Of a DNA stretch of 64,000 nt, positions 1-64,000 are shown piece by piece. Origin of the DNA: Octopus vulgaris (Eukaryota); the NCBI GenBank assembly GCA_951406725.2, contig OX597819.1, forward strand, positions 62,124,001 to 62,188,000, in the 5' to 3' direction. The notes beneath the pieces were generated by a model, which had not been told where the DNA came from, searched no databases, and saw nothing but the letters and a program-made list of their open reading frames with translations. The first letter of the stretch is position 1. Every line of letters begins with the position of its first letter. The position numbers and the translations under genes are program-made.

Positions 1-719
1 AGTCTACTTGACATTGAGTACTCTCTGTAACTTCAGTTTATTTGTGGTATTGCTGTGTCTTTGAGAAATTTGCTTCACAACCATATGGCTTTGAATCTGA
101 TAGATGACACGACCCCTTGGTCACGTGACTCCTTTATAGCCTCCGGTCAACCAATATCACTTGGAACTATATGGAAGCTTTTGTGTGTTTGTTTTTTTGT
201 CTTTATGTATCTTTGTGCTGGCACTACTTGTGCAGCAGTGACATTTGTCATCCCATCTACAAAACATTCCGCTTGACAGTTTGATATGCAAAGACCATTG
301 GAATAAAGTATCTTATTTGAAAACAAGTAATAGAATGGTATCTAATAATAGATGACTGCCTTGTGAACTCTCCTCTTGCACATAGCAGTATGGAGGAATC
401 AGATGTAAAAATGCTCAGGAGTCATTTGCATCACCCCAGGCATGTCAGTATGGTTAAGAAGTTAACTTTGCAGCCTTGTACAGATGTGTTCTAGTAGTAC
501 AACCACAGGTTGACCATTGATATCTATGTAATTAGAATTTGATCATTACAAACTGCGTCTGGTGTTTGTTTTTGACCTTAAGAAAAAGAGATTTATTGAA
601 ATGAGTGCAAGATTAGTATAAGTACTGAGATGTGTATGACCAAACTGTTGAAGAAAATGTCCCTAACTTCAGTTAAATGACTGACACCAGTAAAATATAT
701 ATTAAACAGAATATATTAA

Positions 720-940
720 CCCTTGAGCATTTAATCTGGCCATATCCAACCCAGATATTCTACCTGTTTTATGTTCAAACTGGCCAGCTCTGGCCTCTCC
801 CATCTACCCAATATTTGTCATTCTAAACATAAACAGTAACATCACTGAAATCTGAAAATTGCGAAATAATACATGATTAATTCAAAATAATGTGAATAAA
901 TAAGCTTTACATTTGACAGAATAATCTGAATGCTAAAGGG
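720..940. mobile_element. piggyBac-type MITE, family A
   Basis: TTAA|CCCTTGAGCAT ... ATGCTAAAGGG|TTAA; homologous (reversed) to 21851 and 26309 copies. Confidence 0.8.
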
Positions 941-1173
941 TTAAAATATATTAATCTGTATTTTTCTGCATACAAAGAAGTCAATAAAAAATAATTGGCT
1001 CTTTTTATTCTAGTTTTAAGCAAGCCAGTTGAAACCATGTTAGGGCATGCTTGTTTTTGTTTTATAGAGAAAAAATGCACATGACCTTTTATTTTATCAA
1101 ATTGTTGTCCCATCATAAATTTATTCAGCTTGCATTTTTAATATCCTGTCATTTTCAATTCTTTTCAATATAG

Positions 1174-1324
1174 GTTTAGCCGAATTAGCACATCGTGAAT
1201 ACCAAGCAGGAGATTATGATAGTGCTGAACAACACTGTATGCAACTATGGAGGCAGGAGTCAGACAACACTGGTGTATTATTACTCTTGTCTTCTATACA
1301 CTTCCAGTGTAGAAGATTAGAAAA
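1174..1324 (+). CDS. OGT: OGT coding exon 1 of 21 in window (mammalian exon 2 equivalent; TPR region)
   Basis: tag| (G)[49 protein letters not shown](K) |gtaagt; matches the OGT N-terminus; start exon not in window. Confidence 0.96.
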
Positions 1325-4300
1325 GTAAGTATATACTCTTAGAACTAGTTTAAACTTACACAAGGGTTTATGAGTACATACTGTATATAATCTGCAAGAG
1401 ATTAGTTTTCATGGTTGTTGCTTCAAGGCTAATGCTATATATAGTTGAATTCATTATTGCTAATATTCAAATATGAATGGGAAAGATAGTTATTGAAAAT
1501 GGTTGCTGTTGAAATGTCAATTTGCTCAGCAACTTGACATTTCTGTTTTAGAGTTGTTTCTAATTTTTTTTTCTTTTCCTGGGGGATGGCTAGCTAAAGT
1601 GCCACAAAATATTTTGTCGCCATTTCTATAAACTTATTTCAGATGAGTAATTGAAAACAATTATTTAGGCTGTTTGATTAATTTTCTTGTATGTATGTGT
1701 GTGTGTACACACACAGTATTCTCTTGACTATCGCAGGTGTTGTGCCCCCCCCCCCTGCAATTGGTGAAAATCTGCAAAGTAGAAACGGCTACTGTACTGT
1801 ATATTCTTATTATTTTTATAATTTGTATATATTTATTTTTTTATTATTGCAAAACACTACCATGGAGGAATCAATGAAAGCTTAAATAATAAACTGCAAT
1901 ATGACAAGGGATTACTCTATATAAAACTAGTAATAAAGCTAAGGTTTAATGATAGCATTATACAATGATATACAAATTGTCCAACCCATGCTAGCATGGA
2001 AAACGGACGATGATAATGATGAGCTAATTCTCTATTATATTCACTTAACTGTATCTTTTCCTTGTCCTTATAAGTATGGAAATAGAAGATAACATGGCCT
2101 AACAAGAATAGATGCATCATCATTTTTGTCTGCTTTTCCATGTTGTCATGGATTAGATAGGTTATCGTGGGCTGAGTCAGTTTCCACGGAGATTATTGGG
2201 GCCTTATTTTGCTTATATATTCCATTTTGGGGATGGTTTCTATAGTTAGATGTTTTTCATGTACTGGGCGGATTTTATCACAGCACCAGAAAAGTTTTTT
2301 TTTTCCCCCTTCTATGAGTAAATAATATTCTCCTCTATACAATATCTCCATTCAAGGCAACATGGTTGTGTGGATAAAGAGTGATGGGAAAGGGAATAAG
2401 GGTGAGAGGGTATGATGGGGGAAGTAGTGGTGTAGGTAAGGTGACTGAAGGAGTAATGGAAGAGGCAATGATTGACAGCTATATGTTGTTGGTAAGGAGA
2501 TTGAATAAAAAAGTACAAGTGTGATTGATATAAAGATAATATTGGAAGAGAGAGTTATGGAAATCAGAGAGGCTGAAGGTAGTGTTATATGTCTGCCATG
2601 AATAATGTATTAGGAAGTTACTTTGAGAGAGATGGATAACAATAATGGGAGTGTGACGATGTCAGTAATAAGTGATTTTAGAGGAAGTAACGCGAGTGTG
2701 ATGGGTAGCTATGAAGAGAGAGTAATAGATGTCAGTGACGGGAGGGCGAAAGTGATGGCTAGCGATAAAGAAGGGTGAATGATGGAAATGCATTTGAACA
2801 CAGATTCAATGCCATTTTGGCATAATACAATGGTAGAAAATAAATGAATGCTTTTTTTTTTAATTTTAAAATTAATGAAGAATTTCAGTGCTTTGTGAAA
2901 TAAGCATTTATATATGCACATACATGGCTGTATGATTAAGAAGATTACTTTCCAGCTATGTGGTTTTTGGTTCCATTCCACTGCACAGCATCTTGGACAA
3001 GTCATCATTGTTTAACATCTGCCTTCCATGCTGGCATGGGTAGGATGGTTTGACAGGAGCTGGCCAAGCAAAAGCCTGTACCATATTTCTTTACAGTTGG
3101 ATGCTCTTAACATCAACCACTCAGCAAGTTGACTTAGTGCTTTTTATGTGGCATGGGCGAGGTCAGTTTTGGCAAGGTTTTTACAGCTGGATGCTGTAAA
3201 TGCTGAGAGAGAGAGAGAGAGAGAGGGAGACTGCAGACATTGGCAAAAGGCAACATTTTTTGATAGAGGTCAAATCAATTTAAAGGACCTCAGTTCACAA
3301 CTGCCCAAGAGAGACAAAAAGCAAAGCTGCAGGATTGTAACAAAATTCTGAAAAGCATTTTCTCATGTTCTGCCATTGAAGCTATCCTCTTACATAATTT
3401 CTATTAATCAAGTGTTTAGTTTCAACTTTTGCTGGTCAAAAAAGAACAAATTCTAAAGGGATGGTTAGACACTAAAAAATATTGAGCAGAGGAATGAGAA
3501 AGGAGTTAGAGTTATAGAAGGGATGATGAAAAGACAAAACTTTAAGCTCTGAGTGGGAGTAGAATGGAGTTTACTAGTTGGGAGAAGAGATGGATCATAT
3601 ATATGTGGGAATTGCTACAGGCTGACTAAAGGCTTTTGAGAGGATTTTGTAGACAGAAACTGAAAGAAACCTGTTGAGTGTGTGGCTTGTGTGCAAGATT
3701 GTGTCTGTCTGTCTCTGTTGGAAGTTGTAAATGAGTGTCATTCATCTCCAGTGTTCTACAGAAACCTGTTTGCCAACAAGAAGGGCATTTGGCTGTAAAA
3801 AAATCTGCCTCCGTAAGCTCTCTCCAGCCCATGCAACCATGGCAAAATAGATGTTAAAACAATGATTATCTAAGCTGGTGTTTATAATACAATATAAAGT
3901 ATTTTTACAAATATCTATTATGGTGCTGTTGACTATTAATATATTATGCTAAAGAAATTTAATTTATATTAAACATTTCAATATAAGTGGTTTTAAGAGT
4001 TTGTATCAGAGAGCTAGGGTAGATTGGTTGTATGGACTGTGGTTTGTTGGTATTGAATGGGTAATCTTTTGAACAATTTCTTTTAGTTTCCATCCCATTT
4101 TGTGTGTGTGTATGTTTATTTCCTACCTCTATTTGACAACTGATGTTGGTTTGTTTACATTCTCATAACTTAGTGATTCAACGTACTGGAGTCAGTTTGT
4201 TTGACTAAACCCAAGGCAGTGCCCCAGCATGGGAATGGTCTAATGACTGAAACAAGTAAAAAAAAAAGATAAAATAGGCACTATTGCAAAAGGAAAGATA

Positions 4301-4384
4301 TAATGTTATAAAATAGCTTTTGTGTTTTTGTCTTTGAGTAAAGTACATCATCCAGCTAATTAAAGCTTTTGTTTTCCTTTGCAG

Positions 4385-4628
4385 ATCAGCTTATTTTAGT
4401 CAACTAGCTATAAAACAGAATCCAATGTTAGCTGAAGCATATTCAAATTTAGGCAATGTCTACAAAGAACGAGCTCAGTTGCAAGACGCTTTAGAAAATT
4501 ACCGCCATGCTGTTCGGTTAAAACCTGATTTCATTGATGGCTATATCAATCTAGCAGCTGCCTTGGTCGCCGCTGGAGACATGGAGCAAGCAGTGCAGGC
4601 GTACGTTACAGCATTACAGTATAATCCT
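4385..4628 (+). CDS. OGT: OGT exon (TPR)
   Basis: cag| [29 protein letters not shown]...ALQYNP |gtaagt; phase fits previous exon. Confidence 0.97.
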
Positions 4629-5041
4629 GTAAGTATATGCAGTTTTTTTTCTTTTTTCGTTTTTTATTAGCTTTCCTGCAACATCTATTTATCTCCTGTA
4701 TATAAGGTGTTGTGACTAGATTATTTACTGTTGTATAACAGTGTGGCTAAAAGAGGTGCAGGCATGACTGTGTGGTTAGGTTCACTTACCAAGCTTGTAA
4801 CTTTGGGTTCAGTCCTACCATGCATACACCTTGAGCAAGGACCAAATCCTTGGGTGTAGTTTTGAAAAAAGCTCAGGAGTATGTGTATATATATAGGCAC
4901 AGGAATGGCTGTGTGGTTTAAGATTTCCCAACCATATGGTTTCAGGCTCCATTTCACTGTGTAGTACCTTGGGCAAGTGTTTAGTATTATAACCCAGGTT
5001 GATCAGAACTTTGAGTGGGTTTGGCTGATGGAAACTGAATG

Positions 5042-5102
<61 letters not shown>

Positions 5103-5449
5103 TATATAATACAAGGTATGGGGGTTTAGTTCACAGGTGATCTAAACGATTAGGTACACTAGGTAAGTACTGTAATGGATTACTGGGGCTCCAAGGTTAT
5201 AGCTGAGATGGTAGTTATGGAACCATTGCAGATATTTTGTAAAAGCAAGTGACTCAAGGGCCTAGAGTTTAGTGTGTTGGCACTTATCAAACTGGTTACA
5301 AATTGAAGAGCTGTGAATTTATATATTTAAATCCACAGCTCTTAGTTCTGTAACTAGTTAGATACGCATCAACACACTAAACTCTTGGCCCTAGAGCTGC
5401 TTCTGCTAAATATTAAAAATATACATGTACTCATATTTTGAGGTGTGTA

Positions 5450-5774
5450 TCTCTCTATATATAAACGGCAAAATGTCTGTGTGTGTCCTTTATACAAATC
5501 CACAATTTTTCAGTTAGAGGGTGGTCAAGCACATCTTTACGTTTCCCCAGTCACCCCGCAAAGCCATTAAAAAAATCAATAGAAGTGACTTTTTTGTGAA
5601 TTTCCTATCCAAAACCCAATCAAAATGCCCGAAACTTGATACGCCAATTGAATGCCAGCTAGCTGTATGTGATTGATCAGAGATTTGGACAGTACTCGCG
5701 TGTATGTGTGCACGCACGCAGCTGTATATGCATGCACTAGCACTATGACCTGGCAACGCCGGGTCATAGTGCTA

Positions 5775-5775
<1 letters not shown>
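5450..5775 (+). mobile_element. Non-autonomous Helitron-like element
   Basis: A|TC start, subterminal GC-rich hairpin GACCTGGC-AAC-GCCGGGTC, CTAG|T end, no TSD. Confidence 0.65.
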
Positions 5776-5804
<29 letters not shown>

Positions 5805-5808
<4 letters not shown>

Positions 5809-6470
5809 TCATCATCATTTAGCGTCTGCTTTCCATGCTAGCATGGGTTGGACGGTTCAACTGGGGTCTGTGAAGCCAGAAGGCTGCATCAGGCCCAGTC
5901 TGATCTGGCAGTGTTTCTATGGCTGGATGCCCTTCCTAACGCCAACCACTCCGTGAGTGTAGTGGGTGCTTTTTATGTGCCAGACGGAGCTGGCAAACGG
6001 CCATGAACGGATGGTGCTTTTACATGCCACCGGCACGGGGGTCAGGCGAGGCTGGCAACAGACACGAACGGATGGTGCTTTTACGTGCCACTGGCACGGG
6101 GGCCAGGCGAGGCTGGCAACGGACACAAGCGGATGGTGCTTTTACGTGCCACCGGCACGGGGGCCAGGCAAGGCTGGCAATGGACACGAACGGATGGTGC
6201 TTTTTACGTGCCACCGGCACAAGGCCAGTCGGGGCGGCGCTGGCAACGGTCACAAACGGATGGTTCTCTTACGTGCCACCGGTACTGGTAACTCAGCTGC
6301 AATTTCCATTGATCGATTTCGATTCTGATCCTCACTTGCCTCAACAGGTCTTCACAAGTAGAGTTTTGTGTCCCAAAAAGGGAAGGTATGCATACGTAGG
6401 CTGGCTCCATCCCATGTAGAAGGCCACGGGTTATGGTCTCACTTCTTTTGCCGGGTCTTCTCGCGCACAG
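5805..6470 (-). mobile_element. Retroelement 3' end (RTE-like LINE/SINE tail) with internal 61-62 bp tandem repeats
   Basis: (GAT)n tail, shared AACCCATGCTAGCATGGAAAG terminal motif, about five imperfect repeat units at 5965-6290. Confidence 0.75.
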
Positions 6471-7059
6471 TATATATATACTTGTTTGAATTGCTTTGTC
6501 TTCACATTGCCTGATAGTTTGTAAATGTGTACCACCATCATCATATGAGCAGTGTCATTCATTTTCAATCGGCATAGACACTTGCTAGGCTATGGGGACA
6601 ATTATCTTGCTTGGAAACAGGTAGCATCTGCCAACTAGAACAGCACCTGACCATAGAAAATGTGCCTCAAAGAATTCCATCCTATGCTTGCAAGCATTAA
6701 AAAAATACCCTGATGGCATATGTATACAAATGCATCTGTTTACAATTGCACTTGTTTGTATGAAAGTCACATTGCTTGAATGGTAGTGTTGGCACTTCTC
6801 AATAAATTGTCTATTTTCTTTGTGCCTTGTATGCTGTGTAGATTGAGAAATCTCAAGAACAGTCGAAGGTTAGTATTAGGAAGGGTGTCATCTAATCCAT
6901 GCCAACATGGAGGAATGGACAAAACGGTTAAGCTAATTTTGAATATCAGTGTTACATAGTTAAATTTTTCAGTATGTATCCATGCACACAGATTTTAATA
7001 TTTTGCTGCTAATATTGTTTCTTGGATTTTAAAACCCTGTTTTGTTTTTATCATTACAG

Positions 7060-7128
7060 GATTTGTATTGTGTACGGAGTGACCTGGGTAACTTGCTCAA
7101 GGCATTGGGGCGATTGGATGAGGCAAAG
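7060..7128 (+). CDS. OGT: OGT exon (69 nt; mammalian exon 4 equivalent)
   Basis: cag| [23 protein letters not shown] |gtaaaa. Confidence 0.96.
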
Positions 7129-8302
7129 GTAAAATATGTACTTCCTGTGTCATGAAAATTTTACTCCACACCTATATTTTGTGTAAATAAATCTATATAT
7201 TACATATGTGTATATAGATATGTCTGAGTGCATATATATAAACATATATATATAAATATATTTATGTATTTATATATATGTGTGTGTGTACATATATGTA
7301 TGTATGTATGTCTGAGATTGACTGTCAATCTTTTCTTTTCCTTTGTAATATACAATATTGTAGATATGGGATCAATTTATCCATTTAACTGTCTCAAAGA
7401 TGTTAAACCATCCTTTGTCAAATCTATTTAATAAGTTTTTATCTTCTGTCAGAAGACTGCAGTGTGGTCATGTTGATTTTCCCGGGATTCCCTGTTTTTC
7501 TAGATGATGAGCTGCGGCTTGAACATATCTGGACATTTTGTTTCTTTTTAAAAATTCAAACAAAAAAATGAACACATTACTTATTTTATTATTTTTTTTG
7601 TTTGAATTTTTACCTGAAATTGCTTTCGATTTCCTTATCATCCTCATTTACTTTGATCAGTTAGACCCTCCAAATAAAAGCCAAATTAAAATTGTGTTTC
7701 ATAATTGTATATTTCACATTTGAAAAATGGAAATTTCCTTTAGAATTAGTACTTATTTCTACTTTTGTATTGCTAAGCAGATATGAATCCAATCTCAACA
7801 GATATTGATGGCAGGTATTCCAACTTGATAAAAATTAGCTCAGCTCGTAGTCATGTTTTATAAATAGAAACCCAATAAAGCATTTTATCATGCAATATAT
7901 AAAACTGTTTTCTCAAACTAATTTTTTTCTAAAATATGAGAATCCACGATAGTGTGAAAAACAGTTAATTGAAATTTCTGCTTGCTCTATTTATAACAGT
8001 TGCAGTTATAAATAGAGCATAGGTAACAGCTTAGGTATCAAATGTATTTTGTTAGAGAAGGCTTTTAGATGTAAAGCAAAATATTTCTTGATAATTTGCT
8101 TGTCAGCTATTGTATAGCTAATGAATTTAGAGGGAGAGCTAAACCTAGAAAGATTTGTAGAATAAAGGTTTCAAACCACTGTGTTCTTTACAAATGGAGA
8201 GGCATCCTTATCACTACATTTGAACAGGTCTACTTTGAACCAGCACTAGACCATAATCTTTTGATTAATCATTCTTGTTAAAGAAAATTAAATCATTTTT
8301 AA

Positions 8303-8499
8303 CCCCTTTGTTACCCTGTTTTTTTGAAACACTCATGCTTTGTTTCAATTAATTTTGGAAATAATGAATACGTTATTAAAATAACTTGGTCGTTATTAAA
8401 GCTGTTGTTTGGGACATAAATTAGTATGAAATTCTGATGGAAGGTTTTAGATTATTTTAAAACAATTTGTTTTATAAAGGCAGGTTGATATCTAAAGGG
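8303..8499. mobile_element. piggyBac-type MITE, second family
   Basis: TTAA|CCCCTTTGTTACC ... GATATCTAAAGGG|TTAA. Confidence 0.65.
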
Positions 8500-11400
8500 T
8501 TAAGTTTGTATGTGTATAGTGGGGAAAGCGGAAAACTGCATGTAGCTTATGTTATAGTTGAAACATCATGTAAGTGTTTGATGTGTGTGTGTGTGTCTAT
8601 ATATACACTCGCATGCATTATTAAACTAAGTTGATAGGCTTACATTAGTTTTATTTGAAATTTAATGATGATAAATCATCTAAAAATGATCAGGCTAACT
8701 GACTGTTGGTTTTTCAATAATTAATTAGCAGGTTAATCTGTTGATTCAGTAAGGGTTTTTTTTTTCATTTGCATGCTGAAATTTATACCTTGCATATTAA
8801 TTAGATTTAATATCTTATTTAAATGGGGCAACGAACCTGCTCTCTCTAATCCATATTTGGCTTGATCTAGCATTTTGTTTATGCTGTCATGTGGGGATAT
8901 ATATTTTATATACTAGTGTTTGAAATTTTGATCTTAGCCATGTAGAGAAGTAAATAAGATATTAACTTTGTTAGTTTAGCATTGAACAGCCATTTTGTAC
9001 TTTTGCTATGTTACCTTCTACCTCTGTTGACAAGTAAGGGAAACAGAAGTTCTCGTTCAGTGGTGCATTACCACTCGCATGAAATGAACTTGTAACTTCA
9101 GCAAATGTTTTATTAATTTTATAATTGAAAACCCTTTATATTTTTCCCTTAAAGTGGAATTGTTAAAATGATCCATTGCATTGAAACATAAAGTATTTCT
9201 TTTATGATCTTGTAAAACAGAATATTCTCTTATGAAATACACCTGAATTTTTTTTTCTTTGTCATTTTCTTCCTATATTTGATTTCCCCTTTTGAAAGAT
9301 CCTTGCTTCTCCAAGAAATGTTCTGTTGATTAATTTTTTTCCAAACTTTTCTTTGAGATACAGGCTAACCTTTTCCCCTCCCTTTCTACCTAAATCTTCA
9401 CGCGTTTTGTCCTGAGGGATAGGGGAAAAATACCACAAAACAATCTAGACTTTCCCAGGAGAATCAATGACCACTCTGCAACCTTAAAATTTTGAGATTC
9501 ACAGGAAGGAAGTTCAGGCTGGTCGTGGTTCCCTCACATACTGGTTCTAAACTTAAATTCAAAATAAAATCTTTTCCAAATTTCTGAATGTTTTAAAACT
9601 TCAGCTGCAATCATATTATGTATATATTTTTGCCTGAAGTTTTTCTGATTTAAGTGACCAACTTTTGTTTGATAAAGCCTTTTGTCTTTAATTTAGAATC
9701 TTCTACCATAAAAATGTTTTTGTATCATAATTGCTTTATCAAAATAAAAAACAACAACAAAACCCCCCAAATTCCAATAAAATTTTCAAGCTTTTAGTAT
9801 CCAGTATGTATGTGCACTCTGAGCCAGCCTTAACTTCCAATCATTGCTATCATATGTTATGAAAGCTGGAACCCCTGCCAGTTAACCCCAACACCATTTA
9901 AAAGATTATACTGCAGGATGCTGAATGAAGCCAACTACTACTACTATTACTCAATGGAGTGTGAACTGTTTGCATTGCAGCACTTGCTGTTTAATATTGA
10001 GGGAGAAAGCAAGGCTTGAACTAGTCTTGTTAATACTGCCACAATGTCAGTCAGGATCCAATTGCTCCCACTGTTATTTATATTAGGACACAATTTATAA
10101 ATTTAGTTGTCACATGTCTTTAATTTAATGTCAATGCTTTCTAAAGAAAAGAGAAAAGGACTTGGCAGCGCCTCTTAAAATTCATCTAAGAAACTGCATG
10201 GGAAAAAAAAAATATATATTTATATAAGAAAAAAAGACTTGGAAATAAATATTTTCCTTAGAATTAAAAAGAAAAAATATTGCAATTGTAATGTCTAGTC
10301 TTCTGTTGTCATTACATCACATTGCTTAGTTCCTGTGATTTATATTGTTCTTGTAGTATAATGACAATTATCTGTAGAGGCATATCTACTTCTCTTTTCT
10401 GTATATGGTTCCCATAGTGCATTTTTTTACACTCTTTGTACTCTTTGCCAATTTATCTATTTTACTGTTACTACTTATTACCACTACTACTACTATTGCT
10501 ACTTTTTTAACTACAACTAGTAAATGTGCGCGCTTTTAAGTTCTTGTTATGTCGTCAATCTGTAAGCTATTTTGTGTCTAAAATGAAAAACCAAAAGTAC
10601 GAAAGTATATGGAACACATGTGCTAAACATTTTAAAACTTTTTTAAAGCTTAGAATTTTTAGAAATACACATTTTCCTTTTTTTTTTCCCTCCTTTTTTT
10701 CCGTCTGTCTCTTGAGTCGGTATATAATACAGCAATACCATCCTGGCTACATTGTGCAGTATATTTACATTGACAAAGGATTGTTTAACTGCTTTAGGGA
10801 TAGATAAGATACTTTATTGTTTTGTAAAAAAATTAAGTTCAAATCACTACAGGACAATGTTTATTGAATGTGTAAGACTTCCAGTTACAAATAATCAAAT
10901 GATGCAACATTTTGTTTATCCTTTTGAATAAATTTTTGATTTCATATTCTTTTTAAAAATTGGTCAGAACAGTGGAGATGGCTGAAGCAGCAGACTGCCA
11001 AGTTGATGCTTTGATGTAATCAGTTTGGTACCTCACTGTTCTAAGTTCAAATCCCAATTGGACTGACTTTTTTTTTGCATTCTTTGAGATGAAATTGACC
11101 CTTACAATTTATTGGTGTACTTAATTCAACAAATTTTTCCCATCCCAAAAATGTGCCTGATTCCTGAATGAATTCTGATTATGACAACTGTAGGAGGTAC
11201 CAATAATGATATTGTTAAATGTTTACTTTACTATTATATTAGTCTGCTATTTTGAAAGGTAATCATAATGAAAATTTAAATCTTAAAAATTGAATACTTA
11301 TTTAATTTATAAATTTGAAATATTTTATATCAGTAAAATATACTTTATGTATTTATATATGGAAAAAACAAATTAGTTTGAGTGGGATACAAATTTCAGT

Positions 11401-11842
11401 ATGGAGCCAGCCTACATATGCATACTTTCCCTTCTTGGGACACAAAACTCTACTTGTGAAAACCTGTTGAGGCAAGTGAGGATCAGAATCGAAATCGATC
11501 AATGGAAATTGCAGACGTGTTACCAGTGCCGGTGGCATGTGAGAGAACCTTCCGTTTCGCAACCGTTGCCAGCGCCGCCCCGACTGGCCTTGTGCTGGTG
11601 GCACGTAAAAAGCACCATCCGTTCGTGGCCGTTTGCCAGCTCTGTCTGGCACCTGTGCGGGTGGCACGTAAAAAGCACCCATACACTCACGGAGTGGTTG
11701 GCGTTAGGAAGGGCATCCAGCCGTATAAACACTGCCAGATTTGACTGGGCCTGATGAAGCCATCTGACTTCACAGACCCCAGTAGAACCGTCCAACCCAT
11801 GCTAGCATGGAAAATGGACGCTAAACGATGATGATGATGATA
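11401..11842 (+). mobile_element. Same retroelement family, opposite orientation to 5805-6470
   Basis: Near-identical reverse complement of 5805-6410 with fewer repeat units; (GAT)n tail. Confidence 0.78.
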
Positions 11843-13790
11843 GCAATCATGCAGGCACATGTCCAATTTATATAAGAATATTCCACATTCTACAGACATC
11901 TCTTTGTGGAAAAACTGTTTTGATTTTAGCTGTAAAGCAGTTTAGTTTGATTTGAGTTACAAGATGGACCTGCATATTTAGAGCTCTACTAAAATAAATT
12001 TAGTGAGTAAAATCATAGGACAAATGCCACTCTTAAGTTTTGATGATTCTTTCGGTTAACTTGTTGTTTAATGGTCTTTTAAGAATTGTTCCAATTGTCT
12101 TCATATATGTAGGATTTATATTGCACCAATGTGGGTCTGTTAAAGGTCATCATTTAATGCTTGTCATGTTATATTTCCATTTACAACCTTATTACATAAG
12201 ATGTGAATCAGCTGCTTACTTGGTGTCCGAAGCAGATGTTTTAATGCAGTTGTAGATTTGTCCTAATTTTATGTCAACTTTCCATTCTGGGATGGGTTCC
12301 ATGTCTCATGTCCAAGTCAGTGATTATTTGGAGATACTTCTCCCTCAAAGACAAGTTGAAAGACCATTTCATTTTTGGTTGCAGCTGGATGCCCTTCATT
12401 CATTGACCACTTTACCATGTCTACCAGATGTATTGTGGGACTCACACTAATCTTCATTACTCTGTAATTTGTTTGTTCACTCAAGATAACAGGTGTTGTG
12501 AAGGTAACTACAAGAGTGATGGCAAACGGTGAACCAGGCTGGGTCAGTGAAAGTTGCAGGAGTGTGATGTTAAGAGAGACGAGGTAGTAGAAGAGGAAAG
12601 TATGATGGATAGAGGTGGGCAATGACGAGTGATGGGTATCAATAGCAAATGGCTTCTGGGGAGAGAGAGTGAGTGATGATTGGTAGTGCAGAAAGGGTGT
12701 TCTGGGGTTGTATCAGGTACTGCCAGAAAAAGAGTAAATAGTCTAGTAATTTAGATGAAGCTGATGTAAACTTGGCATGGAAATATTGGTAGAGACCTGT
12801 GTATGTGTAACTAACACACACACACACACACACACACTATATATATATATATGCATACAGGTAGCTTATATCTTCTAACCACCATTGTTTTTGACATTTC
12901 ACCTTGCTTGCACAAGTGGACAGACCTTCTCTGGCACTGCAGGTTGCCAAGCATGTTAGTTCTTTGTCATCTACATGGATCTAACCATCAGTCTTCATAT
13001 TATCCCATATTGTGTTTTTCTATAGGTTCCATCCACTTTGAGTGCCCTACATTTCTTCGTACAACTTTCGTCTTAATACATTGTATATCCACACCAGCAT
13101 CTGTCATACTCTACATCTGATATTTTTAATATCTAGTTTGCCACACAACTCATTTGCACTCTGTTCATGCATAACACATCTGTCAGAGCATGCTTGCTTC
13201 AATTCTTTTTAGTCTTCCCTTTAAGTTTTCTGCTTTAAGAGCTCGCATCAGTGTGAGTACACAAGTGTCATAAAAATTTGCCTTTGACTCTGAAAAAGAT
13301 GCCCTTTGTAACTCCCACAGTCAATAGCTCCTTGAACTTTCCAACTTGTTTAGCCCTGGCTACTACACTTTTGCACTTACCTTCATTGTTAATTTGGTCA
13401 CCAAAATTACAGACTACTTCTAGAGAGCCTTCTGGGACTTTCAGAATCTGTTTCCTGAGTGCGCTGTTCCTGAAAATCTACTTGATAATATTTTATAGAA
13501 TTTGAGCATTTTGAGCAAACCTATATGAAAACAAATATCAAAGCTGCTTTTCATATCAAAAATACTGTTTTGGATAAAGTTAAAAGTTTAAAGCTCTGTC
13601 TTTGGAATTAATGTTGAGTTGCATCAATCACTTTCCAAAAAGCATACAAGAGCACTAAAACTACATGCCAGAAGTTAATTTTAAAATATTTTTTAATTGA
13701 TCAGTACAAGATTCTATAGCAACTAAATGTACAAGTCAATAAAATACATTTTATAAGTATAATCACCAAATATTTTGTGATAGCTGTTAA

Positions 13791-14864
13791 CCCTTTCGTT
13801 ACCAAGCCGCCCGAAAAAAATTTTGGTTAATGTGACCAAACTGCCCAAACCCGTCCGTATTTACCTATTCATATTTAAATGAGAATATCAGAGCAAATCT
13901 CTTTAGTACATTCGTGAAAACATGTGATTATACTTCGTAAACAGTTCATCTACAGTTTTGTACATTGATCGAAGTGTAATTTTAATTCTGTGAATTTTGG
14001 GAGATTTTTTTCCGAAATTTGTTCCTATTGTGTTTTCAAAATTTGTAATTCTGACAAAAAATGGATACAAATTTCATTATATCAAGTGGCGAGTCAGAAT
14101 TCGAAGGCTTTTCTACTGAACCTTGATAAATCTAACTCTATGACTGAAAAAAAAAGCACGAGGTATTTGATAATGAATCCGATGTTTCATTTTCCGAAAG
14201 TGAAAACAGTGAATCCGAGAGCTCCGACAGCGATAAAGAAAATGAATTGGCACCTGAATGGAGTGAAAATTTAAAAACTGTTTCTTTCGGTGATTTTTCT
14301 GAAGAAACTGGACCAAGCCACAGTCTTTCCCAGGAGAGTAAAGCCTTAGACTATTTCTATTTACTTTTTCGAATAAGCCTATTTGAAATCATTACGGCGG
14401 AAACGAACCATTACGCTAAATGTAAACAAAGCGAAAGAAAGGATAGTTTGTGGTTTCCCACAACCTTAAATGAAATTAAGGCCTATTTTGCCATAAATAT
14501 TATTATGGGTATCAGAAAGTTACCCAGAATAACAAATTCTATAGTAAAATTTTGTTGTATACCCAATTGAATATTAGCTAATAACCCATTTTCTATAGCG
14601 ATGTTTGAACAAAAATTTTAATAATTTTATATTTTGTTGAATTTACCTGTATCTACCTGCAATTAGTCACTTTGTGACAAAAATTATAGTATAGAATTGG
14701 TTGAGAACATTTCATTAAATTATCTTCCAAAAATCACATTAATATATTAATAAATAAAAAAGTTATAGTTGTTTAATGAAACCAGACTAAATTTATGATT
14801 ATGTTAGAAATTAATTGAAACACATAAGGGGTGTATTTTGGTCATAAATATAGTAACGAAAGGG
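13791..14864 (+). mobile_element. Internally deleted piggyBac (PGBD4-like) transposon
   Basis: TTAA|CCCTTTCGTTAC ... GTAACGAAAGGG|CTAA termini; residual peptide LFEIITAETNHYA...WFPTTLNEIKAYFAINIIMGIRKLP typical of piggyBac transposase N-terminal part. Confidence 0.88.
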
Positions 14865-15640
14865 CTAATAGACATTTCTTTTGTGTAATTCTTTTCCAGG
14901 GAAGGGTGCGTCACCTTTTGGTCATGAGGTATAGATTGTGATTTGGGCTGAAGTGGAAAAAAATTAGCCCAAATTTGTTAACAATTTAGTGCTGAATAAT
15001 ATTCAAAGGGCAATGGTTAGGATATAGTAGCCTCTACCTATTTTGAAATGGATTTGAACGCAATCCAAGAACTGTAATTCATTTAATTTCACTTGTCTGT
15101 ATTAATACTGACAACCTATTTGATTTCCACATGTTATAAATTGTTCATAATAGATTTTCCTTAATGGCTGGTGTGTATCTCTTGACCATGGTCCTGCCCC
15201 CACCCCGTGCTTAACAGCTATTTTGTAAACCTCAAAAATTGAATATTTTATTTTGTTCATGTAATATATAAATCCATTGACTTATTAATCTGCAATTGAT
15301 GTAATGGTTGTTTGCTCAATGCTCTAATCTGCCAATATTTCACACACACACACACACTAGTAGGATCGATTTAGTTCATAATTGAATCACTTCTGTGGAG
15401 CAATGCTTTACTAACAAAGGATTCATAAAAGGCACTCTTTTATATTTTTCCCTCATAAAAGTTGACAAATTTTATTGTCCTTAATAATTTTAAACTGGAA
15501 GTTACCCATTCAATAAAATTCCTGTGGATTGATTTTAATCATTTTTCATATTTTTAAAAACTTGACTGCTGATTATTCACTGTTGTCAACATTCTGTACC
15601 ACTGAACACTAATGATCGTCTTTTTTGATTTCTACACAAG

Positions 15641-15896
15641 CAATGCAGGTGTGCTCACTGCTATCAAATAGTGTGCCCGCCTGGTCAGTCAGTCACTCGT
15701 GTCTCCTGGGTCAGTCACTAGCTGTGGGTCGGTCAGCGGTTGGTCATCTTCTACCTACTCCCGGCCCAGCCTGGCCAGGGCAGGCTGCTGCAGCAGCACC
15801 AGGACCAAAGGACAGACTCCTCCTAGTTGACTACTACTACAGAGCTATGAATGAATACATTGGTATTAGTAGACATCTCTGAGGTGTGAGCTGAAG
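15641..15896 (+). promoter_or_regulatory. Candidate decoy/poison exon in the large OGT intron
   Basis: Branch-like CACTAAT (15607), pyrimidine tract, AG at 15640 and 15648, GC-rich body, clustered GTnnGT hexamers, in-frame stop, donor-like sites at 15884-15914. Confidence 0.55.
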
Positions 15897-17240
15897 GTAT
15901 TGTATACTTAAATGTGAGTCAATTTCAGTTGTAGTCCCTGGCTATTTGTCTCCTATTTCTGCAGTGTAATGACATCTCTTTTACTGATTCATGATGGTCA
16001 AGTGTGATTTGGGGCAGTTTGGATTGCAAATTTCACCACCTAATGACATATATATATTTTCCTTTGGTTATAGTTTTTGCTGCTGGCTTTGAAACTGTTT
16101 TCCTCTTCATTGTTATAAAGGACACAGCTTAATTTGACTCCACATTCAAAATTGTTGATGGAAGTAATATTTGTTTTAATTTCAGTTATCTTAGATGATG
16201 AGAAAGCATTTAGTTCATATAACAGTTGAAATTTCTCTTGACTAATAATAGAATATTCTTATCACTGAATTAAAAAGAAATACTAATTTAAGAACCGACA
16301 GGATTAACTAATTTTAGCGTACCCTCTCCTTTAACTTTTACAAAATGCTGGTCTATAAAAATACACTCTTTAGATGTTGTAGGCTAATAAAACAAATGTC
16401 TATATAATTTAGTAAATCGATCTTTCTTATTGCTTCTTAAAGTGTCTTTAGTCAAAACCATTCACTTGATTTAATTATGTGCAGTTCACTTCTTGGAATT
16501 GATTTTGAATGCTGAAAGCACCCTTGGTATAAGAACTTCATTTGGCAAAACATGCTGCAAGGGCAATAACCTGTTCGCACCATGGTTGTTAAGGTTTTTT
16601 TTAATTCAGTTTTCTTTGGCACACTGCAGTTTATTTGCTGACTCTTAGTTCTCTTGTATTTAGCCCCTTTTTAGTAATAAATATTGAAGTCTGTTGTTAC
16701 CTTTGTAAATGTTTTCCAAATTTTTTTTTAAATAGATATTTGTATTTGATTTTGATTTGTTTAAATTGTGTAACTTATATGGAATTTGAAATTCTAATTG
16801 ATATAGTTGTGAACTATTTGATTAAACATAGCTTTTTTGGTAAGTACAGCTAACTGAGAATATTCATTAAATCTAGTTAATTTAGCATGTTTTGTTTTGA
16901 AGTCATTTTTGATTTCGTATCTGTTCTTGAAAGATGGGGACAAAAAACGTACTTCTGTGTTTTAACCATTTAACACCTCAAGTGGTGTTAGTAGAATATA
17001 TTGAAGGGTTTTTTGTTTTAATTTTTTTTTGTTGAAAGAATTATTACAATTTACAAATTTGCCCTGGTAAGAATCATTGTGGCAAGACTTCATTTTTCAA
17101 AATCAGTTTAGTTAAATGAGTATTTTATTTTTGTTTCAACTTACTCTATATTTAGTATACTTTTTCTTTATACAGTGTAATAGTTCTAGTTCTTCACACA
17201 ATCAATTTTTTGAATAATATGCTGTATGTGTGTGTATATA

Positions 17241-17296
<56 letters not shown>

Positions 17297-19803
17297 TTTT
17301 CTAGTTTCTGAAGTAGGTGTAAGAAGTAATTATAGAAGGAGCTGACTGAAGAAAATCATTGTTCAAGAATACTCTGTCTAGTGTTAGGACTGAATCTTGC
17401 TCAGAAAATCTGCATCTTATATGCCATCATCACTCCTTTAGTTATGGTAATTTTAGTAATGAAATATATTTGAAGTATTTGTATTTTATATCAACTTAAT
17501 ATGTATGCAAGAGACTATAGGATGCTGCATGGTAAAATTGTTTTGGAGAAGTTATACATTGTCACATGACTCATTGGGTATCATTGAATGTTTTACACTT
17601 GGTCTGTCAATGAAGATTCACTGCTGTTGTTTCCTATTGGATTCCTAGAAGCCTACAATTGCACAATATTCTGCCTCTTCAGTGTGTAGTAGTAAACCAT
17701 GAAGAGTTACAGATCTATACCAGTGACAGGATGTCAAACAAGATACATTGAAATCAAAATTGGAACAGTATAATTTATTTTATTCAATATAAGTTTTTAA
17801 AAAAAATGCAGTTTCATATAAGATACATTTGGAATGCTGCTTAGTTTCAAATTATTTTAAATTACCTGAAATATAATTTTGATGATGATGATGATCACTT
17901 ATATAGTATGAAGATGCTTTCCCGAGCTTGTATAAGTATTTTGCTCAAAAGTTACGACAAGGAAATTAGTTAAAAGTTACTACATGTATGAACCAGTATT
18001 TTTGCATTTTTATGGAATGGAATTTCTTCAAAATGTAATCAGTGTGTTCACATATTAAAAATTTTCCATCAAAAATTAGTTAATAAGGGATGACAGAAAT
18101 AGCATATTTTCTTTTACGCATTATTTACAGTAGAGGATTCCTGTTTCATGTTTTTTTTATTGTATGAGGAATTTGTCCAGGAATATGTATTAAAGTTTTT
18201 TTTTTTTTATATTTAAGTAAAAGGGTGAGAATTTATGTCTGCTTTCTACTGAGATTATTAGTGATAGAATATTTCTTGTTGGTTTCCTTGAATGGTGATT
18301 TTGTTTTCTTTTCCTCTCTCTCTCTTTCTATCCTACTGTCCCATGTAACAGCTTTACCTCTTTATGCCATTATACTGCAGTTGAAAGGATATTGATATGC
18401 CCTAAAATACAAGAAAAATAGAAAACAAAAACACCAGCATCAAATAACTTAATTTGTATTATTAAAAGTGACTACTATAATACTGATTTTTTAAGGTTCT
18501 TTTCATATTTTTTCATACAAGCTTTTTTTTATAAAGTCATTTTTCATAACATCACTAATTTCTCCAAAATTATTGCTAATTTTTCAGAATAATTGTTTTT
18601 CTATCTTTTTTCATTTTTCTTCTATTAGATTTTTTTTTACATTTTTATTTCGTTTCTTTACAATTTTTTTCTTTGTCTATTTCATTTTTATATTTCTATA
18701 TCAGTATTTTTGTGTGTATGTATTTTATGCAGTTACTTTTTTATTCCCTTAGCGCGCGAAGCATTGCGCGGACGCACTTGATCGCAGGCGAATAGATAAT
18801 TTTTTTTAGATGTCAGATTTCTTCTCCTGTATTTTAAAGTTTCCTCATCTTGTCATGGATGACTTGGATGTCTTCAATTTATCCAAAATTTCTTGACTGA
18901 TAAATTCTAAAAGTACATTTTCATTCACTTTGGGCTATATAAATAACACCTTATTTTAAGTGTTTTATTTTGCAAAATTTGTAATAATCAGTGAAGGGAG
19001 TGTCAGTTTTTCATTGTTAATGAAAAAATAAAAAGAAAACAAGCAAAAGTTTTCATTCGAATAATAACTAGAGTTAGAGAAATACTTCAAAACGTCATGT
19101 GTGTGTGGCTACCCATGATGAGGCAGCTTGTTGGGAGAAGAGAAGTGAAACCTAATTATTTTATTTCACCAAGCAGAACGGCTTTCTTCTCCTATTATTA
19201 CAAGAGAAGAGAAATGACATCTTTATTTTTTTAAAAAATTTTTTTATATACATATATATTTAATTCCATATATGTATGTATATAAAATGCGTGAATGTGT
19301 GTATGCATATATATGTGTGTATATATGCATATATATATATATATATATATATAATTTTTGTTTTACTTTGGTGTTATCAGCACAAGTCATCACTAATGTA
19401 TGGTTTATAGAACCAAAGTTTCTTTTAGCAGCTAACTTTTCAAATATATAAATAACTTAAATTTTAGATTTATTAAAATGTATTCACCAATATTTAATTT
19501 TGCTTTTTTTCCCCCTAAAATAATTTCATTTTTTTCTTTTGCTAAATCTCTAGATGATGCATTTATACAGATGTTAATTTGTTAGGTTGCCTAAGAAAAC
19601 ATGGTTCTAAAATCCTATATGCATGGTTAGTGCTTAACACAGTATTATTGCGCGCGTTTAGTTCATAGTGCAAAACTTCTACTGGAGCGCAGGCGACTTG
19701 AGCGCTTTGCTTTTGGATGTTCTTTTTAACTTTCTTTGTCTTTTGCCAACCTGTACAAACATCATTTATTTTGTTTATAACTGTAAATTTGCCTACACTT
19801 TAG

Positions 19804-19992
<189 letters not shown>

Positions 19993-21850
19993 TAGTTGAT
20001 GGCATTGATAACCCAGTACTTTATTTTGTTACTTAGCTATTATATTTAATGTCACTTACCTTGATGATGCAAAAGATGCAATGCCAATGTGATCTACACA
20101 AATATCAACACACATCACAGGCTTCTGCATGGATGCTACATAGCAAATTCTCAAAATCTTGGTTGACCCTATGCAGTGGGATTGAACTGGGAACCAGTTT
20201 GTGATGTGAACTTCTTAACCACATGGCTATTTCTGTTCCAGGTTTTAAAGGAAGTGCTTCAAATAATTAAGGTATGCAACTAAACAGTACTGGTACTATG
20301 TAAGAGAATCAATGCATTGTTTTCCTTTTCTCCAGTCAATTTCACAGTGTGAGTTAGGTGGTCATATTTATAAGCCCTGAACTAGGACCATTTCTTCAGT
20401 CATTTAGTATTCAAAATGGTCAGATATAACAATATTGGTTAAATTGACCTCATTGACCAGATGTTTTGCACCTTGGTATCTTATCATTGTCTGAAGCTGT
20501 ATTTTTTGCACCGTATTTACATAAATGTATATTAATCTTGGGTATGAACACTAAAGAACTGAAGTCTATCTGATAAGACATGCAATGGCTGTTAATTTCA
20601 ACAAAATTATGAACATGAAATAAAAGTTTCTTACAGGAAAGTATTGCTTCCTGAATGACAGTTACATAGGTTACGTGATTAATTGCTGTATATTGGTTGA
20701 CAGTTATCACATGAACTACACTTGTGAGTTAGTTTGACTATGTTTCCTAATATTTACTAATACAACTTTCTAGTAGCTTAACTAGTTTGAGAATTAGGTA
20801 TAAAATATTTTTTTTTAATGAAAAGCCCCCCAACATAGCAATGTAGAAAGTATCCTGTGTTGTAGGAGAGAAATATTGTTATGCATATTAGTAGTAGTTT
20901 TAGAAATGTTTTAACTTGATACACTTGTATTTTTTTTTCCTTTGTAACTCTCACAGTATTATGCAATTTATTTCACTGTATTTCTGATATGATGGCTTAA
21001 TAACATTTTTATTTAACTTCAAACTCTATCATCAAGATATTTCTTGTGCATTCCTTATGCACAAAGCAAGAGTTTCTTTTGAGAATTTAGTGTCTACTTT
21101 TTCAGAATTCATTCTAACAATGTGAGTTGTCTGAACAGTATAAATTATTTTAACATGAAATAAAAATTGAGTGAAGTGTTTTAGATTTTTGTTTATGCAG
21201 ATCGTGTAGTTTTAGCTGATCTGTTTAAACGATTCTTTTGGAGTAACATGGAAGATAGCTTAATTATTATTGTATCACTGATTAAGAGGTGGAATTTGTT
21301 CTAGCTTCTCTTGTGTCCTGTGCTCTGCTTAAGGGCATCCAGCCTTAGAAACCTTCTCAAATCAGATTGGAACTGGTGCAGCTCCCTGGTTTACCAGTTT
21401 TCAGTCAAGCTGTCCAACATATGCCAGCAGAGAAAGCAGATGTTAAACTATGATGATGACGATGAACATTACTGAAAGTTTTGTTATTCAGTGTGAGAAT
21501 GGCTGATTTCCATTGCTCACCTGCTTATCTGGTCAGTGTACACACACAATCACACAATAGTGTATTGAAGATCAAAAGTAATATTTGTTTAGGGTGATTT
21601 TTTTTTCTCTATATAATGATGGTAGCAGGTGTAATTTGGAGGAAATTTGACTGGTTATTTCTTGCTTCAGCAGACCTCAAGTGAAAGCATTCTGCCTGTT
21701 TCTGTGTACTTCAAAGACTTTCTTTCGAATAATGTATGATTTTAGTTTTCAGGAACTTTATTTTTAGCAAGTTGGTAGCACATAGATTCATTTAGTTGCT
21801 GATTAGCACAAGGTTCTAATTAAATCTGACTTGTAATAAAATGGGTTTAA

Positions 21851-22066
21851 CCCGTTAGCATTCAGATTACTCTGTCAAATGTAATGCTTATTTATTTACA
21901 TTATTTTGAATTAATCATGCATTAACTTGTAGCTTCAAGATTTCAATGATGCGATTGTTTACTTTTATGATATTGTAGGATAAGTGTGAAAGGCCAAATC
22001 CAGCCAGTTTGAACGTAAACAGGTAGTTTATTTTGGCTGGATGTGGTCAGCTAAAATGCTAAAGGG
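21851..22066. mobile_element. piggyBac-type MITE, family A
   Basis: TTAA|CCCGTTAGCAT ... ATGCTAAAGGG|TTAA. Confidence 0.8.
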
Positions 22067-24432
22067 TTAAACTTGATAATTTTTTTTTGCTTGCTTGGTA
22101 CATAAGGGACTTCATTGTCTAGTATGTCCCTCCTTTAACACTGTAGGGTGTTTTGAAGTAGATGAAGCTGGTATTTCTAGTAATTTCACTGACTGCATAG
22201 ATACTCTCTCAAGTATCACATGGAAGAACCTTCAATAGTTGCTCTTTAACTTCATGCTAGGACTGATAAGGTGGACATGATAAAGTGTTCCAGATGTGGC
22301 CACTGCATCCTCCTGACATATTTAATGTGTCATTCCTTTAATATTGGTTGAGTTTCTTTTTGTACATCTGAAACTGTATTGTCCAGTATGTCTTTCCTTT
22401 TCGAAGACTTTAATTTAAGAGAAATTTGGTTACTATTACCTAGTAGTCCAAACAGCAAACACAAACTCTGTCATTGATTGACTACACAGTTTCCTTCAAG
22501 TGAGTAGAGTACTCACCCTATTCATACACAGATTTTGATAGAGAAACTGTGTTAAAATTGACATTCAAAAGGAACATTTGATACAAGATGGATTAGAAAA
22601 ACTGTAAATGTACTTATGTTTGCTATAGACTGAACAAATGATGTGTGTGTAGAATATTTTGATAAATGTGTCTAAGTATATATGTATGTATGAGTATATA
22701 TACATACAAATATGTGTGTGCACATTGATGTATATGATTTGTATAAGCATATTTATGTGCAGATAATGATACATGCATATGTAAATAATTGCATTATAAA
22801 TACGCAAGCATATATTGTTTTTGTGCTTATTTGTATCAAACTTGACTACTTGTGTGTCTGCAATGTAATAAATTTGTGGTTTGTATTTAACTCCTCTTAC
22901 AAGATAGTGATATATTGTCGCAGTTGTTCTGAAGTGTTAACTTTAGGACAGTCTTATTTCAGATCATTTGCTGATAAAGTTATAACATGCAGGTAAGAAA
23001 ATGCAAAGAAAATTGAGTACATTTTACATGTTTAAACCAGAAAAATTGCTTTGAAAAAAAATCACAAACAAAAAAGAAACAACTCTTGTCATTATGTAAA
23101 TATTCTGGAGACTGAGATGTTATGACCTTAAAAAAATCTTTTCAAATATTTATAAGTGTCTAAATACTTCATGTATTATCAACATCTTTATTCTTTTGTG
23201 TTGTTTGAAATTCTACATGGTATTTACTCTTACATTTTTTAATGGAAATTTTCAAATTTGTCAAATGTTGAAGTATGTTTTAGGGGAGCAATTTAGATTT
23301 GTGAAGGAAATGCCTTGGAAGAGTCATGTCGCAAGCTAAGATTGTTTGAAAATGTAATTAAAAAATAATTCCCCAGAGTACTATGAAGACACAAGTGTTG
23401 AAATGTCATAGAATTAGTTTGCCAGTGGAAATCTGTAGATATTGAAGCATGGTAAATTTTCTTTTGTCAGCTAAAAGTAGACTTGCTGAATGTATTTTAA
23501 AGAAGAAAAAAAATTGAGTTTTTAGAAGCTAAGTGGTCCTGCTTTGTTGGTTGCTAGAAATTATTTATGCAAGCAATCTGAAGCAGTTGGTATTAGAAAG
23601 GGCATCCAGTTAGTGGAAACGATGCCAAAGTAGACATTTGACCTTGGTCCATCCCTCTGGCTTGTCAGTTGACATTGAACTGCCAGTATGGAAAAAAGGG
23701 ACACTAAATTGTTATGAAACAATGCCAACACAAGCTTTTCAAGTTTTGCCTTTAATTGGTGTATCATTATTAGAGCCTGTCTCCAATAGGGAGACTAAGC
23801 CTGTAGTTCAAGTGCCTAAAAGATTGAACATGATAATGGGAACTGGCGAGGAGGAGGTGGACAGTTCTTGTTTCCATTATTTGTAATATTTATGTTCCAT
23901 CTGTTTTAATTTGATGAAATGAGAATATAAGTATAGACATTGTTTCAACTGATTATAGTACTCTCCTAGAAGAAACACTGTAGGGTGTTTTGAAGCTTTA
24001 ATTCCTCTTAGACATTTATCTCCAGTGTGAAAAGTGTTGTTTTATTCTTTTTTTGTAATTTTGTCTACCAGCTTAATATTTGAAGAATATTAATTTTCAA
24101 TGCAAAAAAAAAAAAAGAAATTCTAATTTCTTGTCTACAGAAGTTGAATCTTTGTAGATAAGTATTTTTATTACAGTCTTGCTTTCAAAATATGCTCTTT
24201 TGAAGAATAGTACAGTGTGCTCAATGACTTGGAGATAATGGAATCAGTCATACCTGAAATTACTTTTTCCATTTCCAGCAAATGAATTAATTAGCAGGGA
24301 TGTGTAGGGTTTTGCTTTTTACCCCTTTCTTAAGGGGCAATCTTTCATGTACTGGCTGTTAACAAACGGGCATAATTTTATCATTAACCTTGTGGTAGTA
24401 TTGAGGAATTTTCCATTTCTACTGTTACTTAG

Positions 24433-24512
24433 GCTGTGGCTTTGGATCCTAATTTTCTGGATGCCTACATCAATTTAGGAAATGTCCTAAAGGAGGCTCG
24501 GATATTTGATAG
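24433..24512 (+). CDS. OGT: OGT exon (TPR)
   Basis: tag| AVALDPNFLDAYINLGNVLKEARIFD(R) |gtaagt. Confidence 0.96.
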
Positions 24513-25900
24513 GTAAGTCATTAATTTTTAGTCATTTGGCTTTTGCAAAATTGTACATATTGCTTTTTACTTACATTTTAATTAGGAACATGTTATGTCA
24601 TATTTTTTTCTTTGGGATATTTGGAATTTGAAGTAAAATTTAGTTTAACTTTAGTTATTTATTGATTTTTATACCATCTTGCCTGAGGCTACTTCTGGTT
24701 CTATGATAGAAGCTTTGTTTTAAAGTGATCTGAATGAAAACCATCCCTCAATATTTCTTGCTTATTTATGTTCTAAAAATCAGCTTAATAACAAGTTATT
24801 TTACTGAATTCTTCATTTTTAAAATTGAAGCAAAAGCAATATATTTCAACAAATATGGTAATGAAAGGGCTAGGTTTATGTTAGGTGGGAAGACTGTAAG
24901 AAGTAATGAGAGGTCATTTAAAATTTTATTATTTGATATGAGGATTATTCAGCATTTACAAACTTTTCTTAATCTAGTATTTAAGCCATACAAGAATTTG
25001 GAATGAGATTCATGCATAAATATTGTATAGACTAATAACTTTCTCTTTGGCACCATCTTAAAAAAAAAAGAAATGAAATGACCGGGCAAGTTATGAAGAT
25101 TATAACTAAGAAAGACTGCGATACAATTTTCTTTTATGATGTTCTCAATCATTATCAGCCATTATGTGCAGCACTGGAATAATTTCTAGGGTTTGAGCAC
25201 AAGTGCCATGTATGGAAATCCTAGACTGCTCCTCTTGGGGGATTCTTGCTTTGAACTTATTAGTTTTAATCCAGTGGGGATAAACATAACAGTTGCCAGT
25301 AATTTGATTGCAAAAGCTACCAGAAAGAAAGCAATTGATTGATCTCTGAAAGTTTTAGAGCTCATCTCTGGACTTTGTTGTTGCCTTTGTTTTTAACTAA
25401 GTTTATAGAAGGATTTGACATGAGCACTGTAACGAAATAGTCATTTAATGAATAGTGATGTTCATAGTATTGGACACTCTCACTTTATGGCACTTAAGTG
25501 GACTGAGTTATTTAGGTTAAGTGTCCAGATTGTGGTTATTGCCCACCTTTAGTGATAGGACAGTCTATGGTTTCTTGGATGGTTGATCAGCACTTTTAAC
25601 TTGACCAGATATGATTCTCGTACAAGCTTACAGTGTGTTTACTCCAGAAAATTTTAGCTTTTTGTGAAAATAGGGAAATGTGTTACAGGAACTGAAAACT
25701 TGTTAATGCAATCATGATGGAGGGAACTTGTGTAGAAAGTGAAGGCAAATAATATTGGTGGAACAGTTACATGCAGTTATCTAGACGATCTTTTAACAGG
25801 AAATCTTGTTGAAAATGACCACCAGTCTTTATCTTTTAAATGCAAAAAAGATCTGTGCCATTATAGATATGTAAAGATGCTTGGAATGATTTTACTATAG

Positions 25901-26050
<150 letters not shown>

Positions 26051-26308
26051 TAAGTTTCTCTCAATTTATTCACTTTTATTACTGGTTTTTAAATCTGATA
26101 AAGTATATATTTGCTAACTTGCATTTACTATTGAGCAATCACTACCAAATGTGAGTGAAATAACTTCCAATATAGAATCTATTTATAATTGGTTAAATTT
26201 CCATGTGCAGTTAAATGCTGAAGTAAATAAATGCGTTACAGTATTCATGTCTCTTTAAGTTCATAAATATTGACTTTACCTTTCATTCCATGATTCAGAG
26301 TTCATTAA

Positions 26309-26514
26309 CCCATCAGTGTTTAGCTTACATTGTCAAATGTAATACTTATTGTTCACATTGTTTTGAATTAATCGTGCATTATCTCGTAGTTTTGAGATTT
26401 CAGTGATGGGATTATTTTTGGAATGGCATTGTAGGATAGACATGAGAGACTGGATCTAGTCAGGTTGGATGTAAAACAGGTAGAATATTTTGGTCCAGCT
26501 TAAATGCTAAAGGG
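26309..26514. mobile_element. piggyBac-type MITE, family A
   Basis: TTAA|CCCATCAGTGT ... ATGCTAAAGGG|TTAA; internal similarity to 21851 copy. Confidence 0.75.
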
Positions 26515-27530
26515 TTAAAATTAAGTACCAATTATAGTGTCAATCCATTTAAGCATATTCTTCCAAATGTTAATTATTAAAATATATTTAAAATAAGATA
26601 CACTCAAATGACATTTAAAATTTTTTCTTTTGTCATTAATCCTTGGTGGTGCTCCAGCATGACTACAGCCACATGGCTGAAACAAGTAAAAGTATAGTTA
26701 TAATGCAATCAGTTCAAGTAGAGTATATAAGGGATATCAAAATGGCTTTAATTTTTATGGTATTTAACTGACTGGTGGGAGTGAGGATGGGGGTGCTGAT
26801 TCCAAACTGCTTTTTTTTTTTTTTTTTTTATTGCTGTGGATTGTAATTTGATCTGCACAAACCCACTGATATCAGAACATCCATGGAAATTTGTATTAAA
26901 TTCTGTCACTGATTATCTAGATACTTTGAGTTGTTACAAATATCAATGGTTGTTGGAATAAGAAAAATTGAGTTTCATCCTTCAATAATGGTTAAAAATC
27001 TTCAAGTAATTTATAGTGTTCTATGCAACAAACCCACAATGCTGTGTTTCTTGATAATTTATTGCAGTGCTAGGGTTGGTTGAAAATCTGTGCTTATTGA
27101 TTAAAAAAAAAAGAAAACTGCAATTTGGTAGCCTAGCTTGCATGTGATATTAAAATAACTCTGAAGGTAGTTTTAAGATTTTAGTGGCTGGAATGAGAAT
27201 GGTAAAATTTTATTAGTAAACTGTTACCTCTTTTGGAATCAAATGTTTCACTTGTTCAGCAAAAGCTAAACAGAAGTATCCAAACTGTGGTGCATTTTGG
27301 TAATGAAATTTGGTATGTAATAGTTGCAGAGGAGTCACTGAATGTGCAGTGTATTATTAGTATTGTTTGTAATAAAGGCAAGCTGCCTGAATCTTTAGCA
27401 TGTTAGGCAAAATGTTTAGCGCCATTTCTTTTGATTCTTTACTTCCTGAAATCAACTCTCCTTAGCTTTAATGGGGGGTGGGGAAACACTGGATTAAGTT
27501 GAATGGGGAGCTGCTATATTGTAGGTATGA

Positions 27531-27839
<309 letters not shown>

Positions 27840-28734
27840 TAGTAGGAATGTGAAATTGGTGGGTTGCACTTAAATTATTATAGGCAGGGGGTTTAAAATT
27901 GAGTATTTTTTTAATTATTATTTCTAATGATATTTGAAAATTATTTTAGCAGTTTTGATGGTAGAGACAATAGAAAGCATGCCTTGTTGCTTTTACAGTG
28001 TCTAGTCTGGTACATCACTTGCTCTGAGCTTAAATCTTGCCAGAGTTGACTTTGCCTCTCTTTTGGGTAAGGCTAGTGAAATAAATACCAGTGAAATACT
28101 GAGGTCTTGATTTGATCAACTCTTATTACTTTCCCTTCTAAATTTTTTTTCTCCCTCAAATCAAGAAGTAATTATCAAAATCTTCGTCAAAATTTTAGTA
28201 AGTAAAACACTATTGTTCTGTGATGACATTTTGCATCATGTGCACCCATATAATTTCATATTGCTACTGAGGAGGGAAATGCTAAATGACTATCTTGTAG
28301 AAAAAAATGTCATACACTCATTGTTAATGTGAGCTTTGTATTAACAGTTCAAAATTCCCTAAACCTTAGTCATTTTTTCCTTGAACATGAATTGAAGAAA
28401 CTTTGTTCTGAATTAAACAAGATTTATTGTTAATCATGTTCATTAGTCAGTAGCTTCTCAGATCTATTTTTTAACATCTGAAAATAGGAATCTATATAGC
28501 TTTTCAAAAAGTTTGTACAACTCTGCTTGTACAAATGTAAGGCATTCAGAGATTTGAGTTTCGTACTTTGCTCTTTGGGTATAATTCTTGGATTTTTTGT
28601 AATCATAGGAATATTTGTAATCATTGAAATTGAAGGAATTTTCTTCTTAAATTACAAAGGCAAAACAAACTACATTAAAGTTTATAAATAATAGTTAAAA
28701 TGTATTTTTGATAAAACTGCTTTCTCTGATAAAA

Positions 28735-28903
28735 TTTGTGTGTTTTATATGTTTGAATGTATTTGTGTGTTTTATATGTTTGAATGTATTTGTGTGTTTT
28801 ATATGTTTGAATGTATTTGTGTGTTTTATATGTTTGAATGTATTTGTGTGTTTTATATGTTTGAATGTATTTGTGTGTTTTATATGTTTGAATGTATTTG
28901 TGT
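28735..28903. repeat. 27-bp minisatellite, about 6 copies
   Basis: Unit TTTGTGTGTTTTATATGTTTGAATGTA repeated essentially perfectly. Confidence 0.95.
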
Positions 28904-29814
28904 GTGTGTGTGAGAGAGAATGAGTGAATGAAAATATATATAAATACACACAAATTTTAGATATTGATTTTGTTTATATTATTTTTCTTATATTTTTTAG
29001 TAAATTTATTTTACTTTTGTTTTGAAAATAGCTATATTACTTGCATTATTGGGGTTTGTTTAAAAATGTAAGTGCTTGTATAGAATTGGGTCTAAGAAAT
29101 GTTCATTATTAAGGTTCCAATTATTCATAAAAATAAATCTGCTTCATTTATACTTGACAGTTAGTCTTAAATTAATTAATATGGAAAGTATGAATTTCTG
29201 AACACAAATTTATTTGGATGTAATTCACAAATAATTCTAAATACCTTCTAGAATAAATATTTTAAGATTTTTTTTTTCTACTTGGCCTCATGTTTCATAA
29301 CAGTCTGTTATTCAACCAGTGCTTTTTATGGTAACTGTAAGCAATTTGGTTAAAAACATACAAGTTCATTTAGTGGTTACTGATTTCCCTGAATTGTTGA
29401 ATTGTAGCTTATGTGGTATTTTTATCGAAAATTGGTATAATTTAAACAGACTGAGCATATGTTCCCTCATTTGATTAAATTTGTATTTAAAGATACTTTT
29501 ACCTAGCTGAATATTTCTCTGTTCATTTATGTTGGGTTCTCTAAATATTCATTTTGATATGAAGATAACTTTCTGTTAGATGGTAGCTGTAATTGTAGTT
29601 AAAAAAAATATGAAATGAAGACATGAGGCCTTTCAGCAAGTACGACTATTATATCACTTGTCTCATCTCCCAGAGCTGTATGCTTTTTGTCAAGTTTCTT
29701 CTAGTTGAAAAATTACTAGGCTAAATCACTTTTGTTTCAAACTTGTTAATTTCTCATTTGTGTCAGTTATGAAATATATTTAATCCATTGATATAACTAC
29801 TAATTCGCCATTTA

Positions 29815-30878
29815 ACTAGATCAGAAAGGTGGTTTTTTATGTCCCCCAAAGAATTAAAATTTTTACTATTGAGATTATTTTGCAAGGTCCTGAATAAATG
29901 AAAATCTGAAGGAGCAATGTCTGGTGAATATGGTGGGTAGGGTGACACATCCCAGCCAAACTGCAACAATTTTTGCCAAATAAATGTGAGGTCTGGCATT
30001 ATCCTGATAAAAAACAACACCTTTCCTGTTTGCCATTTCTGGCTGTTTTTCTTGAATTGCTACCTTTAAATTGTCCAGTTGCCAGCTGTACTTCTCAGAA
30101 TTAATTGACTGGTTACTTGGCAGAAGCTCATAGTACAGGATTCCTTTCCAATCCCACCAGATGCAGAGCTTAACTTTTTTAAGATGAAGACCTGTTTTGG
30201 GGGTAGCTAAAGGTGGCTCATGTCGCTTATCCCAGAAACTTTTTCACTGAACATTGTTGTAAATGATCTATTTCTCATCACCTGTCACAATTTGCTTTAA
30301 AAAAGGGTGCATTTTCATTGTGTTTATACAGCAAATCACAGATAGAAATGCGATCCAAAAGATTCTTTTCCCTCAGATCATGTGGTACCCAAGCTTTACT
30401 AAGTGTTCATGGATGGTGGATTTTGATAAATTTAGTGTGTCTGCCAATTCCCACATTGTGTAATGTGGGTTATTCTCAATCAATGTGTGTGTGGGCAGGG
30501 GTCTGTCTGAGCGTTCTTCATCAATAAGGTTACAATCACCAACTCTAAAGTTAGTGAACCACTTCTATACAGTTCTGTCAGCTAAAACACCTTCACCGTA
30601 CTCAGCACATATCTTCTTTGTTGTTTGTAAAGCCTTTTTGCCTTTACGGTAATAAGAAGGCCCCTAGTGTCTAAAATGCACCTTATAATCTTCCATTTCC
30701 ATAGGGATGCAAAATCGACACGAATTAAGTAATTTTCACCTTTGTTTCTCAAGAGCTAGTTTGAAGTGTGCGCTAACCAGAAATGTAAGCACATTATATG
30801 TGTCGATAAATCTGATGTGTTCTAACATGTCAGAACATGAACAACTAAAGATCGGCATGAACTATCCGGATGACCCAA
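29815..30878 (-). mobile_element. Degenerate mariner transposon, 3' end truncated
   Basis: 5' end TA|TTGGGTCATCCGGATAG on - strand; relic peptide FGWDVSPYPPYSPDIAPSDFHLFRTLQN (YSPDLAP motif); left boundary approximate. Confidence 0.88.
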
Positions 30879-31075
30879 TACAATTCCAAATATATTACAA
30901 AAATGTATTTTTAGTTCGACAGTCATGTCATTATGCTTGTTGGTTGAAATTTTAATTTGGCTTTTTTTTAGTTTATTCATCTTTTGAATTTATTAAACAG
31001 TTTAAAAAAATTTTTTTTTGTTTTCTTTAACGATCACTTTTACTTTAGAAATGGTTTGCACTATTTTTCATTTAG

Positions 31076-31240
<165 letters not shown>

Positions 31241-32179
31241 TAGTTGAAATCCAATTGCATCATCTGTTGTGAGACTGCTTTGAGAATATTGTAGTTGAGT
31301 GTGTGTTTGTGTTTCAGTCTGTAGAAGAGAAAATGTCTAGCTTCTGCAAACTCTCACAGATTAAAGAGGTTGGGTTGTTTAGAAGGTTGCATGTGGTTAC
31401 ATTTGCAAGAAGAAAAGATTGGGTGAAATGTCATGTGGAAGAGATACAAGTGAATTGAATGGTACGGGTTCAGAGAAACAGAACTATTAGAGAAGGGTCT
31501 GGCTAATGGTTTGTCAGTGTGTTATTGGGTAGGGTGCAGTTAGAAAGTAATTGTGATTACATGATTACTTCATGTATAAAACTGAAATCAATCCCAGTGC
31601 ATCAGAAAGATGAAAATTCAATGTGGTATTAACATATCTGATGTCTACACATCATTTGAGATCTAATACACAACATTTCTGGCGTTGGGTTTATTTCCAA
31701 GCCGAGAATTTCATTTCTTTATTTTCTGTTATACCAGATGTTCAATGCATCTGGTACTGTTCTTTTCTGCTATTTATATATCATTTCAAATTAAATGTGA
31801 AGATCTTGTCTCATCTCTTATGTTAATATTGGACCTAGCATTAGTTTTGAAAACTTGAATGTTCACAGCATGGTATCTATAACATCAGAAACTCTGTCTG
31901 TCTGTGTCTGTAAAATTCAGCATTCTAAAAAAGTCCCTTCAGCATCCAAGTTGAAACTAGTTAACAAATTGAATTCATTAAGGAAGAAAAAAAATTGCAG
32001 AATATCTATTATAAACCAAGAATGGTTTTTGGATTAATCAGATTAAAAAGTATTTCAGAAGAAGGCATTTTTTCCCCTTTCATGTTACATTATCCAGCTG
32101 AATATCAAATGTCTAAACTAGCTCAGCTATCAAATCTACATACAGCTGGTGATACCTTTATATATCTTTTGTTTTCAAG

Positions 32180-32280
32180 GTGTATCCTGAATTTGCAGTT
32201 GCACATTCAAATCTTGCAAGTGTTTTGCAACAGCAAGGTAAACTCCATGAAGCCCTCATGCATTATAAAGAAGCAATACG
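32180..32280 (+). CDS. OGT: OGT exon (TPR)
   Basis: aag| [33 protein letters not shown](R) |gtaagt. Confidence 0.96.
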
Positions 32281-33110
32281 GTAAGTTCAAATTTTGATTG
32301 GGGACTTAATCTCTAATGAAAGTCTTTTGTGATAAGATGTAATCATTTTTTTGTCTAGATTTTTATATAGTGTGATTGGTTTTCAGAGCTATCATAGATA
32401 AAATAGAATTTAAAATATGCTTTTGGGCAAGTGTCTTCTGACTGGCCACATCCCTGAGAGTGGAAATGATAAATTGATGTTTAAAAATTAATATGTAGCA
32501 TCATTTTACAGCCACACACAGAAAAATATAATTTTTTATGTGTGGTGTATGTTTCTGTTTCCTTGTCTTTACATCATGCAATAGTTATAAACAAGTAGTA
32601 TCCTTTGTGTCCAAGTTTCTGTGGGAAAATATCTGACCATGGGAGAAACAGGTTGGTGATAGGAAAAGCATCCAGGTGTAGAAAATCAATGAACTCTCCC
32701 TGTCCCTTGTAAGCATGGAGAATTGGACATTAGCCTGATAATGATGATTACATTATAACAACTGAAAATAGGATATTTATTTTACTCACTCTTCAAAGAT
32801 CTCATCTTAAGCTAAACTTTAAAAGCAGTTAAGCCATATAGATCAGATTTACTTCCCTCTCTGAACATTGTTTTCTAAACAAAGGTTGACTAAATTACCT
32901 AATTTGCTGTACCTTCAGCCTCCTGAAGATAGAATCATACATTACTCAATGTTAGAAATGATTTAGTATTTTTTAAAAGAAAAGTTCTCAGTATTAACCA
33001 TGGTGTGTAATTAGTTTGAAGAGCCACACCCTTGTTTTCCATAGATTTTTTTTCATTGGTTTACAATATAAAACCCTTCATTTCTATCTGTTGAATTGTG
33101 AAGTGCCTAA

Positions 33111-33356
<246 letters not shown>

Positions 33357-33943
33357 TGATAATTTATTTGTTAAATAATTTTATTTTTTGTGAATCAATA
33401 GTATTAATTTCAAATTTAGGCATTGAGTAATTGAATGCAGAATTAGTGAGAATTGAGTATTGGTAATCTGATTGCTTGTTAACATAAGAATTGGAGATTT
33501 TGAATATTGTTTGATGTCCTGATTCAGCCAAAACTAATCAAACATTCTGGTTGTAACCATCCTGTCTTGCTCTTTGGGAAGGTGTACCCGGGAATAAGTT
33601 ATCCAATGTCTTGCACTTTTCAAGGTTGTAAGATGTCATTTGAGGATGGCTGGGCTGCTTTTTCTAACATGATAAAAGTATCGTGTAAAAGTTGTTGGCT
33701 GACTCAAGGATGGTGTCAAAACTAGAGTTCAAGGTTTCTTAGATGATGTGAAATAAAAGTTAATGAATTTTGTGTCACAACAATAACTATATCTCATTTG
33801 GATTACTACAAAAGTTATTCAAATATGTTTCATAGCAGCAACTTAAGACTCAATTGTACTTGGTCTTATGACAAATGTGAAATACTCTTAGGGTTTTTTT
33901 GTGTGTATGTATGTGCCATAAGCTCGTCTTTTAATGTATATAG

Positions 33944-34192
<249 letters not shown>

Positions 34193-35067
34193 TAAAAAAA
34201 GGGGGGGAAAAAAAAACACTGGGGGAAAATTTTCCAAAAGGGTCTAAGATAAAATTAATGTAACAATCTTAGGTGGTATACAATGTTTCACAAAATTTTT
34301 TTTATCTAAATATAGAACTCTGCAGGGTGGTTGGTGTTAGGTAGGGCATCCAGATGTAAAAACTATGCCAAAATAGACACAGAAGTTTGGTACAGTCTTC
34401 TGCTTGGCCAGCTCCTGTCAAACCATCCAACCCATGCCAGCATGGAAAGCAGATATTAAATAATGAGAATGGTAAATGCATAGTCAGTTGGTAACATGTG
34501 ACCAAGGGTGGTCCCAGGTGGGTCGGTAATGTAAAAAGCTAATATAAATGGGAATTTTTTGTTGAATGCTTAGATGTTTGTTGTGATAACATTTGTTTTA
34601 TGGCTCAGTGCTATTTGTATTGATTTGTAACACTTAAATTAGAGAAAGTAAGTCACAAACTGCTAACTGGTTCCACTCTTACTATGAAGCTACAATGATG
34701 ATGGTAATAAAATGTTTGACATTGTATCTATATGATCAGTCTTTTTAACATGAATAGTGTTACTTCTATTCAGCCAGTAAACCCATCCACGACAAACAAA
34801 TATGAATTTTATTTGAAGAGCTGGTAATAATCTTAATAATAAGAGCATTACTAGTCGATGCAAGTTGGTGATTGATGGTTGCAAGACCAGCAGTGAGAAA
34901 GGAATGTATTTAAAATAACTGAATGCTATATTGTAAATCTATGCTATTGTAGTATGATAAAAGAAACATAAAACTAGTGTTCTCTCTGCCCCCCCCCCCC
35001 CCGCCTCTTTTATTCTGTGTTTTGAAGCTGAATGAAATTAAAAAAAATTTTTTGCATTTTTATCCAG

Positions 35068-35247
35068 ATTGTTTGCGATTGGACTGATTACGACAACCGT
35101 ATGAAACGCCTTGTTCAAATTGTTCAGGACCAATTAGAAAAGAATCGACTTCCTTCTGTCCATCCTCATCATAGTATGCTTTATCCTCTCTCTCACTCTG
35201 TTAGGAAAGCTATTGCATCACGGCATGCTAACCTTTGTTTGGAAAAG
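35068..35247 (+). CDS. OGT: OGT exon (start of N-catalytic domain)
   Basis: cag| [15 protein letters not shown]...[17 protein letters not shown]...NLCLEK |gtcagt; conserved PHHS motif. Confidence 0.97.
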
Positions 35248-35445
35248 GTCAGTTTGATGATTTTTCATATATCTATTTCTCGACTTGTGTCTTAATTGAT
35301 TTGACATCATCGTACGAGTATTTTGTATAAATGTTAAACTGGTTCATTACAATTACTAATTTTAATCATTTGAAAATTTACTACAATGTTAATCTTTTAC
35401 ACTTTTCTAATATGTCTGGCTTTTTTTTTTTTTTCCTGTCAACAG

Positions 35446-35601
35446 ATTAATGTATTACATAAACCACCCTACCAGCATTCCAAAGTTCTTTCTCCGGATG
35501 GCCGTCTACGTATTGGTTATGTCAGCTCTGATTTTGGCAATCATCCAACTTCTCATTTAATGCAAAGTGTTCCTGGTATGCACGAACGTAATAAAGTGGA
35601 A
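35446..35601 (+). CDS. OGT: OGT exon (N-catalytic domain)
   Basis: cag| INVLHKPPY...[33 protein letters not shown] |gtaagt. Confidence 0.97.
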
Positions 35602-36558
35602 GTAAGTAATTATTTTTCTTTGCATTTCACTTTTAACTTCATCACTTCAGCACGTTCTCTGTGTAGTGCTTTCTCATAGACAAGAGATGATCTTGTATAA
35701 TATCAGGTGAAAGATTATGCATCAAGAAGACTTGTGCCTTCAAAAGTCCTATCCTACTTCAACTTTTCATCTTCTGACATAAATCCACCTCCTTAAGTAC
35801 TACTCCCCACCCTCAGTTGAAAGCTCATGTCTGACAGGGTACTTGGAGACCTCAATAGTGCTGGTGCCAAGGCACCCAGCAAACACTGTAAAATGGTTGG
35901 CATTAAGAAGGTCTTCCCGTTGTAGAAGCCATGTCAAAGCAGACATTGGAGCTTGGTGCATTCCTCTGGCTTGCTAGCTCCTGGTAAACTATCCAGTCCA
36001 TGCCAGCATGGACAAGGATGTTAAACAATGATGATAATCTAGTAGGCAAATGTATTCAATTTGCCTTTGATAGCATTTGGTAATACAAAGATGATTTAAC
36101 CACTGTAAACTCTAAACTTAGCGTAAAATGTTTGTCCAACTAATACTGGTTGAGATAAATGATGCTAGGTTACTATATGGTCATTTTGTGGTCTAATTTA
36201 TCATACTGCCATAATAGTTTGCTGCTTTGTACACTTTGTTCTTTGTACACTTCACCTTTTTGTTAATTGTATTTCTGTTGAAATTCACTCTTTGAGTTAA
36301 TGTAAAAAATAATGAAAAATTAAGTAAAATAACTGTCAATATTTATGTAATGTTTGGAACATAAATTAACAGGAAATTTTAACTTAAAAACAGGAAGCTT
36401 GTCTCATAAGTCATCAATCATTCAGTAATTGAAATTTGCCATCCAATATTTTGTCAATTGCTTTTTTAAGTAGTGAAACTAGTAACTTGAAATATGAATT
36501 TTTTGTATATAAAGTATGTGAAAATTAAGTTTTGTGTTTCTTTTTGTGATTTTTGCAG

Positions 36559-36648
36559 ATATTTTGTTATTCATTGAGTCCAGATGATGGAACTACGTTC
36601 CGAGCTAAAATAGGAAAAGAAGCTGAACATTTTGTAGATTTATCACAG
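36559..36648 (+). CDS. OGT: OGT exon (N-catalytic domain)
   Basis: cag| [30 protein letters not shown] |gtgaga. Confidence 0.96.
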
Positions 36649-37259
36649 GTGAGAATTAGTTGGTTATTATCTGAGATAGTGTGTTCTATTGCATTGACTT
36701 CCAAGCGTAGTTATACTTATGAATATTTAGCATTTAAAATGCTGGTATTTTAGATCTGTTGAGGTCTTCATTGAAAAAGTTATGGAACTAAGGAATTTTT
36801 CTTAGAGTTTGTATTGAAGAGGCTAGATATGGCCTGTTTGTTTGAACAAGTAGCACTATTTTTAATGGTTGTATTTGATCGGAATGTATGAATAGCTGAC
36901 ATAGTTTCTTTTCATGTATTCAGTTATTTAAATTGGATATTATATAAATACATGAAGCATCATTCATCTGGGGTAATGCTCAATTGTGAAGCATGACATA
37001 TTTATCACAAGTTGGCAATACCATCAGAGATTCAACTTTTATTGCCAAATTGCACTTCATTGACCATCCACAATCCTCAACTCTACAGAATAAATTGACT
37101 ATCACTTGTGTATACATGACTGTGCTGGAAGTTTTTTTTACACAGGTTTACATACACCCATCAATATGGGACCAGTTAACAAAATTCAATGGCACCTGAT
37201 CTTAACAAATGATGTAGATGAGTGTATTCTCTACAAGAAAAAGTAGATGAAAATATGAT

Positions 37260-37414
37260 GGTGGCTTTAGGAAGGGCATCCAGCTGTAGAAACATTGCCA
37301 GATAAGACCGGAGCCTGGTGCAGCCTTCTGGTTACCCAGATCCCTGGTCGAACCGTCCAACCCATGCTAGCATGGAGAACGGACGTTAAACGATGATGAT
37401 GATGATGATGATGA
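37260..37414 (+). mobile_element. 5'-truncated retroelement tail
   Basis: AGGAAGGGCATCCAGCTGTAGAAAC...AACCCATGCTAGCATGG...(GAT)n; older copies near 3005, 21330, 34320, 35880 and 62870. Confidence 0.7.
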
Positions 37415-37714
37415 AGCTTCACTGTTGTGGATGTCACAAATTTTCTGTCAATGAATCAATCATTTTTTTTTCTATATACTAAGTGCACAAAAATTATTAA
37501 TGAAACTCGTGTAAATGGGGACAGATGTAAACAATTCACATTAAATATTTATTCAGTTAGATCTTTTTAAAAAACATATTGATCACCTATTTCATAGACT
37601 TAATGGCCTCACTGATTACTGAAATTTCTCTGTAATTTGTTTAGAAAGTAATAATTTTCATATTTATCTAGTTGCTTTTTTGCTAACCAAGCTCTGTTTC
37701 TTTTTTAAACTAAG

Positions 37715-37840
37715 ATACCATGCAATGGGAAAGCTGCCGACAGAATATATGCAGATGGAATCCACATTCTCATTAATATGAATGGTTATACAAAAGGAGC
37801 TCGCAATGAGCTGTTTGCCCTCCGCCCAGCTCCAATCCAG
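37715..37840 (+). CDS. OGT: OGT exon (N-catalytic domain)
   Basis: aag| [42 protein letters not shown] |gtaaga. Confidence 0.96.
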
Positions 37841-38873
37841 GTAAGATTTGCCGTAACAAAAGTATTTATTTTTATTCATAATGATGGAAAAAAAAAGTTC
37901 TGCCATTGTTGAATTATTATTATTGAGTTGGCATGTTGGGCAAAACACTTGGCGTCATTTCTTCCGTCTTTATTCTCTGAGTTCAAATGTTGCTGAGGTC
38001 GACTTTGTCTTTCATCCCTTTAGGGTTGATAAAATAAATACTGGTTGAGCACCAGATTCAGTGTAAGCTGTTAGTCTCCACCTTCAAAACTTTGTCCCCC
38101 ATGCCTATGGCTGAAAGGATTATTAAAATGGTGAGCTGGCAGAATTATTAAGCAAGCTGGACCAAATAGTTAGCAGCTTTTCTTCCAGCTTTATGTTCTG
38201 ATTTCAAATGCCATTAAAGTTCACTTTGCCTTTCATCCTTTTTGGATTGATGAAATAAATACCGCTGGAGTAACGAGGCTGATGTAATTGACTTACACCT
38301 CCCCTAAAATAACCAACCAAGTACCAAAATTTTAATCCATTATTTTTATCTGCCTGCTTCAATCACTCAAGAATTTCATTATTGTCAGCCACTTGAGTAT
38401 ATTCATCTTACTGACATATATTATAGATATTTTAAACACTTAAATATTTTTCTGTAGAAATTCTCATCTATATATTGATATTCACATGGAAATTTTGTAT
38501 TGGTGTTATCCTAATATTACTTATTAAATCTCTTCATTTCAGGAATGTTTTCTAGAAATTGTTTGTTTTTCTTTGTCAGTTGAAATATGAAAAATGTTCT
38601 GTAGATATTGTCAGTTAATTAATCTTATTTGTTGATAATGCAAATATCACTCATAGACAACTTTCAAATTAGTTCAGAGTGTAAGATGATTGGAGCATTT
38701 TAGCAGTTGATACATGGTGCTTCTTAGTTTTTGATCAAACAATTTTTCCATATTAATCTCAACTGCTTTAAAGTAGAATGTGTTCAATGGTTGATAGATT
38801 TTGCTTATAAGTATTTTTTGTGTAGTAACTTCTAATGAATTAAAGTTAACTTTTCTAAAATTTGCTTTTGTAG

Positions 38874-39161
38874 GTAATGTGGCTTGGTTATCCTGGAACA
38901 AGTGGAGCTCCTTTCATGGACTACATTATTACAGATGCAGTAACGTCTCCTCTCTACTTGGCTAATCAATATTCAGAAAAGTTGGCATATATGCCAAATA
39001 CGTTTTTTATTGGTGACCACCGGCACATGTTTCAGCATTTAGTTGAGCGTGTTGTTATAGAAACAAAGGACGGTAAAGTAGCTGACAATATTCAAATTAT
39101 CAATGGTACAAATTTGGAACCTTTAAAGTCTGCAGCTGAAATAAAAATGGGTGAAAACGAG
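38874..39161 (+). CDS. OGT: OGT exon (end of N-catalytic, start of intervening domain)
   Basis: tag| [21 protein letters not shown]...[17 protein letters not shown]...EIKMGENE |gtatgc. Confidence 0.95.
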
Positions 39162-40102
39162 GTATGCATATTTTAGTTTTGCTTTTATTTGTTTAATATA
39201 TTTGGCACTTAGATATTTTACTTTTTGTGAGATAAAAAACATTGCTAATTGTATATTATTGTTATAAGCAGATATTTTCTATAACCCTAGGCCAACTAAA
39301 GCCTTGTTAGTGGATTTGGTAGATGGGGACTGAAAGAAGCCCATTGCATATGCAAGTGTGTGTTTGTGAACTCTTGCCACCATATTGTGAGATTGTTCTT
39401 TTCCAATTCTCCATGAAAAGCATGTCTGGACTTGGGGGAAATATTACATTGCTTGGAAATAGAAGACTGGTGGCAAGAAGGGCATGCAGCTGTTGAAAAT
39501 ATGCCTCAGCAAATTCTCTCAGACCCATGCAAGCATGGAAAGGTGGAGATTAGGTGCTGATGTGTTAATCTTATGAGTGCTTAGAGGAACCTACATTTAT
39601 GTTAATCAGTGGATGACAAATTCTGAAATTTTTTCACTTATTCTTCCCCAGTTTTTTTCTTTTCCTTTTTTTGTAATACTTAAAAAATATGTTAAAACAG
39701 TTTTGTGTGAAGTTGATTTACAATAGAATGCTACACTCTCAGTTGGAAGATTATTAGGTTTATAGCTAAGACATTGAAATAAGTTTAGGTGACTCTGCTA
39801 AGTAACGGGATCATTGCTGTAATCAACCTCTGGATTAATTAAGCTCTACCAAGGTTACTAGTTCCTGGCATATTGCATGGAGATTTAGTCTGCAGAAGCA
39901 TCCAGTGATTCTAATCTGTTATAGGCCAAATAATATAAACTTCTGGCAAAATATTGAGGTGGAGGAAAGGGTTTCACAAATGAGAATTTCAAACTTTTTG
40001 TTGGGGGTTGTTTAATTTTAAAAGTACTTCTGTTGTATTTTTCGTGTGTGGATGTGGGTGCTTGTTCATTTAACTTATCGTTTTCCTTATATCCACTCTC
40101 AG

Positions 40103-40279
40103 ATGAATAAGAAAATTACTCCAAATGAGACCAATGATGTAAAATCTAATGGTACACAAATTGCTTCTGCTGTTTTGGAGAATCCAGTCACCACTGTGAT
40201 GCAAAATCTAATTAAGACTGAAGTTGCTTCAACATGCATTAATGGAATTATTGTACAAAATGGATTAACCTCGAGCCAA
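40103..40279 (+). CDS. OGT: OGT exon (intervening domain, divergent)
   Basis: cag| MNKKITPNETND...TCINGIIVQNGLTSSQ |gtaggt; phase 0/0; C-terminal part resembles the ING..I.NGL..Q stretch of OGT. Confidence 0.9.
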
Positions 40280-41204
40280 GTAGGTGTCACACACTTTCTC
40301 TCATTCAAATTAATTCTGTGTGGCAGTAAACTTACAATCATGAGTCAGTTCCAGCTTTTTGCTTAAGCTAATGCTATAATACCTTTTGTGAAAGGTTTGA
40401 GCATCATAAATTTTCAATGTTTTCCTCTAACTCTTGGATTCTTATCCTGCAGATTAGTCACTTAACTCGAACACTTTATTCTTAATCATGCAGTCTGTTA
40501 ATGTTTTTTTTTTTTTTTTTAATTTTTTTTTTTTGGAGACACTTTATGGAGGAATTACTCATATAAGGACTTCTGATTGTTTGTGGTACTTACATATTCT
40601 GACATAGTGACATGTGAAGTCAGTTCAGGGATTTGAATAGGTAATGTAGTACACATATCCTCGTTTATCACTGATTCAGTCATCACTGATCCGGGATAAG
40701 ATACGCTAATTGTGAACTGCATTACAGTTTTCTCAGATTGATTATGTGACAACGTAGGTCAGTGATCAAAGTTTCAGCTTGGACTGTAAAAGCATACCTC
40801 GGTGACCATCCACAATGCTCTGGTCAACTTAGGTCTTACCAATTCATTCAGCGTGGTGATTTTTGGCAACTAAGCGCCTATGATAAATGAGGATAGGTGT
40901 ACTTTGCCTGAAGGCTGCTAAGTATTTTAGCCAAATGCGACAATATGTCAGCCATGTTATCAACTTACAGATAATGTCTCTTTGTTATGTATTAAGCTTT
41001 GGTACTACCATCTTCAATCAGTAGTCCTGTGAAAGTAATTTTTCTCTCCAAATACTATAGTAACAAAATTTTGTTGTCATTGACAATAGCAATTCTTGTA
41101 GATCGTATGTTGCTTCTTTGTTTTTTAAATATCAAATTCCCCTACCTATATTAAATAGAAATATTGTCTTTAAACAGCCTTAGATGAATAAATTGTTATT
41201 TCAG

Positions 41205-41492
41205 ACTAACAACAAAGCTGCTACAGGTGAGGAAGTTCCTGAAAACATAATGTTAACTGCACGGTCACAGTATGGACTACCGGAAGATGCTGTCGTTTAT
41301 TGCAATTTCAACCAACTGTACAAGATAGACCCATCAACATTAGACATGTGGGTAGATATCTTGAAAAGTGTGTCAAACAGTGTGTTGTGGTTACTGCGTT
41401 TCCCTGCTGTTGGTGAGCCAAATATTATTCAGGCAGCCACCAGTCGAGGACTTTCTGCTGGACGAATTATATTTTCCCATGTTGCTCCGAAG
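41205..41492 (+). CDS. OGT: OGT exon (C-catalytic domain)
   Basis: cag| [12 protein letters not shown]...[12 protein letters not shown]...[10 protein letters not shown]...IIFSHVAPK |gtcagt; catalytic Lys motif NQLYK; alternative upstream AGs exist. Confidence 0.95.
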
Positions 41493-41648
41493 GTCAGTCT
41501 CTGTTTCTTGTCATTTTAGCTTTCATTGTTTCTAATGTTTTAGATTCTCTTCCCTGTGGTAGAGTAAGTAGGATGTTGTTTATATTTGGGTGTACATGTG
41601 GGAGGCTGCTATTATTCATAACAGATCTGAATACCTTTTCTACATTTA

Positions 41649-42208
41649 ACCATAAAGGGGGGCGAGCATGGCCGTCCGCCAGCCTCGTCTAGCACCTGTG
41701 TCGGTGACACATAAGAAAACACCATCCGAGCGTGGCCGTCTGCCAGCCTCGTCTGGCACCTGTGTCGGTGGCACATAAAAAACACCATCCGAGCGTGGCC
41801 GTCTGCCAGCCTCGTCTGGCACCTGTGTCGGTGGCACATAAAAAACACCATCCGAGCGTGGCCGTCTGCCAGCCTCGTCTGGCACCTGTGTCGGTGGCAC
41901 ATAAAAAACACCATCCGAGCGTGGCCGTCTGCCAGCCTCGTCTGGCACCTGTGTCGGTGGCACATAAAAAACACCATCCGAGCGTGGCCGTCTGCCAGCC
42001 TCGTCTGGCACCTGTGTCGGTGGCACATAAAATCACCCACTACACTCTTGGAGTGGTTGGCGTTAGGAAGGGCATCCAGCTGTAGAAACACTGCCACATC
42101 TGACTGGCCTGGTGCAGCCTTCGGGCTTCCCAGACCCCAGTTGAACCGTCCAACCCATGCTAGCATGGAAAGCGGACGTTAAACGATGATGATGATGATG
42201 ATGATGAT
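41649..42208 (+). mobile_element. Same retroelement superfamily with homogeneous 63-bp minisatellite
   Basis: About 5.8 copies of a 63-bp unit (41664-42031) followed by the shared tail and (GAT)n. Confidence 0.8.
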
Positions 42209-42626
42209 TGTCTAGTTTGTCAAAACAATCAGAATAAATATCACTTTTGACAGAGAAATCTGATTGGCTAAAGGGTTAAATGGCTAGTACAAGGATTCAA
42301 AATTGGTTTATGGTGAGTCCTGTTACCTTTGGATGTTAATCCAAATCCCAAAAGCCAAATTTGGTGAAGTTAGGGGTTTTATGATTACAAGTTTAGTTTC
42401 CATTGTAGTCCTTGTATTCCAAGGAATCCTATTCTTTCCTGAGCTACTAGCTAAAACACATAACTGTCACATTTTATAACTCTTGTCATTAACTTTTTAC
42501 ATCAGTATTTGGAAAATTTTTGAGAGTTAGTTTTGTAGCCAACCAAGGTTGCACATACACAATGCAAATTTCTTTTCATATTTTGTTTCCAACTGTTCTG
42601 AAAGTGTTGTTTGTTGACTGTTATAG

Positions 42627-42821
<195 letters not shown>

Positions 42822-43449
42822 TAGCATTATGTGCTAGTTAATGGATAAGAAAATGTTTTTCTTACCCTTGGTCACAAATCAGTGCTGATATTGTGATATA
42901 GATGCTCATGACATAATATCCATTTGATGCATTCAGTGTGACTTGAGTTTGTCTTTAGGATGTTTGGCTTTGGTAATCCTCTGCTGTTCATTTAGTAACA
43001 ATATAACCATCGTGTATAGAATTTTGTTCCTGGGAAGTTTTTTAACTTTCTGACTAAGAGTCCACTGTGCAGTGTGGAATCTAAGAAAATATGTATCAGT
43101 TTGTGTACTGAAGGTCTACACCAACTTACAGAATACTTCCACAATAACCCATTGAGGGTTGATGTTCAGTACTTCCTCTGGAAATGATTAAACCCTGTCT
43201 AGCTGACTTGCTCAAATGACCTGGTATTTATATTGATAGTGCTACATTTCTTTGAAAATACAAATCATGATCGTAATGACTGGGAATTGAAACCACGATG
43301 TTGCAATTGTGAGTGTAACACCCTAACCACCAGGCCACAGCTCCTCACCCTGCCAACTTTGAGATTACTGAATATACTAGATGAAATAATTATATTTCTG
43401 GTGAAATTCTACTCTTGTATTTCTTACACAAAGAAAATTTATTTTTCAG

Positions 43450-43573
43450 GTGAGACATTAGCATCTCGTGTGGCTGCTTCTCAATTACACACTTTGGGTT
43501 GTCCTGAACTTGTTGCAAAATCTAAGGAAGATTATATACATATTGCTGTTCGCTTAGGAACTGATCGGGAATA
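43450..43573 (+). CDS. OGT: OGT exon (C-catalytic domain)
   Basis: cag| [40 protein letters not shown](Y) |gtaagt. Confidence 0.96.
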
Positions 43574-44287
43574 GTAAGTATCCTGTTTTCCCCCACCTGT
43601 ATTTATTTTAAATATTGATATTAGAAAGTACAGAGTTTATATGATTAAAACAATTATTCACTGTCAATATATGGTTAACTTTGATCAGCTCTACTCAGAT
43701 ATCTATAACACAGAACTAGATGATTGCATATTTGGGGCAACTTAAGTTTTATCTAGGCCATCCTGGAGTTCAGTATGCTATACTATGGAAACAAATGAAA
43801 TTTGAAATTGGCTGTATTGGCAAAAATATGTAACAAAGTGAATTTGGCTGTGTTTGTATGCCATTCAGAGAAGAGGATATTGGCTCTGTGTAAGAGAAAA
43901 AGAATTAAAGTGGCAGATGGGGAGTTTTTCTCTATCCAGCTTGCTTTTAGCAGTAGTAACATCAGAAACCAGCAAAATTGAATTGGTTGCCGCTTGTGTG
44001 GTTTCTTTTGCAGTTCATTGGGTAGCATATAATTTTGGTGCGTTCTGTTTGGTGAATGTTTTTAGTATTCATTTAAGAAAAAAAAATAATGTTTTATCTT
44101 TCAGATGTTAATGTTTTGATGCATGTAGGTGGCTGAATTTGTTGTAGTAGCAATAGTTCTGCTTTTGGACTAGTCTGTTATCATGAATGGGTCTCCTTGT
44201 TTGTCTAGGGAGGTTTTCTAGTTAAAAAGATTTATAGAGACGCTGAAACCTTATACAGAATTTTTGGAATTGTCTTCAGTTAATGTA

Positions 44288-45440
44288 TTGGGTCATCCAT
44301 AAATAATGCAGTTTTTTTCACTTGCATGGACTAAAAGTTGGATGGGGACAGGATAAACTACTTGCATCAACTTGCTATAAAAGCAGTTAGTAATGTTATT
44401 TTCTCTAAGCTATAATGGAAGTAATAAAAGAGCATATTTTGCTTTATGAGTTCAATAAAGACAATCAGGCAATGGAAAGTGCAAGAAATATTCATGCAAT
44501 ATATGAGGATTGGACAATAAGTGTAAGCCAGTGTCAACTGTGGTTTCAGAAATTCCAAGCTGGAAACTACGCCTAGAAGATGAAGTTGATGAGGACGTGT
44601 TGCAAACCCTGGTGGAACAAAATCCCATCGTAACTGAACTAGCAGAAAAGCTTGGATTTTGGTCATTCAACCATTCATCGACACTCAGAAGAGCCAGCAA
44701 ATTGGGTCAATGGGTTCCTTACAAACTTTCTGAATCTAATTGTGTGCAGAGAGCAAATGTGTGCTCTCCTTTGCTGTCACATCTCACGAATGAAGCTTTT
44801 TGGACTGAATAGTGATTGGTGACAAGAAATGGGCTCTTTAAAAATGTTGAACGCTGAAGACATTGGGTTGTGAAACGAGAAACACCAGCACTCCAGGCTA
44901 AAGAAGGTCTTCACCCATGTAAAGTATTATCTGTTTGAGATATGAAAGGTTTAGTCCACTTTGAAATTTTAAACCCAAACCAAATGATAACAAAGGAGAT
45001 CTACTGCGAGCAGCTTGAGCGGCCTTAAGTCAGCTCTAGAAGAAAAACGACCATCTTTGGTTTCAAGACAAAACGTGTTCATCCATCAGGGTAATGCTCA
45101 GCCACATTCAGCGATGATGACATTCCAAAGGGCAGTTTGAATGGGAGACGCTGCCCCACCCAGCATATTCGCTGCTCCATCTGATTATCATTTATACTGC
45201 AGTCTTCAAAATCATTCGGACGGAAAAAATATGAATTCTGTAGACGAGGTCAGCTGTACTGGAGAAGTGTTTTTTGTCATGGACTAGTGTATTTTGGAAG
45301 AGAGGCCTTGCAAGTCTACCAGATAGATGGTAGAAATGAAGGAGAGTATATTTTAGATTAAAAAAGGACTTTATCTAAATTTTGTAAAAAAAAAAAAGGT
45401 TTTAAAAAAAAAAAATCCACATTATCTATGGATGACCCAA
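44288..45440 (+). mobile_element. Degenerate mariner transposon with both TIRs
   Basis: TA|TTGGGTCATCCATAAATAATG ... CATTATCTATGGATGACCCAA|TA; relic motifs WVPYKL, IVIGDKKW, HQGNAQPH, APSDYHL with stops/frameshifts. Confidence 0.92.
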
Positions 45441-45603
45441 TATGACTGAGAATTCCATTTTAAATTTTATTTTATAGAACTTATTAAATACTCTGTGAAA
45501 TTTTTGTCTTGATCTTTTGCTTTGTATTGCAATAGTGAGAAAGTTTTCAAAAATAATTTTTGCATATTTAATTTTCTTTATTCCATCTTTTTTTTTCCTA
45601 AAG

Positions 45604-45763
45604 CTTGAAATCTGTGCGAGCAACAGTGTGGAAAGCGAGGACAAGCAGCCCATTGTTTAACACAAAACTCTATGCCAGTCATCTTGAAAAGTTGTATACT
45701 CGTATGTGGGAGAAATACGAACGCAATCAGTCGCCTGCTCATTTAGTTGAACCTTGGAGTTGA
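45604..45763 (+). CDS. OGT: OGT last coding exon
   Basis: aag| LKSVRATVWKARTSSPLFNTKLYASHLEKLYTRMWEKYERNQSPAHLVEPWS* (TGA 45761-45763). Confidence 0.95.
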
Positions 45764-46761
45764 AGCTAGATTTGTTTTGTTTGAATTTTTGTTTTAACAT
45801 TTTTTTCCTCTCATCAGCCACCAAAAGAGGTGGTGGCATAAAACAGATCAATAGACCTGGCTATATTTATACATATATATATGTATGTATGTATAAATAT
45901 ATATATGTATAAATATATATTATTACCATTCAATCACTGTAAAATCATCCACAGGGAAGTTGTGGCTTCTCCACCAATCATTCACTTCATCACTATAAAT
46001 TTCATTCATCTTTTAACTACAAATTGACTCTAATTGCCAGATTATATATGGACATATACTTACAAACACCACATACACATACCAGACATATACATAAGTG
46101 TGCCATTCACATAGGTGCTTGATGCACAAATGCCACATGCAGCACACACATACCATACACAGGTGTACATATACAATTTAAAAGCTTTCACATCTGACTG
46201 AAATGTTAAGATTTTGTTAGCTTGAAAACCATAAAAAAAAAGAAGAAAAAAACCCTTTAAAAAACACTTCCAATCAACCAGGATCTTTTAGTATGTATGT
46301 AGATATGGATGTATGTTAATGTATGAGGATGTATGCAACATCTACATAGCTGGTTTTTTCAGCATTTTGTTAGCACAGCTTAAGACAAAAATTCCGAAAA
46401 CCAGCAGCTGCAAATCCTGTTGCCTTTTTTTAAATTTAAAAAAAAAAACCAACAAAAATCCAAAACTGGTTGCAAAGTAACGGGTCAGGTCGACAGTGAC
46501 CAGTTATTAATTATTAATATATAAATATATATAGATATATATATATATTGATCTATCTATCTGTATATATATATATATATATATGTATTTATTTTTCTTT
46601 TTTTTACTTGACCTTTCACAAAGTTTTGCCTTTTGACTTTTAGATCTGAAAAGTAAAATGAGGAAATCTAGTGTTAGAAACCAATCCAAACCATAGTGGA
46701 TGAAATGCTTTCCCAATAAAGATAGCTATGGAATTCAAATAAAGAAGTTATTTATATATCA

Positions 46762-46815
<54 letters not shown>

Positions 46816-47634
46816 ATGTATGTATTTACGAAACAGCTATTTCTCTTTCAATCACTTTTTAAAAAATTTCTTCTCTAAATTCCTTTTTTTTTTAACTGTT
46901 ATTGGTAGTATTTTGTTAAAGCATTTTCTTTTATTTTTTAAATTTAAATATTTATATTTGTGTGTGGGTGTATATAATGATATATATATATTGAATTTGT
47001 ATGTATATATACATATGTATATAATATATATAAATTTGTGTATGTATGTGTATATATATAGTATATATATATAAATTTGTGTCTATATATATATATTAAT
47101 TTGTATATATTATATAAATTTGTATATAATAAATTTGTGTGTATATAATATAAATTTGTGTGTGAGCACGTGTGTGTGTGTATGCATTGCTATGTGGATA
47201 CTGGGTTTTATCTCACTGCTGCACCTTGGGCAAGTATCTTTTAATAGCCTTGGACTGGCTGATGACTTGTGATTGAAGTTTGGTAGTGGGTGGAGGAAAA
47301 TTTTGCTGAGTCCTGTGCGTTTATATTTTGGCACCACTCTGAAGACTGGTGCTGTTGCTTGTGCCCCTTTTTTATGTCCCATAATGTTGCAGTTTGACAG
47401 AATTGATTAAAAAGCTGCTGGTGTTAATACCATTACTTATAACCCCTTGAAGACGGTACCTCAACAGGGCTGCAGTTAAGACTGGAACCAGTACAAGAAT
47501 GTCTTTGTGTGTGTGTTTATTGAAGTGATTCAATGAGGGCTAGGGACTCTGGATTTTGTGAATAACAATTTTTCCTTTTTTCCTATATGTGTATGTATAT
47601 ATATATGTGTGTGGTGTGTATGTGTGTATGTATG

Positions 47635-47684
<50 letters not shown>

Positions 47685-49093
47685 TATAAAATAGTTTTTG
47701 TATGTTTGGTAAGTTGATGACTCATTACAAGAGATGAACAACAGGTTGACTGCTGTCAAGTGTCATCTCGTTTTGTCTCCATGGATAGTTTTTACCTGCA
47801 GCACAGTAGTAGCAACAACAATGATGGTTAAGGGAAGCTAGCAGTTGACCTTGTAGTACATAATACCTCCTTCCCCTCCAGCTACTGCTGCTTCTCTCAA
47901 TTTCAGGGTAATTATGGTAAAACAAATATTTTATATCTTCATTGAAATAATTATTCTAACAGATACCTTACAATGCAATCTCTTAGCTAAAAACATCATT
48001 GTATGCCTTCATTTTCCTGGTTTTTCACGTTATGTTTAAGAATTTGGCATGCATTTTGAAAATCAGGGAATGGCTTTTCCCTTCCTTGGTTCCCTTTTTT
48101 AATATTTAGGTTTAAAATTTCTCTTACAAAGAATATTAGATTGTAAAACGCCTTCTAATATTCAGATTAAAAACTTCTTAGGATCCTCTTTTTCTTTTCT
48201 TTTTTTTTTTTTTTTACTTTATCAAAGCTAAAGATATCAGCTTGAAGAAAATGCCGTGAATGAAACTGTTGTTCCCATTTTGATTTTCTATTCCTAGAAA
48301 GGTCTTTAAGTATCTGTGGTGCTTGTATTTTCAATGCAAACCCAAGATGGGAATCACTGCAAAAATATCAATTTCAGTGTTCAGTTGTAATTTTGGTGAG
48401 ATGAAGGATTTAATTCAACAACAGGTAGCTTAGGTATTGTGTCATTACAGTCACCGACGACTATCTGAGACATTTTACAAAGAAAAACACTAATTGTATG
48501 ACATTTCTATGAACAAATCGGAAAAAGGGTGTTTGGTTGGTTCGATGCGTTGGGAGATGAAGAAGCAAACTGTCTTTTTTTTTCTTTTCTTTTTTTTTTT
48601 TTGCTTTTTATTCACACCACTAAAATCTTTTTAGATCTACCAAATTATTAATTTTATTAATAATGATGTAAAAAAAACCAACAAAAACAAAGCAAACATA
48701 CATTTTTTTTTGAAAAGATATGATGATAACGAATTCCTGGGACTTAGTAAGAAAAAAATAATCTACAGAATGACTCTAAAAGCATAAACTAAAACAACTC
48801 TTTAAAACACTTGGACACATAAAACAACAAAGAAAAAAACAATAGAATTCTGAGGAATTTCTGATTGTTGATATATAGATATATGTATATACATATATCT
48901 CAAGAGTATGTATATTTAATTTTATTATACTTTGTGCATACTTTGTATCTGCGTACATAGACTGCATATTGATTTGTTTGGTTCATTTTTGTTATTTCTT
49001 AATATTTTCAGTAACCTGCTTTAATGGTTAAGTTTTTTTTTGTATATTACACCCTCCCTTCTTTCTTTCCTCCCATCTCTTTAATGATAAAGA

Positions 49094-49099
49094 AATAAA
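49094..49099 (+). terminator. Probable distal OGT polyadenylation signal (3' UTR about 3.3 kb)
   Basis: AATAAA followed by GT/T-rich sequence at the end of an A/T-run-rich, largely TE-poor stretch; proximal AATAAA also at 46715 and 46738. Confidence 0.45.
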
Positions 49100-50184
49100 T
49101 TAGGTATTTATTGCTCTTGATCTATTGTGTGAGAGTCTTTTTTTCTCTTTTACGTCTATCACCATCATCATTATCATCGATTTAACTGCCACTTTTTCGT
49201 ACTTGAGTGGCTTTGATGGTATTTGCTGAAGTACATTCTCTTCGGTCAGATGACCTTCATGTTGCCAAATATCACCAGTTTCCCCCTTTGGCTAGACATG
49301 TTTTTCATGAAAGATCGAAAATAAGGGACACCACTTGGTTGACAACTATGTTGCGATGTGAAAACCAGGGGAGACAAACACCCACATACACAGCTGGGGG
49401 TTCATTTAAGTTTCGTCTGTCAAATCTACTCGAGGATTTGGTTGGCCTGGAGCTATAGTACAAGACACCTAATGTAATGTGCAATGAGACTGTGCCCTAT
49501 ACTGTTTGTTTGGGAAGCATCTTGTGAATCCCACAGCCGTCCTTGCACTTGAATATTTTCCTTCCCAGTAGGGGATCGAACAGGTCTGCTGCTCCACAAG
49601 CAGAAATATTTATCCTCTCTACCTAGGAACATTTTTCTATTCAAAGCCACGGTTTCAGCCTGACTACCTGCTGACGTTTTACACAGCCGAATTTCACGTT
49701 GTTAGTCTCGTGTCTCAAGATCCTCGTTCAGTCAATATCGGTCAGCTTGAAGAATAAAAGATTCTACAATATTTCTTATTTGATGCAGCACGGAACTTTG
49801 TCAGCGAACAGGTCGTGGTCTCAAAGCGAAAATATCTTGACAAATTAAATTTAAATGTTGAAGTGAATCAAACGGTTTTTGTGTGTTTTTTAAATGGCTT
49901 GTAACCACCTTCCACGCTGCAATTGTTTTTGTTTCAGCACACGATTTCGGATCAGATCACTTACTATGCAAGTACATCTCCGTAATTATTTGAATCTTAC
50001 TGTGAAAAATGTAAACATGAAGTCGTGAACACAACCTAAATGACTCATTTTGTAAATGTAAACACCATCACCGTTATTTGAACATGCATTACAGGCTGCC
50101 AAGCGCCACCTATTTCCAAACCAGCTACCAATTCTCTATGACCGTATGGAAACGGATTCTTCTGATTGCATATTGGTGACGATT

Positions 50185-50546
50185 TTCTTTTATTCTTTTC
50201 AGCCATTTGTCTGTGGCCATGCTGTAGCACCGCCCTTAGTCGAACAAATCGACCCCAGGACTTATTCTTTGTAAGCCTAGTACTTATTCTATCGGTCTCT
50301 TGCTGAACCGCTAAGTTATGGGGCGGGGGACATAAACACCACCATCAGTTGTCAAGCTATTGTGGGGGATAAGCACACACACATATACACACACGACAGG
50401 CTTCTTTCAGTTTCCATCTACCAAATCCACTCAAGCCTTTGGTCGGTCCGAGGCTATAGTAGAAGACACTTGCACAATGTGACACACAGTGGGACTGAAC
50501 CCGGGACCATGTGGTTGGTAAGCAAGCTTCTTGCCACACAGCCACT
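50185..50546 (-). mobile_element. tRNA-derived SINE
   Basis: - strand head GTGGCTGTGTGGCAAGAAG...GGTTCAGTCCC (Pol III A/B-box-like), internal (GT)n, shared body; copies at 58632-59085 and 63400-63815, partial at 4758-5046, 39285-39365 and 52310-52475. Confidence 0.75.
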
Positions 50547-52578
50547 CTTGTTTATAAATATTACGCAATTACGAGACAAAGAGGCACAGATACACATTCA
50601 CGTGCGTACTACGGGCTTCTTTTAGTCTTTGTCTAGCAAATCTACCCAAAGGTTTTGATTTCATCGGGGCTTTAGTAGAAGACACTGAGGATGGCACGCA
50701 GCATGACCTAAGCAGAAACCACGTGGTATGGGAAGCGAACTCAACCGCACGCACAGATGCCTATACTCTGTGTTGTGTGTATGTATATGTATGTGCATAC
50801 ATATAAGCGTGTGCAAGTATGCATATGTTTATGCATACAGATGCATGCTCATATAAGCAAGCGTATGTATATAATCATACAAGTGTAGATGTATGTACAT
50901 GAATATAAATGTATATATGTGTGTGTATATATACATGCAAATATATGATTGATTATAAATGCTGATGCAATCTTTGTATGCATACATGTGTATAAGTAAT
51001 GTATATATCTATATATAAATATATGTGTGTGTGTGATATATGTTTTAACGTCCACTTTTCCATACTTGCATGGGTCAGACGGAGTCTATATCAACTTAAC
51101 GAATCACTTATTGTTAATCCTCTCGCTGTTTACAACTGTGAACTTTCGATGCTTTCAGCTAGAGAAATTATTGGAGGAATAAATGATTGAACCATCGCTA
51201 AATGCAGTAAAATCCGTGCTTAACAGCAAAAGCGCCAAGATCACATTAAGTCTGGAGTTGTCTCCCTTACATGCTAACATTTTTATTTTTTTAGTGCCAG
51301 TATTTGGCGGGTACTTCATTTTATAGGTTTCGAAAGAGAAAGATGCCAATGTGATTTCCGAGGGATTTCAATTCAGAATGTAAATAACTGGGACAAATAC
51401 CACAAGGCATTTCCCCAATGCTGTAACTATTTTGCCAAGCACCCGCTCTTGAATTTGTTAAACAATTATTCCTTAGGTACAAGGCTGGCAACTTGGATAG
51501 TTTAGCCAACATCATTTACCCAATACGTACCACCTAGGTAGGCAGTGCCTACCTTGAATAAAATAGTTCGATAGCAACATTTTATGGCGAAATATGCACC
51601 TAATTCAATAAAAAGTATGAAGGTTAGTCTGATTACTATGCATAAGATGCAAAATATTTTATATTTTTGTAGATTAGGTCGGCATAATTCACCCCTGACT
51701 TTCAATCTCAGTGTCTAAGCTACACATAGTACACTCTTACAGCACCGTTTTCTTTACGTGCTATAAAAGAAATAGATCTGCCTTCAACTAAGTCTTGCGC
51801 CTCTGTTTCGCTTATTTTTTATGTTTTACTACATTAAGATCACCAACTGCCTACCTTGAGTAATTGCTGACGGCACGTGTCTACCTATTTCGTAACTGGT
51901 ACTTGATTTATTGACCCCGGAGGAATGCAAAGCAAAGTTGTTCTCGGTGTGATTTGAACTCAGAACATAAAGAGCCAATTCCGACGCTTTAACGTTACTC
52001 GCTGAAATATTGGTTTCTAATTTTGACACAAGGCCAGGAATGTGCGGGAGCTACGTTGATTACATCGACCCCACTGCTCAGCTGGTACATATTTTATAGA
52101 CCCTGAAAGGATTAAAGGTAGAAGCGACCTCGGCGGAATTTGAACTTAGAACGTAAAGATTGGGAAATGCCGCTAAGCATTTTACTCGGCGTGCTAACGA
52201 TTCCGCCAGTTCGCCACCTTAGATATTGATTTCAAATTCTGGCACAAGGCCAGCAATTTCGTGGGAGGGTCTAAGCATTTACATCGCTCAACTGTATATA
52301 TACATGTATACGACGGGCGTCTTTCAGTTTCCGTCTACCAAATCCACTCACATGGCTTTAGACGGCCCGAGGCTATTGTGGAAGACACTTGTCCAAGGTA
52401 CCACGCTGTGGAACTGAACCCGGAACCATGTGGTTCGTAAGCAAGCTACTTACCACACAGTCACTTCCACGCCTAGTACTAAAAGTTCCTAACGATAGTC
52501 ACTAAGTATGAAAAAAAAGTATAAAAAGAAAAGTTCTTTCCCAAGGGATATAGACACATAAGGCCGGTTTTCCATGAA

Positions 52579-52622
<44 letters not shown>

Positions 52623-54102
52623 CCCTCGCCTGGACGGGACTCCGTCCGTCGCAGGATAAGTCATTTTTGCCAGCTAAGTGGACTGGGAACAATGTGAAAT
52701 GAAGTGTTTTGTACGCCCGGTCTAGGAATCGAAACCACAATCTTACAACTATGAGTCCAGTTGCCTAACCACTAACTCACGTACCTCTGCGATAGTTCCT
52801 AAGATAAAAAGAAATATTTATTATTCGATTCTTTTATTTGCAACCTTATCTGTAGCCTCGATATTTCGCTTTTAAAACTGCTCTTGCAGGCGCTCCGAGC
52901 GCTCCCAGGACGTTTTCTTTTTCTCAGATATACTTTTGTGCTTTTCTGTTTTGAGTTGGTCATCTTTTGACATCTTTAACTTGCATCTTTGATTACGGCC
53001 ATCTTGGCTTTTATTTCATTCTGTAAACTCTCCATTTGTATGCTGAACAAGCATTGTCTAATATCGTTTATTTTTAACGCTTCTTGAATTCATACGTTAA
53101 TTCTAACGTCGCTAATATTTTTTCATGCGGATGGCGTCCCTGAGTAAATTATTTTCCTAGCAAATCTCCGAATGTATGTATGTATGTATGTTCGTTCGTT
53201 CTTTCTTTCTTTTCTGTTGTTAACTTATTAAATTCTCTTTCTGAAGAAGGAGAGCTGGTTTCTAACAAAGCTCCTTCGCTTGAATGAAGATAACGAAAAC
53301 AATGTCGCATTTTAAGCTTGAGAAAAGTCTTGTATATTTTTACTGCTCCACTTACATATTGTATTTGTAATGTGCGAATTGGTTGATTTCTTTTTCTGTA
53401 AATCCTAACGTATCGAGATTGTCATTTAGGTATTTACTCGCAAAAACCAAGAGCATCAATTATTATTGATATAAATGTGGATTTATAATCTGGATATTTC
53501 GGATTAGTTGTCCATAGTTTTCCTCTTCGAGTTTTTTCAAAGAGACATTCACATCAGCAGGATAGCTTAGTCCAGAGGCGGAATGAAACGCCACATGAAA
53601 GTTCACCAAAGCAATACTGTGACTTATATTGCAAGAAGCTGTCACATTTGTATGAAAGAATATAAATATTGAGCTGGACGGAAAATCCACATCCGCGCTG
53701 TTCAATGTTTCAGAAAACAATAAAGTGATGACATTACAGGAAATCGAGTTGCAGCCATCATGTCTGTCTGCCTGCCTGCCTGCCAGTCTGTCTGTCTTTT
53801 CACGAATAGAGACTTATCGTCGCCATAAATGACTGTCAAACATAACCATTTATATTCGGTATAAAGGATTCTCATATGCAGCCTAACCTTGTATTTATGA
53901 TTTAAAGCAGAATATTAATTTTACTTTTCATTTTTGCTCCACCTGTGGCCTTTCAGTAAACCAAAGCGAATCCAGCGGCTGGATTTAGTGAAATAATATC
54001 CCAAGTTCTCTTGAGCTGGATATAAGACCGCCCTGCGTATATTGATTAGCTTCAGTATAGACCACCCCCCCTCTGTTGGGAAAAGAAATACACTGGGTCC
54101 TA

Positions 54103-54402
54103 TGTTGTTGCTTGTTCCTTCTCGCGACATGCTTGGCTCATTAGGGCCGGTTTCCCGGTTTCATTGGTGTATAGGTTCTCCACCTGGACGGGACACCGGT
54201 CCGTTGCTAGATGCAGGAGGAAAGAATGAGAGAAAGTTGTGGCGAAAGAGTCAGTAGAAGTTCGCCATTACCTTCTGCCGGAGCCGTGTGGAGCTAAGGT
54301 GTTTCGCTCATAAACACACACATCACCCGGTCTGGGATTCGAACCCGCGACCCCCTCGACCGCGAGTCTGCTGCTCTAACCTCTAGGACGTGTACCTCCA
54401 AT
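54103..54402 (-). mobile_element. tRNA-derived SINE, second family
   Basis: - strand head with GGTTAGAGC and GGTTCGAATCCC boxes, (AAC)n-like tail; related fragment at 52550-52790. Confidence 0.65.
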
Positions 54403-54731
54403 CTGGCCCCTATAGTATTCATTAACCGACAGCAAGCCGCAACATGCATAGGTAAAAATTAGGCCTCCAGACCCGTTAGATCCTCCAGCAACTGCCCGGT
54501 GTACCCGTACTTTAAGAAGTCACTGAGTATACGTTCGCACACACACGCGCGCGCACAATAATTTGAGACAAAACAATTATTTTACGATTAAGAATGATTT
54601 TATTGTTACAAAAAGGAAGAAAAATATAAAAAGGAAAATGAATTAAATACCAGAAAAATATTACAGTATATACAAATCGGTTAAAATGTATAAAAATACG
54701 AAATTTATTTTCTCTGTGTGATATCTGTTCC

Positions 54732-54769
<38 letters not shown>

Positions 54770-56519
54770 TATATAATAATTTGTGTGTGTATGCGTGAAA
54801 ATAAATATTTTTATTTGGGTATATGATCATAAATTTACAAGGTAGGAAAAATGAGATGATGTGGCTTTCATGCTTTTCTCGAGCATTAGTGATGTAAACA
54901 AAGAGATAATTGGTTTCAAATTACAATCGAAACCGAAACCGGCTCTCAAAGGCTTAAGTTGACCGCGAGTTTTTTGCATCTCGTTCCGAGGCGCTTGCCA
55001 CACTGCGAGAATAAATATTGCACTTGTTCTATGGACAAACAACGAACATGTCAACGACAGAGATTATAACATTGTAGAAAACTAACAGAAAGAATTAATG
55101 TTAATGTAGAAAACGGAGATAAGAACGTATGAATAACAAATCTGGTAGGACACGTGACTGATGACGTCTTCTTGAGACCGCCATTAACTACATGATCTCT
55201 ACTCTGTGTTTTCGTAGGGTTTGTAAGGTTAAGTAAATTTAGCGAAGTTCATATCTTTCAGAACTAGTAGATACTCTGTAGAGAGATTGAAATCGTCGTT
55301 ACAAACCAACGGTACATTTAGCAGCCGATAGATATGTTAGAAACAACAGCCAAATTCCTGTAAATCACAGCGTAAGTCTTATGAATGAAGGCCAGAAAGG
55401 CGATGTTTCTAGAGGGAACGTCTTTAATTATAGTTTTGGTGAATTTGGACAAAACCACAGAAAAAAAAAGTTGAAAAATGTTCGACGACTTGTCTGGTGT
55501 TGCTACTTGTATCGGTTATACAATTTCAGTGGCTGTGACAGGATATGAATTTCCTGACCGCTGAATACCCTTTCCTAAATAACGACATTACACCAGTACA
55601 CACGCACGCACGCACATACGCATACACAGACAAATTCTTTTGTGAGTGACAATCAATATTTAGATTTAGTTTTTAATAGCTGTCATAGAGTAGTCTCCCC
55701 TTACAGTCACGTTGCTAAGTTTAATGCAGTTATCGTTCCTAGGAAAGACTGGTATCAAAATTGCTTTAATGAATTGAGGTGAAGCAATGTAAATGCAAGT
55801 GCTTACTCGAAACTGATATACTCGCAACAAATTTGAACTTATGAGCTCGCACTCCAACACTTTATCCGTTTAGCAACTACGCTTCTTTAAGAAGAAAGCA
55901 AGTTAACTGAGGAATATTTATCTTGTTTTCCTTTTGTGGTTTTGCGCATTTGAAAAAAGCTTACAGATATTTAAGCGTGCAGTCGAAGCCAATTTCATTG
56001 ACTTAGCTGACTTTGGAAGAATGAAACCAGCGGAAATCGAACTCAAGACCACTGTCTCACAACAGATTACAAACGGAATTAATAAATGTATATCGCAAAT
56101 ACTCCTGCGATGATGCTGATGATAATAACAATAATCCTTTCTACTATAGGCACAAGGCCTGAAATTTTGGGGGAAGGGACCTGTCGATTACATCGACTCC
56201 AGTACTCCACTGGTACTTATTTTATCGACTCTGAAAGAGATGAAAGACAAAGGCAGCCTCGGTGGGATTAGAACTCAGAACATGAAGACAAACGAATTAC
56301 CGTTAAGCTCTTCGTCCGATGTGCCAACGATTCTGCCAGTTCCCCACCTGCAAGGCCATGTGCTGTTTATCTTGATATGAGATCCCCATGTCGCGCACAT
56401 ATGGATGTGATGCATGTGCCTGGTGTGCCCTTATCAGACGGGTAGTCATGATAGGTATACTGGGCTTCGTATATTTTACCCCAGTAACACTTTGATGGCA
56501 TGTGCTGCTCTCTCACTGA

Positions 56520-56561
<42 letters not shown>

Positions 56562-56779
56562 GATATAGGAGACAAAAAGGTAGAAATTTTTGGGTGGGGA
56601 GGGCTTTAGTCAATTATATCGACTCAAGCATTTGATTGGTATTTTATTTTATCGACCTTGATTGAATGAAAGCTGAACTTAGCGGGATTTGAACTCAGAA
56701 CGCAAACTCACTCAGCTGCGTTCACTGTGTACTAGATAGTGGAGGAAGGAGAACAGAGTGTTCCCGACTTCCTTTACAT

Positions 56780-56849
<70 letters not shown>

Positions 56850-57315
56850 TATATATATAGAAGCAATGGTAGGAAAGATAGTTTGACTTCACACCACAAA
56901 TCTGTGGTTCTATTGGATACCAATAAATAACATGTGAAGTCGTGTTCTGTTTTTCCTCACAGCTTTACTACAATGTTCATTCATGCATTAAACAAGCTGA
57001 GCTTAGAAAGAAAAGCAAAACGTTACTTGGAGAACATTTGGCTTTCATAGTGATCGGTGCTGGCTCCTGGCGTCAACATGTCAATCGAGTGAGAAATAAA
57101 TCGCCTTACGCTTGGGGTGGGACGTCTCGACTCTTTATCATGCGTTTGGAGATCAAATATTAATCAGGATTAACTTTGCTTTTGATAGGTCTGGGTTTAG
57201 TCAAATAGGTACCAGTCATATTCTGAGGGTATAGTCAATCTCTTTCTGTTCCGTTGTCTCTCCACTCTATTTTTCTCTGTTACACACATTTTCTCTCTTT
57301 CTTAGAACACACACA

Positions 57316-57393
<78 letters not shown>

Positions 57394-57567
57394 TATATGA
57401 AAAACATAAATATAAAGAATTTGAAAAAAAAAAAAAGAGTATTCGATGCCAATAGCTGACTTATTTTATGATTGTAAAGGCTGATATTTCACATCTGGAA
57501 TCTTGAATTTCCCGTTCCCGATCTTCAGACTAAAGAAGAAATCTCTAACTGTTTTTTATCCCTTTAA

Positions 57568-57912
57568 ACACACACGCACGCACGCACACACACACACACA
57601 CACACATAAATACACACACATATATACATACATATATACACACATATATATACATACATATATATGTATATATATATATGTATATATATTTATATATATA
57701 TACATATATGTATATATATACATAAGCTCCTTCTATAAAATAAAATATATATATATACATATATATTTATATATATGTATATATATATACATATGTATAT
57801 ATATATATACATATATATATATACATATATATATATATACATATATATATATACATATATATACACATATATATATATATACATATATATATGTATATAT
57901 ATATGTATATAT
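57568..57912. repeat. Compound (CA)n/(TA)n/(TACA) microsatellite field
   Basis: Directly visible; similar fields at 56780-56860, 57320-57390, 60795-60980 (TATG)n and 62065-62295. Confidence 0.95.
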
Positions 57913-57939
57913 ATCTGTTCTCTGGCTCTAGCTCCCTCT

Positions 57940-57982
<43 letters not shown>

Positions 57983-58361
57983 GAGAGGGAGCTAGAACCA
58001 GAGAACAGATTAAGCGAAACTACGTTTCACAGGTCGGTTATGGAGAATTTCTGATTCCAGATGTGACACCACAAATGTTCACGGGTTGTGGTGGGATAAA
58101 AGGAACTATGGATGTGTTATGATTTTTCTTTTTACACTGAAAATATCTGTGACATGAATTGAAATTATATGAAGTGAGAAATGTTTTGAACCGGGATTGG
58201 GAATCGAAACTCTATAGTAGTTTCGACTCTTTTGGGTTTATAAATAATACGTGTAGTAAAATAATAAGTAAGGTTAGATGCCAGTGCCTATCCGCACCTC
58301 AAATGCACAGGACGTATGACAATCGTCCTTAAACGATGTTATCACTCTCATGATATATATG

Positions 58362-58402
<41 letters not shown>

Positions 58403-58495
58403 TTAAATTAAGCTGCTATAAGTTTCATGTTTACGATAGTACCATAGTTAGGCGATCTTGTATAGCGTGCCATGTACTATCGGACAATTCTTCAA

Positions 58496-58569
<74 letters not shown>

Positions 58570-58631
58570 TATATATATATATTTGTACATTAAGGTTATC
58601 ATTGGTTTTTCATGTAAAGAAAATGTTTTAA

Positions 58632-58880
58632 TATTCTTTTATTCTTTTACTTGTTTAAGTTATTTGACTGCGGCCATGCTGAAGCACCGCCTTAGATGTT
58701 TTTTAGTTGAAGAAATTGACTCTAGGACTTATTCTTTGTAAGCCTAGTACTTATTCTATCGGTCTCTTTTACCGAACCGTTAAGTTACGGGGACGTAAAC
58801 ACACCAACATCGGGTGTCAATCGATGGTGAGGGGACAAACATAGACACAAAGACACACACACACACACACACCACACACA

Positions 58881-58932
<52 letters not shown>

Positions 58933-59085
58933 GATGGGCTTCTTTCAGTTCCCGTCTGCCAAATCCACTCACAAGGCTTTGGTCGGCCCGAGACAATAGT
59001 AAAAGACAGTTGCCTAAGGCGTCACACAGTGGGACTGGACCCGCAACCATTGATTGGGAAGAAGCTTCTTACCATACAGCCACCT
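58632..59085 (-). mobile_element. tRNA-derived SINE (same family as 50185)
   Basis: Shared GACTTATTCTTTGTAAGCCTAGTACTTATTCTATCGGTCTC body and CA microsatellite. Confidence 0.75.
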
Positions 59086-59269
59086 TAACAATTTTTCAAG
59101 CCGATCTTACATGAAACCAATGGTAGCCTTATTACACAAATAAAGAAACTTTATCCACCAATGCTGTATTGAGCACTTCTCTTATTGTTCGACATTTACG
59201 CACGTATGCATATCTGTTTTTACGTATGTATATATACATTGTGTGTATGTGTTTGTGTGATCTGGTAGC

Positions 59270-59517
59270 TTATAGGGCTGTCGCAAAGCGTCTCCTTCGC
59301 CTCGATGCCTTTCTTCTCAAACGCCTGATATGTCTCCTTCTCCTCCGGCGACGCTGCTTGTCCCTCTTACGCCGTCTGTCTGTGCGATTCTGTGTCTTCT
59401 GGCAACTACATGACTCACAACAGTATGATGCTATGGCGTCTCTGTGACAAGCATGTGGATTTAGCCGGACTATCTTCTGGCAATATTTCTTGTTTTTGTC
59501 AGGACCGTTACAAGTTT
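59270..59517 (-). CDS. ADAMTS-like terminal exon: PLAC-like domain plus Arg-rich tail
   Basis: cag| (K)TCNGPDKNKKYCQKIVRLNPHACHRDAIASYCCESCSCQKTQNRTDRRRKRDKQRRRRRRRHIRRLRRKASRRRRRFATAL*; phase fits; CC.SC motif. Confidence 0.8.
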
Positions 59518-60106
59518 CTGCAAGAAAAACACAATATAAGTCGTGAAACTCGGAGTAATAACAGAATGAATCATCAGCTACATATATATATGTAACATGG
59601 TATAATTATAAACAAGGCAAATTTTAGCAATTTCTCCGCAGACTGAAAAAAAAAATGATGGAAAACTCTAATCGATTTTCGAATTTTATTGAGGTCTCAT
59701 CAGAGGCGTCTTCATCGTTCTTACAGTCCCCAGAGAAATATACAGCCAAATTGTTTATATACTCAACAAGTGCAGCAGTTACTCTATGAAGTAGTCCCTA
59801 ATTTGCATGCCGAAAGTGTTTCACACCAAGGTATGATAATATATATATGATGTATGTATATATGATCTTCGCACGCGACTGTTACATGAGCTTAATGTCA
59901 CATGAACATTGACCAATCCTCGCAATTTCGGCTGACTATACTTGAGATTGCTCCAATCTGGCCAGCCCCAAAGAAAAACTAAGCCAAGAGCATTAGATTC
60001 CTTGGAAGAAAGCAGCGAATATATACAAAAACAAGGACGGAAAAAACGGACAATGTTACACAAATACAATAAAAATAATAACAGGACATAACAAAGGGTG
60101 TCATTT

Positions 60107-60168
<62 letters not shown>

Positions 60169-60252
60169 AGCCTTGAGCTATGTTACACGTAAATCCTCAT
60201 ACATGGAAAGCATAGGTAAATAACAGAATGATAAAAGAAAGAGAATACTCAC

Positions 60253-60319
60253 TCTGTGTTGAGCAAACAGATTTTGTAGATTTGTAGAATTCAGCGACGC
60301 ACATTCCTCTCCAACACAT
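60253..60319 (-). CDS. ADAMTS-like exon (end of disintegrin-like domain)
   Basis: cag| MCWRGMCVAEFYKSTKSVCSTQ |gtgagt; C..G.CV completes the domain; phase 0/1. Confidence 0.82.
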
Positions 60320-60447
60320 CTGAAATATCAACAATTGAGAAACGTAAATGTGAAGCTTTCACTAATATAATATTGTCGGTATTTTATGTTTCCTATTGTA
60401 AATAATACCTGTGTGTGTGTGTGTGTGTGTGTTTCTGTATGTATGTA

Positions 60448-60787
60448 TGAAGGTGCATGGCTCAGTGGTTAGAGTTTCGAGCTTACGATCGTGAGATTGT
60501 GAGTTCAAATCCCGGACCGGACTGCGTGTTGTGTTCTTGAGCAAGACACTTTATGTCACGTTGCTCCAGTTCACTCAACTGTAGAAATGAGTTGCGACGT
60601 CACAGGTACCAAGCTATATCGGCACCTTTGGCCTTTCCCTTGGATAACATTGGTGGCGTGAAGAGGGGAGGCAGGTATGCATGGGCGAGTGCTGGTCTTC
60701 CATAAACAACCTTCCCCGGACTTGTGCCTGGGAAGGTAACTTTCTAGGTGCAATACCATGGTCAGTCATGACCGAAGGGGGTCTCAG
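60448..60787 (+). mobile_element. tRNA-derived SINE, third family
   Basis: TGGCTCAGTGGTTAGAG (A box) and GAGTTCAAATCCC (B box) followed by GTGTTCTTGAGCAAGACACTT core. Confidence 0.7.
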
Positions 60788-61461
60788 CTCAGCATGTATC
60801 TATGCATGCATGCATGCATGTATGTATGTATGTATGTATGTATGTATGTATGTATGTATGTATGTATGCATGTATGTATGTATGCATGTATGTATGCATG
60901 TATGTATGCATGTATGTATGCATGTATGTATGCATTTATGTATGTATGTATGTATGTATGTATGTATGCATGTATGTATCTATCTATATCTCCCTCTCCC
61001 TCCCTTACCTCCACTTCTCTCTTGCTATCTCTGATTCCGCTATTGCAATAGCTTCTTCTTTTGAAGTATATCCTTTCAACCACACACACACGCGCACACC
61101 AGTGGCGGATGCAGGTGTGTTGCGCTAGTTGCCCGAGCAACACACTTTCTAGCCGAGCCGATGCCAAGAAAAAGAAAAAAAAAAAAGGGACCAAGGTTTA
61201 TTTCCAGCAGTTTCACAGCATTACTGTTTCTTATGCATATGGTCTGCTACTTGTCCGAAGATATAAAAATGTGTTCGTTTGTTACAAATTGCGGATCCCA
61301 CTTTTTATAGTATTTTTTCGAAACTTTTGGGCAACACCCCAAAAATATTCCTGGGCCCCACTCCTGCACACGGATACATATACACACAGGATCAGCTTGC
61401 ACACAGTTTCCGCCAACCAAAAGATCTTTGTTAGATAATTTTGGAAAATTTGATATCTAAC

Positions 61462-61584
61462 CTTTCCGTCTCCACAGCGGGTTCCTGCAATTCCTCGGAG
61501 TCCTCCAACTGTTCGACAAGTGCTTGCTTCTTTGGAATCCTGGCACCATAATGTCGAACACATATTATCTAAGAGGGATTTTTG
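61462..61584 (-). CDS. ADAMTS-like exon (disintegrin-like/Cys-rich)
   Basis: tag| QKSLLDNMCSTLWCQDSKEASTCRTVGGLRGIAGTRCGDGK |gttaga; C..LWC and GT.CG.GK motifs. Confidence 0.88.
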
Positions 61585-61674
61585 CTAGAAAGAGAAAAAG
61601 GAAAATAATAAAAATGTAATCAAGTATACATATATGCATGCACACGCACGCACGCGCGCGCACACACACACACA

Positions 61675-61724
<50 letters not shown>

Positions 61725-61795
61725 AAGTATGGGGGGGGTTAGTTCACAGTTGATCTAAACGATTAGGTACGCTCATCAGAGACAAATATATATTT

Positions 61796-61851
61796 GTCTC
61801 TGATGACGGAATATCCCATACTCGGGGATATCCCAGAAACAGGTGTAAGAC
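61796..61851 (+). ncRNA. Candidate minimal type I hammerhead ribozyme (Penelope-like element pLTR relic)
   Basis: GTCT-CTGATGA-stem II (GGAATATCCC/GGGATATCCC)-GAAAC-AGGT-GTA-AGAC. Confidence 0.6.
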
Positions 61852-61935
61852 TTTGAATTATTTTTTCCAATAATAATATTGTATACGACTTGAAATGTTT
61901 GTTGCCTTGCCTTAATGTCTGTTGCCCTCTTCAAC

Positions 61936-61997
<62 letters not shown>

Positions 61998-62116
61998 TTA
62001 ACAATTAAGGACAACTTCTTAATAAGGAATCTTAACAAGAAATTATCAGGTAGATAGCGTGATAAATGTATATATATATATACATAGGTATGTATATATA
62101 TATATATATATGTATG

Positions 62117-62151
<35 letters not shown>

Positions 62152-62152
62152 G

Positions 62153-62193
<41 letters not shown>

Positions 62194-62194
62194 G

Positions 62195-62253
<59 letters not shown>

Positions 62254-62389
62254 GTATGTATGTATGTATGTATATATATATATGTGTGTGTGTGTTTCTC
62301 TTTTCTCAGAACCAAACTTGGCACCCTAATGTGCGAAACCATTTCTCCTTTAACTAAGTATAAAGAACAATAAAATTCCTAAAACTTAC

Positions 62390-62528
62390 ATCACACATTC
62401 TCCATTTTTCACCAAAAACCATACTGCATTGCTGATCAAGTGTAAACCGTCGTCCGGGTGGGTTTGCCTGAAGGTTGTACTCCAAGTACGTGTTAGGTTT
62501 GTCAAAAACACACTCAGCGGAGTCTTTA
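62390..62528 (-). CDS. ADAMTS-like exon (end of protease domain, start of disintegrin-like domain)
   Basis: cag| KDSAECVFDKP...PPGRRFTLDQQCSMVFGEKWRMCD |gtaagt; C..D.P and PG..Y/F..D.QC...FG motifs; phase fits. Confidence 0.88.
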
Positions 62529-62838
62529 CTGGAAAAGAAGAAAGAAAAAAACACCAATCAAAACAATAAATAAGAGAAAAAATATTAAAAATATGATAAA
62601 ATAGGTATTTTGCTGTACTTTGGGTGGGTCGTTGTGAGAATAATAAATACACACACTGGTTCTATTTCACTTGTTTATTTGTCAGTTGATTAACTAATCG
62701 ATTGTTAGATTGACATAATTTTTACAAGCATATAAGCTTATTGATTGATCAACTGAATGATTAACCAAAGAAAATATATATTTGAACACACGAGTTCACA
62801 TATAAAAATCCTCCTCCTCCTCCTCCTCCTCCTCCTCC

Positions 62839-62890
<52 letters not shown>

Positions 62891-63399
62891 TTTCATCATC
62901 ATCATTATCCTTTAACGCCCATGCTGGCATGGGTTGGACGGTTTGATCAGAGCTGGCGCGCTGGAGGGCTGCACCGGGCTCTCGTCTGATTAGAGTTGGT
63001 TTCTACGGCTGGATGCCCTTCCTAATAACAACTACTTTACAGTGTGCGGCTGGTGCTTTCAACGTAGCACCGCACGAGCGCTTTTACGTGGCACTGGCAC
63101 AAGTGCTTTTTATGTGACACCGCCACATGACTCCCTGCAGGCATATCCTCTTTAGCAAGAGGAGGATAAGTAAAATAAATAGAAATGAGACATGAATGAA
63201 AGTGAAAGTGAAACTAAATCTCATAGTAGTATTTGTTCTGATCAAAGCCGACGATATTTTCCCATTCATAGTGTATCTAGTACTACATTAAGTAATAAGT
63301 CTTTGCCTTTCTCTAATAGCCAGCTAATTAACACAGTGCATCTAATCAACTGCGGTTCCCCTGCATTAAGCGATATACATACACATATATATTGTTTTA

Positions 63400-63640
63400 T
63401 TTCTTTATTCTTTTACATGTTTCAGTCATTTGACTGCGGCCATGCTGGAGCACCGCCTTTAGTCGAACAATTCGATCCCAGGACTCATTCTTTGTAAGCC
63501 TAGTACTTGTTCTATTGGTCTCTTTTGCCGAACCGTTAAGTTACGGGGACGTAAACACACCAACATCGGTTGTCAAGCGATGGTTGTGGAACAAGCACAG
63601 ACACACAAATACATACATACATCATATGTATACATACATC

Positions 63641-63697
<57 letters not shown>

Positions 63698-63815
63698 CAT
63701 ATACACGACGGGTTTCTTTCAGTTTCCGTCTACCAAATCCACTTACAAGATTTTGGTAGGCCCGAGGCTATAGTAGAAGACACTTGCTCTAGGTGCTACG
63801 TAGTGGGACTGAACC
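63400..63815 (-). mobile_element. tRNA-derived SINE (same family as 50185)
   Basis: Same body and head sequences with expanded (TA)n. Confidence 0.72.
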
Positions 63816-63866
63816 GACTGTGTGTGTGTGCAAAATAACAATGTTAGGTGAACACTTTTGACTTAC

Positions 63867-64000
63867 CTCAGTACATTGGTAATCTGTTTGATGGAACACT
63901 CAGACAGGTACATGTAGTTCAGTTTTCCATCGTTGCTGCCATATTCTGTCGGTGACATGATGTAGTTTTGCTCCGCGGGGCAAGCTGTGTTATTCAGTAC
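63867..64000 (-). CDS. ADAMTS-like M12B metalloprotease exon (Met-turn; truncated by window edge)
   Basis: VLNNTACPAEQNYIMSPTEYGSNDGKLNYMYLSECSIKQITNVL(S) |gtaagt; YIM Met-turn and S.CS motif of reprolysins. Confidence 0.85.

Follow-up and report, generated by a model that had tools for sequence, protein, structure and literature searches.

A predicted cephalopod poison exon within OGT intron 4, and evidence for unproductive splicing at the same junction in other invertebrates

We consider it fairly probable that intron 4 of the octopus OGT gene is an unproductive-splicing switch that lowers the output of OGT, probably under O-GlcNAc feedback as in mammals. What is new in this study is a defined cephalopod poison exon, together with mollusc and cnidarian cases of a known switch; a literature search, with subscription papers mostly outside its range, returned no description of such an OGT switch in molluscs or cnidarians. 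As far as the available text of the reports goes, the retention of human intron 4 tracks the O-GlcNAc level and depends on a silencer of 526 nt whose conservation extends to jawless fish (PMC5588854), and the same junction is O-GlcNAc-responsive in both human and mouse cells (PMC5588854, PMC7261177). A decoy exon of 143-153 nt with alternative donors and acceptors overlaps the silencer, the splice sites of this exon being required (PMC6097662, PMC7373989, PMC12017769); in human this decoy exon carries a stop, and its inclusion goes up under OGA inhibition (PMC7261177).

In protein comparison, the OGT sequence named as Octopus (P0003) was 100% identical to an exon of the window (the whole stretch of 64,000 nt analysed in this study), and mapping of P0003 onto the window gave 21 OGT exons. 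After addition of exon 1, located 20,256 nt upstream of the window, the reading frame covers 1,035 aa, with its sole stop at the end. The features at the junction of interest are as follows, all positions being those of the window.

7060 to 7128, + strand: OGT exon 4, 69 nt, D141-K163, the same in length and position as human exon 4.
7129 to 19803, + strand: OGT intron 4, 12,675 nt.
19804 to 19920, + strand: OGT exon 5, A164-K202.

Intron 4 is of the GT..AG type and lies in phase 0 between K163 and A164. Human OGT exon 4 is 69 bp in length and encodes residues 155-177 (PMC5535036, available text). Since exon 4 is of 69 nt in both species and the octopus downstream exon, beginning with ACYLKAIE, aligns from human OGT residue 178, the octopus intron 4 junction is exactly the human exon 4/5 junction (K177/A178 in human numbering), in good agreement with the preliminary description, which had placed this intron at the site of mammalian OGT intron 4. 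The same description gave its length as about three times that of any other OGT intron in the window, and by measurement the ratio is 2.8 (the next longest is 4,512 nt); its designation as the largest OGT intron does not hold for the whole gene, because intron 1, the upstream part of which lies outside the window, reaches 21,404 nt. Within the gene, the intron 4 donor (7.6 bits) is tied for the weakest among 21 donors and the acceptor (7.0 bits) is the fourth weakest among 21 acceptors, as scored with matrices made from those same sites. As to other isoforms, octopus OGT proteins come in lengths of 1,028/1,035 and 1,031/1,038 aa; the 7-residue difference may be due to an alternative acceptor at 41184-41204, by which MNKLLFQ would be added.

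Inside intron 4 we identified the parts of a cryptic exon.

15608 to 15640, + strand: 3' splice-site region of the cryptic exon, with a predicted branch point (ACTAATG), a pyrimidine tract, a weak AAG acceptor, a 137-nt AG-free zone and a second possible acceptor 8 nt downstream.
15641 to 15913, + strand: predicted cryptic poison (decoy) exon, 273 nt in its longest predicted form, in a single-copy island of 57% GC; the 3' end is inferred.
15684 to 15737, + strand: cluster of donor-like sites with GT at 15684, 15688, 15710 and 15732; cuttlefish gene model P0006 implies use of the first of these as donor.
15719 to 15721, + strand: premature stop TAG in the reading frame continued from exon 4, giving a predicted TPR-only product of 189 aa.
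15897 to 15919, + strand: second conserved piece of 17 nt, between an AG and the GTGAGT donor at 15914; it corresponds to the last part of the 20-aa insert in cuttlefish.

The cuttlefish gene model P0006 contains a 20-aa insert exactly at the K|A junction, and the octopus intron encodes all 20 residues in two pieces, 15641-15683 (43 nt) and 15897-15913 (17 nt), each with splice dinucleotides; the 3' limit of the 273-nt exon is taken from this gene model. A search with the octopus cryptic-exon region also yielded P0187, a 189-aa product of Logan contigs (two contigs, the longest being 3,871 nt). Residues 1-163 of P0187 are identical to cuttlefish OGT (163/163), octopus agreeing at 153/163 over the same stretch, and its last 26 residues are identical (26/26) to the translation of octopus 15641-15718, after which TAG comes next in octopus. 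Because phase-0 read-through of a GT donor must give Val as the first residue and the P0187 tail starts with Gln, this tail points to a splice and not to read-through, and P0187 is, as judged from its translation, a squid or cuttlefish product of splicing between exon 4 and the cryptic acceptor. An OGT downstream fragment of 852 aa is present on contigs of the same number and length as those of P0187, and would fit inclusion of the exon in a full transcript.

The cryptic element is the highest-GC island of the intron outside the repeats, and the surrounding segment 15050-16400 is single-copy in the genome. The ACTAATG preceding the exon is one of just two in the gene's span within the window, and 7 of the 37 donor-like sites of the intron (at least 5 bits, among 720 GT) fall inside 15641-15920, the top count for any interval of 280 nt. 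The presence of multiple weak competing splice sites on the decoy is predicted by matrices from the 21 sites of OGT, and P0006 and P0187 imply some of them. Among the proteins retrieved, P0006 and P0187 alone carried the cryptic-exon peptide, the insert being absent from all 11 proteins of the Octopus cluster; its use in octopus is nevertheless considered very probable. The 79-aa frame at 15643-15879 showed no protein relatives (0/4 candidates, and a further search gave one match without an aligned stretch), and the RNA structure of the exon was unremarkable (z 0.13).

For detection of the same junction in other animals, metagenome assemblies were scanned with OGT residues 141-229, a query centred on the K|A junction, and the best 80 of 559 loci were kept. 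Contigs were classified as cDNA-like when the whole contig was below 6.1 kb and carried at least 450 unbroken codons after A164; L010, L069 and L046 were left out as genomic, and L011 and L015 were judged individually. Among the best 80 of 559 loci 33 contigs were cDNA-like, of which 19 carry non-coding sequence at the K|A junction, and this count is to be read with the notice that the library type of the contigs is not stated, that some could be DNA from intron-poor species, and that assemblies favour long retained forms. Seven of the 33 retain the whole GT-AG intron (1,027-2,641 nt); five contain a cassette of 74-230 nt that causes a frameshift and an early stop; in one, exon 4 is joined to a cryptic acceptor and the remaining 756 nt of the intron are kept; six retain the terminal 103-1,501 nt of the intron; splicing at K|A is seen in 11; and three begin 25 nt or less from the acceptor. 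Inserts elsewhere were found in 0 of the 11 spliced contigs, those reaching the upstream exons being unbroken there, while downstream inserts are barred by the cDNA-like definition itself. The loci L006 and L045 make up a 100% identical spliced and retained pair, starting within 3 nt of each other and differing by an intron of 1,741 nt. Among the cDNA-like contigs with non-coding sequence at the junction, L027 is from a gastropod (90% to Elysia OGT, grouping with Elysia at SH-aLRT 100 in a quick tree) and L039 is from a hydrozoan-like cnidarian (86-88% to hydrozoan OGT); most of the remaining cDNA-like contigs group with arthropods.

In the oyster cluster, P0145 (14 contigs) and P0148 (6 contigs) carry stop cassettes, with tails of 22-23 aa that start with a residue other than Val after the same Lys. 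A wider census of short-protein tails at the junction (120 of 324) gave 79 with Val first, 26 with another residue, 8 spliced, 5 unparsed and 2 ending there; since this census was selected for truncation and mixes DNA and RNA, only P0187 and the oyster cases were used. In genomic loci holding both ends, the intron at K|A is 2.0-9.0 kb in length. The assembled sequences thus support unproductive splicing at the K|A junction in other invertebrates. As a separate observation, the cassette or the intron end gives an in-frame start just before exon 5 in L024, L027 and L039 and in P0022, P0094 and P0140, which predicts OGT forms with a truncated N-terminus in many animals; we presume that such forms resemble the human mitochondrial OGT isoform. 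The genomic contigs L010 (93 kb) and L069 (41 kb) carry OGT without the K|A intron and nearly all others, and represent, by their gene structure, a putative intron-poor lineage or retrocopy in which the switch is lost.

The 3' end of the octopus intron contains the following features.

18753 to 18790, + strand: CpG-rich block behind the intron's third-best acceptor-like site, with a 9-mer in common with the distal motif; its role is putative.
19648 to 19710, + strand: GCGCGCG / CGCAGGCGA motif, which precedes the terminal acceptor by 95-155 nt; other animals show CGCG enrichment at this position.
19703 to 19803, + strand: 99-nt AG-exclusion zone and terminal acceptor, the zone being the second longest among the gene's 21 acceptors.

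The 99-nt AG-exclusion zone suggests a distant branch point at the terminal acceptor. For a set of 37 intron 4s (octopus included, after removal of 5 cassettes and 17 near-duplicates), CGCG was found in the last 260 nt of 27, compared with 89 of 279 windows from the intron interior (p 2e-6); among other introns, it was found at 5 of 21 ends in those loci and in 0 of 19 from octopus. Such p-values are optimistic because there is relatedness among the species, three of the 24 acceptors serving as locus controls are probably false, and the motif window and thresholds were set after seeing the data. In the same set, an internal ACTAATG followed by a pyrimidine tract was present on the sense strand of 9/37 introns and on the antisense strand of 0/37. 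The AG-free zone has a median of 99 nt for intron 4 (n=41) as against 28.5 nt for control acceptors (n=44), and AAG acceptors are used by 16/41 intron 4s as against 7/44 controls. Two copies of the 9-mer CGCAGGCGA lie in the octopus intron, one in each of the features at 18753-18790 and 19648-19710, and it is also present near the intron 4 3' end in L046 and L079 (five sense and no antisense matches, one locus being a duplicate). A 10-mer, AAGGTATTGT, found in 3 of 83 loci, was discarded, as it had been chosen from two of those loci and was not significant on the remaining one. The RNA fold of the intron 4 3' end showed nothing unusual (z 1.12).

Two dispersed repeats are carried by the intron as passengers.

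11401 to 11841, + strand: dispersed repeat of 441 nt, 93-97% identical to many genomic copies, which we take to be SINE-like.
13787 to 14868, + strand: dispersed 1.08-kb DNA transposon derivative, presumably piggyBac-like, with a DDE_Tnp_1_7 fragment at 14148-14567.

Together they account for at least about 1.5 kb of intron 4, scoring having been limited to the best candidates and the search to all but about 1.3 kb of its length. The element at 13787-14868 is non-autonomous with inverted ends, and the genome contains at least 39 further copies with 93-97% identity to it. Copies of a GC-rich dispersed repeat with an internal tandem unit of 61-63 nt, located at 5989-6282, 11401-11841 and 41663-42032 (introns 3, 4 and 19), explain most of the CpG-dense spots in OGT. 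The last OGT intron contains, at 44409-45284, a broken Mos1/mariner-type transposase with HTH_48 at 44409-44573 and two pieces without Pfam match. The preliminary description of the intron as loaded with cryptic elements was overstated: one internal element, at 15608-15919, stands with cross-species support, as do the 3'-terminal CGCG motif and the AG-free zone, and the other sites are candidates only.

At the level of nucleotide sequence, octopus intron 4 gave no blastn match to 62 other intron-4 sequences, and the scores of five of its sub-elements did not exceed those of shuffled sequences. A by-eye match of the gastropod cassette to 9955-10065 was rejected (score 28, with 174 of 200 shuffles as good), six other cassettes had no significant match in the octopus intron, and the 19-base human decoy donor motif, the only human motif compared, had 0 matches at 3 mismatches. 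Rfam gave 24 matches on the intron, none at gathering score and all on or overlapping simple repeats. Conservation of blocks across species, on which the preliminary description had made its proposal depend, is thus found for the cryptic exon between octopus and cuttlefish as judged in translation (26/26 and 20/20), with no octopus match to other phyla. The segment 15000-20000 was present in 20 of 24 sequencing runs, none of the runs containing it being on record as RNA, and this is not counted as evidence of retention; in 14 of the 24 runs (4 studies, guessed to be RNA, 77-199 million contig letters) 0.71-0.95 of its words were found, and in 4 runs 0.04.

The conserved pieces could instead be coding micro-exons that add 20 Cys-rich residues to the TPR region of a functional cephalopod OGT isoform. 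The 43 plus 17 nt are indeed in frame, conserved at 20/20 and included in the cuttlefish gene model, and a donor after 15709 also gives an in-frame exon of 69 nt without stop. Against this, the transcript-type P0187 continues past the first donor to the stop, the 11 residues past the first modelled exon piece are conserved equally well between octopus and P0187, P0006 is based on a single genomic contig, and 5 of 7 donor choices tested lead to an outright stop or frameshift or require a second exon for the frame; in human, loss of exon 4 alone destabilises the TPR domain (PMC5535036, available text). We regard this coding role as quite unlikely. Simple slow splicing, due to the weak donor, the distant branch point and the length, with the cryptic and retained forms as noise or independent lineage-specific accidents, would agree with the lack of sequence homology between phyla, with the commonness of long introns in OGT (21.4 kb for intron 1) and with the bias of assemblies to long retained forms, but it fails on the intronic identity of 26/26 and 20/20 where the flanking coding sequence is at 153/163, and on the absence of inserts elsewhere from all 11 spliced cDNA-like contigs, and is held to be very improbable.

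It is a closer question whether a regulated unproductive-splicing switch exists there but is set by tissue, development, temperature or stress instead of the O-GlcNAc level. All the sequence evidence concerns unproductive splicing and not its trigger, and the retention of a fly sxc intron, which the available passages do not name, is shifted by a drug unrelated to O-GlcNAc (PMC11765297). On the other hand, the responsiveness of the same junction to O-GlcNAc in human and mouse cells, noted above, and the maintenance of one unusual intron at one position across animals, most simply explained by a shared feedback role, make such a different trigger rather unlikely.

The similarity to vertebrate OGT intron 4, as available from the published text (PMC5588854, PMC6097662, PMC7261177, PMC7373989, PMC12017769), includes the junction, the phase and the 69-nt upstream exon, an internal exon that carries a premature stop and offers several donors and alternative weak acceptors, strong conservation within the intron (here octopus-cuttlefish, in translation), and the occurrence of spliced, retained and exon-included forms, here from other invertebrates. 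The octopus intron differs in length (12.7 kb versus 3.3 kb), in its predicted exon, which may be as long as 273 nt and has its donors distributed across 230 nt (versus a decoy of 143-153 nt), and in its lack of sequence likeness to the single human motif compared. Conservation of the intron 4 element is placed at vertebrates and jawless fish by the papers (PMC5588854). The large intron with a conserved multi-site cassette and stop also resembles the decoy-exon retained introns of SF3B1, ARGLU1, DDX39B and SNRNP70 (PMC6097662, PMC7373989) and the SR-protein poison exons, although that class, in the text available, is based on reporter and antisense experiments in human cells and the octopus exon on its sequence. 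Drosophila sxc/Ogt, likewise an invertebrate OGT with control at the level of splicing, is under post-transcriptional control via a long intron (cited in PMC5588854, PMC11623933; retention in PMC11765297); unlike in octopus, this intron is not tied to the K|A junction in the available passages, which describe no decoy exon, and Drosophila is described as lacking an ISS-like element (Park 2017, PMC5588854).

As a model for the unproductive-splicing switch in octopus, the consensus branch point, the weak acceptor at 15640 and the several competing weak donors would draw the spliceosome, and the sites of the internal exon would compete with the intron's own weak donor and its acceptor with the distant branch point. 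Skipping of the cryptic exon would give full-length OGT, a stalled transcript would retain intron 4, and inclusion of the exon would lead to a stop at codon 190 and predicted NMD. The predicted octopus anatomy matches the decoy model, and retention of intron 4 in octopus is likely. That O-GlcNAc is the signal is, on balance, our preferred assumption, inferred from the orthology and from flies, in which OGT protein goes up when its activity drops (PMC11623933, available text). Of the ancient or convergent origin that had been suggested for the switch, an ancient one is favoured by the distribution of the cases over molluscs, arthropods and a cnidarian, and common ancestry of the octopus and vertebrate switches appears likely. 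The suggestion is supported as to the position, the conserved stop-containing exon and the unproductive splicing in other invertebrates. As a tentative scheme, which we rate as quite possible, the feedback may come from the cnidarian-bilaterian ancestor and be conserved as architecture and not as sequence, i.e., an internal ACTAATG, weak acceptor and donor cluster combined with a terminal acceptor with distant branch point and CGCG element, and cephalopods may run it with their own ultraconserved poison exon at 15641-15913.

This finding bears on how the splicing machinery reads the O-GlcNAc level at OGT intron 4. Sequence turnover between phyla leaves a short list of candidate cis-elements, namely the features still held in common: an internal branch point, a cluster of donors, a long AG-free zone and CGCG. 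In vertebrates these are hidden by ultraconservation, and the octopus exon supplies exact sites for blocking or reporter transfer. A counterpart in molluscs, arthropods and a cnidarian, if true, would push the switch back to early animals.

Follow-up and report, generated by a model that had tools for sequence, protein, structure and literature searches.

Several studies have described a decoy exon in the detained intron 4 of vertebrate OGT. In these reports, the exon measures 143-153 nt and has a pair of acceptors and a pair of donors (PMC12017769, PMC6097662), it bears a stop, and the detained introns that flank it respond to O-GlcNAc (PMC7261177). An OGT intronic splicing silencer (ISS) is conserved in mammals and as far as jawless fish (PMC5588854), and SF1 and SFSWAP have been tied to OGT intron retention (PMC12017769). 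What senses O-GlcNAc and how a decoy works are called unresolved in these papers. The decoy exons of SF3B1, ARGLU1 and DDX39B are, like the octopus element described here, cryptic conserved cassettes with competing splice sites in introns of more than 1 kb; they belong to other genes, and their retention-promoting activity was established with reporters (PMC6097662), whereas the octopus cassette was recognized from sequence. Ultraconserved poison exons of SR-protein genes share with it a stop-bearing exon, constraint at the nucleotide level and a homeostatically controlled host gene, but SR-protein genes encode RNA-binding proteins acting on their own transcripts, and feedback on OGT would be indirect (PMC7261177). 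Drosophila sxc/Ogt, as cited in PMC5588854, is an invertebrate example of OGT control by long-intron splicing; it is stated there to have no ISS-like element. A literature search with most subscription papers outside its reach returned no report of an invertebrate OGT poison exon, of O-GlcNAc-linked intron retention in cephalopods or of OGT intron 4 in molluscs. Here we describe a stop-codon cassette that is strongly conserved and spliced and lies in the cephalopod orthologue of the OGT detained intron, which cassette we consider probably to be a decoy or poison switch limiting productive OGT mRNA.

The window, which is the whole stretch of 64,000 nt that was analysed (Octopus vulgaris, GCA_951406725.2, contig OX597819.1, 62,124,001 to 62,188,000), carries the octopus OGT gene on its plus strand. 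One exon of 96 residues was 100% identical to P0002 (Octopus sinensis OGT), and the cluster member P0121 aligned to the window exon by exon, which resolved 20 GT-AG introns. Intron 4 is the longest of them, the next being 4,512 nt, and at 12,675 nt it lies well above the 1 kb given for introns that host decoy exons (Parra et al. 2018). The vertebrate locus L031 clusters with a fish OGT in a FastTree tree (support 99); it has an intron at LEEAK|ACYLK and contains the 25-nt decoy donor stretch that was published as a morpholino target (PMC7373989). Since the L031 intron lies in the same place and this locus holds the published stretch, the octopus intron is, judged by shared position and phase, the orthologue of vertebrate detained intron 4. 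All splice-site scores given below come from a matrix built on the gene's own 20 introns with leave-one-out, a small training set that makes them rough. The features are collected in Table 1. Elsewhere in the gene, octopus OGT models differ by 7 residues at 41184-41204 (1035 vs 1028 aa), which fits an alternative acceptor 21 nt upstream; OGT introns also hold tandem arrays at 5989-6282 (61 nt, 4.7 copies) and 28734-28905 (27 nt, 6.4 perfect copies), and the last one holds a mariner-type transposase fragment at 44409-44573 (Pfam HTH_48, E 1e-14).

Table 1. Features of OGT intron 4 and its cassette in window coordinates.
Feature	Position	Strand	Remarks
OGT exon 4	7060..7128	+	Ends LDEAK; donor AAG|GTAAAA is second-weakest among the gene's 20
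OGT intron 4	7129..19803	+	12,675 nt, phase 0, between LDEAK and ACYLK
Near-invariant block	15560..15990	+	All 41 sampled words kept among octopus-like runs; borders are the sampled limits
Predicted branch point CACTAAT (15607-15613)	15607..15617	+	Within a 10-mer common to the vertebrate decoy branch point in L031
Acceptor 1	15639..15640	+	Equivalent follows exon 4 in one assembled transcript from a decapodiform and in two cuttlefish gene models
Acceptor 2, predicted	15647..15648	+	Motif and score
Cassette (poison/decoy-type) exon	15641..15913	+	273 nt; 3' border placed from cuttlefish models and donor score
GTCA-repeat cluster with donor-like hexamers	15684..15746	+	15684 serves as donor only in cuttlefish gene models
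Premature stop TAG, acceptor-1 frame	15719..15721	+	P0139 terminates here
Premature stop TGA, acceptor-2 frame	15880..15882	+	Frame translation
3' donor group	15884..15919	+	15884, 15886 and 15897 weak; 15914 GTGAGT likely the main donor
GCGC cluster	19650..19705	+	4 copies near the 3' end of intron 4
OGT exon 5	19804..19920	+	Starts ACYLK; acceptor is weakest of the gene's 20

The cassette had been picked out in a first-pass annotation as a GC-rich, decoy-like exon, and every coordinate given there proved correct, namely the branch-like CACTAAT, the AGs at 15640 and 15648, the hexamers of the internal cluster, the GTs at 15884, 15886 and 15897 and the GTGAGT at 15914. Its reading frames were also reproduced. 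Joined to the exon at 7060-7128, acceptor 15640 opens 26 codons and acceptor 15648 opens 77 codons before the respective stop, and either stop precedes 17 introns downstream of exon 5, as expected of a poison exon. The GC content is 0.52 over 15641-15913 and 0.59 over 15649-15830 compared with about 0.3 in the surroundings, which bears out the description as a GC-rich island. It had also been said to differ from the local repeats, with a copy-number check set beforehand; the island is single-copy, with one match in its own genome in a search that ignores very common words, no tandem repeat was found at it, and its contig depth is 11-13.5 compared with 10^2-10^5 at repeats of the same intron. 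An interspersed repeat was ruled out by the single match and the low single-contig depth. Among those repeats, 11400-12080 is a very high-copy transcribed element (contig depth 10^3-10^5) whose translation resembles a tandem array at about 41700-42180, and a transposase fragment at 14148-14567 (Pfam DDE_Tnp_1_7, E 1e-9) sits in a moderately repeated element (~13780-15135), ~500 nt upstream of the conserved block.

The two acceptors scored 4.4 and 4.6, within the 1.8-11.7 of the gene's real acceptors, and the pyrimidine tract upstream of the cassette is modest (pyrimidine share 0.68). Scoring upheld part of the set of donor-like sites that had been proposed: 15684 (7.9), 15914 (6.3), 15732 (5.6), 15710 (5.5) and 15884 (5.2) fall in the range of real donors (5.2-12.9), but 15688, 15724, 15728, 15739, 15886 and 15897 fall below it. 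The competing splice sites of decoy exons are thus present as motifs, with two acceptors and five donors in the real-site range, and use was seen for one acceptor. For the frame opened by AG 15648 (77-79 residues), no relative was found; the search of 1.84 billion representatives gave one low-complexity match without an aligned stretch, none of 33 candidates among longer proteins carried it, and it matched no Pfam family.

Conservation of the block was surveyed by sampled words. Of 24 listed runs, 19 kept all 41 words of 15560-15990 (8 studies, 4 organism labels), a figure biased by the selection of runs for containing the block and therefore not an unbiased species sample. Since none of the 24 runs is recorded as RNA (19 are tagged guess or unknown), the word survey by itself is silent on expression. 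The contigs of four of the 19 runs (X10, X14, X15 and X2) were aligned to 7000-17150. X10 was near-identical to the window throughout, and X14, X15 and X2 differed by 2-13% in other pieces of the intron. The island-bearing contigs of these three runs carried 29, 34 and 32 substitutions, of which an even spread would put 8-14 in the block; assuming random word sampling, the probabilities that all 41 words survive are 9e-5, 4e-8 and 1e-8, respectively. The high conservation described for decoy exons (Parra et al. 2018) is found both in these octopus-like runs and in decapodiform translations, and the conservation that the first-pass annotation had wanted checked is there.

Splicing of the cassette was observed in a decapodiform assembled transcript. 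P0139, which ranked first in a search of short OGT proteins (among the 120 of 205 matches listed), has 189 residues and comes from 2 Logan contigs; it runs through exons 1-4 and then into a tail of 26 residues, which matches the translation of window 15641-15718 at 26 of 26 positions and stops at the same codon. The OGT part of P0139 is identical to cuttlefish at 150 of 150 residues and to octopus at 142 of 150. Between octopus and decapodiform, the intron-encoded tail is by these translations better conserved than the enzyme part, across a split that dates back roughly 270 million years. Decapodiform conservation is known here through the translation of 93 of the 273 nt, and P0004 and P0139, like the bivalve, crustacean and mosquito tails below, are known as protein sequences alone. 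As a positive control, the translation of the L031 decoy forms the tail of the mammalian protein P0307. Of the two junctions that had been proposed from 7128, the one to 15641 was thus found, in P0139, and no product of AG 15648 was seen among the short or longer OGT proteins searched. P0139 and P0133, which covers OGT from exon 5 on, come from 2 contigs each with a longest of 3,871 nt and would fit one exon-included transcript; the bivalve-like P0159 also lists 3,871 nt, which weakens this reading.

A DNA-level or non-coding element, such as an enhancer or an RNA, that is spliced in occasionally by accident would agree with a GC-rich single-copy island and with a junction present in only 2 contigs. 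We regard this as very improbable, since the conservation is bounded by a branch point and acceptor on one side and a donor group on the other, at the orthologous place of a known decoy. A structured RNA was rejected in its own right, as no Rfam match was found within the 64-kb window and the fold was not unusual (z 0.13).

Two cuttlefish gene models (P0004 and P0137) carry 20 inserted residues that correspond to window 15641-15683 plus 15897-15913 (20 of 20 identical). Their route into the cassette is AG 15640 and their exit from it GTGAGT 15914, and an inner intron (15684-15896) removes both in-frame stops. Because the insert matches the window at both ends, both ends of the cassette are conserved, and the exon probably ends at 15913. 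The exon 4 to cassette junction is known from the transcript P0139, and the junction from the cassette to the downstream exon from these gene models alone. Since the inner acceptor at 15896 scores 1.1, below all 20 real acceptors, we read the inner intron as probably the gene-finder's way round the stops, a real exitron being less likely. The same models bear on a protein-coding role, either as a TPR-only OGT of 189 residues with a Cys-rich tail or as full-length OGT with a 20-residue insert after splicing out 15684-15896. The 26 of 26 identity of the tail between octopus and decapodiform, the in-frame cuttlefish models, the score of donor 15684 (top 1% of intronic GTs) and further pairs that keep the frame open (15641-15709, 15649-15687, 15649-15723 and 15649-15738) speak for such a product. 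However, conservation takes in third positions and intronic flanks (41 words over 431 nt), pointing to constraint on the RNA, the insert would interrupt a TPR repeat that is uninterrupted in human OGT, and the tails of other animals are unrelated in sequence. Together with the poor inner acceptor, these observations make a protein product improbable, and we favor a switch acting at the level of the RNA.

The internal cluster of the cassette consists of GTCAGT at 15684, 15688 and 15710, GTGGGT at 15724, GTCGGT at 15728, GTCAGC at 15732 and GTTGGT at 15739, and its density had been taken as a mark of a decoy. With the pattern GT.[AG]G[TC], which was fitted to these very sites, the 7 matches in 62 nt are the maximum of the 64-kb window and were reached by none of 2000 dinucleotide shuffles of the cassette, but stricter donor patterns showed no excess (GT[AG]AG, p 0.57; GT[AG][AG]G, p 0.87). 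The cluster can equally be described as a GTCA repeat, whose 7 copies within 63 nt are packed more densely than anywhere else in the window. GTCAGT opens 2 of the 20 constitutive introns of the gene and hence is a usable donor here; the decapodiform transcript P0139 passes unspliced through 15684, 15688 and 15710. Since the likely exon end is 15913, the decoy-like donor group is likely 15884-15914 rather than the internal cluster at 15684-15739, which may supply further decoy donors or serve as a repeat that binds a protein.

In all four octopus-like runs that were aligned, one contig spans both borders of the cassette unspliced with at least 200 nt on either side, and in X14 and X10 each of the 30 bins of intron 4 had depth. 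The runs were taken to be RNA from their size (49-134 million letters of contigs compared with a 2.8-Gb genome), and such contigs drop rare forms. Unspliced cover across the cassette can be explained by pre-mRNA or by DNA in this comparison, which covered intron 4 alone, and it fits an exon that is mostly unspliced and rarely included. The joints (15 of 78) and loose ends (24 of 799) listed for 7000-17150, a region without exon 5, include no cassette junction. No contig seemed to pass 7000 into intron 3, the single run-over per run being explained by the right end; as a gap in cover proves nothing, this does not serve as a control. These data weigh on the reading as a plain poison exon, which would be included and its message degraded without the intron being held in the nucleus, the trigger being perhaps other than O-GlcNAc. 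The sole junction evidence (P0139) is indeed of inclusion, both acceptor frames reach an early stop that precedes 17 introns, and donor 15914 scores like a real donor. Nevertheless, the contigs spanning both borders were unspliced in 4 of 4 runs, the cassette was present in only 1 of the 120 short OGT proteins listed (of 205), and contigs of other invertebrates retain intron 4 alone. A plain poison exon is therefore unlikely in our view, and a switch that may also detain the intron in the nucleus is preferred.

The vertebrate OGT decoy and the octopus cassette are alike in gene, intron position, phase, close paired acceptors, several close donors, an early stop and extreme local conservation. 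They differ in the size of the cassette (273/265 nt in octopus vs 143-153 nt in vertebrates), acceptor spacing (8 nt vs 3 nt), donor spread (30 nt vs 7 nt) and length of intron 4 (12.7 kb vs 3.0 kb in L031), and the internal GTCA-repeat cluster is present in octopus but not in L031. Octopus and L031 both carry the 10-mer ACTAATGATC where the branch point is predicted. The 9-mer at its core has a single occurrence in the window and another single one among the introns compared, but since ACTAAT itself is the branch consensus, only four letters of the 10-mer carry signal. A weak-donor word, GTATTGTA, is found in octopus at 15897 and in L074 and L026, with GTTTGTA in L031, and a GCGC-rich patch lies near the 3' end of the intron in both L031 and octopus. 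Direct alignment gave marginal likeness: 25 of 500 shuffles (local) and 12 of 500 (global) scored as well as the octopus and L031 elements, with windows picked post hoc and one vertebrate locus, and blastn gave E 3.4. The functional counterpart of the human OGT decoy that the first-pass annotation had proposed is partly supported, by the single copy, the conservation, the exon 4 junction and the orthologous intron. In L031, a second exon-like conserved stretch was noted at intron positions 2018-2104 (locus 8254-8340), which the tail of the bird model P0316 matches at 28 of 29 residues.

As far as these features tell, layout and place match the vertebrate decoy, and the near-invariant cephalopod counterpart would mean that the switch is older than the protostome-deuterostome split or arose twice in the same intron. 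The former, in which a single element was inherited from the last common ancestor of octopus and vertebrates, is a tentative reading toward which we remain slightly sceptical. The cassette would then descend from the same exon as the human decoy, having kept the branch-point 10-mer, the weak donor word and the GCGC patch, would have become ultraconserved separately in coleoids, and would couple the O-GlcNAc level to OGT splicing across animals. Although the sequences no longer align, the ACTAAY branch point, the pair of acceptors, the weak donor group and the GCGC patch recur, which singles these parts out as targets for mutation.

For the decoy or poison switch that we favor, the following mechanism is proposed. 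SF1 prefers ACTAAY-type branch points. The predicted branch point of the cassette is of this type, a motif that none of the 20 ordinary introns of this gene has in its last 80 nt, and it would bind SF1/U2 strongly. The weak donor of exon 4 would then pair with the cassette rather than with the weak acceptor of exon 5, while several mediocre donors compete at the 3' end of the cassette. As a result, intron 4 would be detained, or the exon would be included with its early stop and the message presumably degraded by nonsense-mediated decay; both outcomes would cut full-length OGT. By analogy with the vertebrate system, low O-GlcNAc would favor skipping of the cassette, and the switch would likely act in step with the O-GlcNAc level. 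The branch point of the cassette fits the link between SF1 and SFSWAP proposed in PMC12017769.

The exon 4 junction was also compared in other animals. Among the 120 short OGT proteins listed (of 205), 78 pass from exon 4 into a tail starting with V, mostly intron read-through, 26 continue into another exon, 8 into exon 5, 2 end at the junction and 6 were unparsed. The 26 include named crustacean, mosquito, Drosophila and mussel models; the Drosophila model P0226, for example, has a tail after exon 4 that is not exon 5. Five crustacean-type proteins (P0142, P0166, P0171, P0329 and P0330) have a common tail starting MLR after exon 4, and five others (P0165, P0170, P0173, P0177 and P0215) a common tail ending NLITA; these are lineage-wide stop exons at the exon 4 junction. 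The tails after exon 4 in other animals are unrelated in sequence to the octopus tail.

From 239 OGT loci, 80 were kept, of which 11 were fully spliced at the exon 4 junction. Three loci (L026, L077 and L081) had every intron removed but intron 4, and in three (L074, L017 and L038) exon 4 was joined to an exon that bears a stop. A FastTree tree of 48 of 61 rows, many of them short, placed L074 with bivalves and L026 among lophotrochozoan-like rows, whereas L077, L081 and L038 fell among arthropods. Intron 4 was the longest resolved gap in all nine genomic loci that have it complete, of 17 examined (some close kin). The island had no significant match to intron 4 of the 80 loci (best E 0.2-0.4). 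In L030, L026, L041 and L049, candidate cassettes were predicted by eye; L030 and L026 show ACTAAT, a pyrimidine tract, two AGs, 220-300 nt and a donor group. An automatic scan for decoy 3' ends with a pyrimidine cut of 0.72 misses the octopus site (0.68) and flags three other sites in octopus intron 4. Over 22 representative introns, GGTA?TTGT occurred 13 times vs 6.4 expected and GTA?TTGTA 11 times vs 7.0, post hoc counts to be read only as hints.

The GCGC cluster toward the 3' end of intron 4 is a possible second conserved element. It has four copies in octopus, where the other 19 introns, each taken over its last 300 nt, have one copy between them. Across animals, 36 copies were counted in 4,951 nt of intron 4 ends vs 14 in 20,471 nt from the ends of other introns, and at least one copy was present at the intron 4 end in 13 of 17 loci, L067, L070, L051 and L015 being the exceptions. 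Apart from intron 4, three dipteran OGT models of ~830 aa (P0079, P0080 and P0087) share an alternative exon at the N-terminus (MDYQCI...), connected just upstream of the exon 7 sequence, which may represent a conserved short OGT isoform in flies and mosquitoes.

What the first reader, a model, noticed from the sequence alone, without database searches (positions are those of the whole stretch)
18590..18810. CpG-rich hairpin directly after a long U-rich tract and AG, ending in a GC-type donor-like site
Seen: about 160 nt of very U-rich sequence ends in TTCCCTTAG (AG 18751-18752). Next is CGCGCGA-AGCA-TTGCGCG (18753-18770), a 7-bp stem (one G-U) with a 4-nt loop, then GACGCACTTGATCGCAG|GCGAAT. 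Eight CpGs fall within 40 nt of a CpG-poor gene. In frame with the upstream exon it reads RAKHCADALDRRRIDNFF*; as a 35-nt exon ending at CAG|GC it would frameshift. Inference: a selected cis-element (structured cryptic acceptor or poison microexon).
Basis: partly seen in the sequence, partly recalled or inferred. Interest (0 to 1): 0.72.

Follow-up and report, generated by a model that had tools for sequence, protein, structure and literature searches.

The report
GCGC signal in octopus OGT intron
This GC-rich patch lies in the octopus O-GlcNAc transferase intron that matches the self-regulating, often unspliced intron of vertebrates, it is one copy of a GCGC signature enriched in that same intron across distant invertebrates, and it likely helps hold the intron back from splicing, whereas the intron's stop-codon mini-exon, shared with cuttlefish, lies about 3 kb upstream.

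Summary
The site lies in Octopus OGT intron 4, between human-numbered residues 177 and 178, the position of the vertebrate detained intron. The 40-mer aligns to no other animal's intron, but GCGC ranks first of 256 4-mers for enrichment in this intron over other OGT introns (21 of 24 groups; 17 of 20 lineages). It peaks 50-200 nt before exon 5, where octopus has a second cluster sharing a 9-mer with this one. Invertebrate RNA-like contigs retain the intron or splice cryptically inside it. A separate cassette at 15641 is spliced to exon 4 in a cuttlefish-type assembly, and its 26-residue stop-ending peptide is identical in octopus. The hairpin probably forms but is no stronger than shuffles, the GC donor is weak, and use of AG 18752 is untested. 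Verdict: likely a splicing-repressing module of an old OGT intron-4 switch, not a 35-nt poison microexon. The scan noted the GCGC signature and a mini-exon before in two arthropods; the cephalopod case is new here.

The parts
7060..7128 (+). OGT exon 4 (69 nt, ends in phase 0; human residues 155-177)
7129..19803 (+). OGT intron 4 (12,675 nt), positional counterpart of the vertebrate detained intron
   Evidence: PMC5588854
15641..15913 (+). Coleoid-conserved poison/decoy cassette. Acceptors precede 15641 and 15649; donor-like GTs at 15684, 15710, 15732, 15884, 15914; stop after 26 codons from 15641. The 3' end is inferred from the cuttlefish gene model.
   Evidence: P0014, P0179
18555..18580 (+). 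Two branch-point-like YTRAY motifs just before the U-rich tract (pattern match only)
18591..18750 (+). U-rich tract (64% T), the most T-rich 160 nt of the window; holds candidate acceptors at AG 18627-28 and 18731-32
18751..18752 (+). Candidate decoy or alternative acceptor AG, 1,051 nt before exon 5; use not shown
18752..18793 (+). Upstream GCGC/GCG cluster (the finding): 3 GCGC, 8 CpG, 9 GpC; predicted 7-bp hairpin 18753-18770; CGCAGGCGA at 18783-18791 with a weak GC-type donor at 18788
18807..18809 (+). In-frame stop if 18753 were joined to exon 4
19650..19705 (+). Downstream GCGC cluster (4 GCGC; second CGCAGGCGA at 19688-19696), 100-155 nt before exon 5, at the position where GCGC peaks in other animals
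19804..19920 (+). OGT exon 5 (human residues 178-216)

Best explanation
The patch is one of two GCGC clusters in the 3' kilobase of Octopus OGT intron 4, the intron that matches the vertebrate detained intron, and it likely acts in the pre-mRNA as part of a splicing silencer that holds this intron back, probably by binding a GCG-recognising protein beside a decoy-like acceptor. Shown: position of the intron, the clusters, their cross-animal enrichment, retention or cryptic splicing of this intron in RNA-like contigs of other invertebrates, and a coleoid-conserved stop-codon cassette at 15641. Inferred: the U-rich tract with its AGs would draw early spliceosome parts and compete with the true acceptor at 19804. 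The GCGC clusters would stall both sites. Transcripts would then stay intron-retained in the nucleus or be spliced to stop-containing forms (exon 4 to 15641; perhaps exon 4 to 18629, 18733 or 18753) and be degraded. By analogy with mammals, high O-GlcNAc would favour these routes and so lower OGT. Lark/RBM4 is a candidate reader (its GCG-rich motif is recalled, not from a call).
For: Position: exons map to human OGT 155-177 and 178-216. GCGC density is higher in intron 4 than in other introns of the same locus in 21 of 24 groups, rank 1 of 256 4-mers, and in 17 of 20 after merging relatives (p 0.003). Against dinucleotide shuffles: 226 vs 108.5 in intron 4 (31 of 35 groups above, 3 below) but 98 vs 126 in control introns. 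It is a context effect, not a CpG island: CpG o/e is 0.76 vs 0.79 while GCGC takes 2.3 times the share of CpGs. Peak 8.6-12.6 per kb at 50-200 nt before exon 5 vs 0.5-1.5 in controls. Modest sense-strand bias (GCG vs CGC, odds ratio 1.38, p 0.002). A motif learned with the window left out ranks 18752 first in the 44.6-kb gene body. In one clade of 8 loci the motif survives amid indels with 0 of 4 pairs covarying. Of 12 transcript-like contigs among 66 loci, 2 keep the whole intron, 4 keep its 3' end, 2 carry cryptic inserts, 3 are fully spliced and 1 is uninformative. P0179 (163 of 163 identical to cuttlefish OGT, 153 of 163 to octopus) runs from exon 4 into 26 residues identical to window 15641-15718. 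11 RNA-like runs from 4 studies hold 74-99% of the words of 18400-19950.
Against: No cephalopod orthologue of 18591-18793 could be examined, so conservation of this copy is untested; blastn found no alignable counterpart in the other animals' introns. No junction evidence: no contig covered 18090-18917 in 4 runs. None of 482 proteins held has the 18753 peptide after exon 4, but none is a short octopus-type protein, so the test has little power. The U-tract-then-GCGC arrangement is not seen in 28 other lineages (highest upstream T 0.50 vs 0.61). The conserved positional peak matches the downstream cluster (19650-19705), not this one. GCGC density is lower in intron 4 in 3 of 24 groups and absent from L033, L018 and L049. 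The learned motif is GC-rich, so its top rank partly restates why the site was picked. If the hairpin forms, the GCGC letters are paired and less available to a single-strand binder. The runs' RNA status is a guess and no control intron was laid. O-GlcNAc responsiveness is untested.
Confidence: 0.58

Rival explanations
1. The function is structural: the self-complementary GCGC runs fold into a short hairpin just after the AG and tune use of the 18753 acceptor.
For: Stem probability 0.87-0.96 for the inner pairs in contexts up to 1.26 kb, with the AG left unpaired. The acceptor scores within the range of authentic ones (3.2; authentic -1.1 to 9.3; rank 15 of 627). A gastropod-like contig (L044) joins exon 4 to a non-GT sequence 756 nt before exon 5, the product such a site would give. 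GCGC-NN-GCGC occurs 7 times in intron 4 and never in controls.
Against: Energy is ordinary for the composition. No covariation in the one alignable clade (downstream cluster only). No long-range pairing to the second cluster (131 of 300 shuffles as good). The two octopus clusters share a direct repeat, not an inverted one.
Confidence: 0.15
2. A DNA-level element: an unmethylated transcription-factor site or internal promoter/enhancer in intron 4, for example for a short transcript starting before exon 5.
For: GCGC is palindromic and most flanking 5-mers are nearly strand-symmetric. Five transcript-like contigs begin inside the intron's 3' part, and ORFs of 840-864 aa that start at or near exon 5 occur in several clusters. 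A GCGC-AT-GCGC dyad occurs twice in L017 (its likeness to NRF1 sites is recalled).
Against: No general CpG rise in the intron. Modest sense-strand bias. The peak is fixed to the 3' splice site. Contigs starting in the intron are equally explained by fragmented retained-intron assemblies.
Confidence: 0.12
3. This copy is neutral: a chance GC-rich patch next to a low-complexity U-rich run, inside an intron whose real control elements are the 15641 cassette and the 19650 cluster.
For: No conservation data for this copy. The U-rich tract includes a degenerate 21-nt tandem array and has no counterpart before GCGC clusters in other lineages.
Against: 8 CpG vs at most 5 in 200 shuffles. Shares a 9-mer with the downstream cluster (expected 0.02 in the window; 9-mer chosen after seeing it). 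Single copy in the genome by two searches. Second clusters 690-1,030 nt before exon 5 occur in three other lineages (not tested statistically).
Confidence: 0.1
4. A 35-nt poison microexon 18753-18787 with a GC-type donor is spliced between exons 4 and 5, shifts the frame and stops after 15 codons.
For: The geometry works. CAG|GC ranks 8 of 370 GC sites in the intron. Poison cassettes occur in this intron in other animals (L045).
Against: Donor score 2.7 is below the weakest authentic donor (3.6) even when the GC itself is not penalised. The same 9-mer recurs at 19688 with no acceptor before it. The cassette with splicing evidence is at 15641.
Confidence: 0.05

Closest known systems
Vertebrate OGT intron 4: detained intron with intronic splicing silencer and decoy/poison exon (PMC5588854, PMC6097662, PMC7261177, PMC7373989, PMC12017769; passages read)
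   Same: Same intron position. An internal stop-containing cassette with two close acceptors and several weak donors (vertebrate 143-153 nt; octopus 15641-15913). Retained and cryptically spliced forms appear in RNA-like contigs of other animals.
   Different: The published silencer is traced only to jawless fish, and Drosophila is said to lack one (PMC5588854). Here the intron is 12.7 kb and conservation between phyla is a dispersed GCGC signature, not alignable sequence. No GCGC motif was found described for OGT (search, listing only). O-GlcNAc response is unknown.
Decoy exons of long retained introns, e.g. SF3B1, ARGLU1, SNRNP70 (PMC6097662, PMC7373989; passages)
   Same: Long pyrimidine tract, several candidate AGs and only weak donors downstream, in an intron over 1 kb.
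   Different: Decoys are defined by junction reads, U2AF binding and conservation; none is shown for 18753.
Conserved stem-loops with concealed branch sites before poison exons, e.g. SF3B3 (PMC11162794; abstract)
   Same: A predicted stem next to a candidate cryptic acceptor.
   Different: Here the stem follows the AG and hides neither the AG nor the branch-point-like motifs; no conservation of pairing was found.
Lark/RBM4-linked intron retention in Drosophila (PMC6966827; passages)
   Same: A protein whose motif is enriched in retained introns; its motif is recalled as GCG-rich.
   Different: No binding evidence here; the passages read do not spell out the motif.

Membership tests
OGT intron-4 detention system (vertebrate type) | Intron lies between the exons ending at residue 177 and starting at 178 | tested here: met
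   Bird and fish short proteins P0258, P0185, P0197 also leave the coding frame right after this exon. The number '4' assumes one exon upstream of the window.
OGT intron-4 detention system (vertebrate type) | Intron is retained in otherwise spliced transcripts | tested here: inconclusive
   Seen in contigs of other invertebrates (6 of 12 transcript-like). In Octopus, RNA-like runs hold the intron's 3' part but no control intron was laid.
OGT intron-4 detention system (vertebrate type) | Conserved internal cassette with a premature stop and multiple weak splice sites | tested here: met
   Met by 15641-15913, not by the finding's 18753 site.
OGT intron-4 detention system (vertebrate type) | Splicing responds to O-GlcNAc level; silencer necessary for retention | not testable with these tools
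   Needs inhibitor and reporter experiments.
OGT intron-4 detention system (vertebrate type) | Sequence homology to the vertebrate silencer | not tested
   No vertebrate intron 4 was in hand beyond 151 nt of L008. The supplement search found no decoy sequence and one file was not searched.
Decoy exon (for 18753) | Junction reads use the cryptic acceptor | tested here: inconclusive
   No contig covered the site; no short octopus-type protein among 482 held.
Decoy exon (for 18753) | Acceptor of authentic strength | tested here: met
   Score 3.2, within the authentic range; rank 15 of 627 (model from 20 acceptors, one of them misplaced).
Decoy exon (for 18753) | U2AF binding and splice-site conservation in relatives | not testable with these tools
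   No CLIP data and no related genome held.
GC-AG poison microexon | Near-perfect donor consensus around the GC | tested here: not met
   2.7 vs at least 3.6 for 19 authentic donors; the need for a strong consensus at GC donors is recalled.
Stem-loop concealing a branch site or acceptor (SF3B3 type) | Branch site or AG paired inside the stem; pairing conserved | tested here: not met
   AG unpaired 0.67-0.91; branch-point-like motifs lie 170-195 nt upstream; 0 of 4 pairs covary in the alignable clade.

The most novel reading that the evidence does not exclude
OGT feedback through intron 4 is an ancestral bilaterian switch whose conserved code is not an alignable element but dispersed GCGC clusters read by one old RNA-binding protein, combined with lineage-specific poison exons. 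The octopus 18753 module is a second decoy acceptor gated by such a cluster, and the same code would name the still unknown silencer-binding factor in mammals.
Probability: 0.3. Interest if true: 0.8.

Novelty: new variant of a known kind. Interest (0 to 1): 0.57.

Why it matters
OGT is the single enzyme for O-GlcNAc, and its intron-4 feedback is described only for vertebrates; the factor that recognises the silencer is not settled in the papers read. A poison exon kept letter for letter at peptide level between octopus and cuttlefish, plus a short motif enriched in the same intron in arthropod, mollusc and deuterostome lineages, would push the switch back to early bilaterians. It also gives a concrete, mutable sequence (GCGC clusters) to test in reporters, flies or human cells.

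Tried and rejected
Hairpin as a selected structure: no better than shuffles; no covariation; no pairing between the two clusters. CpG island: CpG o/e is equal in intron 4 and controls. Muscleblind-type YGCY as the common signal: NGCN contexts other than TGCG and CGCG are not enriched overall, although YGCY is raised in the last 150 nt. Repeat or mobile element: one match in the genome for the 131-mer and for the 17-mer (these searches skip common words). Known RNA family: 24 Rfam matches in the intron, all below gathering score, on microsatellites, none at the site. Alignable homology in other animals: 14 weak AT-rich blastn hits, none at the site. The 18-residue peptide was too short for a protein search; indirect searches (each listing only the best 120 of 297 and 173 hits) showed no such tail. 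Tree: 44 loci with too little coding sequence were left out, so most GCGC-bearing loci are unplaced. Literature: searches showed no paper on an invertebrate OGT intron-4 decoy or a GCGC motif; PMC11765297 reports intron retention in Drosophila sxc without naming the intron in the passages read. The library lacks most subscription papers.

Full report
Setting. The window holds an animal OGT gene on the + strand. Its exons match the cluster of Octopus OGT proteins best and group with O. sinensis beside cuttlefish in a tree. Exon 4 is 7060-7128 and exon 5 is 19804-19920. They match human OGT residues 155-177 and 178-216. The finding lies 1.05 kb before the end of the 12,675-nt intron between them. 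[quoted passage not shown] The silencer overlaps a 143-153-nt decoy/poison exon with alternative 3' and 5' sites (PMC6097662, PMC7261177, PMC7373989, PMC12017769; passages). PMC5588854 traces it to jawless fish and says Drosophila lacks such an element.

Observation. Every coordinate is right. The CpG cluster is the densest of the window and exceeds all 200 intron shuffles (8 vs at most 5). The preceding 160 nt are the most T-rich of the window. The hairpin is predicted to form (inner pairs 0.87-0.96), but its energy is what the composition gives (27 of 500 for the 18-mer). The acceptor is plausible but not unique: rank 15 of 627 AGs, with a better one before 18629 (rank 5). The GC donor scores 2.7, below all 19 authentic donors (small training set, boundaries picked automatically, one acceptor misplaced). 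The stretch is single-copy by two genome searches and matches no Rfam family. A second cluster lies at 19650-19705. Seven of the 17 GCGC of the gene body fall in these two clusters. CGCAGGCGA occurs once in each and nowhere else in the window (expected 0.02; chosen after the fact).

Other animals. I used 69, dropped 9 that were spliced, held almost no intron or were doubtful matches, and 1 with under 140 nt, leaving 59 plus the window in 40 groups. Nothing aligns to the finding. Yet GCGC is the top 4-mer of 256 for excess in intron 4 over other introns of the same contig: 21 of the 24 groups that had controls, and 17 of 20 after merging relatives. Controls include unfinished introns at contig ends and may hold some non-intron sequence. 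Against dinucleotide shuffles GCGC is doubled in intron 4 (226 vs 108.5; 31 of 35 groups above) and depleted in controls (98 vs 126). It peaks 50-200 nt before exon 5. CpG as such is not raised. Strand bias is modest (odds ratio 1.38). A motif learned from 28 lineages without the window ranks 18752 first and 19650 second or third in the gene body, which partly restates their GC content. In one clade of 8 loci the downstream cluster is kept amid indels without covariation. The 24 loci that could be placed fall among arthropods, deuterostomes and lophotrochozoans; 44 could not be placed. Against: 3 of 24 groups go the other way, three lack GCGC altogether, and no other lineage puts a long U-tract before a cluster.

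The intron is regulated-looking in invertebrates. Of 66 loci with mappable coding sequence, 12 look like spliced transcripts. Three are fully spliced at exons 4-5, two keep all of intron 4 (L032, L040; their sister L052 is spliced), four keep its 3' end, one is uninformative, L044 (sister to Elysia) has a 756-nt insert that does not start with GT, and L045 has a 145-nt frameshifting insert. L038 leaves the intron at a cryptic GT 1,271 nt before exon 5. Intron-poor genes or pre-mRNA cannot be excluded for single contigs. Among 118 short OGT proteins that reach the end of exon 4, 62 read on into the intron (these include genomic contigs), 40 continue with another sequence, 12 continue normally and 4 end there.

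The real poison exon. A cuttlefish gene model (P0014) has 20 extra residues after exon 4. The window encodes them exactly in two pieces, 15641-15683 and 15897-15913. A Logan-derived protein (P0179, on 2 contigs; 163 of 163 identical to cuttlefish, 153 of 163 to octopus) runs from exon 4 into 26 residues and a stop, identical to window 15641-15718. So exon 4 is spliced to this cassette in a cuttlefish-type assembly, and the cassette is conserved in octopus. It has two acceptors 8 nt apart and five donor-like GTs, like the vertebrate decoy. Splicing of it in octopus itself was not observed.

Octopus RNA. Eleven RNA-like runs of four studies hold 74-99% of the words of 18400-19950 (RNA status is the tool's guess). 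Laying four runs on 17330-19240 gave two intronic contigs on either side of the site and none over it, so use of 18753 or 18788 is untested.

Mechanism and verdict. Most likely (0.58) the cluster is a sequence signal of an intron-4 silencer that works with a decoy-like acceptor region, the second cluster and the 15641 cassette to divert OGT transcripts into retention or decay. Reader protein, O-GlcNAc response and the role of this particular copy are inferred. Rivals: hairpin-gated acceptor (0.15), DNA-level element (0.12), neutral copy (0.10), 35-nt GC-donor microexon (0.05). It works like the vertebrate system; membership is met for position and cassette, open for retention in octopus and for feedback. 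I reached the GCGC result before consulting earlier notes; two notes on arthropod genomes report the same signature or a mini-exon, none for this place. Eight paper searches showed no description for invertebrates. The figures and one supplementary file of PMC6097662 that may show the human decoy sequence could not be read. Other papers seen: PMC6966827, PMC11765297, PMC12894984, PMC11623933 (passages), PMC11162794 (abstract).

Noticed in passing
window 15641-15913: Coleoid-conserved poison/decoy cassette in OGT intron 4. The cuttlefish model joins two sub-pieces (43 + 17 nt) in frame, which would insert 20 cysteine-rich residues into the TPR region; this may be a real isoform or a modelling artefact. 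An ATG at 15643 opens a 79-codon frame across it.
   Followed up: partly
window 19650-19705: Second GCGC cluster at the cross-animal peak position, 100-155 nt before exon 5; probably the better-conserved element.
   Followed up: partly
window 10526-10533: An isolated GCGCGC in the 5' half of intron 4 that scores high with the learned motif.
   Followed up: no
window 27710-27722: Octopus and cuttlefish OGT models differ by about 3 residues at the end of this exon, suggesting alternative donors; P0127 also lacks a block of about 60 residues between the exons at 39164 and 41184.
   Followed up: no
window 5989-6282 and 11483-11750: A 61-nt tandem array in intron 3 and a similar GC-rich unit in intron 4; likely a dispersed octopus repeat and the source of other CpG peaks.
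   Followed up: no
window 14113-14570 and 29763-30243: Reading frames that resemble DNA-transposase fragments (piggyBac-like and mariner-like; likeness recalled, not searched).
   Followed up: no
L006, L033, L037, L039, L053: last 200 nt of intron 4: This lineage has little GCGC but a dense run of TGCT/TGCC before exon 5, suggesting a different reader (Muscleblind-like motif, recalled).
   Followed up: partly
exon-5 acceptors of L006, L008, L012, L018-L025, L029, L031, L042, L046, L047 and others: Many animals end intron 4 in a weak AAG; octopus has TAG.
   Followed up: no
proteins P0304, P0305, P0359, P0360; P0188, P0198, P0202, P0205; P0183, P0195, P0293: Recurrent non-GT tails after exon 4 shared within groups of mollusc-like, mosquito-like and crustacean-like proteins point to lineage-specific conserved poison exons in this intron.
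   Followed up: no
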